Assembly (NCBI RefSeq): GCF_036321535.1
Contig: NC_087436.1
Location: forward strand, 20,958,001-21,022,000
Direction: 5' to 3'
DNA length: 64,000 nucleotides
From: Camelus dromedarius
Lineage: Eukaryota
This document shows, one piece after another, positions 1-64,000 of this stretch (positions are counted from its first letter, which is position 1; each line of letters opens with the position of its first letter). The position numbers were made by a program, and so were the translations under genes. The notes below the pieces were generated by a model. The model had not been told where the DNA came from and ran no database searches. It saw only the letters and a program-made list of their open reading frames with translations.

Positions 1-2889
1 AGTAAGAAAGTTGGAGTAGATGTTCCAAGAGACCTTGTATGGTAATATGTAAAAGTACATTTTGAATTAATTGGGATAATATTTAGATTGACCTTTACTC
101 AGGGAACAATGCAGACAAGTCGAAAGCTGATTAAGCAACAGAAAGGGAGGGGCCCAGAGTATAAGAGGACAAAAAGCAGAAGAGAAACCCCTCTGTAATC
201 CAGGCCCTAAGAGGTTCAGGAAAACTGCGTCCATTGCTTAATGGTAACATATTTGCTCAGATGGCCCAGTGGAAGATTCTGTTGTAAAAAGCCCTGTTTA
301 AAATAAGCTTAGTCACAGAAATTTTGCAACTCTGCATTACTGAACATGTCCCCAGATGTCATTAGCTGATTAGGGTCTTAGGAACCTGGGAGCGTCAGAT
401 AGACATGAGGGCTATCAATGTAGCATCAGAACATTCTTGGTGCTTGCTGGGGATATGTTTTGTGGAGCTTGGGGTTCCTTACCTTGGATTTTGAAAGTAG
501 CTTAAGCATCTGAGGATGTAGAAAGAGACATTTCTTTTGTTTTTCCTGAGTGACATCTTCCAACCAGGGGTTGGTTTATTTAATTTGAGGTGCTCGATAA
601 ACTTCTTTAAATTCTTTAATTGTGAATCTATTTTAGAATAACCAGCATGTTCTTTAAATGCAATTAAATCCTAGAAAATATAAAAGCTTATCTGTGTGAT
701 CAGAGCCTGTGTCCTTTCAAACTGACACTGGGAACTCTGAAGCCTCTGAGCGTTCCTCATACCACTCACCAAGCACAGGTATTAATCCCTATTGAAATAC
801 TTATACAAGGTTATCTGTTTTTTCAGAATATGAAAGAAAAACTAACTATGACAAAGGTCATTTTACAGATCAGCTACCGAAATTAGATGGTTAAGGAAAT
901 GATGTTAAAAATATTTTTTATCAAGTTATTCTTAGATCATTTATTTATTTACTATAAATAAGTATTTATTTACTTACTGTGCTGGTGGTTTTAGGTGACC
1001 GTGTTATGAAATTGTATCAGACAATTAAATCTGGAGAATTAAAGCAAGTATTTCTAAGATCATAAGTGGAAAATTTCAGCCTCAAATCAGTTTGGCAACC
1101 AACCAGTTTTTACAGAATATGCCGCTCACAGATGGGACTTGGCTAAAGTCTGCACAATTTGTTTGAAATTGCAAGGACTGTGACTGTGTTACTCTAAACA
1201 ATGTATTGCCTTCAATATTAGATATTCCTGAGTTCTGACTTCAATTTAGAGCCTTGGGACTTCTGCCTCTACTTCTTCGGAACAAAATTTCCACTAAATG
1301 CTCCTCCCCACTGAGGAATAGTGGCTGGAAAAGAAAGAATTCTATCTATTTGCTAGAGGGTTAAAATTATTTTGATAAAGTTCGAAACTCTTTTTAATGA
1401 GCTCTCTCTACCTAAGCATTTTCTCCTTTCGATAGCAAAAAAGTTACATAGATTTTGCTTATCCCTTGAAAATACTGTTTTTCCCCTTCTCTGACCTTGT
1501 TTGAAATTAAAAGCATTAAAGTGCCAGTTTCAAGAGATGTTAGATCCTACTGCTGGGTCTTTGCCATCTTTTTTACAACTTGCTATAATTTTCTGTCCCT
1601 TTAAGCCCTTAACCTACAGGCCTTCTGCACCAAAGGCAAGGCCTACAAGTGATAAGGACTCTCTGAGGAGCGCCTCCTGTGCCAAAGGACTGCTTATCTT
1701 GGTCTCTGTCGAACACAAGATGGGATCCTCTTATAAAGAGTTCTGGGCATGTCTCCCCCACCCCCCACATCATCCTTCATGCTATTGACAGTGATCTTCC
1801 CAAAATGAAAATCTGGTTCAAACCCTTCATTGTCCTTCTGCCACCTTAAAGTCCAAAGTCCACACCATGGCCCCAACACACATCATTTCACTGCTTCCTC
1901 TGCTTCTCACATCACATGCTGCAACCACGTAGACAGTTGCAATTCCAACTTGTGATGATGTCTCAAGTTCCAGGACATCCCTGACCCTGCTGACTCTGTA
2001 CCTAAATGTCCGCAGAGTTGGTGGGATGAAATCCTAGACTTCTTTCAAGGTGAGTTCAGAGAACCCCTCCATGAGGTCTTTCCACCTCCTTCTTTTTCAG
2101 ATAGAATTGACCATTGTCTCCTCTGTGCCCCTGCTCCCCTAAAATACTTCGTTACACTTAGATTACATTTTGTCCCTCTTTACTAAGGTGGAATTTCCTC
2201 GATGGAAAGACCATGAATTATTTATTAATTCATTGTATTCCTAGTACAAAGTAGACATGTCAAAACACTCTTTTGTAAATGAACACACAAGTGAATAAAT
2301 ACCCAAGGTGCCAAGTAACCATCAAGGCCTACAGAACACATCTGGATTCTAAATGGTCAGTCATTAAGATTTCACTGAGACTTTGCCACTATGCCAAGCA
2401 CTGGGGACTTTGTGGAGTGTTTAGTCTAAATCTAAGTTAGGGAGGTCGTCTCTCAAAGCCAACTAAAATGGCTTTGAACTGAGACCTAAATAGCAGACAG
2501 TGAGGCAAGATGGGGCCACAGGAGGATATTCCTGCCTAAACAATTCAAGGGTAAACTGAGTAGGTGACAGCTGGTAGAAAGACACAGGTCTCAGTACACT
2601 GTCCTTAAGTAGACTGATCAGATGTGCCCAAGACATTTTCCATTCTTTGTGGATTCTCCAGGAAACCGTGAGTGTTTAGCTGAGGAGTCAAGGTTATGCT
2701 GTCCCTGGGAAGTGTCTGCAGGTGCCCTTCTACCCTCATGCCATCATACTGGGATACCAGTTCCTTCACTAGAAAGTCTCAAAGGAATAAGCAGAGACAC
2801 ATCCAGAGAGTTTAGTGCACTGATGTTTATGTCAGAATGGTTTATAACTCTCATAAGAGTAAAAGTAACATGAATGCTGAAGAGGTTGA

Positions 2890-3330
2890 TAAACTACAAT
2901 ATTCATATAATGGAATACTATGCAGCCATCAAAAATCTTGTAATAGAAGAGTATTCAAAATATAGGATGTATGTTCATGGTGTATATTTTTAAATACTAT
3001 TTACATATTGATACATATTTAAACACAATGATTCCATATTTAGATGCAACAGCTAAAAGTTCAGATGGCTATATACCAAAATGTTTAAAGTGTCTGTCTC
3101 TGAAGGGGGTGGGTCTAGCTCAGTGGTAGAGTGCATATCTAGCATGCACAAGGTCCTAAGTTCAATCCCCAGTACTTACATTAAAAAAATTAAAAAAAAA
3201 TCTAAGGAATATATTCTACAATGTCTTTCTCTGGGTAGTGGAATGAAAATGGTTTTTATATTTTTATTTGACCTTTCTTATATTTCCCAACTTTAATTTG
3301 TTGAATCTATATTGCTTTCACAATTAAAAA
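2890..3330 (+). mobile_element. Old L1 3'-end fragment interrupted by a SINE
   Basis: Contains atggaatactatgcagccatcaaaaa, typical of L1 3' UTRs, and ends in an A-rich tail. Confidence 0.6.
3105..3200 (+). mobile_element. tRNA-Ala-derived SINE (camelid Vic-1-like)
   Basis: A box (tagctcagtggtagag), B box (gttcaatccc) and A tail. Confidence 0.85.
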
Positions 3331-4240
3331 ATCTTATTTAGTTGATAAAATTTTACAAAGTAATTTATAAATTTTAAATGTATAAAACTTATTTAAAAAT
3401 AAATACATAATTGCTTAATCATAAAAATCAATATATTATATATTGAGATTTTTTTTAAATACAAGAGAATACATATCCAGTATTCATATTTGTGTGCATA
3501 TATATTTGTGGTAAAGAATAATCACGACCTAGAATTCATTACATCACTTGCTTATCTGGATCCTCAGCCAGTAATCAGAGACCGGAGCCAGCATTTCCTA
3601 CAATTCTATTACAACTCTGAAATTCTACTTTTGAAAGAGAGAAAAGAAGTACACTGGGGGAACCTTAGAATTGACTCACCCTCTATCCAGCTAGAAGAAA
3701 ACTGACTCTAATAGTGTCTTTGTTTTCATTTTTCCTGTGGAAGTAAGACTGTACCCAGGAGGTGGAGGCAGGGAGGCATGGGGCAGAACTTTAGTCTTTG
3801 TGTAATGGCCGTGAGTTTCCATCTTTCTTTAACATGGACAGTTTTCCAGTTATATAAAATGCAATGCAAATACAGCTTCAGGTCTCCCCCTTTATGCAAA
3901 TGACTACAGCCAACGTGAATGTAATGTTCATTACATGCCAAGTACTATACTAACTGGAATGTGTGTGGGTGAATGTATCCACACATGTATATTTATTAAA
4001 CTCATTCAGTCCTCACAGTGACATTTTGAGGCAGGTATTATCTTTTTATAAATGAGGAAATCAAGGCCCACTTTCCTCATCTGTCAGGCCCTGCAATGTA
4101 GAATTTCTGGACCTGCCGCTGGAAGAGAGGTGAGATCACTGTGTCTTTTGTTAGATGCTCTATTGTCCACTCATCACCTCATTCTTAATCCCTTTCTTAA
4201 TTTCTCTTTTATACCATTTCGCTTTCCGGGAACTTCTCAG

Positions 4241-4306
4241 CAGCAACCACTCCTAGTAGAGGTCCTGCAGCTACAACTCCAGGCCCGACACAAGGGTACC
4301 AACAAG
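4241..4306 (+). CDS. GYPA: Glycophorin A extracellular mucin-like exon (exon 2/3-like), (A)ATTPSRGPAATTPGPTQGYQQ
   Basis: Long pyrimidine tract, then ttctcAG at 4239-4240 and donor AAG|gtttgt at 4307. 66 nt, phase 1-1, open, Thr/Ser/Pro-rich with an internal AATTP..GP repeat. In frame with the downstream exons. The flanking intron resembles human GYPA exon 2 flanks (recalled). Confidence 0.75.
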
Positions 4307-4599
4307 GTTTGTTCAAATTTTAAAATAGTTCCTCTGGAGTCATTGTTATGATGCAAATCTATTGAATGCGACCTGTCACTGTTGGGAAACTGTGACAAAG
4401 ACTGAGAAATGGAAGTGAAGTAGGCAAGAGTCCCTCCTCTAGAGGAATTCTCACTTCTGGAAAGGCTCACAGAAATAATATTATAGGTTAAAGAAATTAA
4501 AGCAATTCAGCAGGCCACAAAAATGATGAATGTGACCATGAAATGGTGAGCCAGATAAAAGGGAACTGGTAGAGCAGTGGTGAGGAGAGCCTGTGGTCA

Positions 4600-4800
4600 A
4601 ATCCAGATGGACTCAGCCCTGGGCTTAGCCCTGCCCCCGCTGCTGACTCTGCATGAGCTGAACCCTCAGTTCCCCAAAGGGCCTGTCTTCTTAATTTGAA
4701 AATGGGGCTCATTATACTTATCCCGCAGTGTTTCTCTAAAGATTAAATGAGAAAATGTGTGTAAAATTGCTTGGCTCCAAGCCTGACACATCAGAAGTGC
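4600..4800 (+). mobile_element. MIR SINE
   Basis: MIR core-like: cctcagtt...aaaatgggg...gattaaatgagaaaatgtgtgtaaa...cctgacacat. Confidence 0.65.
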
Positions 4801-5269
4801 CTATTAAAGTACAAGCCAAGCTGAGTGCTGAGATAAGGGTGGTCAGGCAGCATCTCTTTCTCTGGTTATTTTTCTAGGGAGAAAAAGATGGCTTTATTAG
4901 AGCTGCTTAAATGTAGAAAGGGAGAGGGTCTTTTGTCAGTGGGGTTTAAGTGGAAGGATCCTCCAGATTTAAAATAAAGCCTCAAAGAAGACTAAGCATG
5001 ACTACTGGATCATTAGCTAATAGAAACACTGAGAAAATGCCCTGAGGTAAATGGAAGCGATGGATTTTAAGAACAGAGACCAAGGGAGGGAAATCAGGCT
5101 AAGTGCTTAGAACTCATTCTTAGGCTTCTGGGTTCGATTACACAATCTAATTTTCAAAGTGATTTCAGTGTGAAGCCGACATGACAGTGTCAAACCAGAA
5201 AGCATTTAAGGGGCCAACTACAAACACACATGCCCTGAATCCCATAAATGATCACGGGCATGGTGGACC

Positions 5270-5460
5270 ACTGTATTAAGTGTTTTCATGCATTATTGAA
5301 TTTTATCCTCATAGAGACAGAATCATCTTCATTTGCCCAAGAGAATACTAAAGCACAGAGAAATTAAGTCACTTGTCCAAGACCACACAACTAGTAAGAG
5401 GCAGACACGTGACTGAAGCCGATTCTGTCTTGATCCAGAGCTCGTACACCAGCCACAACT
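5270..5460 (-). mobile_element. MIR SINE
   Basis: gcacagagaaattaagtcacttgtccaagaccacacaactagtaag, the antisense MIR signature. Confidence 0.7.
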
Positions 5461-6249
5461 ATCACCTGCCACAAAGATCAAGAAGACAAGCCCAATTCAC
5501 GTCTGTGCATAACTGCTGAAGAACGACCAAACATAACGGAGTCCTTGACTGTGTCATGCAATATACTGTAACATGTTATTTGTAATCATTAAATTCAAGA
5601 AAATTGTGTAGCAATAGTAGTAACGGGGCTTCTTGACATAAATGGCATTCAGAGACAACAGAAAAAGAAATGTAAGATGTGAAACTGGTAAGGGAGAGGT
5701 TAACTCTAGCAGAGCATTAAGGCAATGGTACTAGAAACTTCTGCAGGACGGGAACCTAGTGGGACTGCTGGCAAACACTCCGCTAAGACACAGTGAGGGT
5801 TTGAATTCTGATAGTGGCTGTGGCATAAATCTGGAAAATTGACAGCAACAGGACCTTTTTTGGGGTTGGACTGATGTCCATGTGGAGTGATGGCTCAGTC
5901 TGTCTCCTTTCTGCTCACCATTTTACATTTTTGAAAAAATGCACAGCTTCTAGTGGAAGTCAACAGCTCTTCCAACCTTCTCATACCCTTCCCTTTAGTT
6001 AGTGAGATGGTTTGCTAATTTCTGATTCATGAGAACTCGCTGGATAGTTGAAAGTAGATACTGGAATTACTAAAGTTAAGACTGACACCTTCCCCCATAA
6101 TTTTTACTGGCTAACTGTTGAATGCTGAACAGCAGCACTCCAAACACACTTAAGGAAAAGAAACCCACTGAGCAGTCTAATGCCAAAACAGTATTTTTAA
6201 AAACATGACTTATGTTTTCTGACTTTATTTTGAAATTTTGTCTTTTTAG

Positions 6250-6285
6250 AAGTGCCACAATATGAACCCCCATTCTCAGCACCAG
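6250..6285 (+). CDS. GYPA: Glycophorin A exon 4 homologue, (E)VPQYEPPFSAP
   Basis: tttgtctttttAG acceptor and CAG|gtatgt donor. 36 nt, phase 1-1. Ends FSAP, like human HHFSEP just before the TM exon. Confidence 0.85.
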
Positions 6286-6399
6286 GTATGTTAGTATTTG
6301 ACATGGAATGATGATCATTGCATTTTAAATTGCGTATTGCTAGTTTCAAATGCCTATGTAAAGAAGAAGCACCAATTTTATTTTTTATGTTTATTTTCT

Positions 6400-6675
6400 T
6401 TCTTTTTTTGCTGTTTTTTTTTCCATTTTTATTGAGGTATAGTTAATGTATAATATTATATAATGTACAATATTATATAAGTTACAATATTATATATAGT
6501 GAGTCACAAGTTTAAAGGTTATACTCCATTTATAGTTTTTGTGAAATATTGGCTAATTCCCATGCTGTACAATATATCCTTGTAGTCTCTTTCACACAAA
6601 ATAGTTTGTACCTCTTATCCCCTAGCCCTATATTACACCCCTCTTCCTTCTCCCCACTGGTAACCACCAGTTTAT
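6400..6675 (-). mobile_element. L1 3'-end fragment (antisense) in GYPA intron
   Basis: Poly-T followed by ttattgaggtatagtt...ccatgctgtacaatatatccttg...ccccactggtaaccaccagttt. Confidence 0.8.
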
Positions 6676-7985
6676 TTTAAAAACAAAAGAGTACATGTTA
6701 TTGACTTTTGTCATACAAAATTGTAAAAGTAAACAAAATATGTTCTTTTTAAAATTAAAATAGGTATTTCTAATTTCCTTAAACATTTTGAAAACACCAA
6801 CACATAACTTAATTCTCATTTTTAAAAAAATTAGATATTTTTTAGCTTGCTAACCAACCGTGGGTACATGGGAAAAGTCTAAGAGCTTATAAAACAATTG
6901 AACTTCTCCCTTCCCTACTATAAAGAAAGCAATTAATTGGCAGCACATCCAGAATAAATATAGACCATTCATGCCTCAATCCAGATTCATTTTTGGCCCC
7001 ATACTATCACTTTGGGGCTATCTTCTCAACCTGCTATTACTGGGGACTGTGGCTCCCTTCTTAGGTGTTGCGCTGGTTCATTTACACGCTTCTTTACTCT
7101 TCCATGTTTCTAAGCCTCCCCTCACACTTGGCCTGTGCTCACACTTCACACCATAAAAAACGAATTGTACAACTGAATCATTATCTCACAAATTAAAGCT
7201 AAGTGGAGAGAAAGGTTGGGCAATACGAGTGAGAGGAAAAGCTACTTTTACTTTTTTGTATCAGTAAATAGGCTTTTAAATATATATCAGTCAAATAAAT
7301 ATGCTACTAATATGCGAAAGGGTCTCTAATTTAAATTGTGTTTCACTCCCAACATGGAAAAGATTTTTAGTGATTTTATTATAGACTATGTGTAAGGATA
7401 CTGTGGAAGGAGCAGAGGCTTAGACTACAGGTGACCTGGACAGTAGTTACCAATGTGCTTCTAACTAGTTGTCCCACCTCAGATAAGTAACTCAAACTCA
7501 TTAGGCTTCCTCATTTCTAAACTGCTTATACCAATTTCCTTCCAAATTTCTGATTCTACGATCTGTCCAATACCCCTTTACACATCAAGACATTATTTTC
7601 TTCCATACCTTTGAAACACTGAAAGAGTTTGTGGTTTTTCTCATGTTGGCATAAAAGGTCCATACAGCTCTCATCCGTAATTACACTTGGGAGACCCTGT
7701 AAAGAACACTGGGGTTGGAGTTGAAGCCCCTGGGTCTTGGTTCTGTCATTAGTTATGTAGCCTTGGACAAGAGATTTTACCACTTTAAGTTCCAGTTTCC
7801 CACATGGTTACTGTGAAAAATCTAATTTTTAAAAAGATAAAATATACATAAAAGTTTACTAATGTACTTTCTATTAAAAAGGCAAAGCGGTATTACCCTG
7901 ACTTTGCCTGCTTTATTTGCCAACTGTTATGCGGTCCTTTATTTCACATTTTTATATTTTGCTGTTTTCTTTTTCTCTCCCCCAG

Positions 7986-8068
7986 TAATAACAGTCATTG
8001 TTTTTGCGGTGATGGCTGGAATCATTGGAATTATCCTCCTAAGTTATTACTTATTGGTAAACATAAAG
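7986..8068 (+). CDS. GYPA: Glycophorin A transmembrane exon (exon 5), (V)ITVIVFAVMAGIIGIILLSYYLLVNIK
   Basis: Strong acceptor (ttttctctcccccAG) and donor AAG|gtgagg. 83 nt, phase 1-0. The peptide matches the glycophorin TM signature (human [22 protein letters not shown]) and is visible in ORF 7862..8098. Confidence 0.95.
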
Positions 8069-9820
8069 GTGAGGATTCAGCTTTTAATTCTGCTGTAAGT
8101 ACTGATGTGAATAGCTCTAGGAGGGTTTGCTCCTCTGGGTTTAACTCAACTCAAACAGAAACAAAACTGCATGAAACTTCATCATTGTCCATGAGCCCAT
8201 GGCATATGCAGAGATGCTTAAACATTTCAGGGCTGGTTTCTCTGTTCGTATCCAATTCTGGTGCCTAGGAACAGGGACCCGTGCTGAGGCCCAAGGACAA
8301 AAACCCCCCTTCCTGTAAGGAAGAGGGCAGGTCTGACCCTGAAGCCCAGTAAGGGACAATCTTAGGCTTTCTGTTTTTCTTGCTTTTATTCCCCATTTTT
8401 TGTTGGCCTTGTGCTGGGTTTGTTTACAAAAGATGTATTTTGTTTAACCAAGTATGAAAAATGTAAAATTCTGTTCATAAAAACAAACCTTCCATCTTTT
8501 TCAGCTGGACACACAAAAGTGACTGAGTTACTCGAGCAGAAATTTTTCTTTTTATCATTTGCCCTATTAAAAAACCACAAATATAAATCTATCCCCATTT
8601 TCCAGTGAAAGGTCCTTCAAAAGTTTTAATTTAATATTTTTTGATGGATATGGATGAAATAGCCAAGTTTCTAGTTATAGTATCTAGTTTATGTATGTGA
8701 AAAATATTTAAAATAACATGATATGTTTATGCATGTTTAAAACATTTGCTTTTTTTATTCTCGTATTTCCTGAGACAAATTTTTCAAACTCCACCTATGA
8801 ACTTTCCAGCATGAGTGATTTTTTTTAATCACTAAAGCTAATTTCAAGTCTGTATGATAGCATTCCAAAGCACACAACCTTCACTATAACCTATTTAAGA
8901 CAATTCAGATGCCACATTTGTGTGTTTATAATGCTAATAATTGGAACTATAGTCATAGATCATTAGGTACCTCGTCTCAAAAGAATGGTACAGTTCTCAC
9001 CCACCCTCTACTGTTTCTCTCTCTTTGTGCTCTCCACATTGTAACCACTGTATGTATTCTTTTAAAAAGGCTTGTTTAGAGAGGCAACAACACTGTAATG
9101 GCAGGTCTATAACAAGTTGATAGTAAATCTACGTTAAGTTCTTCTGTCCTTTTCTTTTTTAACTATTTCTATTAGGTGAGTTTTATGAACATCCAAATCT
9201 ATGTTTGGTTAGCATTACTCCATGTAAATGTATTTTCTCTAAGTAATACTTTCTTAATAAAAGTAATTGACAGTGTCTGCTCTAATATGAGAGATTTTTT
9301 AAGGACTTGAATAAAAGATGACTCCTCTTGTTGGCAATTTGAACACTGGGGAAAAAGTTATCTCCTTGTATTTGGTATAGACGGCAAACTGTTGTCTTCT
9401 CCCTTGGTTGATGACCTTAAATCTAAAAAAGTCAACGATATCTCTTGGTAAAAGTCAGAGAAAATCTTCTATATGGACATAGAAGAATTGGGTCATGGTC
9501 AATATGACTAAGAAAATGTATCTTTAAAAAAAAAATTCTATTTGGGCTTTCCACTACAGCAGGGAAATATGACAGAGTCAATGTCTAGGGGAATATTATA
9601 CCTATGGAAATAAGAAATACTATTAGAAATACAAATAAAAGTTTAAATTAAAATTTGTAAATATCTATGAAATAGTAATTTCTTCCACAAAAGACCTCTG
9701 CAAAGTGAATTTTAATCAAAACAAACTTTAGCCAAAAAAAATTTTTTTAATTTGAGGAATTTTTACTTACTAAGTATAGAAAATTGTGGCATTAACATTT
9801 TTTCTGGTTTTAATTCGTAG

Positions 9821-9901
9821 CGAAGAGCATCTGTCAAACCATCTCAACCCTCCCGGATATAGGTGTGCTTCTTTTAACTTCTGTAGAGACAGAAAGACCA
9901 G
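9821..9901 (+). CDS. GYPA: Glycophorin A cytoplasmic exon (exon 6), frameshifted: RRASVKPSQPSRI* (TAG 9860-9862); ancestral frame PDIGVLLLTSVETERP lies in another frame
   Basis: ttttaattcgtAG acceptor and CCAG|gtcagt donor. The 5' half matches human KSPSDVKPLPS in one frame and the 3' half matches PDTDVPLSSVEIENP in another. Length is 81 nt instead of 3n+1. Confidence 0.85.
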
Positions 9902-10204
9902 GTCAGTGCTAATATTTTTACTGCCTTTTGCCTTTTTGGAAGGGAAATAAATTAACGATTTATTTCTTTCTGAGTTGGGAAGGGTGCACCCAGTTAGAAT
10001 TCATTTACATTCTATTTCATCAATGCCTCCTCTGTAAGATTTTATCCTTTATATGAATGTTTATCTGCAGCATAATGAAACTCCCCCTTAGGCATAAAGT
10101 ATCTTTTAAAAAAGAAAAAGTAAAACAAATACCATAAGTAAAGCAAAAACTAAGTTCTTTTATGTACATCTTATTTTCCCAAGTGCAAAGTTGCATCATA
10201 GGAG

Positions 10205-10440
10205 ACCCTACAGTGGATAGAGTTTAACAGCCCCAGATCTGGAGCTAGACCCGGATTTGAATCCACACTCCAACACTTAGCAGCTGTGTAACTTGACCAG
10301 CTCTTCTTGTGGCGATAACAGTGGTTAATGTGGAGGGAATTTCATGTGGACACGATGATGGTGTTCACCTCATCGAGTTTCATGAGGATTAAATGAAGCG
10401 CCAGCATCTAGAGCAGTTTCATCCCATAGCAAGTGCTCCT
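10205..10440 (+). mobile_element. MIR SINE
   Basis: tctggagctagac...tttgaatcc...cacttagcagctgtgtaacttg...tgaggattaaatga. Confidence 0.65.
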
Positions 10441-12253
10441 GCCTGACAGCTGTCACAGACACGACAGGCCCTGCACAAACGGCCAGTTGCTTGGCTCCGT
10501 TTTCGCTTCCTCTCCCAAGCGCGAAGTGGATGAGACAACATGGGGAAAACAGCAGATACGTTCTGTTCATCGAAAATAGAACCGACTCACTATTTTTCAA
10601 AAAGAGCACTCACTGCCACCTTGAAGTGAGAGGTTTTTTTTTACATTTAAAAACATCTGGATGTTAGGGCTCTCTTGCAGAAAACAAATGTAAACTCTAA
10701 CAATGCTGCATCGCAACCGCTAGCATGACTGCAATTCATAAGAGCTAGTAGCAGTTGCTGTCTCTGCTATGTGCTTAAATACCTAGCCAATTTCACTACC
10801 TATGGCCTCTGGTATAATCTCACTGATCAAGTACACAGTTCCTTTAAACTCTGCCTGAGGCATAAAACCCAAGTGACGTCTAATTTGGGAGATGTCCGCC
10901 AAGAACAAGTCTCTGTGGAATGGGCTTTAAATGCTCAAGCAAAATGGAACTGATCCTGCCTTGTACAAAATCGATTAAAGTTCTTCCCATGGTCATCAAA
11001 AATCATGACAGATCTCAGGTGCTGTAAATTTCCATATTCCAGTTTTAACCCTAGACCTAGCACCCATCTTCAAAGGACTTGCTAGGTTTTTTAGACTTTG
11101 GGGTCACAAAAAATAGAGTTTCAAAAATCCGCCTCGGGTACATAAGCTATATACGTAGAACTAGCCCATCACAGTATCTTGTGGGTTCTTAAATCTCAAT
11201 GATGATGATTCTGTAATTGTTTAGTCCTAGGAAGTAAATGCTCTATAGAGTGAATGGCATACATGTCATTCTCAGCTAAAGGGATTAATAAAACTCAATC
11301 TGCAGATACTTAAAACAACAAAAGTTTTGAGTCATTTACCAGACTCACTTCACTTACTAAAGTTACCTTGACATAGGACTTGCAGCTGGAATATCTGTTA
11401 AGTATTTATCTACATTCTGCATCATTGCAAAAAAAAATATGTGTTGAAGCTGTTTTTAAAATGGAGCAATTACCAGCTGAAGCCTAATTTTTTTGCTACT
11501 TAAATTTCTATATGCTTTTAACTACTGATTTATTTTGATGACAAATTTAGTGCTTAGTTTGGTTTGTTTTTTTTTTTTATACAATCTTGAGCCTCTCTGT
11601 GGAATAACCCACAAAAGTTTGAGACAATTTAATCCATCAAAAGTGACTTAAAATATCCTTGTTAGTTGAAGTACAACAAACATTTACCAAATGCTTACTT
11701 TAGGCTGGGTACCACACTCACATTAGATACACCGATCAGAATCTCTGTCCTTTAGAAGCTGAGAGCCTAATCGCGGAACAGACAGACTGTGGTCATTGCA
11801 GGGAACAAGTTTCAAGGTAGTAGAGACATCTGCATCTGAAAAAGACTGGGGCAGGTAGCAAAGGCTTCTGGAGATGAAATCACCGGAGGTCAGTCTTACA
11901 GGACAGATGGAGGTTTCTGGGGGCAAGCCAGTTCCAGGCAAAAGAGCAGCTTGAACAAAAGGATAAAAGAAGACAAAATACGGTGCACTCAAGAAACTGG
12001 GTGCATTTCCACATTCACAAGATTAATGCCTCAGTTCTCTGTTCACATCTCAAATATATGTCAAGGCAGTGAAAAGTCAGATGAACCAAATTTTAGGCTC
12101 ATTTCATGTCTCCATATTTGTGCCAATGAAGTTATTATATGTGACTTAGTAAATTAGTGAAATGGGTTATAAAATCTGGCCCCACCTCACAGGAAATTTT
12201 GGGAAACACATGATTACTATAACATGCTTTAGCCCTAGTTTTGTAGAATACTG

Positions 12254-12368
12254 CTCTAAAGTAATTTACAAGTCAAAAGCAGTCAGAGATTAGAATGATC
12301 TGCCCCTTCAACAAGAACCAGAGATGTGAGGGTATAAAGAACGGATCGCTTTAACCTCCTTGAACCTG
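12254..12368 (+). repeat. Diverged ~115-bp direct repeat, copy 1 (copy 2 at 14603-14723)
   Basis: Shares AAAGTAATTTACAAGTCAAAA (21 nt exact), GATTAGA and GCTTTAACCTCC-TGAAC with copy 2. Confidence 0.85.
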
Positions 12369-13151
12369 CACATGATTCATAGTTGGGGGGAAATGAGAAA
12401 AAGAGGGTCTGAATCAGCTGTCCACAGTGGCAGCCACATGTGACCCCTGCCAGCCCACTTCTTATGGGAGAATTTGAGGATGCACGGTTCCTGTAATTCC
12501 CCAGCAGAAGAATGCCGTGGGGAATGTTCTGCTTCTATAACAGCAAAGGCTCTCCCCATCCCTTCACGCACCCTCGGCAGTAACATAAACCTAACCTACC
12601 GGCCAAGAAAGGTAGAGCATCGGATTTGGTCGGAAAGACCAGCCCCTGCCCTTCCATCCCATGCTAGAATCAGAGAGGACTCTCGCAGGGAGTTTCTGCA
12701 CAGACTTGCCCTTGCTTATGTCCAAGGGAAAAAAAAAGTGATTCCTGAAAGAGATTACGGACTAAGAAGCTTGTCTTAAATTCAAACACACATATGTAAT
12801 AACTCAACTGACTTATCACTGACTGCCTCCCCATGACAGTCCACCCCTACAGAATTCTCTGTTAGTTTCTCATGTTTGCAGAAACTAGAAACAGAGGAAT
12901 TATGTTTGTTCCCTACCTAAGGCTTTTGGAATAGATTTCTAAGACATTTTTTTGTTACACATAACTCTAATAGAGCTAATCTGAAAAGAAATTCCTTTCA
13001 GTTCCTAATAATTGTATTCAAGGACAACTCTTAAGAATGTAGAATCCTGAAATTTATTTTATGCATTAATTTCCTGTGGTATTTAAATATAACTATGTTT
13101 TACACTACAGTTTTGTATTTTTTTCTCTCTCTCTCTATAATCCTTCTACAG

Positions 13152-14570
13152 AATTGATGAGAATCTGCTCACCAAACCAAGTTTTGGAAAAACTCAAAGA
13201 CAAAAGACTTCAGTCAAATATGTGAAATTCAGTCAAGTGAAAAATGAACACATAAAAAACCAACAAATTGTTTACTTTCCTACGTTGTATGAGTTCAGGA
13301 TAAAAATTTCATCATAATGAGTCTGGTGATAAATACTTCCTTTTACGCTTACTTTTGTGTGTTAGCATAATTTTCATAATCCACTGATTTAGAATTCTGA
13401 TCCAAAACTTTAGTTGGCTTCATCTGCCATTCTTTAAGACTGACTTATTCTACTGTATTTTAATGATTCTGCTGTCAAATGAAAGGCTTATAATATCTAC
13501 ATAAAATCTAAGTTCTCTTCTCGTTCTAAACTTCTGAGTCTATTTTCACTGTTTTGATTAAATTAGGAGCACAGCAAAATGCTATTATTTCCCTCATTGC
13601 TGAAAAGGCAAGGTATGGTATTACATGAATGATGACGATGTTTTAGTCACACTAATAAAGCTTGTGCTTGGAAATGCCTTGCATACATACATACATATGT
13701 ACACATACATACATACATGTATGTGTACATATATGTAAAGACTAGGACATAGATATAAATATATAAAATGATACCCACATTCATACTTTAATGCATAAAT
13801 CAAGTTTTTCGCATTAAAAAAGTGAGATGTTACCTACGTATAAATGGCTCATTTAAATGAACCTATCTAACAGAAGGGCATTAACTCGCCAAGGGCACTG
13901 ACCGATGCACTGTATTCCACTGGAAGAGTTATTTATGTCAGTAGGCAGAGTATCCTGAGAAAGAATTGATAACTTTTCCTTGCGAAAGAAACTTCTTCAT
14001 AACTTTGTTAATGCAACAAGATGTGCAAATTTGCCATGCAGGTAAATATGTTAAAAGGCTACTCTGCATTCTCAATTAAATTCTTTAATCCGTTCAGTTC
14101 TTGTTTCTCTTATTAATAAAGTTTTGGAAATTGGTTTAAATAATCCAAAACTCTGGATACAAGACACTAAGGGTTTGTGACTATACAGTTATCACTCATT
14201 TATAGTAAAACTTGAAAAGCAATATAAAAACAAACAACCTTCTTGCGATGTTCTATTTCCAAATGAATAAAAATCCATATGGCTTTCCATTGCTGTGTGA
14301 TAAGTAAGTAACGATGTGTACATAATGGGCTTGGCAATTTAAATTTATTTTTAATAAATATTTTAAAAATCTAAACTTTAACTTACTTGTATGTTCAGAG
14401 TATTCTTGTACTAAACTGATTATTTAAAAGTAAAGAATAAGAACAATATACTTCTGTTTGTATATATTTTTTAAAAGTAGCTTTAACAGTATTATTGGGT
14501 TAATTTAATCAAATGAATAACCCAAGCATCAAGGCAATTTTAAATGTACTTTTTCAATAGAAATAAAAGA
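13152..14570 (+). other. GYPA: Glycophorin A terminal exon (exon 7) and 3'UTR; 3' end uncertain
   Basis: ctctctataatccttctacAG acceptor, then TGAGAATCTGCTCACCAAACCAA...GACTTCAGTCAA...TTTTGTGTGTTAGCATAATTTT...AGAATTCTGATCCAAAACTTTAGTTG, matching the human GYPA 3'UTR as recalled. AATAAA at 13654, 14115, 14266, 14353 and 14562. Confidence 0.85.
13682..13737. repeat. (CATA)n/(TATG)n simple repeat forming a perfect 16-bp inverted repeat
   Basis: 13695-13710 atatgtacacatacat is the reverse complement of 13717-13732; the loop is 6 nt. Confidence 0.9.
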
Positions 14571-14602
14571 TTGAACCAAGAGAGAAGATGAGACAAGCTT
14601 TG

Positions 14603-14723
14603 TCTCCAAAGTAATTTACAAGTCAAAAACAGTAAGCGATTAGAGTGACTGTCTCATCTCTACCAAAGCAAGAGAGGTCAGAGAATAACTAAAATATGAA
14701 TGGCTTTAACCTCCGTGAACTTG
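14603..14723 (+). repeat. Diverged ~120-bp direct repeat, copy 2
   Basis: Collinear similarity to 12254-12368 at an offset of 2350 bp. Confidence 0.85.
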
Positions 14724-15549
14724 TCCTCAATTTCTCTGTACTTCTATCAATGGACTTTTCACATTTAAATTTAATGTTTGTGGGAAGAATGGATCTTCAC
14801 TCTTAACATTTTTACAATTAAATCATCATAAGATCATAGTAAAGAAATCTTACCGATGAGGCCAACATGACCCTATGAATGGTTCACTTTGAATTTCTTA
14901 AACTTTTGGACTGGAGCAGGGAGTTAGGAGCAAAGCTGATTAGAAAATATGTTTGTGTAGGTGTGAGCAAAGGGTCTACACCTGGAAGAAAATGATGGTG
15001 GCAGGGGAGAGACATGCGAAGGGAGAACGTGGGGAGGCAAGGAAGGACGCGGTGAGAGGGGTACTTTAGTGATATCCATAATAGTATCTGAGGGAGAACT
15101 TCCGATTTATTAGAAACATTTGTCTTAGCAAATGTCACAAATTTCACACAAGAAACTCCTAAGAGCCTAAGGTCATTTAAGCAAAGATCAGTACAAAACT
15201 ACCCAACATCATGCATAGACCTTTCATTGTGTCAACCCACTTCTAACATGTTTGCGCCCTCAGCTGTATTTAGCTGGAATACGTCCACTGGCAACTGATA
15301 AAGAGATTTTCAGTCTCCAGCCTTAAACAAGTCCTCTGATTCTCACAGCGCTGGTACACAATTTCTTGCGTGTACTATGACCTGAGTTCCATCCCCGCCT
15401 TAACAGTGATTCACTAAGAGCAGGGACTTCGATTCATTTTTGTAATTCCTACGAGGCTCTGCAAAACCTGCTTCTTACTTCATGAAGCTTTTCTTCACAT
15501 TTAACATGACATTATACAGTGATGTCATAAAGCTTTCACGTGGCATGGG

Positions 15550-15740
15550 ATGGAAAGAGAATCAATTCTGGAGCCAGAGTCTGAACCCTTGCTTATTTAT
15601 TCACATAACTGCAGTTTCCTTATCTGTAATATGAGGATGAGAATAACTACCTTGTGAAAATGTCTTGAGATTTATTCGAAATGAGGTATGAGGGGTGCCC
15701 AGCACCAAGAGAGTGTTTGAAAAATGGAAGCTCTGATTAA
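15550..15740 (+). mobile_element. MIR SINE
   Basis: tctggagccaga...cagtttccttatctgtaatatgaggatgagaata...cccagcac. Confidence 0.65.
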
Positions 15741-16804
15741 TATCACCTGTGACAGTCTTCTTCCTTGCTATCAGCAAGGCAGCAGAGTTCTGTAGCCAAT
15801 CTGCTTTAAACATTCTGTGGAAATGTTTAGACTTTAAAGTAAAGGCTGTTCCTAGGTTTCTTTCTGCCATCTCATGTTTTGTTGTGCAAAGCAGAAAAGC
15901 CAATATTCCTTATCTTTTGTACCTGGAATATTACAATATGCTTTTTCACTAAGTAGATGTACAAAAAAAGTCAGTTCCTTTTCAACATTTCAGTTCTCAT
16001 TAGTAGCTTTCAAATGTCCTTGAGATTAAACTGGAAAAGCAAGTCTGTTCTGAAGACAATACGGTTAGAAAAATTTGATCTCAATGACAAAAGGAAGTAA
16101 TCTACTGATTTTCATCCTTTTTTTTTTTTTTTAAATATCCAACACAATGACTCATTGTGGGTACTTGTAGTTTGAAAAAGGCCCACCCCTTTCATAATTC
16201 TGACTTGCCCTCTTTCCTCTCAGACAATTAGTTAGCAAACATTTTGGAGATTCGGGGTGTTATAAAAGAAATTCTTGCCATTTGTACTTAACAGCTAATA
16301 ATGGAACCAATGTACAAATTAAGTATCGTGTAACTTTTAAGTGCCAGCTAAGAAGTATACAATCTACTGGAGAAATTTTCTTTAAAGTAAGACATCACTT
16401 TTTTTTTTCAATATCAAACACTTTTAACCAACAGAAGTAATATAGCCTCTCTTCAGAATCACTAATTCCACTGACTTTTAAACCCAGAAAGTTTTGACCA
16501 TTCTATGACATCTTCTCTTCAAAAAGTTTTTCTCTAATTCCAGGTGCTTTCTGGAGTCATAAACCTTCCGAGACTGTCTCTTCTACTTAAGTGGTGTGGC
16601 TGTGATTGTAACAATTGTCTCATATTGTTGCCTGTATAAGTGTAGATATCAGCATTATGCCTTCGATTTTACTGTCTTAGCAGAAACAAGGTTGAAATTT
16701 TCTTTTTTATTACTACAGCACCATAGGACAATTATGCATTCAATGAGTACTTTACTATTTAAATTTATTTTAAGCACAAATATCATGGATAATGATATGT
16801 TAAT

Positions 16805-17035
16805 ATGACATTTATTGAGCAATTACCACATGTCAGACATTGTTTTAAATGCTTTATCTTCACAAAACTCTTAAAAGGTAGGTACTAGTTTATTCTTATA
16901 TTAAGCTGAAGAAACTAACGGACGGAGGGAATAAATGGCATTCCCAGCAGAATTCAGCATGTGAGTGGTAGAGGAAGTCTGGACCCAGGGGACCAGCCCT
17001 GGAGTCCATTTTCCTAACTATGCAATGCTGCCTCT
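16805..17035 (-). mobile_element. MIR SINE
   Basis: acatttattgagcaattaccacatgtcagacattgttttaaatgcttta...ggtaggtact...gaagaaact. Confidence 0.65.
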
Positions 17036-17039
17036 TAGG

Positions 17040-18240
17040 ACTACTACTTCTGGAAACCGTGAGAATCCTGCTTCAGGTGAACTCTCTCTAGGGAAGACAG
17101 ATAAAAGATTTGTTTTAATCTGATTGAAGGCATCAGAGAATTATCAAGGCAATGATGACTTAAGGATCCAAAGTCCCAAAAAGAAAAGAGGCTCTGAAAT
17201 CTGAGACCTATGTTCAACATGATGTTTTCCCTCCATGCATTTGCCAATCCCAAAGTAGGATGTGAAATGCTAAGAAACTAAGCAGAACTTGTTGGTCTCC
17301 TGGGATCAGAGGTACAAACATTGCAATTCAAGACCCATCAAAGAGGGCCCTGGTCAACACAGGCTTTCTGTTATAGTCCCCAATTTATAGCCTAAGAGTA
17401 GGACAAACCAGAAGTAGACAAACCCTGACAAAGACTGATGGTTTGCTTTGCATCATCTCAACCCCAGATAAACTGAAGGTTATCTTCCTCACCTTAATTA
17501 CCTGATAAACACTAATGTAAATCTTTTCTAGAGGACAATAACAAAATGCAGATCCTCAAATTATCTTCATGATTTTCACACACAATGCCCAACACTTAGT
17601 ATTAAGAATAACCAGGTGTACAAAAAAGATAGAAAAGGATTGAAGACCCAGACAAAAGCAAAACATAGATACGAGGCCATTGGAGATCTAGATATTAGAG
17701 TTCTCAGAAGACTTTAAAATAACTCTGACTGACTTATTCAAGAAGTCACATAACAAGATGGAGACTTTCAGAAGAGATCTTTAATATATATTTTTAAAAT
17801 CAAATGGAAATTTCAGAACTAAAAAAGTAATTAACTGAAATGATTAACTTGATAGAAAGGTTTAGTAGCATATTAGCCTCAGCTGAATAGAGAAAACAGA
17901 AAACTGGAGGGTAGACAAAAAGAAAATACTCGGACTGGAGTGCAGAGAGGCCAAAGTATGCAAGATGCAGGAAGGAATATAAGGAGCAGACAGCACACAG
18001 AGAAAACATCTCACGTACGTATAGCAGGAATCCTCGGAGGACTGGAGAGTGATAATGGGCAGAATTAATACTTAAATAGATAAAGGCTGAGAATTTTTTC
18101 AAAACTCTCAAGAGACATCAAGCCACACTTTCATGAAGTGCTATATCCACAAGAAGAAAAAATGCAATTATAAAAAAAAATGAGAAACAAGAAGAAAAGT
18201 CTTAATAGTAGTCAGCAGGGGAAAAAAATACACTACCTCT
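17040..18240 (+). mobile_element. Ancient L1 5'/ORF1 region fragment
   Basis: A-rich degenerate ORF1-like sequence (aaatggaaatttcagaactaaaaaag...gctgagaattttttcaaaact...gacatcaagccaca), similar in layout to 51.7-53 kb. Confidence 0.65.
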
Positions 18241-18889
18241 TACATGATCCTCATGCCAGTCAGGTACAAACTTGACATACTCTTCGATATCAGTATATAC
18301 TTAAATCTGAATAATGTCTGGTTTATTTATTAGTTATTGTAATGCGTAGTCTCTGATACTCTCCATAACCATTTCTCTTGCACTAAAGCCTCTGGGTTTT
18401 TTTCTTCTGTATAGAAACTAACTCTAGGTTAACACATAAGGATTTTTTTTTGATGGAATAAATAATGTTGCAATAGCAGATCACTCAAACATGATTGTGT
18501 ACATAGGTATTATCACCTGCTTTTATATGAGCAAAGAGGCAGCCTTTCAGAACTAGTCCTAATTTATCTTCTCAAAATGTAAAATATGTCATGTTGAAAT
18601 TTGTATAATACAGAAGAGGAAAGATAAAGAGACCATCATAACTATATTTTATAGGTTTATCTGCAAGGTAATATATTACTTATGTGCAAAAGACATAGCA
18701 GGTCCTGAAAATAGAAAATAAATCCAATTATGGGAAAAATAAATATAGTTAAATTTTTGTACCCTAGGTTATGATTATTAAATTTTACCAATATATGTAT
18801 TATTTCCCAGTAACTTTTTTATGCTTGAAAAGAAATTAACAATAAAGAAGAAGATTTCTTCTTCAATCTGCACTTACAAGGTTAAAGAA

Positions 18890-19332
18890 TAGGGGACCTT
18901 AAAATTGACAACTGGCTGAGTGGTCTTGAGTGAGATAAGAATGGTATAAAATGGTTGTGCACTGGGATCACAGCCAGGGAAGGAGTGAGAAGGAACGGAA
19001 TGGGGCTAAGCTGGGAGTGACTGTGACATTAAACATGCACACAGACCTAAGAAGAAGCACTGGAAAGTGATATGGACCATCTAGCAGATGGAAAGCAGGC
19101 TAGCCTGGATGCACTGGGAGGCCCCATAATAAACATAAAGCCAACACAAGGACAGCTGGAGAGAGAGAGACAGTGAGGAAGCCTAGGTCCTGATGAGCTC
19201 TGAATCCAGCTATGTCTAAGCCAACACCATCCCTTCTTAGTAATGTGAGTTAAGCAATCAACTTTTTGCTTAAGCTAGTTTTGTATCGGGGTTTTCATCA
19301 TTTATAATAGAAAGAGTCTTAGCTGACTAACA
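18890..19332 (+). mobile_element. MaLR LTR remnant (MLT1-like)
   Basis: ctgaatccagctatgtct...tttgcttaagctagttt...ggggttttcatcatttataatagaaagagtctta, a typical MLT1 3' end. Confidence 0.6.
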
Positions 19333-20509
19333 GAATATTAAAATAGATGATTAGACTGACACCCTAAACCAACAAAGACCATAATCTGGGCTGACGTATG
19401 AGGCTTGAAACAGAATTTGCAAAGGAGACACCTTAAGATTACACGATTCTAAAGCTCTCAATGACAGCCAAGGGATAAAAGTGTGAGGAGGTGATTAAAG
19501 AGAATGGAGTGTAGAAAAGAGCTGTGGGCATGTCATCAACCCGACTCCTAAGGAGAAGGGGTGGGGAGTCTCTCTCTCCACTTCAAGTCAAGAGCTCCAG
19601 AGGGTCTTGAGAGAGCTGGGATATGCCCTCGGAACATTACAGAAGTCTGACTCTCCCTTGGGAAATCCAAACAACAGATGCCCCCAGTCCTGCTCGGACA
19701 GTGCAGCAAGGAGAGGCAGTGAAGTGGGGACGACAAACATTCCTAGAGTTGGTGGGGAGGGGGCAATGGGAGAATAGTAGGTGAGGGCAAGTTTTGCAGA
19801 AGCCACAAAAGCACCTCCAAGAAAAAGATCCAAAGAGAAATCTCTGCCAAGAGTAGAATGCTTGGCCACTGCAAAGATGCTGGTCTAGTCAGAACTCTCC
19901 TACTCCCTTACCTAATTTTTCCCTGCCCGTGTTCCAGTGCGAGAGGGGTCAGAAACACTGGGCAGCAAGATGGAGGAAGAGGAGTAAAGCTTGAGGTGGG
20001 GTGGGGGAAAGGAGTTGACCGTCCCTTTTTCCTGATCCTAGGTGGGAGGAAGAGTAAAACCACCAATTTAAAATCAGAATAGAAATTTTGATTATTGCAC
20101 TGGTATCGAAATTTTAACTACTAACTGGGGGACAGTTTGTATTATCTAATAGTGACCAGAAAGGTAATGGCGTCTACCCAGATTTTGACAGAGGAACAGT
20201 GGAAGAACCAGTTTCATAGAATACACTTTAAAGGATACAGGAGAAATAACCAACCTTATTTTTAATTGTATCCTGTGAGTCTTGGTCATTCAATATGACC
20301 ATTTTACTGACAGAATTATTAACGTGGCAAAGCCATTTGTTGATGAAAAGCAGATAAGGCATAATGAAAAAAAAAACCACATACATTGTCAGTTACTCTG
20401 TAAATTGACTCAGAAACAGTAGAAAAATGTATCCCCAAATTTACAAATTTGCCCATACATTTTGTTTCAGTATGTCCATTTTGAAGAAAGTACTCCAATA
20501 AAAAAAAAA

Positions 20510-20968
20510 AACTCAACCATAAAAAAGAATGGAATAATGCCATTCGCAGCAACATGGATAGACCTAGAGATTACCATACTAGTGAAGCAAAGTAAGTTAG
20601 ACAGAAAAAGACAAATGTATCATATGATATCATTTATATGTGGAATCTAAAAACAAGACTATACAAATGAACTTATTTATAAAACAGAAAGAGACTCACA
20701 GACACAGAAAACAAACATACAGTTACCAAAGGGGAAAAGGAGGAGGGATAAATTAAGAGTTTGAGATTAACAGATATACACTACTATATATAACATAGAT
20801 AAACAACGAGGCCCTACTGTATAGCATGGGGAACTATATTCAATATCTTAGTAATAACCTATAATGAAAAATAATCTGAAAAAATATATATGTATAACTT
20901 TGCTGTACACTTGAACCTAACACAACACTGTAAATCAATCATACTTCAATAAATAAACCAAAAAAAAG
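20510..20968 (+). mobile_element. L1 3' end (artiodactyl/camelid type), 5'-truncated
   Basis: ORF2 C-terminus-like IKKNGIMPFAATWIDLEITIL (ORF 20462..20650), L1 3'UTR, atacttcaataaa and A tail. Confidence 0.9.
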
Positions 20969-22744
20969 AGGAATCCATAATTTATTATTTTATAATTTAT
21001 TTTATATACTCACAGCAGTGGCTAATAACAGAAAGAAAAAAGAAACTAAATGTCCAACAACTCAATATTGTCTATGTGTCAGTTATAATTTACTTGTTAA
21101 TATAGTAACAAAATAGACTGTCACAGTCATGAAAAATTACAAGTATGTGGACTTTGTTCAACATGTCAAAATGTGTGTATAAATTACTTTTAAGTTAAAA
21201 GGTAGAAAACATAGCATGTTTAAACTAAAGTATAAGTACATAAATTAACAAGTTCAGAAAAAAATAGGCAGCAACGTTAAATAGTTTCTTCCCTCTTCTT
21301 GTTGATTAAGAACCAATGCCGCTAATTTAAAATGAAGTGGTACCAACACTACAGGTTCCTGCTGAGTATCTCTAAGCTAGAGCTCAATTTCAAAACTGAA
21401 CACCAGAGACATTTTGGTACACATTCATTATCCATATCTCATGAAACAGGTTTTTGGGGTGTGTTCAAAATGTACCATAACTGTAAAAACAGTCCTTGAA
21501 AGCTGAAGGATAAATGCTTCAAAGAAAAGGCAAAACAGAAAGACTTCTATTTCCCAATTCATCAGTAACTTAGCCTTTACACCTCAGGAGGAAGGTGATC
21601 TTATTTTTTTAATATGCTGTAGTCTTAAAAACTTTTTTTTTTTCACATTAAGACATATTACCAGTTTGTTGTAATGTTAGCAGCAGGTATGTGTATGACC
21701 TTTCATCAGCTCAACAAATTTTATATCATTCAAATCTTAGTTTAAAAGAATCAGGCTAATTTTCCCTCTTAGAAACAACAGCAATGTCCCCCAGCAGCAG
21801 AAAGCAGAAAGTTGGGCGTCTTCAAACAAATCTGCTCCAGAACAGTGTTTATTTCTAGGTATCTAATGGCTACCTTGTATAGCAGTGATCATGGTTCTCA
21901 CAGAGGCTTATAAAGAAAACCCAAAAGGAAAGCAAATGAAGCCCTCATCTCTCTCCTGGAACAAAAGGTATAGGAGTTTCCACTGTCCATTCCTCCTGAG
22001 ATGTATTAGTTCCTGTTCACATCTAAAGCTAAACATGATCTCCTAAGAAGTAATAACCATGTAATAATTTTTAAAACCCTTTAATAATTTATTTTGATCT
22101 ACTTACCTCGAGGTTTTCACAGAACTTCCAATATACTGGAGGCACCCGTTCCCAGCGTTCTTCCCTTCCTCCTGTGTAAAACAGCTAGATGGCATGACGC
22201 TCCAGCATCCTGTGATTTGTCTCCATTCTCTTTCCGGTGTGCCAAGAGTGTCAAGGCCATGACAGAGCATCTTCACAAGCTCAGTCCTTCATTGTGCCTA
22301 GAACAGAGCCCACCAAAATGACACGTTATGACATAGATGCCTCATACCTCTTCTTGAAATCAAAACTAGAACAGATCAGGAGCACACGTATTTTTTTTCC
22401 TCAAGAATTCTACAGGGAGAAAGGGAAGTGAAAATAGTACTGTTTCCTGGTAGTTTAAAAACATCTCTTAAAGCAAAGTGATCAATGTTGATTGATAAAA
22501 ATGGCTTTTCCCACAATTCCTCTACCAGGAATGGAAAATGAACTTGAATCCTAACTCTTTCTTTTGGTTTCTGACCCCATGGATAGCCCTCTTCTTGTGA
22601 CTAGATGCATCTCTGTATCCTCAGGCCCTGATGTCATCATGATTCCAAACCAACCTAGCCTGTTCGCTGCCACCCATCTGAGTTTGAGTATTGTCACTGC
22701 TTGAGATTACTGCCACATTAGCCCATCCACTTGATCATACATGG

Positions 22745-23890
22745 TATTAATTAGTGCAGCTTAAGACCCAAAGTGTAATGATGCTAACACACAGGAAGTG
22801 TATTTATTACTCAGGTAATGGTACAGAAATACTCCAGGTCTGTGGGGGAACAGAGCTTGTCCTTCACACAGTCATTCTGAAATGGAGCAGGACTCTACGG
22901 GGCCTTCCCAGGACGGACCCTCCCACCTCCACCATGTCCTCCACCTGACTCCTGTCTGTAGAAAAACTTCAGTCAAAGAATAAATTTAATCAGAGAAATA
23001 AGAAGATACAGAAACAAAGGGAAATAGTCAAGCAAAACAAAATAATAATAGTTTGATCAGTAAGCAAAGCCAAAGACCTTTAGTTACTCCTCAAGGGCTA
23101 TAGATAATATTCTGAGCCATATCCTGAGCTGTCCTATAGATACCGAAACCCCCACCAGGTGCAAGAAGTCAACTACATGATGGCCAGACTGCAGCCATGA
23201 CATGAGCTGCCACGATTCCAAGAACTGGCAGCAAAGAAATGAAAACAAACGGGTCCTGGAACTGAAGATTAACTGTACTTAAAACAATCAAGATGATGCT
23301 GATCAGGTCGTTGCATGAGCAATTTCAAGGTGACTGTGAGAGCTAACTGTGCTGTTCTGCATGTAGCCCCCTCCCTCTGCCTGTGCACCCCTGAAACTAC
23401 CCCTTAAAAGCTCTTGCCCACTGAGCAGCAGTGGTGCAGGGGGGAGGTAGTTAGCCTTTGGACAGGAGTCCGCCCCCACCCTTCTTCTCACCCCTGGTTG
23501 CTGGCCTCCGAATAAAGCAAACTTTCCTTCCTACCAGCATGTACCTCTCTTTGTGTTGGCTTTCGAGCAGCGAGCAGCTGGAACTGTGGTTTCAGTAACA
23601 ATTCATGAATCTAAGCCAAAAGCACCTTTGTCACCTTCAACACATGGTTTTCAAAGTTGCCCTGGGCATCACTAGTCTAGTCCACCAGAAGAGGGAAACA
23701 GTAAAAAGGACCACACGTGGGAAGTTTAATCAGTAAGAACTAAAAGGGGGGGGGGACATATCATCCCCACTCACATTCTGTTGATCAGTACTCACACGGC
23801 TCACTTAACTGCAAGGGTGTCTGGGCAAAGCCCAGTGCCCAGGACTAAGGGTACAATGGATTTTACTGGACAGCTGACAGTCTCTGCCAC
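22745..23890 (-). mobile_element. Old MaLR (MLT1-like) LTR interrupted by a younger ERV LTR
   Basis: MLT1-like motifs on both sides of the insert, ending ...ttaactgcaagggtgtctggg...cagtctctgccaca. Confidence 0.55.
22953..23600 (+). mobile_element. ERV1-like solo LTR
   Basis: Starts TGT, has a TATA-like cccttaaaag (~23401) and AATAAA (23511), and ends ttcagtaaCA. About 650 bp. Confidence 0.75.
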
Positions 23891-25527
23891 AACCTCAGGC
23901 TTCTGGCCACGAGAACGCATGTACATCCTTATTCCCACACACAGAGCACACTTTCCTCTTCTCCACATTGTCACTGCATGTAGCTCAGTTTCCTCACCAA
24001 GTTGAAATATAGTTCTTCACGGTCAGACAATCAAGGAACTAAGAAGACAAGTTACCTGCCCCTGCCGTGCCCCATACATGATGGTGGAGCTGGGCTAGGA
24101 TATTAGCAATAAAAACCACCATCCAAAAAAGAAAAGAGATGAATGTGAAACAAATGTCAGTCACTGGTCCACAGCAATGAGAAATTGATGGGCAAGGACT
24201 GTGAAGTCCAGGCCGGAGAACACATGTCCGTTGTTCTTTGTGTACCTGGCTTTGCACTTGGAAAGGTTCTTCCTGGTGATGACATACCACAGCCACATTT
24301 GACGTGAGCACTGAGATGTGTGCCCTCCTTGAGAGCTATGCAGACTTTGTAACACATTTTCTAATGGTGCCGGGTTGTTTCATAGAGGAAACGGGCAAAT
24401 GCTTTTTCAAGCCAGGCTCAGGGTTACTTTGGTAACAAAAATCCCTTAGAAACTTAAGTGACTTGTAGTTAATGCACTTTCAGTCAGCTCCATTTGTAAC
24501 TGCACCCAAAGTTATTTCTGAGACACGATTCTAAATTTCTTAATTTCTTTGTGTACTTGCATTAATCCTTGCCTCTAACTTAGTGACAGCTCCTCTGAGA
24601 TATCTTAAATCATGGGCTAAGATGAACAATACTCTTGATATAATCTTAGTCATAGGGCTGGATCCTTTTGGCTAATGAGAAGCATTGAGATGTCTTTTTC
24701 TTCTTTTTCAGTCTTATCTCCTATTGTTTCAGGTCCAGAAGCATTTGGTTTCTCCAACACCCGGAGATCCTTAATTTCTTCTTAGAAATAAGCCAGTTCT
24801 TTCCTGAACTTATTCTTTTCTTATAATACATTGCTAAAAGCAATGTTTGATGGCAGAGGGAACAAAAAGTGCCCACTGAGCTGAGAAGGCATCTTGAGAC
24901 CGAAAAATGAGGCAGGCAGCTCCGTAGAATCAATGGATCAGTTTGTCACAGGGTTACTTACTCACGGGGTAGGACCAGGTGGACAACGATCTAGAATTGT
25001 TCGCAGCTGCACTCCACACTGCTGAGGGGCCATGGGGACAATTTACAGTTAACCTAGGGTATAGGGGGCAGGTGCTTGGAAACAGGATGTGAATTACTTA
25101 GTCAAGATTCATGAATGGGTAACTAGTCTTGTGGGAACCAGGAACAAGTCAGCAAAGGTTCTCATCATTGGGGACTAACAGAGTACAGAGGCCAGTTGAT
25201 CCTAAGGATTACTGACCAGTATCCATTAACCACAAGGCATTTGATGATAGAGAACTGATTTACCACACAGTACAGCTCTGGGGGAGGTCAGCAGAAGGAC
25301 AGGAGAAACTGTAAGGGCTCGAGATGGCATCAGTTATGCTAAGAGCCATGCAAGCAGTAACAAACGGCAAACATCAAAACTTGGGCTCCTTCTAAACTAC
25401 AGGTGCAGAAGGCACATTCCCTCTAAGTTTCTGTAGACAACACTCACCAAATAATCATCTCCTGACAAGTAAACACTAACCCAATGCCATTTATTTCAGA
25501 GTTTTGCTATGGTAGCATCCCTACTTC

Positions 25528-25890
25528 TGTATTAGATAGCCTTAATGCTATAGCAGATGAGCCCAAAATTGAAGGGTTCAGCACTATTAAAGTTGTCACT
25601 TTTGCTCATAGAAGTGTCCAGTGTGCTTTGGGGAGGGGAGAGGAGAGATTTCTGTTCCACACAGTCATGCAGGGATCTAGGCTTATAGTGCCTCTTCAGT
25701 CTGCAAAGTCATCTTTCCAATCACCTGGTGGCCAGGAAAAAGAATGGAGAGATGTTCATATGAAGTTTTTTGGGCCAGACTGGCAAATGGTACAAGGGGT
25801 AACCTTCACACACATGTCATTGGCCAGACTTAGTTGCATGACCACAGCTAAATGCCAGAGACTAAGGCCTGTTGTTTTAGCCACTATGTC
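25528..25890 (-). mobile_element. MaLR (MLT1-like) LTR remnant
   Basis: Begins tgtattag; ...ttcacacacatgtcattggccagacttagttgcatgacc...aaatgccagagact resembles the LTR at 22.7-23.9 kb. Confidence 0.5.
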
Positions 25891-26914
25891 CAGTAATACA
25901 GCATCTAATGCCAGTGATGGTTTGCATTCTTCTTGCTCCTTTTCTTAAAGGGACTATGTCTGAACTAAACTGTCTCCATTAAGAATGATGTTTCATTTCC
26001 TGTAAAGTTTTAGTCTATAACCATCATTGTTTAAGAAAGCTCTTTTCTAGCTGTTACAAGATTTTTTTTTCATCATCAGTAGTTACTGAATCCTACCAAG
26101 TGCTTTTTCTTTTTCTGTGGCTCTTGAGAATTTGTAAATTTAAATCTTCCTTTGTCTTGGAATTATTATTTGAATACAACTGTACTTGATTTCAAGCCCA
26201 AGTTTCTTCCACTACAAAAGGACCTGCCAACTACTAAGAAGAAGCTTCTGTGCAACAAAGAAATGAGATTATGAATAGGAATGATTACACTAAAAGAGAA
26301 ACCATGATGCACAGCACTAGTGAAGTACCACAAGTATTCCAGGAATTGAGACAGGGGAGAGCGATCATGTTCACTGCTGGGTTTCAGGGAAGACTCAAAT
26401 GGTCAGAGATGAGACACCAAGTCAGGAAAACATGAGGCATACACACACAAAAATAAGTTAGAACATATGGAGCATAAAATCAGGAGCCCAGGTTGGGAAA
26501 GTAGGCTGGGGTCAGATCACAAGGCACACCTGACGAACCCTAATGCAAATCACACTTTCCAGGGCTAGAGTAAAAGTAGCCTTAGAGTTCAAGAAGGCAT
26601 GATGAACATGTGAGTTGATATTTTCTCCATCTGATAACAGTAAGGGATAAAAAACAAAATGAAAAGAACAGAAAAAAGAGTAACAATAATGGTAACAACA
26701 GATGGATATGTCAATAAGGATCTAGAAAATGGAAAGCAAATTAGAGTGTTGACCCATGAAGTACAAAGGAGGGGGAATGTGATCAGCGCAGTAGGGTTGC
26801 CCCCCCCCTTCCCTAGAGTAAATGAGCTATGTGGGGGGATACCAAGACTGCCTGTGAGTGCCGTTTCCTAGGCCCAGAGATGAGCAGCGGGGAGAGGCTG
26901 GGAGAACTGCTGCA

Positions 26915-27160
26915 GAAGAGCACAGTGGTTAAAAGCACAGGTCTACTGGCCAGGGCACATGGGTTTAAATCCAAGTTCTGCCACTTACCAGTTGTGAGGC
27001 CTTGGATATGTTCTTCAACGTCTCTGGGACTCAGCTGTTCTTTTTCACAAAATGGGCTGATAATAAGAGGAGTATCTCCTCAAAAGACTGAGGTGAGGAA
27101 TGGATGAGTTAATACATAGGAAACATTTTGAAGAGTGCCAGGTGCAATGTTTGTGATCAA
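26915..27160 (+). mobile_element. MIR SINE
   Basis: gcacagtggttaaaagcacagg...gggtttaaatcc...tctgccacttaccagttgtg...aaaatggg...tgagttaatacat. Confidence 0.8.
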
Positions 27161-27436
27161 CTAATGTTGGCTGCCATGAAAAAACATTTGACTTCAAAAA
27201 TTTTACATGTATTACCATGATGATTTGTTCTTTTCAGCCTTTTTTTTTTTTTTTTAATGTCAAACCCATTGCAGTGGGATAGTTGAGACAGAATGAAGGT
27301 CTGAACATAGCCAAGAGCAGAGAATTTGCAAAAGGGGAATGATGACTTCAGGCTGGACTCTGGATGGCCGCCTAGAGGCAAATGAAATCACATACGAGGG
27401 GATGCAAATGAAATGTTGGAGAAAAACTAAGATTCA

Positions 27437-27707
27437 CTCAGGAGGTGGGAAGGAATAAATTGGGAGTTCGAGATTTGCAGACGCTAACTACTATATATAA
27501 GATAGACAACAAGTTTCTACTGTACAGCACAGGGAATTATATTCAGTATCTTTTAGTAACCTATAATGAAAAGGAATATATGTATGTTCATGTATGACTG
27601 AAGCATTATGCTGTACACCAGAAACTGGCACATTGTAAACTGACTATACTTCAATCAAAAAAAATAAAAAATAAAAAAAGTTACCACAGAGGGAAAAAAA
27701 AAAAAAA
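27437..27707 (+). mobile_element. Short L1 3' end with double poly(A) tail and AAGATTCA target-site duplication
   Basis: L1 3'UTR (ctgtacagcacagggaattatattcagtatc...gactatacttcaat). TSD at 27429-27436 and 27708-27715. Confidence 0.85.
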
Positions 27708-28651
27708 AAGATTCAAATACCCCAGGTGCCTAGTGGCTAAAACTGCCCTGTGATTTAAAACAAGCAAAAGAGGAAGTTTTTCTACTGTGATCTCTTTGAG
27801 AGCAGGGACTGAGTTTAACTCAGATCTTTGTCTCTAACCAGGGTTTCTGACGGGCTTCCATTGGTATGAGTGGATCTCGATTATAAAGCACCTGCCAGGA
27901 GTGCAGAGTCTTCCAACAGTGAAGAGAATGGCAGGCAGAGGGGTGGGCACACACAGAGAAGGGCCTGACTTTCCAGTGACCTCCGGGGATGATGGCACGT
28001 CCTGCTGAGAACGCTGGGTCACAAATCTCCCAAGGATGCCATGAGGCCCATACTCACAGGAAGGAAAGTCAAAACCACAGGCTCTAGTGTCACCATGTGC
28101 AGAACGCCCTCCCACCCCACACACCAGCCGCCATGACTGCCTTACTGAGGAGCTGGGGGAGGGGCGTCCCAGGCTTCTTCTCCCCTGTCCTGAAAGGCAA
28201 GGGGTGGCAGGCCCTGGCCACCGGCCACGTGCCTTTCTTTGATTAAGGGGAAGACCGTCACAAATCTCTGTTGTTCAGCATCAGCATACAAATAACTGTA
28301 TACATACTGTGACCTTCCCAAGTGACCACCTCAAATGTCTAAAATCCAGAGTACACTGGAAGCCTCAGGACGCTGCTTAACAGTCACATTATGCTGTGAT
28401 CTGTCAGGTTTAGTAACAAGGAATGGTGTTTGTTGTTATGTTTAAAAGATTACAGATGGACCCCATGATAAGAGCTCCTGGTGTGTGTATCTGTCTGTCT
28501 GTCTAGATGAAGGTATCATAACTAATTTTAGTTGTCTTCTTTTCACATTTTCCTACCTTCTAAGTTTTCTATAATAAGCCTGTATTATATTTTTAAAGAA
28601 AAAGATACAATAAAAAGTCATTAACTTTTTCAAATTAAAAAAAAAAAATCA

Positions 28652-28790
28652 GGAGAGGGTATAGCTAAAGTGGCAGACTGCATGCCTAGCATGCATGAGG
28701 TCCTGGGTTCAATCCTCAGTACCTCCATGAAAAAAATAAATAAGTGAACCTAATTACCCACCTCTGCAAAAAAAAAAAAAAGAAAAGAAA
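28652..28790 (+). mobile_element. tRNA-Ala-derived SINE (camelid Vic-1-like)
   Basis: gggtatagct...agcatgcatgaggtcctgggttcaatcctcagtacctcca, then aacctaattacc and poly(A). TSD AAAAAAAATCA on both sides. Confidence 0.9.
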
Positions 28791-31700
28791 AAAAATCATG
28801 TCAAGACTGATGCTAAAACACATTTCCCTAGTGGAGAGAATACATTAATCTACATGGGGTTTTACTTATGATTGATAAAAACAGTCATCCAAATCTACAA
28901 GTTCGTTCACTCTGTTGCATATCTAACATGTTTCAGAGACTGTTTAATTGTGTCTTACTGAGAACTGTGACTCCCAGTTCAAATCAGAGACAAGAATTTC
29001 ACTTCCACAGCAGGGATCCAAAAAGTTCTTCCCTACAGATGGGTTTGGGAATAGAATTTGAGATGATGAACTTTGTTGAGTGGTTCCTATTTTTCTGAGC
29101 TTGGCTTTGAACTTATCTGTCCCTTACAGTCATTCTTAGAATTGATCTCACGCTTAGGTCAATCATTCTGCGATGAAGAATACAATTTCCCAAAGTCCAT
29201 TTTTCCAAGTTTTATGACCTGAGTTCAACTTGAGTTCACATTATTAGTTGATGAACATCTCTCAATGAAGCTTATTAACTAGAACTGCTGTCTCAGTTTG
29301 GGTCTCTTCCAAATGGTTTTGCCAAATGCTATCAGGGCACCATACGTTGGGGAATTTGTTATTCCAGCCTCTACTTAAGTTACTCAGAGGACGTCCTTGA
29401 CCTTTCTCATGGCTCTTCTCTCTTGCGGGTGATGTGCTCTGAGGAAAACAAAGTAATTTTTAGAACTTTTCTTTCAACTGAAGTTGAGTAATTATTTCAA
29501 ATATTGCCAACCATATGAAAATTAGTTCCATTCTCAGCTAAAAGATATTATCTTTAAATCAAAAGCAATCAGTTTAATGTCTTACTTAACCTTAATCAAT
29601 TAAATTATTTCTAGTTCTACTAAAGAGTAAAGGTGCTGAATATTTTAATTTCCTTATGTCAAAGTACCCCCATCCCTAGGCATTTTGAAATTAAAGAAAA
29701 GGGGCACTGAAAAGTGACCACCATCATTTATAACTAACTGAAAAGCATACGTGAGATTATCTGTATCAGCCTCATCTTTTGTCTTCCAGCCTCTACTCAC
29801 ATTTCTTGTACTCTCTCCATCACAAAGCAATGAGAGTAATCTTTCTAAAACATAAGTTAGATCATATACTCTCCCTACTTAAAATCTCCAATGGGCCTCC
29901 CATCACACCAGAGTAAAACCCCCACTTCTTAGCACGCTCTTCAAGGACCTAACCTGTCTACATGGCCAGCCTTACCTTCCCTCCCCCACCCACTCTCCAA
30001 CCCTCTTTCTTGTTTATGAGGCTCCAGCCAAATCCTGTTCCTGAACTCCAACACACTTCACTTGCTCCTTTCTCAGGAACTTTATTCTTTTTTTTTTTCT
30101 CCTTTTTCTCTCTTACCTTTGTTGGGCTGCCCTCTTATAATCATTCCTGTCTCACATCTTCAAAGAAGATTGTTGGTGATTTTGTTTGTTTGTTTGCTTT
30201 GTTTACAACGATATCCCCAAACCTGAACACAGTGAGTGGAATATGGAAAAACTCAGTAAAATGTTGTTGAATGAAATAGGTCTCCCAGCCTAGCCGAGGT
30301 AAAGCAGTTTCCTCTCTCTCCCGGACTCCACTCAACTCCATCTCATTTCTTTCCTTTATTTTCTTCCTAGCACTCAGTTCCTAGGACTATGCTCTTCATT
30401 TGTTAACTGGTTACTGAGAAGTCTCACTTCAATAGGGTAAAAAAGATTCCATCTTTTATTCACATACACTATATGGAATATGCCTTTCTTATTCCTTAAT
30501 GTCATCACAGAGAGATAAACGTTCTAGTCTCTTTTGCTGTTAAAACTCTTCCAGTTTCAAAATGCTAATCTTGTTCCTAATTCAAAGCTCTGTGGCTACC
30601 CTCCTCCTTCTAGGCTTTAGCTCCTCTGGGGTTGGAAGTAGAGAACAGAAAGCAGGAAGAGGACATCTTTTGACTTAAAGTAGGTGGTCGTGGTCATGTG
30701 CTTAATGGTGGCAATGGCTGAGCTGGCTTACACAGTCTGGCCACCAGTGGACTCTGGGAGTCAAAGTTCAATTCTGGGCTTCTCAAAGTCAGAGAGGGGG
30801 ATTCATGCCAGCTTTGCCTCTTCTATTCTTGTTCAATTCTCATCACCAAGTTCTTAAACCAAGGCTCTTACTCTTGGTGTCCCCTGGCTTGGAGGCAGGC
30901 TTCTTGTGTAAGGTACTAGCAGGGTAATTCTTCAGCCACTTTCCACTTGATATTTTGGATATTCTAGCATCTTTACACACCAAATGAATGGTGTTCAGAT
31001 GCTCAACTACTGCCCTTCTCTGACCCCACTGTTCAGCCTCAATTCTCCTCCCCCACTCAGGTAGGAATAGGAGCACACTGGTGAAATGCTGCCCAAACAG
31101 CCTTCCAGCGTTAAACAGAATGTTAGTCTCACCCACATTTTTGCAAGCATCCCCAATTTTCTTTCAGTTTCCCTTTCTCTTTTCCCACTTAGATTTCTGC
31201 AAATGGAGAGCACCCTTCTCCCATTCACCATGGGGTGAAGTGGGAATCATGGCTGGCCATACATTCCCACCAGGTCCCTGACAAGGAAGTGCTAGTGAAT
31301 CTCTCCAAGCCACTTTCCTCACTTGTACACCCCGATCTGGCAGAAGGTCTGGTTCTACAAACTCTATGAAAGCCCTGAGAGGAGGTCCAGCACCAACAGT
31401 GAGCAGCAACTCAATAGTTCTCTGAAGAGTGAGGTGGTCCTCAGTCTTTCTTACTCTTGGTTGTGGATCTGAGTGCACAACTACAAGAAAATAGGGGTAG
31501 TCTCAGCAAACCCCTTAGCATTAGCTTACCCACTTATTACATGCCACTTACACACCCACAGATACCAGCATGTACGCTTTTGAGGGAAATTACTCTGGGG
31601 GCCTCTATGTGCCTAGAAGAATGAGACAGAGGGAGATATCACTTAAAAATATCTGTAGCATGACTGACAGACTGACTAGAAAGTTTCAAATACTTTCTTA

Positions 31701-32587
31701 AGACATATAAAATGTGCTAGAGCAATGATCACTTCTTATAAAAACATTTAATACTTCAATGTTGTTTTTCAAAGCATCTAAATTGGCCAAAACTCATTAT
31801 ACCTTCTGACCAACAAACTTCTATTCAAATTTTTAGGCACATATATTTCAAAATTGCACTAATTTACTTTCAGCCTCATTCATGTTTTAAAATGCAAATG
31901 AAAACAACAGTATCATCCAGATGCTCCAAAACGCCCATTCATTTACCCTTTTTATAAATTCTAATAAGTATTAAAACCTTAAAAGGCAGACATATGCTGT
32001 TATATACTGATTACTTCTTCTTATCTTATACCCTACACACACATCTGTAGGAACTTTTTTCTGTAAGACTGATATATTTCCTCTATCATTTATACTGTTT
32101 ATACTAGTATCATTTATACAAGAGAATTGCAGACAAGCTGGAAATAAAGTTACACAAAGAAAAGCAAGGAAAACATTTGGGTAGGTCAATGGTAGAATAA
32201 AAGAAAATAAATGACTGCAGACAATACGAAGAAAAATTACTAAGAACAAAATGACACTGAAAGACAATTTCTAAAGGGATGAGTAGCAAGACCTCAGCGT
32301 TTGCCTGTGTCATCCCACCACAGGAGCACTGATTAAAGCAATTGATGGGAGGTGGAGATGGAGTTTTATGGCAGATAGACAGGACCCCATGGTGCACATA
32401 CTGTCCCCAAGCAAGAAAGCATCAGCCTAACAGATTCATCCTCCTCAGATACCATGAAATGTTTAGTGATTTATCCTATCACCTTCAAAAGTGTGAAAAA
32501 AAAAGGCAATTAGTGCGTTTATATATCAAGTACATGGGCCTGTTTACTAGAGGCAACCACAGTTCTTCTTTTTTTGTAAAGAGCTAT

Positions 32588-32927
32588 TTCTATGTCTCTG
32601 AGTCTGTTTTTGTTTTGTAAATAATTCAATAGTATTATTTTTTAGATTCCACAGGCAAGTGGTATTGTATAATATGTCTTTCTCTGTCTGAATTACTTTA
32701 CTCAGTAAGATATTCTCTAGGTCCATCCATGTTGCAGCAAATGAACTATATATAAAGTAAATGAACAATAAGGACCTGCTGTACAGCACAGGGAACTATA
32801 GTCAATATCTTGTAATAACCTATAATGGAAAAGAATCTGAAAAAATATACATATGTATAACTGAATTACTCTGCTATATACCTGAAACTAACACAATATT
32901 GTAAATCAACTATACTTCAATTTAAAA
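32588..32927. mobile_element. L1 3' end with 5' inversion (twin priming)
   Basis: Antisense segment 32588-~32743 (FAATWMDLENILLS in ORF 32547..32789, - strand) joined to a sense 3'UTR and A tail. TSD AAAGAGCTAT at 32578 and 32928. Confidence 0.9.
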
Positions 32928-33725
32928 AAAGAGCTATGTGCAGTTTAGTGAAAGGAGGGGAATGGCGGTTATTAATCCACTTTACTTGTTTAGTGGTAAA
33001 TACTAAAGAAAATGCCATGAGGTTGTAAGAAGTCCAAACAATTGCATAAAAGGTAAAAATCACAGTCCATTTTGTATCAGTTCCTGGTTGATTTCCAACA
33101 AAACAGTTGCTCCCAATCCCAAATTCACTATTCACATCACTCACCTAATAAAAAGGGATAAAATGATACATCATTTGGAAACACCACACATTAGCAGACT
33201 ATTTAAAGACAGGTGAACAAAAAGAATAATTTTAAGGAGTTCTTCAAAAAGTCGAGCATGTCAAGAGAAGTTGGCAGTTTAAGAAAACATTCACAAATTC
33301 CTTCTATTTGAAATATGTTTAGATGAACCAAAAGAATAAATAAAAGTATTTTTTAAAAGTTAATAGCATCCTAAATTAGGAAATAACCCCAATTTCACAC
33401 TAGAAATCTGCAGAATATCTGCTTTGGACCAAATGGAGAGAGGGCACTGGAGCTGGCATAACATATCTATGTAAGGGCACAGGGCAGAGCTGCAAGAAGT
33501 ACACAGAGGAATTTGGAAGGGTCCTACTTCTATTTTTTATTCACTTGTGCTGTTTAAGAAAGAAGCATGACCTTGTGAAGAAAACTGTGAAGCTACTGAG
33601 GAATCTAGAGGAGAGCTCTTAAATCATGGCAGGTCCTTGGAAAGGAGGCTGTAATGTCATAAAGAGATCGATTCTCCTCCAGATCAACCTATAAATGCAA
33701 TGCAGTTAAAATATCAGTGATATTA

Positions 33726-33860
33726 GGAGGGAAGGGTATAAATAGCTCAGTGGTAGAGCCCATGCTTAGCATGCATGAGGTCCCCTAGGTTCAATTCCCA
33801 GTACCTCCATTAAATAAATAAATAAATAAATAACCCTAATTACCTCCTTCTTCCCCCTAA
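33726..33860 (+). mobile_element. tRNA-Ala-derived SINE (camelid Vic-1-like)
   Basis: tagctcagtggtagag...cttagcatgcatgagg...ggttcaattcccagtacctcca, (TAAA)n and aaccctaattacctcc tail. Confidence 0.9.
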
Positions 33861-33889
33861 AAATTAATGATATATTTTGGAACACGACA

Positions 33890-34140
33890 AGCAATAACCA
33901 TTGACATTTGTTGAAAACTACTATATGCCAGGCAGGGTTCTGTGCATTTTACAAAACAATTCAATTAATTCTCACAAGAACTCTGTCAGGTATATTAATT
34001 CCCATTTTACAGATGACAAAACAGAGGCACATGGAGCCTACGTAATTTTCCAAGAGTATAAGTATGCAGCAGAGTCAGAATTTAAACCCAGAGCAGCCTG
34101 ACTCCACAGCCTGCACAGATAACCACTGTGTTCTACTGTC
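33890..34140 (-). mobile_element. MIR SINE
   Basis: actatatgccaggca...cccattttacagatgacaaaacagaggcac...tttaaacccag...ctgactcca. Confidence 0.85.
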
Positions 34141-34172
34141 CCTCTGACAAAATTATTATAAAGTTTAGTAGG

Positions 34173-34390
34173 CAGTGGTTCTCAAAGAGGCCAATTTCCC
34201 CCCAGCCCTAGAGACTTTCAGCAGTGTTTGAAGACATTCTTGGTTGTCTCAGCTGATGGGGTGGTGTTACTGGCATTTAGTGGGTCGAGGTCAAGGATGC
34301 TGCTAAACATCTACAGTGCACAGGATGGGCCCCCACAACAAATAATCATCCAGCCCAAAATGCCAGCAGTGCTGAGGGTAAGAAACCCTG
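34173..34390. mobile_element. MER20 (hAT-Charlie) DNA transposon MITE
   Basis: TIR-like ends CAGTGGTTCTCAA and TAAGAAACCCTG. Internal actggcatttagtgggtcgaggtcaaggatgctgctaaacat...ccagcccaaaatg matches MER20. About 218 bp. Confidence 0.9.
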
Positions 34391-34419
34391 ATCTAGAAGA
34401 ATGAATGTGTGCAAGCAGC

Positions 34420-35960
34420 CAGGAAAATCCTGAAAATGAAGACTAACGAATGGGAACTTCTCTGGCCAGGTATTATAACATAATAAAAAGCTTTGTTAAT
34501 TAAATGTTAATCAAAAGAGCATAGTGTAGGTAAAGAAACAGATATTCAGATAAACAGAATGTGACAGAGACTGTAACTCATGTATACGCCCGAATGTATG
34601 TAATAATTCAGTGCATAAGGAGAATGGCTTTCAACAATAAGAGATAGATTGTTTTTTATATTCAGAAAACTTGTTAGAATCCCCAAGAAGGAAAATAATG
34701 GATATCTATTAATTATTCTTTACCACATAATACATTTAATATGATTAAGATGTAAAAAGGAAACCAGAAAAATACTAAAATAAAATACGGATTAAGTCTT
34801 TCAGTATGAGCAGTTAAAGACACCGTTTTGCAGACACACAGAAATTCTCAATAAATATAGCAAACCTACTTTTACTGGGGTTGGGGGAGACTAAGGATGG
34901 AGGACGTTGATACCTAGTGACTTAGATTTTAATATAACTTTATATAAATAAATACATTTTATTTGTTGAATATAAATATATATATACTATAACTTTGGAA
35001 AATGTCACATACTGTTTAAAAGAAAAATCTTTCAAACAAAAGGACATAAAGAAGTTGAAAGTAAAGGGACACTAAAAGGTGTACACAGAAAATACCAACT
35101 GAAAAAAAAGCTGGTGACTCTCTGGGACACTGGAAAATTCTCTCTTGATCCAGGTGGTGGGTACATACATGGTGGCTGTGTACTTAAGAAAAATTTCACT
35201 GAGCTCAATCCTTAAGATTAGCACTCTCCAGGCTCTTTGCTGTATGTATATTAAATCTCAATAAAAAAGTAAACAGACTGTAAAAAATATAAAAAGTTGG
35301 TGTAGCTGTATCAATATCAGACAAAATCAACTTGCAGATAAAGCTTTTTCAGAGATAAAGAAGACCATCATATGATTATAAAATGGATTCTGTAGGAAGT
35401 CGTAACAATGATTAAATAGCTTCCTAGAATATAAAGCAACAAATAGGAAAACATTAAACACTTGAAAACATTCGTCACTTTAGAAAGACTAAAAGTTAAC
35501 TAAATATGAGCTCAAGAAAGTTAGAAAAACAGAAAGAAAAAGCAAAAGAAAGTAGAAGGAAGAAATAATAAAGAGCAGAACTTGTTAAATAGAAGGTGAA
35601 GTGAGCTGCCTAGATCACACAGCTGGAGGGAAGACCGAGAAACAGAGGTGAGATTTGTTCTCCTACATGAAACAACAATACTAAATAAACAAGCCAACAA
35701 ACAAAATATAGGAAACAATGAGTTTCAGACCCTGGACACAGGGTGGCATCAAGATAGTGACCCCCAAGCGAGAGGAAACCTGAAGAGCTTCCAGACATCC
35801 TGCAGGGTCTCCCAGAGATTAGGAGACAGAGCTGAGTCCAAGGAAAGCTGAGGGGGCTGGAGCTCTCAGGGCAGAGGGTCTTGAAGAAAAACCTGCACAA
35901 AGAGCTCTAGAAATGTGCAGAGTGGTCTTCATTTGAGCACTGATCAGCACGTGCATTTGA
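34420..35960 (+). mobile_element. Cluster of ancient L1 fragments
   Basis: Degenerate ORF2/endonuclease-like A-rich sequence (gtagctgtatcaatatcagacaaaatcaac...gagataaagaag) plus a 3'UTR piece near 35.1-35.3 kb. Confidence 0.55.
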
Positions 35961-38333
35961 GAACACCGTGCGTATGTTCAAAACTTGTCTAACATAATGA
36001 CCAATTTAATTTTTTCATTTAGAATATAAGGTGGGAGTGGGGTGACTCTAAGTGTCAGCACTAAAATGCTATGACCTTTCTGGAAGCTGTTTCTTTAAAT
36101 GGATCCCTTTTTGTCCTTTGGGGGGGGATATACATTAATATTTTTTGCTCCTAATTCGGGTGAAAGAAGTAGAAGCTCAGCCTCTCCCAGGATGCCTTTC
36201 ATGGCCATCCTGCAGCTCCCTCCACCACCATAGGTAATTCTGGATACCATTAAATTCTTCCAGTCCTGAGAGGAAAAGTGAGCCTTAGTAGAGCATTGGC
36301 AAAGCTTTGTTTCTCCTGGAAACAAAAGTGTTTAAACTTAAAAGCAGGAGGCATAAATGAAAGGGCACAATAAACGTAGACAGCATTTCCAATAATTTAA
36401 CTTTCTTTTGCCCTGTTTTTCACTCAGAGCAATAAACCCAGAGGTCACAATGCAGACATTTTCTAAGTATTTTCCTTCAGAAAAGTAAGAAAACACAGGA
36501 ACAAGGGAGAAATTTTGGATGGTAAGATACTAATTCATTTTGCCTTTAATTAATTTTGTGGCAAATGTGAAAATCTCAAGAATACATGAGAATATGGATG
36601 AAGAAAAACTCAAGAGTTTTATTTCATTTTCCTGACTCTGATTTCCAGCCTGTTTAAAAGTGACCCTATCAAAGAAAAGGAAAAGTTGTTCATGTAGATA
36701 CAGTATTTTTATAGATGAAACTTTGAAAAAATTGCTGTGAACATCAAGAATAGACAAAACTTTAGAAAGATCTCTTTAGAAAGCTGACTTTTTGAGTGCA
36801 TTTTTATATTTCAAATACCACTCCTAAGTCAAGGGATGGAAATGAAAGTAGGGAAGCTAGCAGAATTTCCATTTTCCTGCCCACAATGACACATTACTGT
36901 TTATATCCCAGTATTCTTGGAACAGTGTTAACCAAAAAAGAGTGGAATTGCGTCTAAAGAACATGTAGAGTCAAGCCTGCTTTAGAGGCAGCTTTTTAAG
37001 TAAGTAATCTTGGGGAGAAGGGACAGAGATGGACTTGAGAACTGAAGCAGTGCCTTAGCTCAGGATCTGTGATGCGAGAGGAAAGAGCCGTGCCCTCCCA
37101 CGTGACGAGTCAGCCCTTTCAGAGAGTCCCCATTGTTACATCTCAAACTTGCAGCTGCTCTCATCAAAGATCACTCTGTGGGGCAGGTTTCACCTGTATC
37201 TCTTTTATGCTCAGAGCCCGTCTTTAGCCAAGAAAACCTCTCCCATGACTGATTTGCCATAGAAATGTGTGTTTTCTGCTTAGGAGGCTGATTTTTGATT
37301 TTTGTAGACCCTCCTAGATTTAACCCATCTTACAATTGAAAAGGTCGCTGAACGCAACGAGCCTTCCTTTGCAGAATCACCTAACTTAGCTCACCTGTTT
37401 TGACCAGCTGAGTTCTAAACACATCGCCATTCCGCCCCAATTCAAATTGCGCTCCATTTTGACTTTGCTTCACATACCCACCCTTCCCCATCTAGCTAGT
37501 TTCGTGATGGACTGGTTTAGTGACTTTGCTTTCACACTTTCTTTCCCTGTGCTTTGACTACACCAGACCGCAGCTTACACTGTATTTTAGTAGCCTGTTT
37601 TATTTGCCAGTCTCCTCAACTCAACAGTTTTGAAACCAGAGACTGATTCACCTTCTCACCACTGTATGCACAGCATCTCCCACAGTAATGGGCATACGTT
37701 GGGCACTTACAAATACTCACTGTGTGATTGAATGAATATATGAATTGGTTAATTAGTTAATTAATACTGTAGTAAAATCTTATGAAAGACATTTGTATTG
37801 CTTTCTAAAAGTAAAGCTTGCAGTTACCTAGTGAAAAATATTATTGCTATCATTATTACTAATTATGATAACTGTAAGTGGAAAAGCAATAAATGGGCAT
37901 AGGAATTAACTGAGAATAATCTAAACATGAAGGCCCAAATTCTTTCCCCCAGGAATACTCTTCCCCCAGATATGTACTTGGTTTCTCCTCCATGTTTTCA
38001 AATGAACCCTCAGCAAATATTCCATGATTACCTTTAAAGAACACAGAACAAGAGAATCAATTGATTTTTCACTGAATGTTTTCAATCAATCCATGTCAGC
38101 TGGTAACTTGAAAGGGCTGCTGAGTAATAATCACCAAAAAATATACTGAAATTGAATGAGTGGGATATGGTCTGACAGATTATTAAGTTAATATAACCAA
38201 TCTCTAAAGTAGCCCTATAAGTAACTGAAATTCTAGAATGCTTGAAATAAAAAGATTTTGAAAGGACTTTCAATATCCAGGCAAAACCATACCTAAATCA
38301 AGCTAGTGGTATGGGCTGCTTATTAATTTGGGC

Positions 38334-38442
38334 CAGGGATAATATTCAAAACATTTAATTACTGGGACCACACAGTACCGATCAATCAGAATGAATACTG
38401 GCCGACAACGTAACAGTGCAGGCCCGCTAAGTATCAACACTG
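38334..38442. mobile_element. Small hAT-type MITE (family uncertain)
   Basis: Imperfect TIRs CAGGGATAATATTCA and TAAGTATCAACACTG around an internal accgatcaatcagaatg. Confidence 0.5.
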
Positions 38443-40687
38443 GTTCTAGATAAAATTATAAAATGAGTTAGACAGTAAGAGGCCATTTTCTTATCTTCCC
38501 CCCAAAACCCTAACTATAAATGCTTGAAAAGGCAAGATCACATGTTCTTTAACTGGTCACACTGAGTAATGTTCTAATATCAACGCTGTAAACCACTGGG
38601 GCATTTCTGGTCTGAGGGCAAGTTTTGCTTGGACTGAACAGCATCTGTTTAATGTGAAGTAACTGACAATTTTGCAATAAGTAGACTTCACGGAAAATGA
38701 TTTGGTTTCTCCTGAGATATCAAAGATCTATAAATAACAACCCCACAACCCCTCTGGACAACAATGATGAGCAGCTGCTCTCTTCAGAAAGGGCATCCTC
38801 CCATGTGGATGCAGTCAGCACTAGCTTTGGTTTACACTTTTAAGTAACCTGCTCTGTGCCTTGAGTTTGACACTTGAGTCTGGAAGCTGTTTAGAGTTCA
38901 GTTAGCCAAACAGCAGAGAGCAGCCTCAAGCTTCCTGTGAGTCTTAGTCACCTAATTAGAGTTCCTCTACCCTATGTTTCCTGCCACAAAGCAAACAAAT
39001 GGTTGTCATAAGAACAGTTTCAAAGATAAATGACTTGGAAATGAATATAAATAGTATGGACAGGCTGTCCACAAAAGTGCGATAGAGAGTACTGTATAAT
39101 TTTACCAAAGAATAATGTTTTCTGTGTCATCTCCTTACAATTTATCACAACACCTTTTTGCAAGGAGTTATTATTCCAAACATAGTACCCTTAAATTGCA
39201 GTAAGAATTGGGTTTCAGATGAACGATTTCATGTCTCCTAAAATTTCAATAAAAATTCAGGCTTGTTTTATCTTGTTAATAAAGACCTTGGTTTAGCTGT
39301 ATTTAACTAGAGTGTTACAGAGACAAAGCAATTAGTGTGCTTTGAATCTTTTTTTTGTCTCAGAGACACACATTTGTAATATCCTCAAACTATAATCCAA
39401 ACTATTTCTCTCAACAGTAAGTTTAAAAAACTCCAACTGCAAGTGCTTAATCACAGTCGATTAATATTGACCAAAGAATGTACGGAAGAGGAATGCAAAG
39501 TCAAGTCAATAACTAGTCATGTCAAATAAAACTCATTTTCTTTTTTCCAATAGGATCACGAGGTTGGTGGATCAGGGGAATGTGACCACAAAGTGCATCT
39601 ATGAATAACAGGTCTTTTTTCCTTTATCTTCTTGTAGACAGATGGAGGAATATGGGCTAAACAAAATCACTGTTAGAAGGATTTTTATCTTTTTCTTAAA
39701 ACTGGCTCTTTCTCCAGGGATTTCTTTCTTATTTTGTCGTACCATCATTTACCACCAAACATCCAAGCTAGAAATCTTGGCGTCATCCTGATTCCTTTTT
39801 CTCCTTCTTCACCCACATTCAATATTCTGCTGTTTCTCAAACCCAATCTCTTTTCCTCATCTTCATTGCTGCTTCTCTGACAGGTCCTCCTACTGTCATA
39901 GCTTTCTAAGTGTTCTTGCCCTCCAAACTCTTCCTTTTAAATCCATCCCTACAAGGCCACCAGTTTGATTATTTAAAATAACAGTCACACCATGGCACTA
40001 CTCCACATAAAACTCACTGATGACTCCCCATCCGAAGCCCTCACGATCTTAGGCTGTAATATAATGAAATTCAAGATCTAGGATGTAGGCAGTGAAAGTG
40101 CCACTCTGTTCTTCAGGGAAAGATCACACCAAGATATGGGAAAACTAGACAGAAACTAGAATCACCAAGAACCACACAACCCATTCATATGAATCTGGAG
40201 ATGTTTTATGTGGAAAAGTCTCTGTATTGAGCAATATGGAAATAATCAGAAGACTGTAGATTTGTTCTTCAAGGCTGAAGAAATGGAAATGAAGATCCAT
40301 ATATAGTAGAGAATCAAATTTTGATAATTACAAGAAACAACTTTTAATGCTTTGAATTAAACAAGATTATGCAAAGAAAGTGATGCATTTCCCACCCCTG
40401 AAAGTATTCCAACATAGACTGGACAATTTACTTGCCTGATCACGGTATTGTAAAAACTGTCCATGTCTCTAATAATTCAGCTATATGAACTTTAAAGTCC
40501 TTCAAATCCCAATATGCTGTGATTAACTTTCCAAAATTATAAGGTAAGAAAATACTTTTCTATTATAAGATTTACTGTATCAAAATACTGGCAACCACTG
40601 GCTTACCTGTAATAAAACAATTTCTCTCTGATCCTTTTTGGCCAACCACACCCATCTTCCAATTACCTGCATCAATATTTTTAACAA

Positions 40688-41670
40688 TCTTTTTTTTTCT
40701 TTTGTCAAAGTATAACTGACATACAATATTACATTATTTTCAGGTGTACAACATAGTGATTCGACATTTATATACAGTCTAGTAACCATCTGTCACCAAA
40801 GTTATTACAGTATTGTTTGGCAATATTCTGTATGTTGTAGGTTACATCCCCATGACTTACTTACTTTATAACTGGAAGTTTGTCCCTATTAATCACTTTC
40901 ACCTATTTTGTCTGATCCCCAATTCCCCTCCCTTTGTCTATCACCACCTTGTTTCTCTGTAACTGAAGGTCTGTTTCTGTTTTGTTTTGCTTGTTCATTT
41001 GTTTCTGTTTTTTTTTTTAGGTTCCACATGTAAGTGAAATCATACAGTATTTGTCTTTCTCTGATTTATTTCATTTAACATAATACTCTCTAGATCCATC
41101 CATGTTGTTGTAAATGGCAAGATTTTATTCTTTTTTATGACAAAATTCCACTCTCTATATATACATAAACCTCTCACATCTTCTTTGTCCATTCATTTAT
41201 CAATGGACACTTGGGTTGCTTCTGTATCTTGCCAATTGTAAATAATACTGCTACGAAGCTAGATGTGTATATATCTTTTTGAATTAATGTTTTCATTTTC
41301 TTCAGATAAATACTCAGAGTGGAATTACTGGATTATATGGTAGTTCTATTTTTAATTTTTTGAGGAACCTCCATATTGTTTTCCATAGTAGCTGTACCAA
41401 TTTACATTCCCACTAACACTGTTTGAGGGTTCCCTTTCCTCCACATCTCCCCAACACTTACTTGTCTTTTTGATAACGGCCATTCAGACAGATGTGAGGT
41501 GGTATCTCATTGTCGTTTTGATCTGTATTTCCCTGGTGGTTAGTGATGGTTGAGCCCCTTTTCACGTGCCTGTTGGCCATCTGTATCTCTTCCTTGGAAA
41601 AAGGTCTATTCAGTTTCTTTGCATATTTTTTTAATCAAATTGCTTTTTTGATATTGAATTGCATGAGCCT
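40688..41670 (-). mobile_element. L1 3' ~1 kb (ORF2 end and 3'UTR), antisense
   Basis: Poly-T, then tccatccatgttgttgtaaatggcaagatt...ggaacctccatattgttttccatagt...gtgaggtggtatctcattgt...gcctgttggccatctgtat. Confidence 0.9.
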
Positions 41671-44600
41671 TCACTTCAGAAATTTAGACAGAGGGGAGTT
41701 TCTTCTCACTACACCTAAGGATGAAATATCAATAAATTACCCTCAGTGTTTTTCCCAAAACACTCGATTACATATGGACTCTAATGGAATGTTAATATCA
41801 GGTAAAATCAGGGGAAAAAAGTTCAGTGATGGTCACAGAGCATAAAGAAATATCATTAATCCATTCTCCACTCTAAGTTCTGTTAATCAGCTTCCCTTGA
41901 GTCTTGGATGCATAATAACTGTCATTTCCACCTCTTCTGGAAATGGCTAGGTATGTTTTAAAATTGTATGGCTCATTTCGTGGTCTTTCTAACAGCAGTG
42001 ACAATATTCTGTGGAATATCACAGTGTTCACTGAAACCCTTTAGTGATTATGCCCATCAGTTATAAATGAAATACCCTACTAGGCACCCCGACTGTGTAA
42101 GGCCACTAAAGCTTCTCCAGCCAGCCCCACAAGAAAGCTCTCCCTCTCAGAGTGGAGGGTAAGTTTGAGTACATTTCTTGAGGCCTTTGGAAGAAGCTGT
42201 ACCTGGCAAACTGAAAAGAAAAAAAAAAAAAAACGATTGTATCATTTGTTTTTAAATACTGATGTCCCGAGGGGTTAAAAAATACCAGTCTCCAAGCCAC
42301 ATTTTCCCTGCGGTAAATTTTATCTACTGCCATGCAGAGTTCTCTCCTCTTGCTAATGAATCACTTTAAATAACTCTTCCACAGCTCACAGCTTGTTGAG
42401 GCCATGCTTTTAAGCCATCTGTTTTTCCATTGTAGATGGACTCTTGTGATTATTTAAAATTAGTTTAAATATTATACTTTCAATAGCATTTATAGAGACC
42501 CAGGATTAGAAGAATTCATTTCTGTCTTGTTCCTCTTGCCTACATCCGACATTATTCACCCTGAACAGATGTAGCAGGAGGCAGAGCAGGAAAGCAGAAG
42601 GAGAATCTGCAGTTCTCTTGAGCCAAGCCATCCATGGGTAAAAAGCACCTGGTTTTGATTCTCCACTAGGACAAGCTGCCTGACAATCATTCTCATTCTC
42701 ACTTTCTACCTCTGATTCTATTCCACAGTTTCTGTACTTTCTGGAAAAACAACCCACAAAAGAAATTTGCCCAAACCTAACATGTTTTCAGTGTCCACAA
42801 GCTGGAGTTCTGTGCTCAAGTCACCACCACAGGTTTTCTCTCAGACACTGACCTCAGAGGACAGGGCCTGGGTCTACCTCATCCATCACCATCTCCCAGT
42901 TATTACTTAACTACAGACACAAATGCTTCCAAACCGCAATTTCCCTTTTATGTTTTTTTTTTTTCATTTTAATTCTCTGTTCTTGTTACTTCTATTCTAA
43001 ACGGGAACCCAGTGGCCAAAAATAATAAAATTTAATTTTAAAATGAAATAATTTTTTAAATCAAAAGTTATAAAAAGAAAAAAAGAAAGAAAAGAAGTAA
43101 CAATTGACATCAAGGAAGACTTCTTAAGCACCTGTAAGCGCTTCAGGAATTCTAAAGAAGGTCAGTATATATGCAAATGTCTGGCTCATTAACAAGAAGG
43201 CACAGGAGTAGCAAAACCAAGAAGTTGACCTATGAGCGAAGCAGTGGGCAGTGGTTGGCTATTCTGATCACTCTACTAAATTCTCAAGAAATCCACCGCA
43301 TCCTCGTTCATCGGCATGGCACGTATCTGTCCTGGACCAATGGCCACAGCTCCGGAAAGCCAGCCAAAACTTTTTAAATTCTGAGACCTCTGATAAAACT
43401 GTGACCAGATAGTATTTTTAAGATTCAACCTATGTTTATTTTTCTCCCTTCCATTCAGGCAGACATGCATGCAGTCATGTATTTCTTGCCTCCAAGGAGT
43501 AAACTAATAGAAAAAAAGAGCAGAATTTAACCCAAATTTCTCTGTCCTTTGGATTCCAAACATACCAGTTCCAGGGAAGGAAGGCTACATCATGCCAATA
43601 AAATATTTTTAAGAAGCAGGAGGGAGAGTGCCAACAGCCCCATCAGAAAAGTTCTCCAAGGCTGCAGGAAGTGAGAAGATGGGGACTGCAGCTTGCTTTC
43701 TGCAGAGAAGGAAGTGGGGAGATCACAGGGGAAATGGCTCTGGTGCACCTTGGAAACTGAGACCACGTCATGGGTGTAGCAGAGAGCCAGCGCACCTTGA
43801 GGGCTGTGCTGAGACACAGATGAGGTGTCTAACTGCTCGCCCGTGTGGGTAAACAACTCAATGACCAGATGCCATGCCCTGAATTCTTAGCGCTGTACCA
43901 GTTTTTTACAACTGTGACATGAATTCCTGGGAGATAGGAAAACCATTCAAAGACTACCATTAAAACTTCCTGCCTTCCTGAATGTACAGAGGCCCAAATA
44001 AGACTCATGCTGAGTTACAGAAAAATAAAGAAGCTCTTCCTCTCCACCTGCAGTGTTCCTCAAGCCACGGTAGATGGGGATTCGTGATTTCGCTTTAAAT
44101 AGCACATAGCCATGTGAGGTTGCACCACAGTTCCTGAAGTTTCAAGACCAAATTGCTCCCCAGGTGAAAATCCATCCCAGCCACTCACGTTTCTCCCTAC
44201 CTCCACAAAGAATAGAGGCAATTCTACATTTCTCAGCTATTTAATCACAAGGCACCTATTCAATTTGGGATTTGCAAACACTTAACCTGTTTTAATGAGA
44301 CCTTTTGGACAACAATCCCCATCTCAGCTGTGGGGCCTTGATTTTTTCCTTAGAATGTGATTCCTGCAAAACACACAGCAAGCTACTTCCATTATCCTCT
44401 ATTTTATACCCTTCACACTCCCACATGCTTCACAAATTACTGTCCGAACTACATCTGCAACTTTGAATAGGTGAGAAAAATATCTTCTAAGGCAAGTTCT
44501 CTGTAGACATTTCTGTACAGCAACCAGAGGTTAATTTCAGCATGTGACTTAGCCACATGAGTGAGTGACTACAGCATAAAGAGAATTAATCTCAGTCTGC

Positions 44601-47600
44601 TTTTATTGTTTGAGAGCAAGGCTGGTCAATACCTACTGTAGAGTTTCATGGGTTCAATCAATGTCTCCATGTTTTCCTCTCCCTCTTACAATAGGACCTG
44701 ATGTTTTTACTTTATCAGTAACTGAACAAATTCTGACAACAAGGAATTTTATTCCAAACCACAACTGACCATTCATTTTAGTTCTTCCCCCACTCAGAGA
44801 CGCAGAGCAAGTGAAGATCACTGCCTCTTGCCTGTGCCATTGCCTTGTTGATGGCATCTTCACAATGGAAAGTTGCCTGGCACACAGTATGTGCTCCATA
44901 AATGTGCATTAATAACAGTAGGCTTTGTTGGCATGAGAGTAATGGAAAGTCAGAACAAGGGTAGAAGGGTTGATCTCAGAGTCTGGGTCAGGAAATAGAT
45001 TGCCTCCATGAGGCAAGACAAGACAAAGACGAGATGAGACGGCATAGATTCTGCAGAAGTAAATGGCAGGATGGAAAGGAAAAGCTGGCGAAAGGAAGGG
45101 AGCCAGATACACAAGGACAGGAGCTCCCAGGAGAAGATCTAGAGGGGAATAAAGATCCCCTGCATACAGCAAATATGTAGAAGGGGACAAATCTAAAAAG
45201 AAGAAATGGGAGCGATGAAATTAAACAAAAAGCAGAGAGCAGGGGGCGCAGGAAGCTCAGCATTGCTTTAGCTGGTGTATTGGTTTCAGAGGAAATTATC
45301 ATCTATTATTTCTGCCCTTTGAAACTTTAATCTGTTAACCAATTATTCAGTTTTTATTTTTGTGAAGTCTTAAGTGGGTCCACACTGAAGGCATAATGGC
45401 TTCCCATTGGTGGAGAGAGGAAGGGAAATAGTTACTTCCTGACTGGCAGAAGTGGCGAAGGCAATGCTGTCTCCCAGACCACCTATTGCAGCTGAAAATT
45501 GCATCTGGTAGCCAAATAGTTCCTCACCCTCTGTGTTAATCTTTTGAACAAGTTCAACTCAAAGACTGAATTATGCTACCCCTAGGAGTGTTAAAAAGAT
45601 TAATGACCTTAATATCTGTAAAGTTCTTTGAAGGTTAAAAAGTACAAGTACAGTTTTTTAAAGCCTGCATTTAATTTGTGTAACTAAAATATATTGTAAT
45701 GTTTCATTTAGACAAGTCTTTGAGGAAGAAAGAAACATGCACAAATTACATTGATTTATGTCCCTGTGCTGCTCCTGATTGGGAAAGTGATTTGTTACAT
45801 GACCTTGAAAAGATAGAAGACGCCAGAAAGGGGGTGGTGAGGAGAGAGAGCAAGTAAGGAAAGTGACCTATTTTGAAATCACAGCTCTCCCAGGAGCACA
45901 GCCAGGGGCTGTAAGACTGGGATACGGACAACTTGCCTCTGTGAACACTTTCACCTCTTTTTAAGGCATCACATCCTCACGTACCCCCATCCCCTGGCAG
46001 CCTGGAAACACTCCATTTTCTGTACCCCAGACCCTGGGTCAACTATCTGGAGCTGCTCCAACTCCAACTCCTTAAAATTCAAAAGTCCCACTTTTTACCA
46101 ACACCTCCTGTCCTGCCATTTCTTTCTTCCCCTTCCTGCCATCGTATCTGTTCTTCCACCAGGGAGATGTTTGCTTTCTCACTGTCTGCCCTCCTGGTAT
46201 CAACTCCTTCCCTCCTGCCTGGTCATTCAACCTCTTCAACTGCACCGTAAGCTCCCGCACCTTCTCCCCCTCTCTGCCCTCATCCAGTCAACCCAGTCCT
46301 GGGTCAATCTAGTCACTTCTTAGTCTGCATCCACAAGACACCCCACTTTGCTTCTACCAATTAAATCAAATAAGATAAAGTGAAATAAAATAAGCAAGAT
46401 AGCATAAGATAAAACAGAATAGGACGAAGTAAAATAGCACTGTATTTATTGGCCTCGACTATAAATAGTGGCTTCAATTGGACTCTTGGTCTAATTGTAC
46501 CTAGAACTCTCTCCGTCTGGCTGACATTTGTATTCTTTGGGTTAGCGGTTCCAACACCTCACCCCTCTCAAATTCTCTACTCCATTCCCACTTTTAATTT
46601 TCCTCCAATGATCTTGCTCACACTTCACACAAAAAAGAGAGACCAGGAGTCAAGCCCTTCTCCAATTTCTCTTTCCTTCTCCTCTAGATTTAACGTATAC
46701 AGATTCATGACCTTTTCTCTTAAAGACAAAGTGGCTCTCCCACTTCCTAGACTATCCACATGATTTAATCCTACGTCTATATTTCTGACTTCACGATACT
46801 ACGAGCTCTTCTTTCCCTGGGTAATATTGACCCTTCTCTCTTTTTGAGAAAAAAAATGGCACTGGAACACCACTGACTAAATCATATTACCAAGAAGGGA
46901 AAACACATCACGGGGAATTTTTTTAAAATATGAGACCTACTGTACTTTAAGAATAACAGCCAGCATTTGCTGAGCAGTTACTATGTTTCTGGTAGTCTAG
47001 TAAGTGCTTTATATTCATATCTCAGTTGATCCCCCCATAACTCTTTCCAGAAAAATTCTGTTAATACTATTATTTAAAAATGATTTAGTAATGAACAACC
47101 ACAACAATATCTGGGGGACTATTGCTGCAAAGTGATAATGTCAGGTCGATAGCATTGGAATTATCTCCAAAGTATACATACTCATTAATCATATCTTCAT
47201 CCAGTCATTGGTTAAATTGCAAGGCCAAAAAGCATATGTGAGTATATTTTAGGTGTTCACTTCCACTGTTTTAAAAATATTAAATAGATTACTAATTCTG
47301 ATATTGTCTGTACAGATCTATACTGGACAGAAGAACTCTGAAAATATCTAGAGACAGAAGGCTCTCTCTGAAAGCTACATTGTAAGTCCTAGGAGCTTGT
47401 CACAGAGAAGCTTCCTATCTTGCTGGCTATGGTGGGACAGGGACTTGCATCTTGATGGTGTCCTTTTGACACATGGTGTACAAGTCAAAAAGTTATCTGA
47501 AATATCTCACTTATCCACACAAAAGCAATCTCTTTTTCATATAGAATGAGGAGTTGGGAGGATTTCTGCAGTTTCCCTGTTCTAATAAACCTGAAAAGTT

Positions 47601-47629
47601 CTAAAAAGAGCCACGTTGTATTTGGGTGT

Positions 47630-48074
47630 TGTTATGGATTGAAGTGTATCCCGTCACCCAAATTCCTATGTTGAAGCCCCTACTCCCAGTATCTTAGAAT
47701 GTGATCTCATCTAGAAATAAGGTTATTGCAGATGCAGTTAGTTAAAATAAGGGCACAGTGGAGTAGGATGGGCACCATCCAACATGAACTGAGTATAAGA
47801 CTTGGACACAGGCAGCAGAAACACAGGGAGAACACATGTGAAGGTGAAAGTAGAGATTCTGGTCACACAGCAGAAGCCAAGGAACACCAGAGATGGCCAA
47901 CAGATCACCAGAAGCTAGGAGAGAGGCATGGAATAGATTCTCCCTCATATGCCTCAGAGTAACCAACCTTGATCTTAGACTTCAAGCCTCCAGAACTGTG
48001 AGACAATAGATCTCTGTTGTCTAAACCACTTGGTCTGTGGTAACTCATTACAGCAGCTCTAGTAAATAGATACA
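47630..48074 (+). mobile_element. MaLR solo LTR (MLT1-type) with perfect 5-bp TSD
   Basis: TG...CA ends, cagaagctaggagagaggcatggaatagattctccctca and gacttcaagcctccagaactgtgagacaata. TSD GGTGT at 47625-47629 and 48075-48079. Confidence 0.9.
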
Positions 48075-51000
48075 GGTGTCTTTAAGGGTCAAAGATACCT
48101 GTCGATGCAAAGAGCTTCAATATCCAAAGGGGAATGCTTCTTAAAAATGAAGTAGAGAAAACATAAAGATGTCTTCCCTAATGTTTCTTTCTTTCATTGT
48201 AGTTTCTGTTCTTCTTTCATATTTTTTTTCAAAATACTTAATATGTAGCCTCTTTCAGATTACTCCACTATCTGCCGCTCTTGGAGTGCTTTTCTAAGAG
48301 GAAATATTTGTGTGCTTGCTGATTCTTCCTTCTGGTGTTCTTTTCACTGTCTGGTTCATAATTTTTTTTATGAGTTCATGTCCAGTGGGTTTATGTTGGT
48401 CTCCAGGAATCCAGTTTGCCCAGAGATGTGGAAGTTTTCCTACAAAAAGTCTCTTTCAGAGCCCATCCTGACTCTGAGTTCCTTCTATGCTTATGGCATC
48501 CAAGGATTTCTCTTTCTTTTTGTCAAGTTTGTCCATGATCATTTTTGTTGATGTTGTTTGCTATTTTATCCAGTATTTTCAAATGTCTTCAGCAGGTGTG
48601 GGCCCCTTCTGCATCAGCTTATTTGGCCAATTGCCCAGAATTTCAATTTCATAGACTCTCAAGAACATGCAGATAATAATATTAATAAAAATAATAAAAG
48701 AATAATCATTTGTCTTCCATTTTATCACTTACCCCAAATATTTTTGTCTCTTTCTCTCACCTACCAGAAGTAAAGTGACAGAAGCTCTTTGACACTTCAA
48801 CTGGACCAAGCCTTTTGTATCTCTTGATATCATAAAAAAAAAAAAAAACAGAAAATTATACAGCAGTTCCTGAAAATCATTCTAGAAAAATTCATGTATT
48901 TATAAGTTTGCTAAAATGCAAACTTTGCAAGACCAAAAAAGGGGACTGTAGTACTGCCAGATGCTTTGAAACACTTGTCATATATTTCCAGTTCAAACTT
49001 CCAAGACTGAAGGAAACTCTGCCTTTCATTTGTCCTACTGAGTGTCAAGAAGATTAGAGATCACTATTTTGACAAAGGCTTGTGTAACAGGAACGCTAGT
49101 TTGAAACTGGACAGTGATATCTGCTCCTGACACAAGGCTGTGTTCACTGTTGGCCTTCAGGATTGGCTTTAGTCACACAGAGCAAACAGTCAGCTGTTTG
49201 AAACAAAAAAATTTGCAAAAGCTTATTTGTATAAGGAGTTTGATTTTGGATAAAAGAAGAAGGTGAGGATTTTAGAAAAGGACTGGAAATGCAAGCAGGG
49301 GAAATAGAAGGAGATGCTGCTGAGGCTGACTGGAAGGACTATGTGCGAGTCAGGGTATAAGCTTAGTTAGGTTCCCAAGGGATACAGTGGGAAACCCAAT
49401 CGAGAAGGTAAAACAAGCACCTGCGCACCTTGAGGGCTGATGGCTTTGGGAACCTCAGACAACAGTCTGCATAGTGCTGATCCTGTCATTCCAAGGCAAG
49501 CACAGGAAACACAGCAGCAATGAGGCATCATGTAGTTTCTCAGCCAGAGCATCAGCAAAGAGGTGGAAGCAAAGATTGGGGCAAACAAACCACCTATGGT
49601 GACCGAGGCTGGCAGACCAGTTTGTGCTAGAGGACTCTCTTGGTGACACTGTATCCCCTCCTTCTGAGTGAGGCCTTATTCTCAGACCAAGAGTATGTGC
49701 CTATAGCTTCTTTTAAAATAAACCCTTTCTCAGGAGACCTCTCATCCTTCAAGAAGATAGTAGATCATCTCCTCCAGACTATGTCTGCATCCTGAGATAA
49801 GCACAGCTTCAACTCAAGCTGAAATCACATCATTTATATTTAATCTATATTTCCTTATAATTAATGTTCCACATCTTTCTAGACTCTGTTACAAAAATCA
49901 TATTCAGGAATTCCTAGGAATGGGAACCAAAGAATTCAACAATTCTGTCCTAGGCCCTAGTAAAGGGTTGGTGGCTCTGGACATCAGCATTTATGACCCA
50001 GCCAGGGATGAGAAAAATCACAAAATTCCTAGGTCTTACTTTTCCCTGAGGAGAAAGACTGTTCTGAGCTTGCTGAAGTCTCCCTTGACTACTTTCACCT
50101 CCACCCTAGACATTACTCCTCCCAACATTAACTATTTCCAGGAAAACTTTTCCCTAAGCCTCTCAGACCAGTCACACTATGCCCCAGCCCCACAACCTTG
50201 GCCTTCTGCCTAAAATACTAACAGTATAAGGATCTGCCTGATTTGGATCAGTTTTGCCTTCTTCTGACAGACAAGGTACCTAGGAAAGCCTGGAGAACCA
50301 TCCAGTGCATTCCAACCTTCCCTTAGCTCTCACTTTCTGAGCTAGACTGTGGGAAACAAAAAAAGCAGAGGAGTCTGGCCTCAATGCCACACGTCACTTA
50401 CCCAAGATACAGAGATAAGATACGTACAATGGGGAGATTTTCTTGAGGTTGTCACCTCCCTGCAGCCCAAATCACCTCCTTCACCTCTGACTGGTCCCCA
50501 AGAGAGACTTTCCTGTGGCTGCAGGTTTAACACAGGCACTGGCACGGCAGCCCTCTCATTTGTGCTTTTGTATTAAGCCTCTGAAAGCATCTTTCCTGAC
50601 AATGAAAGCTAAAATTTCCTTTTTGTTTGCTTTGTTACCAGTAAGTGTTTGATGTAAGATGAAAGATGCTGAAAAGCTAGAAGGACTTGGTCGATGCTTT
50701 CAAGGAAAGACCAAGGAAAAATTTCTTTTCTTGATAGGGTGACGTTTACATAATGAAGAATGTAGTCTGTGAAGTTGTTCTGGGACCAGGTGACATCAGT
50801 AGCTGCAACCAAACCACATTTCAACATCCTAGTGAAAGACATGGTCTCCCGTTGCTACAGGTAGTCTTGACTTATTAGATTTGAAGGTAATAAACTGTAT
50901 AATAAATCCACAAAAAGCCTCATGACCTTATACCAAATATGTAAATTCTGTAATATAAACGTTAGACTCTTAACGCTTATAAAATCGTTAAGTGTAAGGG

Positions 51001-51729
51001 TGTAAAGGAATATTCAACAACTGGAACATTGAAAAATACTCTTTACAAAGAGAGTTTTAAATTTTAGGTAAGAAAATATAAAGAAGGAATCATACATATA
51101 AAAACCTGAGTGACTACTACATGGCTCATTTTACAATATTAAAGGTAGTTCTGTTTAATATATTAGAGTTGGAGTAAAGAGGTATTTTTCTTTTAGTAGT
51201 CAGATTAAATATCGTAATACAGAAATGGTGCAATGCAGCTATTCCTCACAGTTCACAAATGATTACTGTGACATTCTGAAAAGTTGTACCTGCAAAAATT
51301 ACTCAGGTAACAAAAAACCTGACTTTCTTGCTTAGGATAAAGTGATGGATTCCGATAAGAACCAGGAATCCTTGTGTTTCCTAGTATTTAAACATACTCT
51401 TTTAACTATAGTGGAAATAAACTGAGGATTCTTGAGTCCGTCCTGTGGGTAAAAAAAACCTCAATAGTGAATACACAGAGGCTGTGGTATTTCAATTGTC
51501 TACAGTTTCACAAAACAAATAATAAAATATGAAATACGTAAAAAATATTTATCTCAATATGAAATGCTTTTAGCACACCACTCATCACATAACAGAAATT
51601 CAATAAATATTCCTCCTTTCCTTCATTTCTATTTTTATTCCTCAGATGTTCTAGTATTAGGAAAAATCAAAGATATCATTTCAACCCAAAGGATAAAATA
51701 AGAAATTCAACAAAGCAGGATAAGGAAAT

Positions 51730-54700
51730 GACCAGCATTTTTCCACTACCTGGAATAGATTTGTGCAGACCAATCCTCCCATGGAAAACAACTATAAAAT
51801 CAGATACTCCATTAGGAATATCCATGTGAAAGCATCAGAGAATTAATAGGGCAGCAGGACTGTGGGGCCAAGATCCTGGAAGAAAAGGGGTACAGAGAGG
51901 TGAGGCTGACATTTAACTCCACTTTTCCTTAAGGCATTTTCCAGCTCCTAAAGAGCAGACTAAAGATGAAGACACTGAGCAAATATTCTAGGAGTTTTAT
52001 GGGGCTGGGGAATAAAACTGAAGTCAGGCACAATATGAAGCAGACAAAATATCCCAGGATGTCCACTGGAACCTGAATGAGTTTCATCTTAGGAGTAAAG
52101 AGTGAACCAGAAACAAAATGACTGTCAAAAAGATTCAAGCCCTTCTGATCAATTCAATTCCAGATTGGATTACATTATCTGCCCCTACCCTTTCAACTAG
52201 AAGAAAATTAAACCCTCTAGAAGTAACACCATTTAGAGCCTGAAAGTATCTCTAAAATATTTCACACACATTATGCTGAATTCAATTAAAAAAAAAATGG
52301 TCAGGCAAATCAAAAAACAAAACCAAATCCCACCCCTCTCCAAAAAAAATTCAAACAAAAGAAACAACCTATAGGAGATCTAGATCTTGAAAAAATCAGA
52401 CAGGGACTTTTAAATTACCATGATTAATATGCTCAAGAACTTGGTAGATAGCATGAAAAATTTGAGGGGAACTGAATATTTTAGAAAAGAATCAAACAGA
52501 ACTGAAAATTATAATAAGTGCAATTTAGACATCAATAGATGGGATTAACAGCTGAGGAGGAGGTTAGAAAATAAATTAGAAAAAAATATTCCAGAATAAA
52601 GTACAAGAAGAAAACAAACAAACAAAAAGATGAGAAATCACAGAATATAGCATACAGGATATTGTGAAAAGATCTAAAGTACATGTACTTGGAGTCCCAG
52701 AAGGACAGATAATAGAGAATGGAGCAAAAGCAGTATGTAAAGAGATAGTAGCTGAAAAATTTTCCAAAATGATAAATAAAAGACACCAAATCACAGATTC
52801 ATGAAATGTTATAGTGCCCAACTAGGATAACGTCAAAGAAAACCACATTTAGATATATAAAAGGGAAGATACTGAAGAAGACAAAGAAATAATAGACAGT
52901 GGAAGGAAAGGCAAACATTACTTTTAAGGGAATAATAATGAGACTGACAGTTGATTTCACAATGGAAATACTGGAAGCAAGATGACAACAAATGATATTC
53001 TCAAAATGATAAAAAAAAAAAAAACTGGTAGCCTAGAAGTCTGTATCTGACAAAAATATTCCCCAAAACAAAGGTTAAATTAAAACATTTTCATACAAGC
53101 AAAAACTAAGAGTATGTTACCAGTAGGTCTGCACCAAAAGAAATGCTAAAAGTTCTTTAAGCAGAAAAAATGACTCCAAACAAAAGCATGGGAATACAAA
53201 ATGAATAAATAAATGCACAAATAGCAATAGAAAGAATTAATCTAGATAAACAGTAAGTGTACAAAATGATAATATATTAAGGAATTTGTAGAACAAAATA
53301 CATACAAGACTAACACATATGACAACAATAGAAGAAAAATGGACAGGAGGTAGAAAACTAAGTTAAATCTTTCTACATTCCTTAGATTGTCCAAAATTAG
53401 TAAAATCACTGATTTATTTTAGACATCAATAAGCCAGGAATGCATGTATAATTTCTGGGGTAATAACTAAAATAATAATAAAAGAATGTTTAGGAAAAAG
53501 AAAAGAAAAATACATAAGCTAAAAGAAGGCAAGAAAGGAGAGAAAAAGATAAATATAATGACAAATTTTGAAGGATTGAAATGGGCAAAATCAGTTAGAA
53601 ACCAATAAAAAATATAATTTGAAAATCTCTCAAATATTTATAAATTAAGCAATATTCTTCTAAAAATCCCAGAGCTAAAGGAAGAAATTCCAGTGAATGT
53701 TAGGAAATATATTGAACTGAATGATAATAAAAGAACTACATATCTAAACTTGTAAAATGCAACTACAGATGTGCTTTGAAGGAAAACAATAACCTTTAAT
53801 GTATACAAAAAAAAAAAAAGGCTGAAAATAAATGATTTACATACCTATCTAAAGAAGGTTAAAAAAAATAGTAAATTAGACCCCAATAAATTAGAAAGAA
53901 AGAATAACAAAGGCAAAAAGAGAAATTAATGAACTGAAAAAAAAATGCAATAAAAGCCAAAATTGTTCCTTGAAAATACAAATAAAATGTATAACCCTTG
54001 GCAAAATTCATTTTAAAAACCCAGGAATGGTACAGATTATCTATACAAAGAATAATAAAGGAACACTTCTATAAATTCTACACATATTAAAAAGATAAAG
54101 AAGAGCTGATGAACAATTTTGTGCTAATAAATTTGGAAACTTTAATAAAATGGATCAATTACTAGAAAAATACATCTTATCAAAACTGACCCATACAAAG
54201 AATAGATAATTGGAATAATCCTACACTATTAATGATTTTGAATTTGTAGTTAAAATTTTGCCACAAAGAAAACTCCAGGGCCATATATGTTCACCAGTGA
54301 ATTTTTCCCAAGATTAAAGACAGAAATAACACCAAATGTACACAATCTGTTCCAAAGAGTAGAAGAGGGAATCATTTTATGAATCCGAGACACTGATGAG
54401 TATGTTATGAAACAGGAAACTTTTACTCAAATGTTCTAAACAAGTATTAGCAACCTACTCCATTGATACATAAAAAGAATAATTTGTCACAACCAAGAAG
54501 GTTTTAGTCTACATATAGAACTTCAAATTTCAATCAATATATATTATTCACTATATTTACAAAGTAAAGGGTAAAATACCATTATCTCAACAGATGCAGA
54601 AAAAAATTTTTGATGATTCAACAAACATTTTTGATAAAAATAACTCCTAACTAGTAGTAGAAAGGAACTTCATTCATATGATATAGTCTTTTTAAAAACC

Positions 54701-56160
54701 TATGACAAATATGTTTAATGGTGAAATATTGAAAGCTTTCTCCCTGACATCGGAAAAGAGATAGATGCTCTTTATCAAGACTTTTATTTAACATTAACAG
54801 GAAGTAGATCCCAACAAGTGTAATATGACAAGAAAAACAAAATTTATAAGAATTAGGAAGAAAAGGTGTCATTCTTCAGAGATTGTATTATCAACCAATG
54901 CAAATTAATCTCTAGATAAATATTGGAATTAATAAGTGAATTTAGAAAAGTCACAGAGTTTAAGTTCTAAACATAAAAATCTATTGCACATCTTTATGCC
55001 AACAATAAGCAATTAAAAATGAAAATTTTCAATTATACCATTAAATATCTAACAATAAATTAATAAACATGTGTAAATCTCTACACAGAAAACTATGAAA
55101 CATTATTTAGAGAAATTTTAAAGGACCTAAATAAATGGTGGGCATGTAATATTATAAAGATGTCCGTTATCTTTCAATTGCTTCATAGAATCCATGCAAT
55201 CCCGATTATAATCCCGGGAGGATTTTTCATAGAAATCAATAAATTGACTATAAAATTTAAATAAAAATTCAAATAGCCAAAAACAAACCAGACAATAATG
55301 AAGGAAAAAAACAAACTCAGAGGACCTACATTACCAGATATCAAGATGTACCATAAAGGTACAGTAATTAAGACAGTGTGGAATCAAAGTAAAGAAGGAC
55401 AAGTAAACCAATGTATTAGAAAAGAATTCAGAAACAGACTCATACATATAAGAACATTTGATTTATGGACAGGTACTACTCTAAGCAATGGAAAAATGGA
55501 GCAACTGGAACTCTCACTCATTGCTAATGGGAATATAAATTGGTAGAATCACTTCAGACAATTGTTTGCCAGTATCTACTAATGCTGTACATGTGTGTAT
55601 CTTACAGCAATTCCATTTGCAGATATAAACCTAACAAAAGTACTTACAGCTGTGAACCAAAGGACACTTACAAGAATGCTTATAACAGTATTATTCTCGA
55701 TAGTTCCAAGCTGAGGACAATCCAACTGTCTATCAGTACAGTACATAAATTGTGGTATATTTATTCAATGAAATACTATATGGCAACGAAAATTAATGGC
55801 TTACTTACTATTACACACAATATGGATGAATCTCTCAAAAGTATTAAATTAAAGAAGCCAGAAACAAAAGAATATATTCCATTCCAGTTAAGATTCCATT
55901 TATTAGAAAGTATAAAGTCAAAAGTAATTTATAGAGATAAACCTCAAGAGAAGGGTCACTCTGGGTGAAGGAAGGAGCACTAACTGGCAGGAGGCATGAG
56001 GAGGTTTCCAGGGGTGTGTGAATGTTTTTGTCCTGAGTGATGGTTATACAGGTGTGTACATTCTGCATTAATGCAGTGATTTGTACAACTGGGACTTTTG
56101 CACTTTACTGCATGTAGATTATACTTCAATAAAACAATATTAGTAAAAAATAAAAAGAAA
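51730..56160 (+). mobile_element. Ancient, degraded, internally deleted L1 (5' region, ORF1, ORF2 remnants, 3'UTR)
   Basis: ORF 55298..55546 (KNKLRGPTLPDIKMYHKGTVIKTVW) resembles L1 ORF2 [25 protein letters not shown]. Also tctcaacagatgcagaaaaa and a 3' end atacttcaataaa with A tail. Confidence 0.85.
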
Positions 56161-56737
56161 TGACTCACACAGAAGTTATAACATAAAGTCTTTTAAATAA
56201 TCAGGTTACTAAGATAAACTTAATATTTTATTCACTTTTGAAAAGTTTTCCAACATGAGCTGGAACTTCTGTATTGACTCAGTTGTGGCTTTATATTAGA
56301 GCATTACACTAGAGCATGGTTTCACTGCTTCTTTGCTATCCCCAAGGAAACAGGAGTGTGGAGTTATAGAACAAACTGCACTCATCAGCCAACAAACTGT
56401 TTCAGTGTTTTTTAGTGCAGTTAGGGCACAAATGGACTCACATATTCCCTGTTGTTTTTTCATTTTCCATGGATGGAATTTGTCAAGAAATTTCTTCTGT
56501 TCTCTAATGCTAGCCAGAAAATGCAGCCATTGTAATGGTGGTCAGAATTTTGAAAGAATGTGCTCAGAAATATACAGATTTTTCAAAAGGACAAGTCAAT
56601 ATTAAGGAAGTATAATTTGAAAAATTGTTTTGGAAAGACACTGTGGATAAATTTTCTAAAACCTTTCAGGATTTTTTAAAGTTAAGGTGGAGAAATTGAA
56701 TACATTCTAAATTATTCCCTGGAACAGATGAATTCTT

Positions 56738-57382
56738 TGTGGGGGAAAAAACAAGCACACACAAAAACCACCATGTCATCCCTTCAGTTTTATTCTACAC
56801 CTGAAACAGGGTAGTCATCAGTTAGATCCATTAAACTTTAACTTGCTTATTAAATAATGAACTGTAACTTGCCTTCACTGATCAAACTCAAGCTTGTTTT
56901 GTTTTCACAAAAACTTACATGTCCTCCAAGCATCAGGTAGCCTGAAACAAATACGTTTGCCCCAGTAATTCTTCAGAAACTTGGAGAAAACTGTGTTCAG
57001 TTTGAGCCCAAGCCAGTTAAGACTGGTGAGGACCACTGACCCTCCCACTAGGCATGCGCAGTCCGATTGGTGACCTTTTGACATCAGAGGGTCCAAAACT
57101 CTATGCTGGTGCCGCCATTTTCTAAACACACGTATAGCTTAGTTGCGCCTGCACACAACCATGACATCACCTTTTTCTTATTTCCAATCACCATTCCCCA
57201 CGCTCCCTACACCTCAGACCACTCTGCTTTCTTATCCCATAAATATCTCAGCCTCTCGCCTTCCAGGAGGTGGATTTAATACTTGTTCTCCCTTCTTGCT
57301 TTGGCTGCCTCCTGAATAAATCTTTACTCTGCTGCAAACCTAGGCATCTCAGGGTTTGACAAATGAACCCGGTTTGGTAACA
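56738..57382 (+). mobile_element. ERV1-like solo LTR (5' boundary uncertain)
   Basis: TATA-like cccataaatatc (~57238), AATAAA (~57315), and 3' end ggtttggtaaCA. Confidence 0.65.
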
Positions 57383-57732
57383 GACCTACTTTGGCGCTTA
57401 ATTTTTTTTTTATTAATAAAAAAAATTTTTTTTTTAATTTAATGCCAGCTTCCAAGGAAGTAAGAATATGTGTGTCACTGTTACACACTGGTTCTGTTTA
57501 AAACCCTTCCAGATGGGCGCTTAGCTGACTGATTTATCTCAGATCCAAGCTTCCTGAGAGGCCCACATGCTCACTTCTTCGTGTGGCCTCCAGAAAACTT
57601 CCTGCAGCCTAGAAAGATTGATTTGTGGCTGATGAGCTTTCCCATTCTTAAGAGTCACCTGACGGATTCCACAGTTAGGTGAATAAATTCAGAAGTGGAG
57701 ATACCCAGGCACCTGAGAAAACAGTACATCCA

Positions 57733-58372
57733 GCCTGCTGCTTGCCATCCAAGCCCACACCCACGCTAACCAGAAGCCACCACCATGGCGAGGGACCAGA
57801 ATGCAACCTGGGAGATGGGGAGTCACGACAACTTTGAAGGCTACATGAAGCCCTGGGTACTGATTTTGCCACCCACAAGATCGCCGTCCGTCTGACTCGG
57901 ACGAAGATCACCAAGCCAGACCGCGGTAAGTTCAAGGCGAAAACCAACAGCACGTTCTGCAACTATGACTTGTATATCACGGCCAGGGTGGAGTTTGGCA
58001 AGTACACAAAGGGCCTGGACAACCGGAATGTTAAGACGCTGGGCATCCGGGAAGGTGATGCCCTCGTGTGCGCGCAGAAGGGGGAAAGGAGAGCCGCGGG
58101 GGGCAAGCAGCGGGTCGCGCGGGACAAGCCGTACCTGGAGCTGACGTGTGGCAGAGGTCCGTCAGGTGTTCAAGAAGCAATGGCGGCGAGGGCGCCTACT
58201 GAGCATGCGCCGCGCACTCCACGCCAGGCGTTCGCTGGCTTTGCGACGCCGCCGCCGGGACCCCCCAGCTCCTGACAAAGCCCGTTAAGGCATCCGGGTG
58301 GGTTTTAAACCGAACGGGTGAGTAACAGTGACATAGTCTTCCTTCCTTGGAAGCTGGCATTGAACAAAAAAA
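57733..58372 (+). pseudogene. RBP2: Processed pseudogene of retinol-binding protein 2 (CRBP-II); CDS remnant 57785-58183
   Basis: Intronless. ATG 57785 in Kozak context gives MARDQNATWEMGSHDNFEGYMK, then a -1 frameshift, then DFATHKIAVRLTRTK..FKAKTNSTFCNYD..VEFGKYTKGLDNRNVK..EGDALVCAQKGE..KQ..DKPYLELTCG, a further indel, and RQVFKK. The stop position reads TGG. UTR-like flanks and an A-rich end at ~58363. Confidence 0.93.
57880..58320. promoter_or_regulatory. CpG island overlapping the 3' half of the RBP2 retrocopy
   Basis: About 33 CpGs by hand count in 58021-58320, against a CpG-poor window. NRF1-like GAGCATGCGC at 58201. Confidence 0.65.
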
Positions 58373-61300
58373 CCCAAAATGTTTTAAAATTTATTTTTAA
58401 AGGGCAGTTTGTAATGTTTATAGAATTATTCATTTAGCAGTTGCAAAATCAGGTACGATAGAATCAACTAAAGGCATAGTAAATGTATTCTCAGCCTGTC
58501 AGTATATGAAGTCTGTTAGTTTTTTTTACTTCAGCTAGGTTTTGGGGGACACATATTTTATGTAGCCTCGCTCACAGGAGTCTCCTGGAGCTAAAATATA
58601 TAATGATTTGTGACCTTTTCCGTTGGTTTGTGGAACAAGATTACGAAGCCAACTCTTCAGAATTTTTTGTCAGCACAAGTCAGTTCTATGTTAGAAAAAC
58701 ATAATGGATTCAATTCCTTTCACTATCGCAATGAAGGAAAATTAACAGAGTGTAAATGTGATTGTCTTCCCGACACAAATAGAAGAAAACTCTCTTTGAC
58801 CGCTTTCTTGAGTCTCCCGTCAAAATAGCTTTAAATGTTACACAAAGCTGCAAGAATTGATGCTCCCAGGACTCTATAATCCTGTCGGAGTCATTGTTTC
58901 TTTACAGAGGGTTCAGGAAAGTAAAGATGGTTGAATTTCCACCGCAGGCCCTACCCATCTCTTTACTCTTCGTTTGCTGTGTGTCTGAATTTGCCCTTGA
59001 ACCCAGGGCTGCTCTGTCACAGCACCTGGGCTGGAGCCAGAAGGTCTTCCCCGGTTATTTCAAATTTTCTGCATACTTTGTTGGAGTTAATGATAACCAC
59101 AGATATCATCCTAGTCCTAAGAAGCTGCTTCTTACTGTATTTACACATGAACCCAGCTCATGGAGACTCGGAAGAACTGCTTAATATCCTTAAGCCTCAG
59201 TTTCCTCCTCTATAATATGGGCATAATATTACATATTTCATAATGCCGGAGAATTAAATGAGCTAATGCTATACTTATTACACCCCTTTGTCTCAATAGT
59301 TCAATAAAGTAAATGTTCAAAGAATTGAAAACTGCTTCCCTAAAAGACTACAGTTCTCCCACTATGGAATTTTTTTTTTCAGTGACTTTCTAGGACGCTG
59401 CCAATTAGTGTGTCCTTTGTCACATGACCATTTTGTTTCCAATTCTCTAGTTGTTGTCCGTACAAAATCCTGAATTTCCAAAGCTTCAGAAGTACAGTGT
59501 TGAGATGATTGGAGTGATTATGAAAAGAGAGTTACAGGGCCACTAATAAAAAGTTCAAAATAAATAACTAGAAAAAAAGGGTACATAATTAGAATTTTCC
59601 TCTTTCTCCTAACCTGTATTTCTAACTTCTAGATATTCCCTTTTAGTTATCATACTGTTAATGGAGTGAACTTTCGGATAATCAGAGAGTTTACCTCATT
59701 TTACAAAAAATAAATTTTAATAAAAATGACAAACTATTTTGCTGTTAGGAATCATTTACATATTAATTAGCAAGTATTATATTCAAGTCTTTTGCCATTA
59801 TTCATGCTACAAAATATTTTTAACTCAATGCACACGATGATTACAACGCTTTACAATAATTCTCCAATTTTAATAGGAAATAAATGATGTGTATGTTTCT
59901 GAACTATTACCCTTAAAGCAAAACTGTATCAATAGCCAAACTATGCAAGAGTTAGCTCAGCTTCAACACTGCACCCACTGACTGTGGTGGTTTTAAGAAG
60001 AGATTCAGACAGTGAGCTAATTTCACTCTTCACCTCAGTGTCACCTGATTGGTCCCAAGCTTGCCTAATTAATGATAACTCACACTGAATCCCATCGCTC
60101 ATTCGGGACCCTTCATTAACTTCAATCTCCTATTCAACCTCAACTTCCTTTGGTTTTCTCTGTATAATTTCTTCATCATCTACTTTCCTAATCCCTCTCC
60201 CATTTTTTCATCAGCTGCCCGTTATCCATGGAAAGGACCTAATTTCCCTTGCATTCAAATTCTCTTCAAAAGGCCCCAAAGAACCAGTATTCCCTGTCTC
60301 ATTCTTGAAGTTTCATGTGGATCACTGGACAATAGAACTCTGAGGCTGGAGCATTCATAATCCTAGTTGTTCTTGCAGAATGACTAAGGTGTGTGATACT
60401 CGTGGAGGAGGATCCTTTTATTTTTTCAGAGTTTTCAGAAAAGACCATCTAGCAATATCAGTACCAAATTGATATTTTGGAATGTGATAGTTGAAATAAA
60501 AGCATCTCTGCTGCTAGAGACACTAGTTTGAATCCTCACTTGGCCATTGGTTATTTTATTTTTCAGATTTTAGTTGCCCTATTTGTAAAGTAAGGAAACT
60601 AGAATATGTGGTCTCTTTTAGCTTTAAAATTCTGTGCTCAAAGTTTGAATTTATGGATTGACTATAAATCAAAATGATTTAATGTTTTAAATATTATTCA
60701 AGCCCTGTTAAATTTCTCAAAGGCTTTATTCTTTTATTAATCCCATCTCTGCCCATATCAATATGGAAAAGCCATGCCTACACTGGATGTATAATTTCAT
60801 CATGCCTATTTCAAAACATATTTCTCCTACACAAGTCAGAGCACACAATATTCAGTCTGAATTCCTGGTTCACAGAGCACATACTGTAGTCATTTCATAG
60901 TCTTTTAAAATAATTGTGCTCTGAAACAATCAAGCACATCCATGGCAAGGTTAACCTAAAATCTTAAAGCAAAACAGCCCATTTCCTTTGTAAATAAGTC
61001 TATTGTGGAATTGGTAGTCAAATCAGGGAAGTGTGAAGATTGATTTAGGTGTTTCCCAGGCCAGCGGTTTGCTAAGTGTAATCAATAATCAACCAGTATA
61101 TACTTCTAAATATTCTTCAAGCAATAGGTTTACAAGCACCTGCCAAGAGGCAAAACTGGAGTTAAATTTTCACTCCTATCAAAGATGTAAAACCAAAAGC
61201 CTCACAATAAGATCTGACTTATAGTCTGAAATCAGTAACACCAGAATACCATGTTTGACATTTAGGTAAAGTAAGATTCTAGGTTGGCTAAGAAGACAAT

Positions 61301-61514
61301 GAACATACAGAGAAGAAAATGTGCATTAAAATAATACTTGTTTTTTGTTTGAAATGGTGAGATCCTGTGGTTCTTAGATGAGATTAAGAATTTATCTTTG
61401 CATCTCAAACTCTAAGTCTGTTTCCTAGACGGTCTTAACTTTAAGGAAACATCTCCTGTTGTAAGGAAACAAATTTGTAGTGAGAAGCCACAATTTATAA
61501 AGATCCAAACTTTA

Positions 61515-61895
61515 GGCAAAACCATGGAGACAGTGAAAAGATGAATGGTTGCCAGGGGTCAAAGGGGAGGAAGCAGTGGAGCACAGGTTTTAGGGCAGTA
61601 TAACTACTCTGTAGGATACTATAATGGTGGATCCATGTCATTATACATTTGCCCAAACCCACAGAACTTAAAACGCAAAGACCAAATCCTAATGTAAACT
61701 GTGGTCTGTGGGTGATAATAATGGCTCATTGTAGGCTCATCAGGTGTAGCAAATGTAGCAAATTCTGGTGGAGGATATTGATAATGGGGGAGGCTATGTG
61801 CCTTGGCATATATCTCTGTACCTTCCTCTCAGTTTTACTGTGAACCTAAAACTGCTCTGAAAATTAAAGTCTATTAAAAATAAAAAATAAAAATT
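61515..61895 (+). mobile_element. L1 3'UTR fragment
   Basis: ggcaaaaccatggagacagtgaaaagatgaatggttgccagggg...ctgtaccttcctctcagttttactgtgaacctaaaactgctct and A tail. Confidence 0.85.
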
Positions 61896-62784
61896 CAAAC
61901 TTAAATCACTTTAACAAAACCTCTGAACTTCTTTATCTCACTCTCTTGAGCTGGTAAGTGACTTGATTGCATTAAAAACATATATAACAACTGAAATTTT
62001 AATGCAGAGCAACCAATATAGCTAAAGAATGAGTTTTATTAATTGGTGTGGCTTCCTTTGTGTGACATTATAACCGTAAATAAAGATATCTTCAGATGTA
62101 AGTAAAATCTTTATAAGTATTAAAATATTAAATATAAAAAGGAAAATAAGATAAACGTTACTCCTTCAAAAAATTTTAAACTGCAATTTTAATTCTTCTT
62201 GGTGAGTAACCCTCTAGAATCATCAAATTAATTTCAGATACATTCAATGCTTGATAGATTGTATTTGACAGTTTATTCAGAGAAAGTCAAGGTCTTGACA
62301 TTTCAGTGTTTTATCCATTTACATACAGCCTGAAATGGTCTTTTTAGAGTGAAACATTGATTAAAAATAACCAAAGCGTAAAGATTCAATTCCATTCATT
62401 CATATCAAGAGCTACAGCTTCTCTCATTTGTAAAATTAAGTCAGGCACTCAGTAGATCCATTTGGCTTGCATTGTATGTAACATCGTGAGCACAATGTAA
62501 GAATGTGTTCATTAACTGGCTCTTTCAAATATTTAATTCTCTGAGCAGAGAAGGATTCTACATCATGTCTTCCAAGAACACTAGAAGAAAAGATGTATGC
62601 TAATAAATAAGTAATAGCAAAACGTCAAGATACACTTAAAAGTCAAATACAAGTAAAACTTTCTGAACGGGTAGAGAATTGCCAAAGACCATAGTCCTGT
62701 CATAGCAAATGGATAATTGTCCATATTGGCTGAAATCTCATACTACATAATTGGCCCTTTGGGAATTCTATTCATGCTGTTTTG

Positions 62785-63645
62785 TTGTCTTGCTTTTGAC
62801 GTCATGTCCAAGAAATCATTGACAAATCATTGTCAAACTTCACAAATACTGTGAAATTTTTTCCTTGTTTTCTTCTAGGAGTTTTATAGTTTTAGATTTT
62901 ACATTTAGGTCTTTCATCCATTTTGAGGTAATTTTTGTAAATGGTGTCAGTTTTGTTATTTTGCATGTAGGTAAGTGTTGGTGAGGATGTGAAGAAATTG
63001 GAACTCTGTGCACTGTTGATGGAAAAGGAAAATGGTGCAGTCACTGTGGAAAACAGTATTGAGGTTCCTCAAAAAATAAAAAATAGAATTAGCATATGAT
63101 CCAGCAATTCCACTTCTGGGTATTTATCCGAAAGAATTGAAAGCAAGGCCTCAAAGAAATACACACTCAAGTTCATAGCAGCGCTATTCATAATAGCTAA
63201 GAAGTAGAAGCAACCCAGGTGCCCATCAACAAAGGAATAAATACACAAAATGTGGTGCATACATACAATGGGATATATTCAGCCTTAATAGGGAAAGAAA
63301 TATTGTCACTTGCTACAACATGGTTAAACCTTGAGGTGAAATAAATCAGTTACAAAAAGACAAATACTGTGTGACTCTACTTACATGTGGTGTATGAAGT
63401 AGCCATATTCACTGAGACAGAAAATAGATTGCTTATTGCCAGGGGCTGAGGAGGGATGGGAGAAATGGGAATTTTGTTTGTTTGTTTGTTTAATAAGTAT
63501 AGAATTTAATATAGTTTTGCAAGATGATGTACTAGAGGTCTGTTGCACAACAGTGTGAATAAACCTAACTACTGTACCCTTTAAATGGTTAAGATGGTAA
63601 ATTTTATATTACATGTTTTTTACAACAATTAAAATTAATTTTAAA
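62785..63645. mobile_element. Old L1 with antisense 5' segment (62785-62970) and sense ORF2 end/3'UTR (62973-63645)
   Basis: Antisense ttttcttctaggagttttatagtttt...tttaggtctttcatccattttgag abuts sense aagtgttggtgaggatgtg...catatgatccagcaattccacttctgggtattta. Confidence 0.85.
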
Positions 63646-64000
63646 TGTATCATATAGAAATACAAGTAATTGTGTAATGTAGCTACTCAAATTTTAAAAG
63701 ATCAAAACAATACTTATTACCATAATGTATCAATTTGTGATTTTTGAAATGGAAGAGTAAATTTTAGAAAATTTAGTAAGGAATAAAGAAAAAGTTCTGT
63801 CACTTTACAAGATTTAGAAACTCAAACTTTTCTTGAATCTCCCTGAATTGTCTGTTTCAAATTGTGTGCTACCATCTATTTCAGTCACTAACAAAGTAAT
63901 AGTATGATGTTAATGATGCACTGGGTAGCTTTTAGAAAGATCTTATTCTTCCATACAGCATATTAAACATTTGATAATTATTTCACTGGATTTCTTTATA

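Follow-up and report, generated by a model that had tools for sequence, protein, structure and literature searches.

Does the dromedary make a glycophorin A (GPA) whose cytoplasmic tail has been cut short and, if it does, what does this mean for the camelid red cell? The question is raised by exons 3-7 of the glycophorin gene GYPA, which lie within a 64,000-nt stretch of dromedary DNA, called the window here. Exon 6 is frameshifted here, with the conserved tail motif left out of frame behind an early stop. The red cells of camelids are a well-known oddity, and the only glycophorin we found lacks the region to which studies in human have linked band 3 trafficking and ligand-induced stiffening. 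A band-3-rich cell that manages without this tail is a natural test of what the tail is for. The evidence set out below makes it probable that the truncation is fixed in camelids and tolerated there.

Gene structure and genomic context

The features of the locus are collected in Table 1. All GYPA exons in the window (3-7) have canonical splice sites, and exons 2-5 are open, exon 2 lying approximately 10 kb upstream of the window. The transmembrane (TM) exon matches Pfam family PF01102 with E=1.7e-4 and 22.3 bits on 27 aa, a score that falls short of the cut-off of 30.1 set for whole proteins, as is to be expected of so short a query; its top five PDB matches are all glycophorin A (E 0.001-0.05 over 27 aa). 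PF01102 is present in full-length camelid GPA models, as are a signal peptide and an S/T-rich ectodomain encoded in short exons. When the window's four coding exons were spliced by script, the result was exactly the last 74 residues of RefSeq dromedary isoform X1, while the Bactrian camel and alpaca models differ. The dromedary and Bactrian models show a one-Gln difference at the end of exon 3 (4241-4306), and there is a Leu/Ser difference in the TM exon. In RefSeq, each of the dromedary isoforms X3-X5 lacks one of the ectodomain exons.

Table 1. Features of the GYPA locus in the dromedary window
Feature	Position	Strand	Basis
GYPA exon 3, 66 nt, Thr/Ser/Pro-rich ectodomain	4241..4306	+	AG/GT flanks; matches P0010 aa 30-51
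GYPA exon 4, 36 nt, pre-TM ectodomain	6250..6285	+	AG/GT flanks; matches P0010 aa 52-63
GYPA exon 5, transmembrane, 83 nt, phase-0 end	7986..8068	+	Pfam PF01102 E=1.7e-4; PDB glycophorin A matches
Possible compensating indel pair (-1, -2); shifted frame = IGK, orthologue-like	8051..8062	+	Best path at 3/4 penalties
Candidate branch point (A at 9795), pyrimidine tract, first downstream AG = TAG ending 9820	9792..9820	+	AG-free 9780-9818
GYPA exon 6, 81 nt, net -1 frameshift in first 35 nt, extra codon ~9868-9870	9821..9901	+	Donor GT at 9902
Tandem AAG acceptor; exon from 9826 = 76 nt, ancestral frame	9823..9825	+	Sequence; candidate only
Premature TAG, 39 nt upstream of exon 6/7 junction	9860..9862	+	Identical C-terminus in dromedary, Bactrian, alpaca models
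Stranded ancestral motif LTSVETERP, 3' of stop	9874..9900	+	0/5000 shuffles; top + strand window site
GYPA exon 7 (3' end provisional), now all 3' UTR; first AATAAA at 13654	13152..13670	+	Acceptor; exon-7 homology to P0223; RNA-type runs

We found a single copy of exon 6, and a single copy of the TM exon, in the 2.31-Gb assembly. Genome-wide family and protein searches, whose yields are lower bounds, found no second glycophorin gene (other matches had E of at least 0.21), and the candidate of a back-up paralogue supplying the full tail was rejected on the same searches. Approximately 105 kb downstream of GYPA, on the + strand, lies a 1740-aa ORF with ten Cadherin_3 matches (G000:C1:21076390-21080334). 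We take this ORF to be exon 1 of FREM3, in keeping with the same-strand GYPA-FREM3 order of human, and we found no second glycophorin TM exon between it and GYPA.

Elsewhere in the window, positions 3105-3200 hold a tRNA-like, A-tailed short element that presumably belongs with the camelid SINEs it resembles. The longest ORF in 16000-64000 is at most 160 aa, and the window as a whole has seven ORFs of at least 120 aa. The segment 52001-56000 is AT-rich and strongly A-skewed.

A frameshift and a stranded motif in exon 6

Joined to the phase-0 end of exon 5, frame 1 of exon 6 reads RRASVKPSQPSRI and then stops at TAG (9860-9862). The coordinates, frame and stop proposed by an earlier, sequence-only reading of this DNA all hold, with the acceptor TAG ending at 9820 and the exon running over 9821-9901. 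Frame 3 of the same exon encodes PDIG...LTSVETERP. Against a profile of 26 orthologues, the nine-residue motif at 9874 scores 28.3; none of 5,000 shuffles of the exon (0/5000) equaled this score, and the runner-up site on the window's + strand reached 17.0. Searched on its own, the frame-3 tail matched nothing in Pfam or PDB, and the profile test was used instead.

The size of the change can be read by comparison with other mammals: 32 nt precede PDIG in the camel, while in pig P0212 and human P0091 the matching Pro-Asp comes after 11 codons, giving a net change of -1. The sequence-only reading had proposed a 1-nt deletion near 9852. Its net loss stands, but its position does not, since a scan with a single frame switch is flat, staying within 26.7-30.4 over all codons of 9821-9854 and dropping beyond them. 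We therefore rejected 9852 as the pinned site of the lesion, although the scan allows it. At the two higher frameshift penalties, the best path has a 3-nt loss at approximately 9830, a 2-nt gain at approximately 9845 and an extra codon at approximately 9868. The lesion is a net -1 change somewhere in 9821-9855.

Two other candidate lesions were considered. The TM exon is one codon under the length seen in the orthologue panel, whose consensus at its end is IG[K/R]L, and a pair of compensating indels at 8051-8062 could account for the camel sequence there. The shuffle test gave P=0.057 for the score and 0.32 for the gain; the pair is suggestive only, and we dropped it as an established event. 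If these indels were real, the three indels could have arisen in any order and the decisive shift could even lie in exon 5. A second lesion in exon 7 was dropped as an argument, exon-7 ends varying widely among orthologues.

The truncation is shared among camelids

An independent check on the frameshift is whether other camelids have it. RRASV[K/R]PSQPSRI is the C-terminus of four dromedary isoforms (X1, X3, X4 and X5), of one model from the Bactrian camel and of one from the alpaca; predicted (XP_) models thus annotate a product with the short basic tail in 3/3 camelid species found (dromedary, Bactrian camel and alpaca). These RefSeq models (XP_064345570.1, XP_074233998.1 and XP_072832512.1) are exactly the truncated product found in the window. 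The truncated product is thus already in RefSeq for three species; the models are automatic and leave the stranded motif, the frameshift and the tandem acceptor unflagged. No paper describing the camelid truncation was among the matches listed in our literature search, which covered few subscription journals.

The lesion sits in a C-rich stretch, a setting that lends something to the idea of an assembly error or an allele private to this animal, but the separate assemblies of three species, whose longest contigs measure 123.3, 136.6 and 123.7 Mb, agree on both frame and stop. Because the models of all three end in the same frame and at the same stop, we conclude that no assembly error is involved, and we give an artefact or private allele next to no chance. 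Nor does a sister species speak against the frameshift: at the protein level, the 82-nt exon that would have restored the frame was seen neither in the Bactrian camel nor in the alpaca.

Since the truncation is common to dromedary, Bactrian camel and alpaca, it predates the split between Old World and New World camelids, approximately 16-17 million years ago. The motif is kept by pig and by 13/13 cetacean species (as LTSV[E/K]), and by parsimony its loss is therefore derived in camelids. The proposal that this lineage makes a short, basic-tailed GPA from the GYPA locus itself is borne out for camelid GYPA as annotated in 3/3 species; the label 'glycophorin-B-like' that came with it is only partly apt, as we discuss below.

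Tandem acceptors and the choice of exon 6 start

Three tandem AGs at 9819-9827 allow exon 6 to start at 9821, 9826 or 9828, in three different frames, leaving 19, 55 or 85 residues after the TM core. An exon starting at 9826 restores the ancestral frame, and its 55 residues include 6 acidic ones. The frameshift might in that case be bypassed, with a main or substantial isoform using the AAG acceptor and keeping LTSVETERP. In favor of such a bypass, the acceptor is present in the sequence and restores the frame, and the motif is still nearly intact, the sole indel in it being a whole codon. However, no earlier AG follows the candidate branch point than that of the upstream TAG ending at 9820, and a TAG acceptor prevails over an AAG one. 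The camel ancestral-frame tail is in none of the 238 proteins that we fetched (checked directly up to P0232), and the longest dromedary GPA model seen, among isoforms X1, X3, X4 and X5, has 104 aa. In the phase set by 9826, moreover, exon 7 gives no ancestral C-terminus; it reads LMRICSP..., a frame seen only in the exon-skipping, primate-like P0204. We therefore consider a bypass of this extent quite improbable, and minor use of the 9826 acceptor may occur.

Skipping of exon 6 (8068 joined to 13152) would bring a stop after one more codon, 7 residues after the TM core. Such a tailless isoform, which would be truly like glycophorin B (GPB), was not seen among the fetched models.

Fate of the transcript

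The stop at the end of the shifted frame lies 39 nt from the last known junction (exon 6/7). Transcripts escape nonsense-mediated decay (NMD) when the stop is within 50-55 nt of the last exon junction, and from the position of its stop camelid GYPA mRNA would escape if exon 6/7 is the last junction. The other shifted frame runs through exon 6 without a stop and terminates only in the last exon. A shift into either frame within this short penultimate exon would thus be exempt from NMD, and escape is therefore no sign of design: of the earlier claim that the stop was 'placed to escape NMD', the distance of 39 nt, inside the 50-55 nt zone, survives and the word 'placed' does not.

Position 13152 is the start of the exon-7 homologue, 25/40 residues being identical to the exon-7 read-through of P0223. 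We found that 14 RNA-type runs from 5 studies contain 83-95% of 60 words sampled over 13110-13670, where one of the runs is recorded as RNA and 13 are guessed to be, and where the 3' UTR word shares are uninformative on exon 6. The GYPA 3' UTR is probably transcribed.

These data bear on the idea that the gene is decaying, its mRNA degraded or its tail-poor protein retained, as glycophorin B is, in the ER/Golgi, leaving camelid cells near GPA-null. Several indels are clustered in the cytoplasmic part, and one study reports that the glycophorin TM carries a retention signal counteracted by the tail (PMC9653601), both of which would fit decay. Exons 2-5, on the other hand, are open with canonical splice sites, 20/21 residues of the TM core are identical between camels and alpaca, and the 3' UTR words are present in the 14 RNA-type runs. 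We regard decay as very unlikely.

Loss of the distal tail motif across mammals

We compared GPA tails in a panel of 144 of the 238 fetched proteins, from 88 named species; the remaining 94 were excluded as unnamed, redundant or fragmentary. A species was scored as motif-bearing if at least one of its models, most of them predicted, has the distal motif. On this measure 64/88 species have the motif and 24/88 are without it. The motif-less set comprises the 3 camelids, 5/5 ruminants, 5/5 caniform carnivores, 2/2 Rhinolophus, 2/2 manatees and 2/2 dasyurids, and also includes single models from puma, Pipistrellus nathusii, hedgehog, shrew and tenrec. Outside camelids, the models of 21/85 species lack it. 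Examples among the ruminant, caniform, horseshoe-bat, manatee and dasyurid models are P0211, P0112, P0125, P0152, P0016, P0159 and P0040. P0213, which has a caniform-like TM, keeps the motif. Many of the motif-less calls rest on single predictions, and some are probably isoform artefacts. The panel suggests that the distal GPA tail motif has been lost repeatedly in mammals, a small comparative result in itself. At the same time, the motif is kept in 64/88 species and is therefore not freely dispensable.

The 19 residues that follow the TM core in the camel include 5 basic and no acidic ones; the human tail has 38 residues, of which 5 are basic and 7 acidic, and the pig and horse tails have 59 and 49 residues. 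Tails free of acidic residues occur in 7/88 species; of the placental groups, camelids alone contribute several species to this set. Across the 64 motif-bearing species, the number of acidic residues ranges from 2 to 16.

Band 3 and red-cell shape

The sequence-only reading had hinted that the altered tail might be linked, through band 3 trafficking, to the elliptical red cells of camelids. Ruminants, dogs, seals and horseshoe bats have discoid red cells. Similar tail losses in other mammals make a link to the oval shape of camel cells doubtful.

Published work, cited here from excerpts, bears on what the tail does. One study reports that band 3 trafficking is enhanced by the GPA tail and, in simulations of human GPA, that PIP2 makes contact with the basic residues of the juxtamembrane segment (PMC6080803). 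A human cryo-EM structure shows GPA bound to band 3 via its TM helix and an extracellular peptide (10.1101/2022.02.10.479914). Tailless GP.Mur still promotes surface expression of AE1 (band 3), and MkMk cells keep their AE1 content, with lower transport (PMC9653601). Camel GPA keeps the TM helix, the outer peptide regions and the KRR cluster. In alpaca, band 3 runs above human band 3 on gels, shows no difference by immunoblot and is mostly skeleton-bound, and the shape and rigidity of the cells are ascribed to a 4.1R exon-14 variant (PMC9926112). Antibody binding fails to stiffen human cells in which glycophorin is without its cytoplasmic domain (PMC2115236).

There is thus no sign of a band 3 shortage in camelids, and oval, rigid cells are not predicted from loss of the tail. 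The hinted link is weakened both by the 21 other motif-less species and by the plentiful band 3 of alpaca, and the GPA truncation is a weak explanation of oval cells. It is real and family-wide, but unlikely to be key to camelid cell shape.

A more specific alternative is that the design of the camelid red cell includes the short, purely basic tail, which would bind PIP2 or skeletal proteins differently and so help to fix band 3 to the skeleton or add osmotic resistance, alongside the 4.1R exon-14 variant. The tail is common to both camelid tribes and has 0 acidic residues where the motif-bearing species have at least 2, and the PIP2 contacts and tail-enhanced trafficking of human GPA, together with the skeleton-bound band 3 of alpaca, also count in its favor. 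Against it stand the discoid cells of motif-less ruminants, dogs, seals and horseshoe bats, the fact that alpaca band 3 is not scarce and that shape and rigidity are ascribed to 4.1R, and the effect of tail loss in human cells, which abolishes ligand-induced rigidity, the opposite of camelid stiffness. We judge a role of this kind unlikely. Its fullest form would be a family-wide 'tail-swap' of the only glycophorin, in which a stub with 5 K/R and 0 D/E and a recoded juxtamembrane segment were selected with the 4.1R exon-14 variant, locking band 3 to the skeleton and making the elliptical cells rigid and resistant to osmotic stress; the tandem acceptors 9821/9826 might in addition let maturing erythroid cells change between the stub and the acidic tail. 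This we consider rather improbable.

The explanation that we favor remains a fixed and tolerated truncation. Before the Old/New World camelid split, a net loss of 1 nt within 35 nt of the exon 6 start would have been fixed in the single GYPA gene. The main mRNA would join exon 5 to 9821, stop at 9860-9862 and escape NMD, this stop being no more than about 50 nt from the last junction. Its predicted product would be a single-pass glycophorin of approximately 104 aa with signal, O-glycan-type ectodomain and TM helix intact, ending inside the cell in the juxtamembrane KRR cluster followed by a basic, proline-rich stub of 13 residues that replaces the acidic tail. The change would have been tolerated, and may have been nearly neutral, because band 3 is bound via the retained TM helix and outer peptide and because the distal tail is weakly constrained across mammals. 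A practical consequence is that antibodies or peptides directed against the C-terminus of GPA should not work in camels or the alpaca.

Comparison with known glycophorins

In most respects the camel gene resembles human, pig and horse GPA (PF01102): the exon layout, the S/T/P-rich ectodomain, the TM helix and the juxtamembrane basic cluster are alike, and, as in human, the locus lies upstream of a FREM3-like ORF. The GPA hallmark that is absent from the camel protein is the acidic tail with its distal LSSVE-type motif, which is found in the DNA 3' of the stop. Unlike the tails of human, pig and horse, that of the camel is short and free of acidic residues, with the [LP][ST]SV[EK]-type motif encoded out of frame.

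The camel protein is like primate GPB, GP.Mur and Miltenberger V in being a glycophorin without an acidic C-terminal domain, and to this extent the label 'glycophorin-B-like' fits. GPB, however, is a duplicate beside an intact GPA, while camel GYPA is the sole copy found, genome searches (lower bounds) having shown no duplicate beside an intact gene. The near-zero cytoplasmic domain of GPB is also absent: the camel has 19 residues after the TM core, compared with approximately 8 in P0219 and P0222, which we take to be GPB-type, and 38 in human GPA. Calling the camel protein 'GPB-like' is thus an overstatement.

The closest parallels are the ruminant, caniform, Rhinolophus, manatee and dasyurid tails, in which the distal motif has likewise been lost from the annotated glycophorin. 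The motif-less placental groups differ from the camel in that their tails, known from protein models, are 21-57 residues long and retain 2-11 acidic residues.
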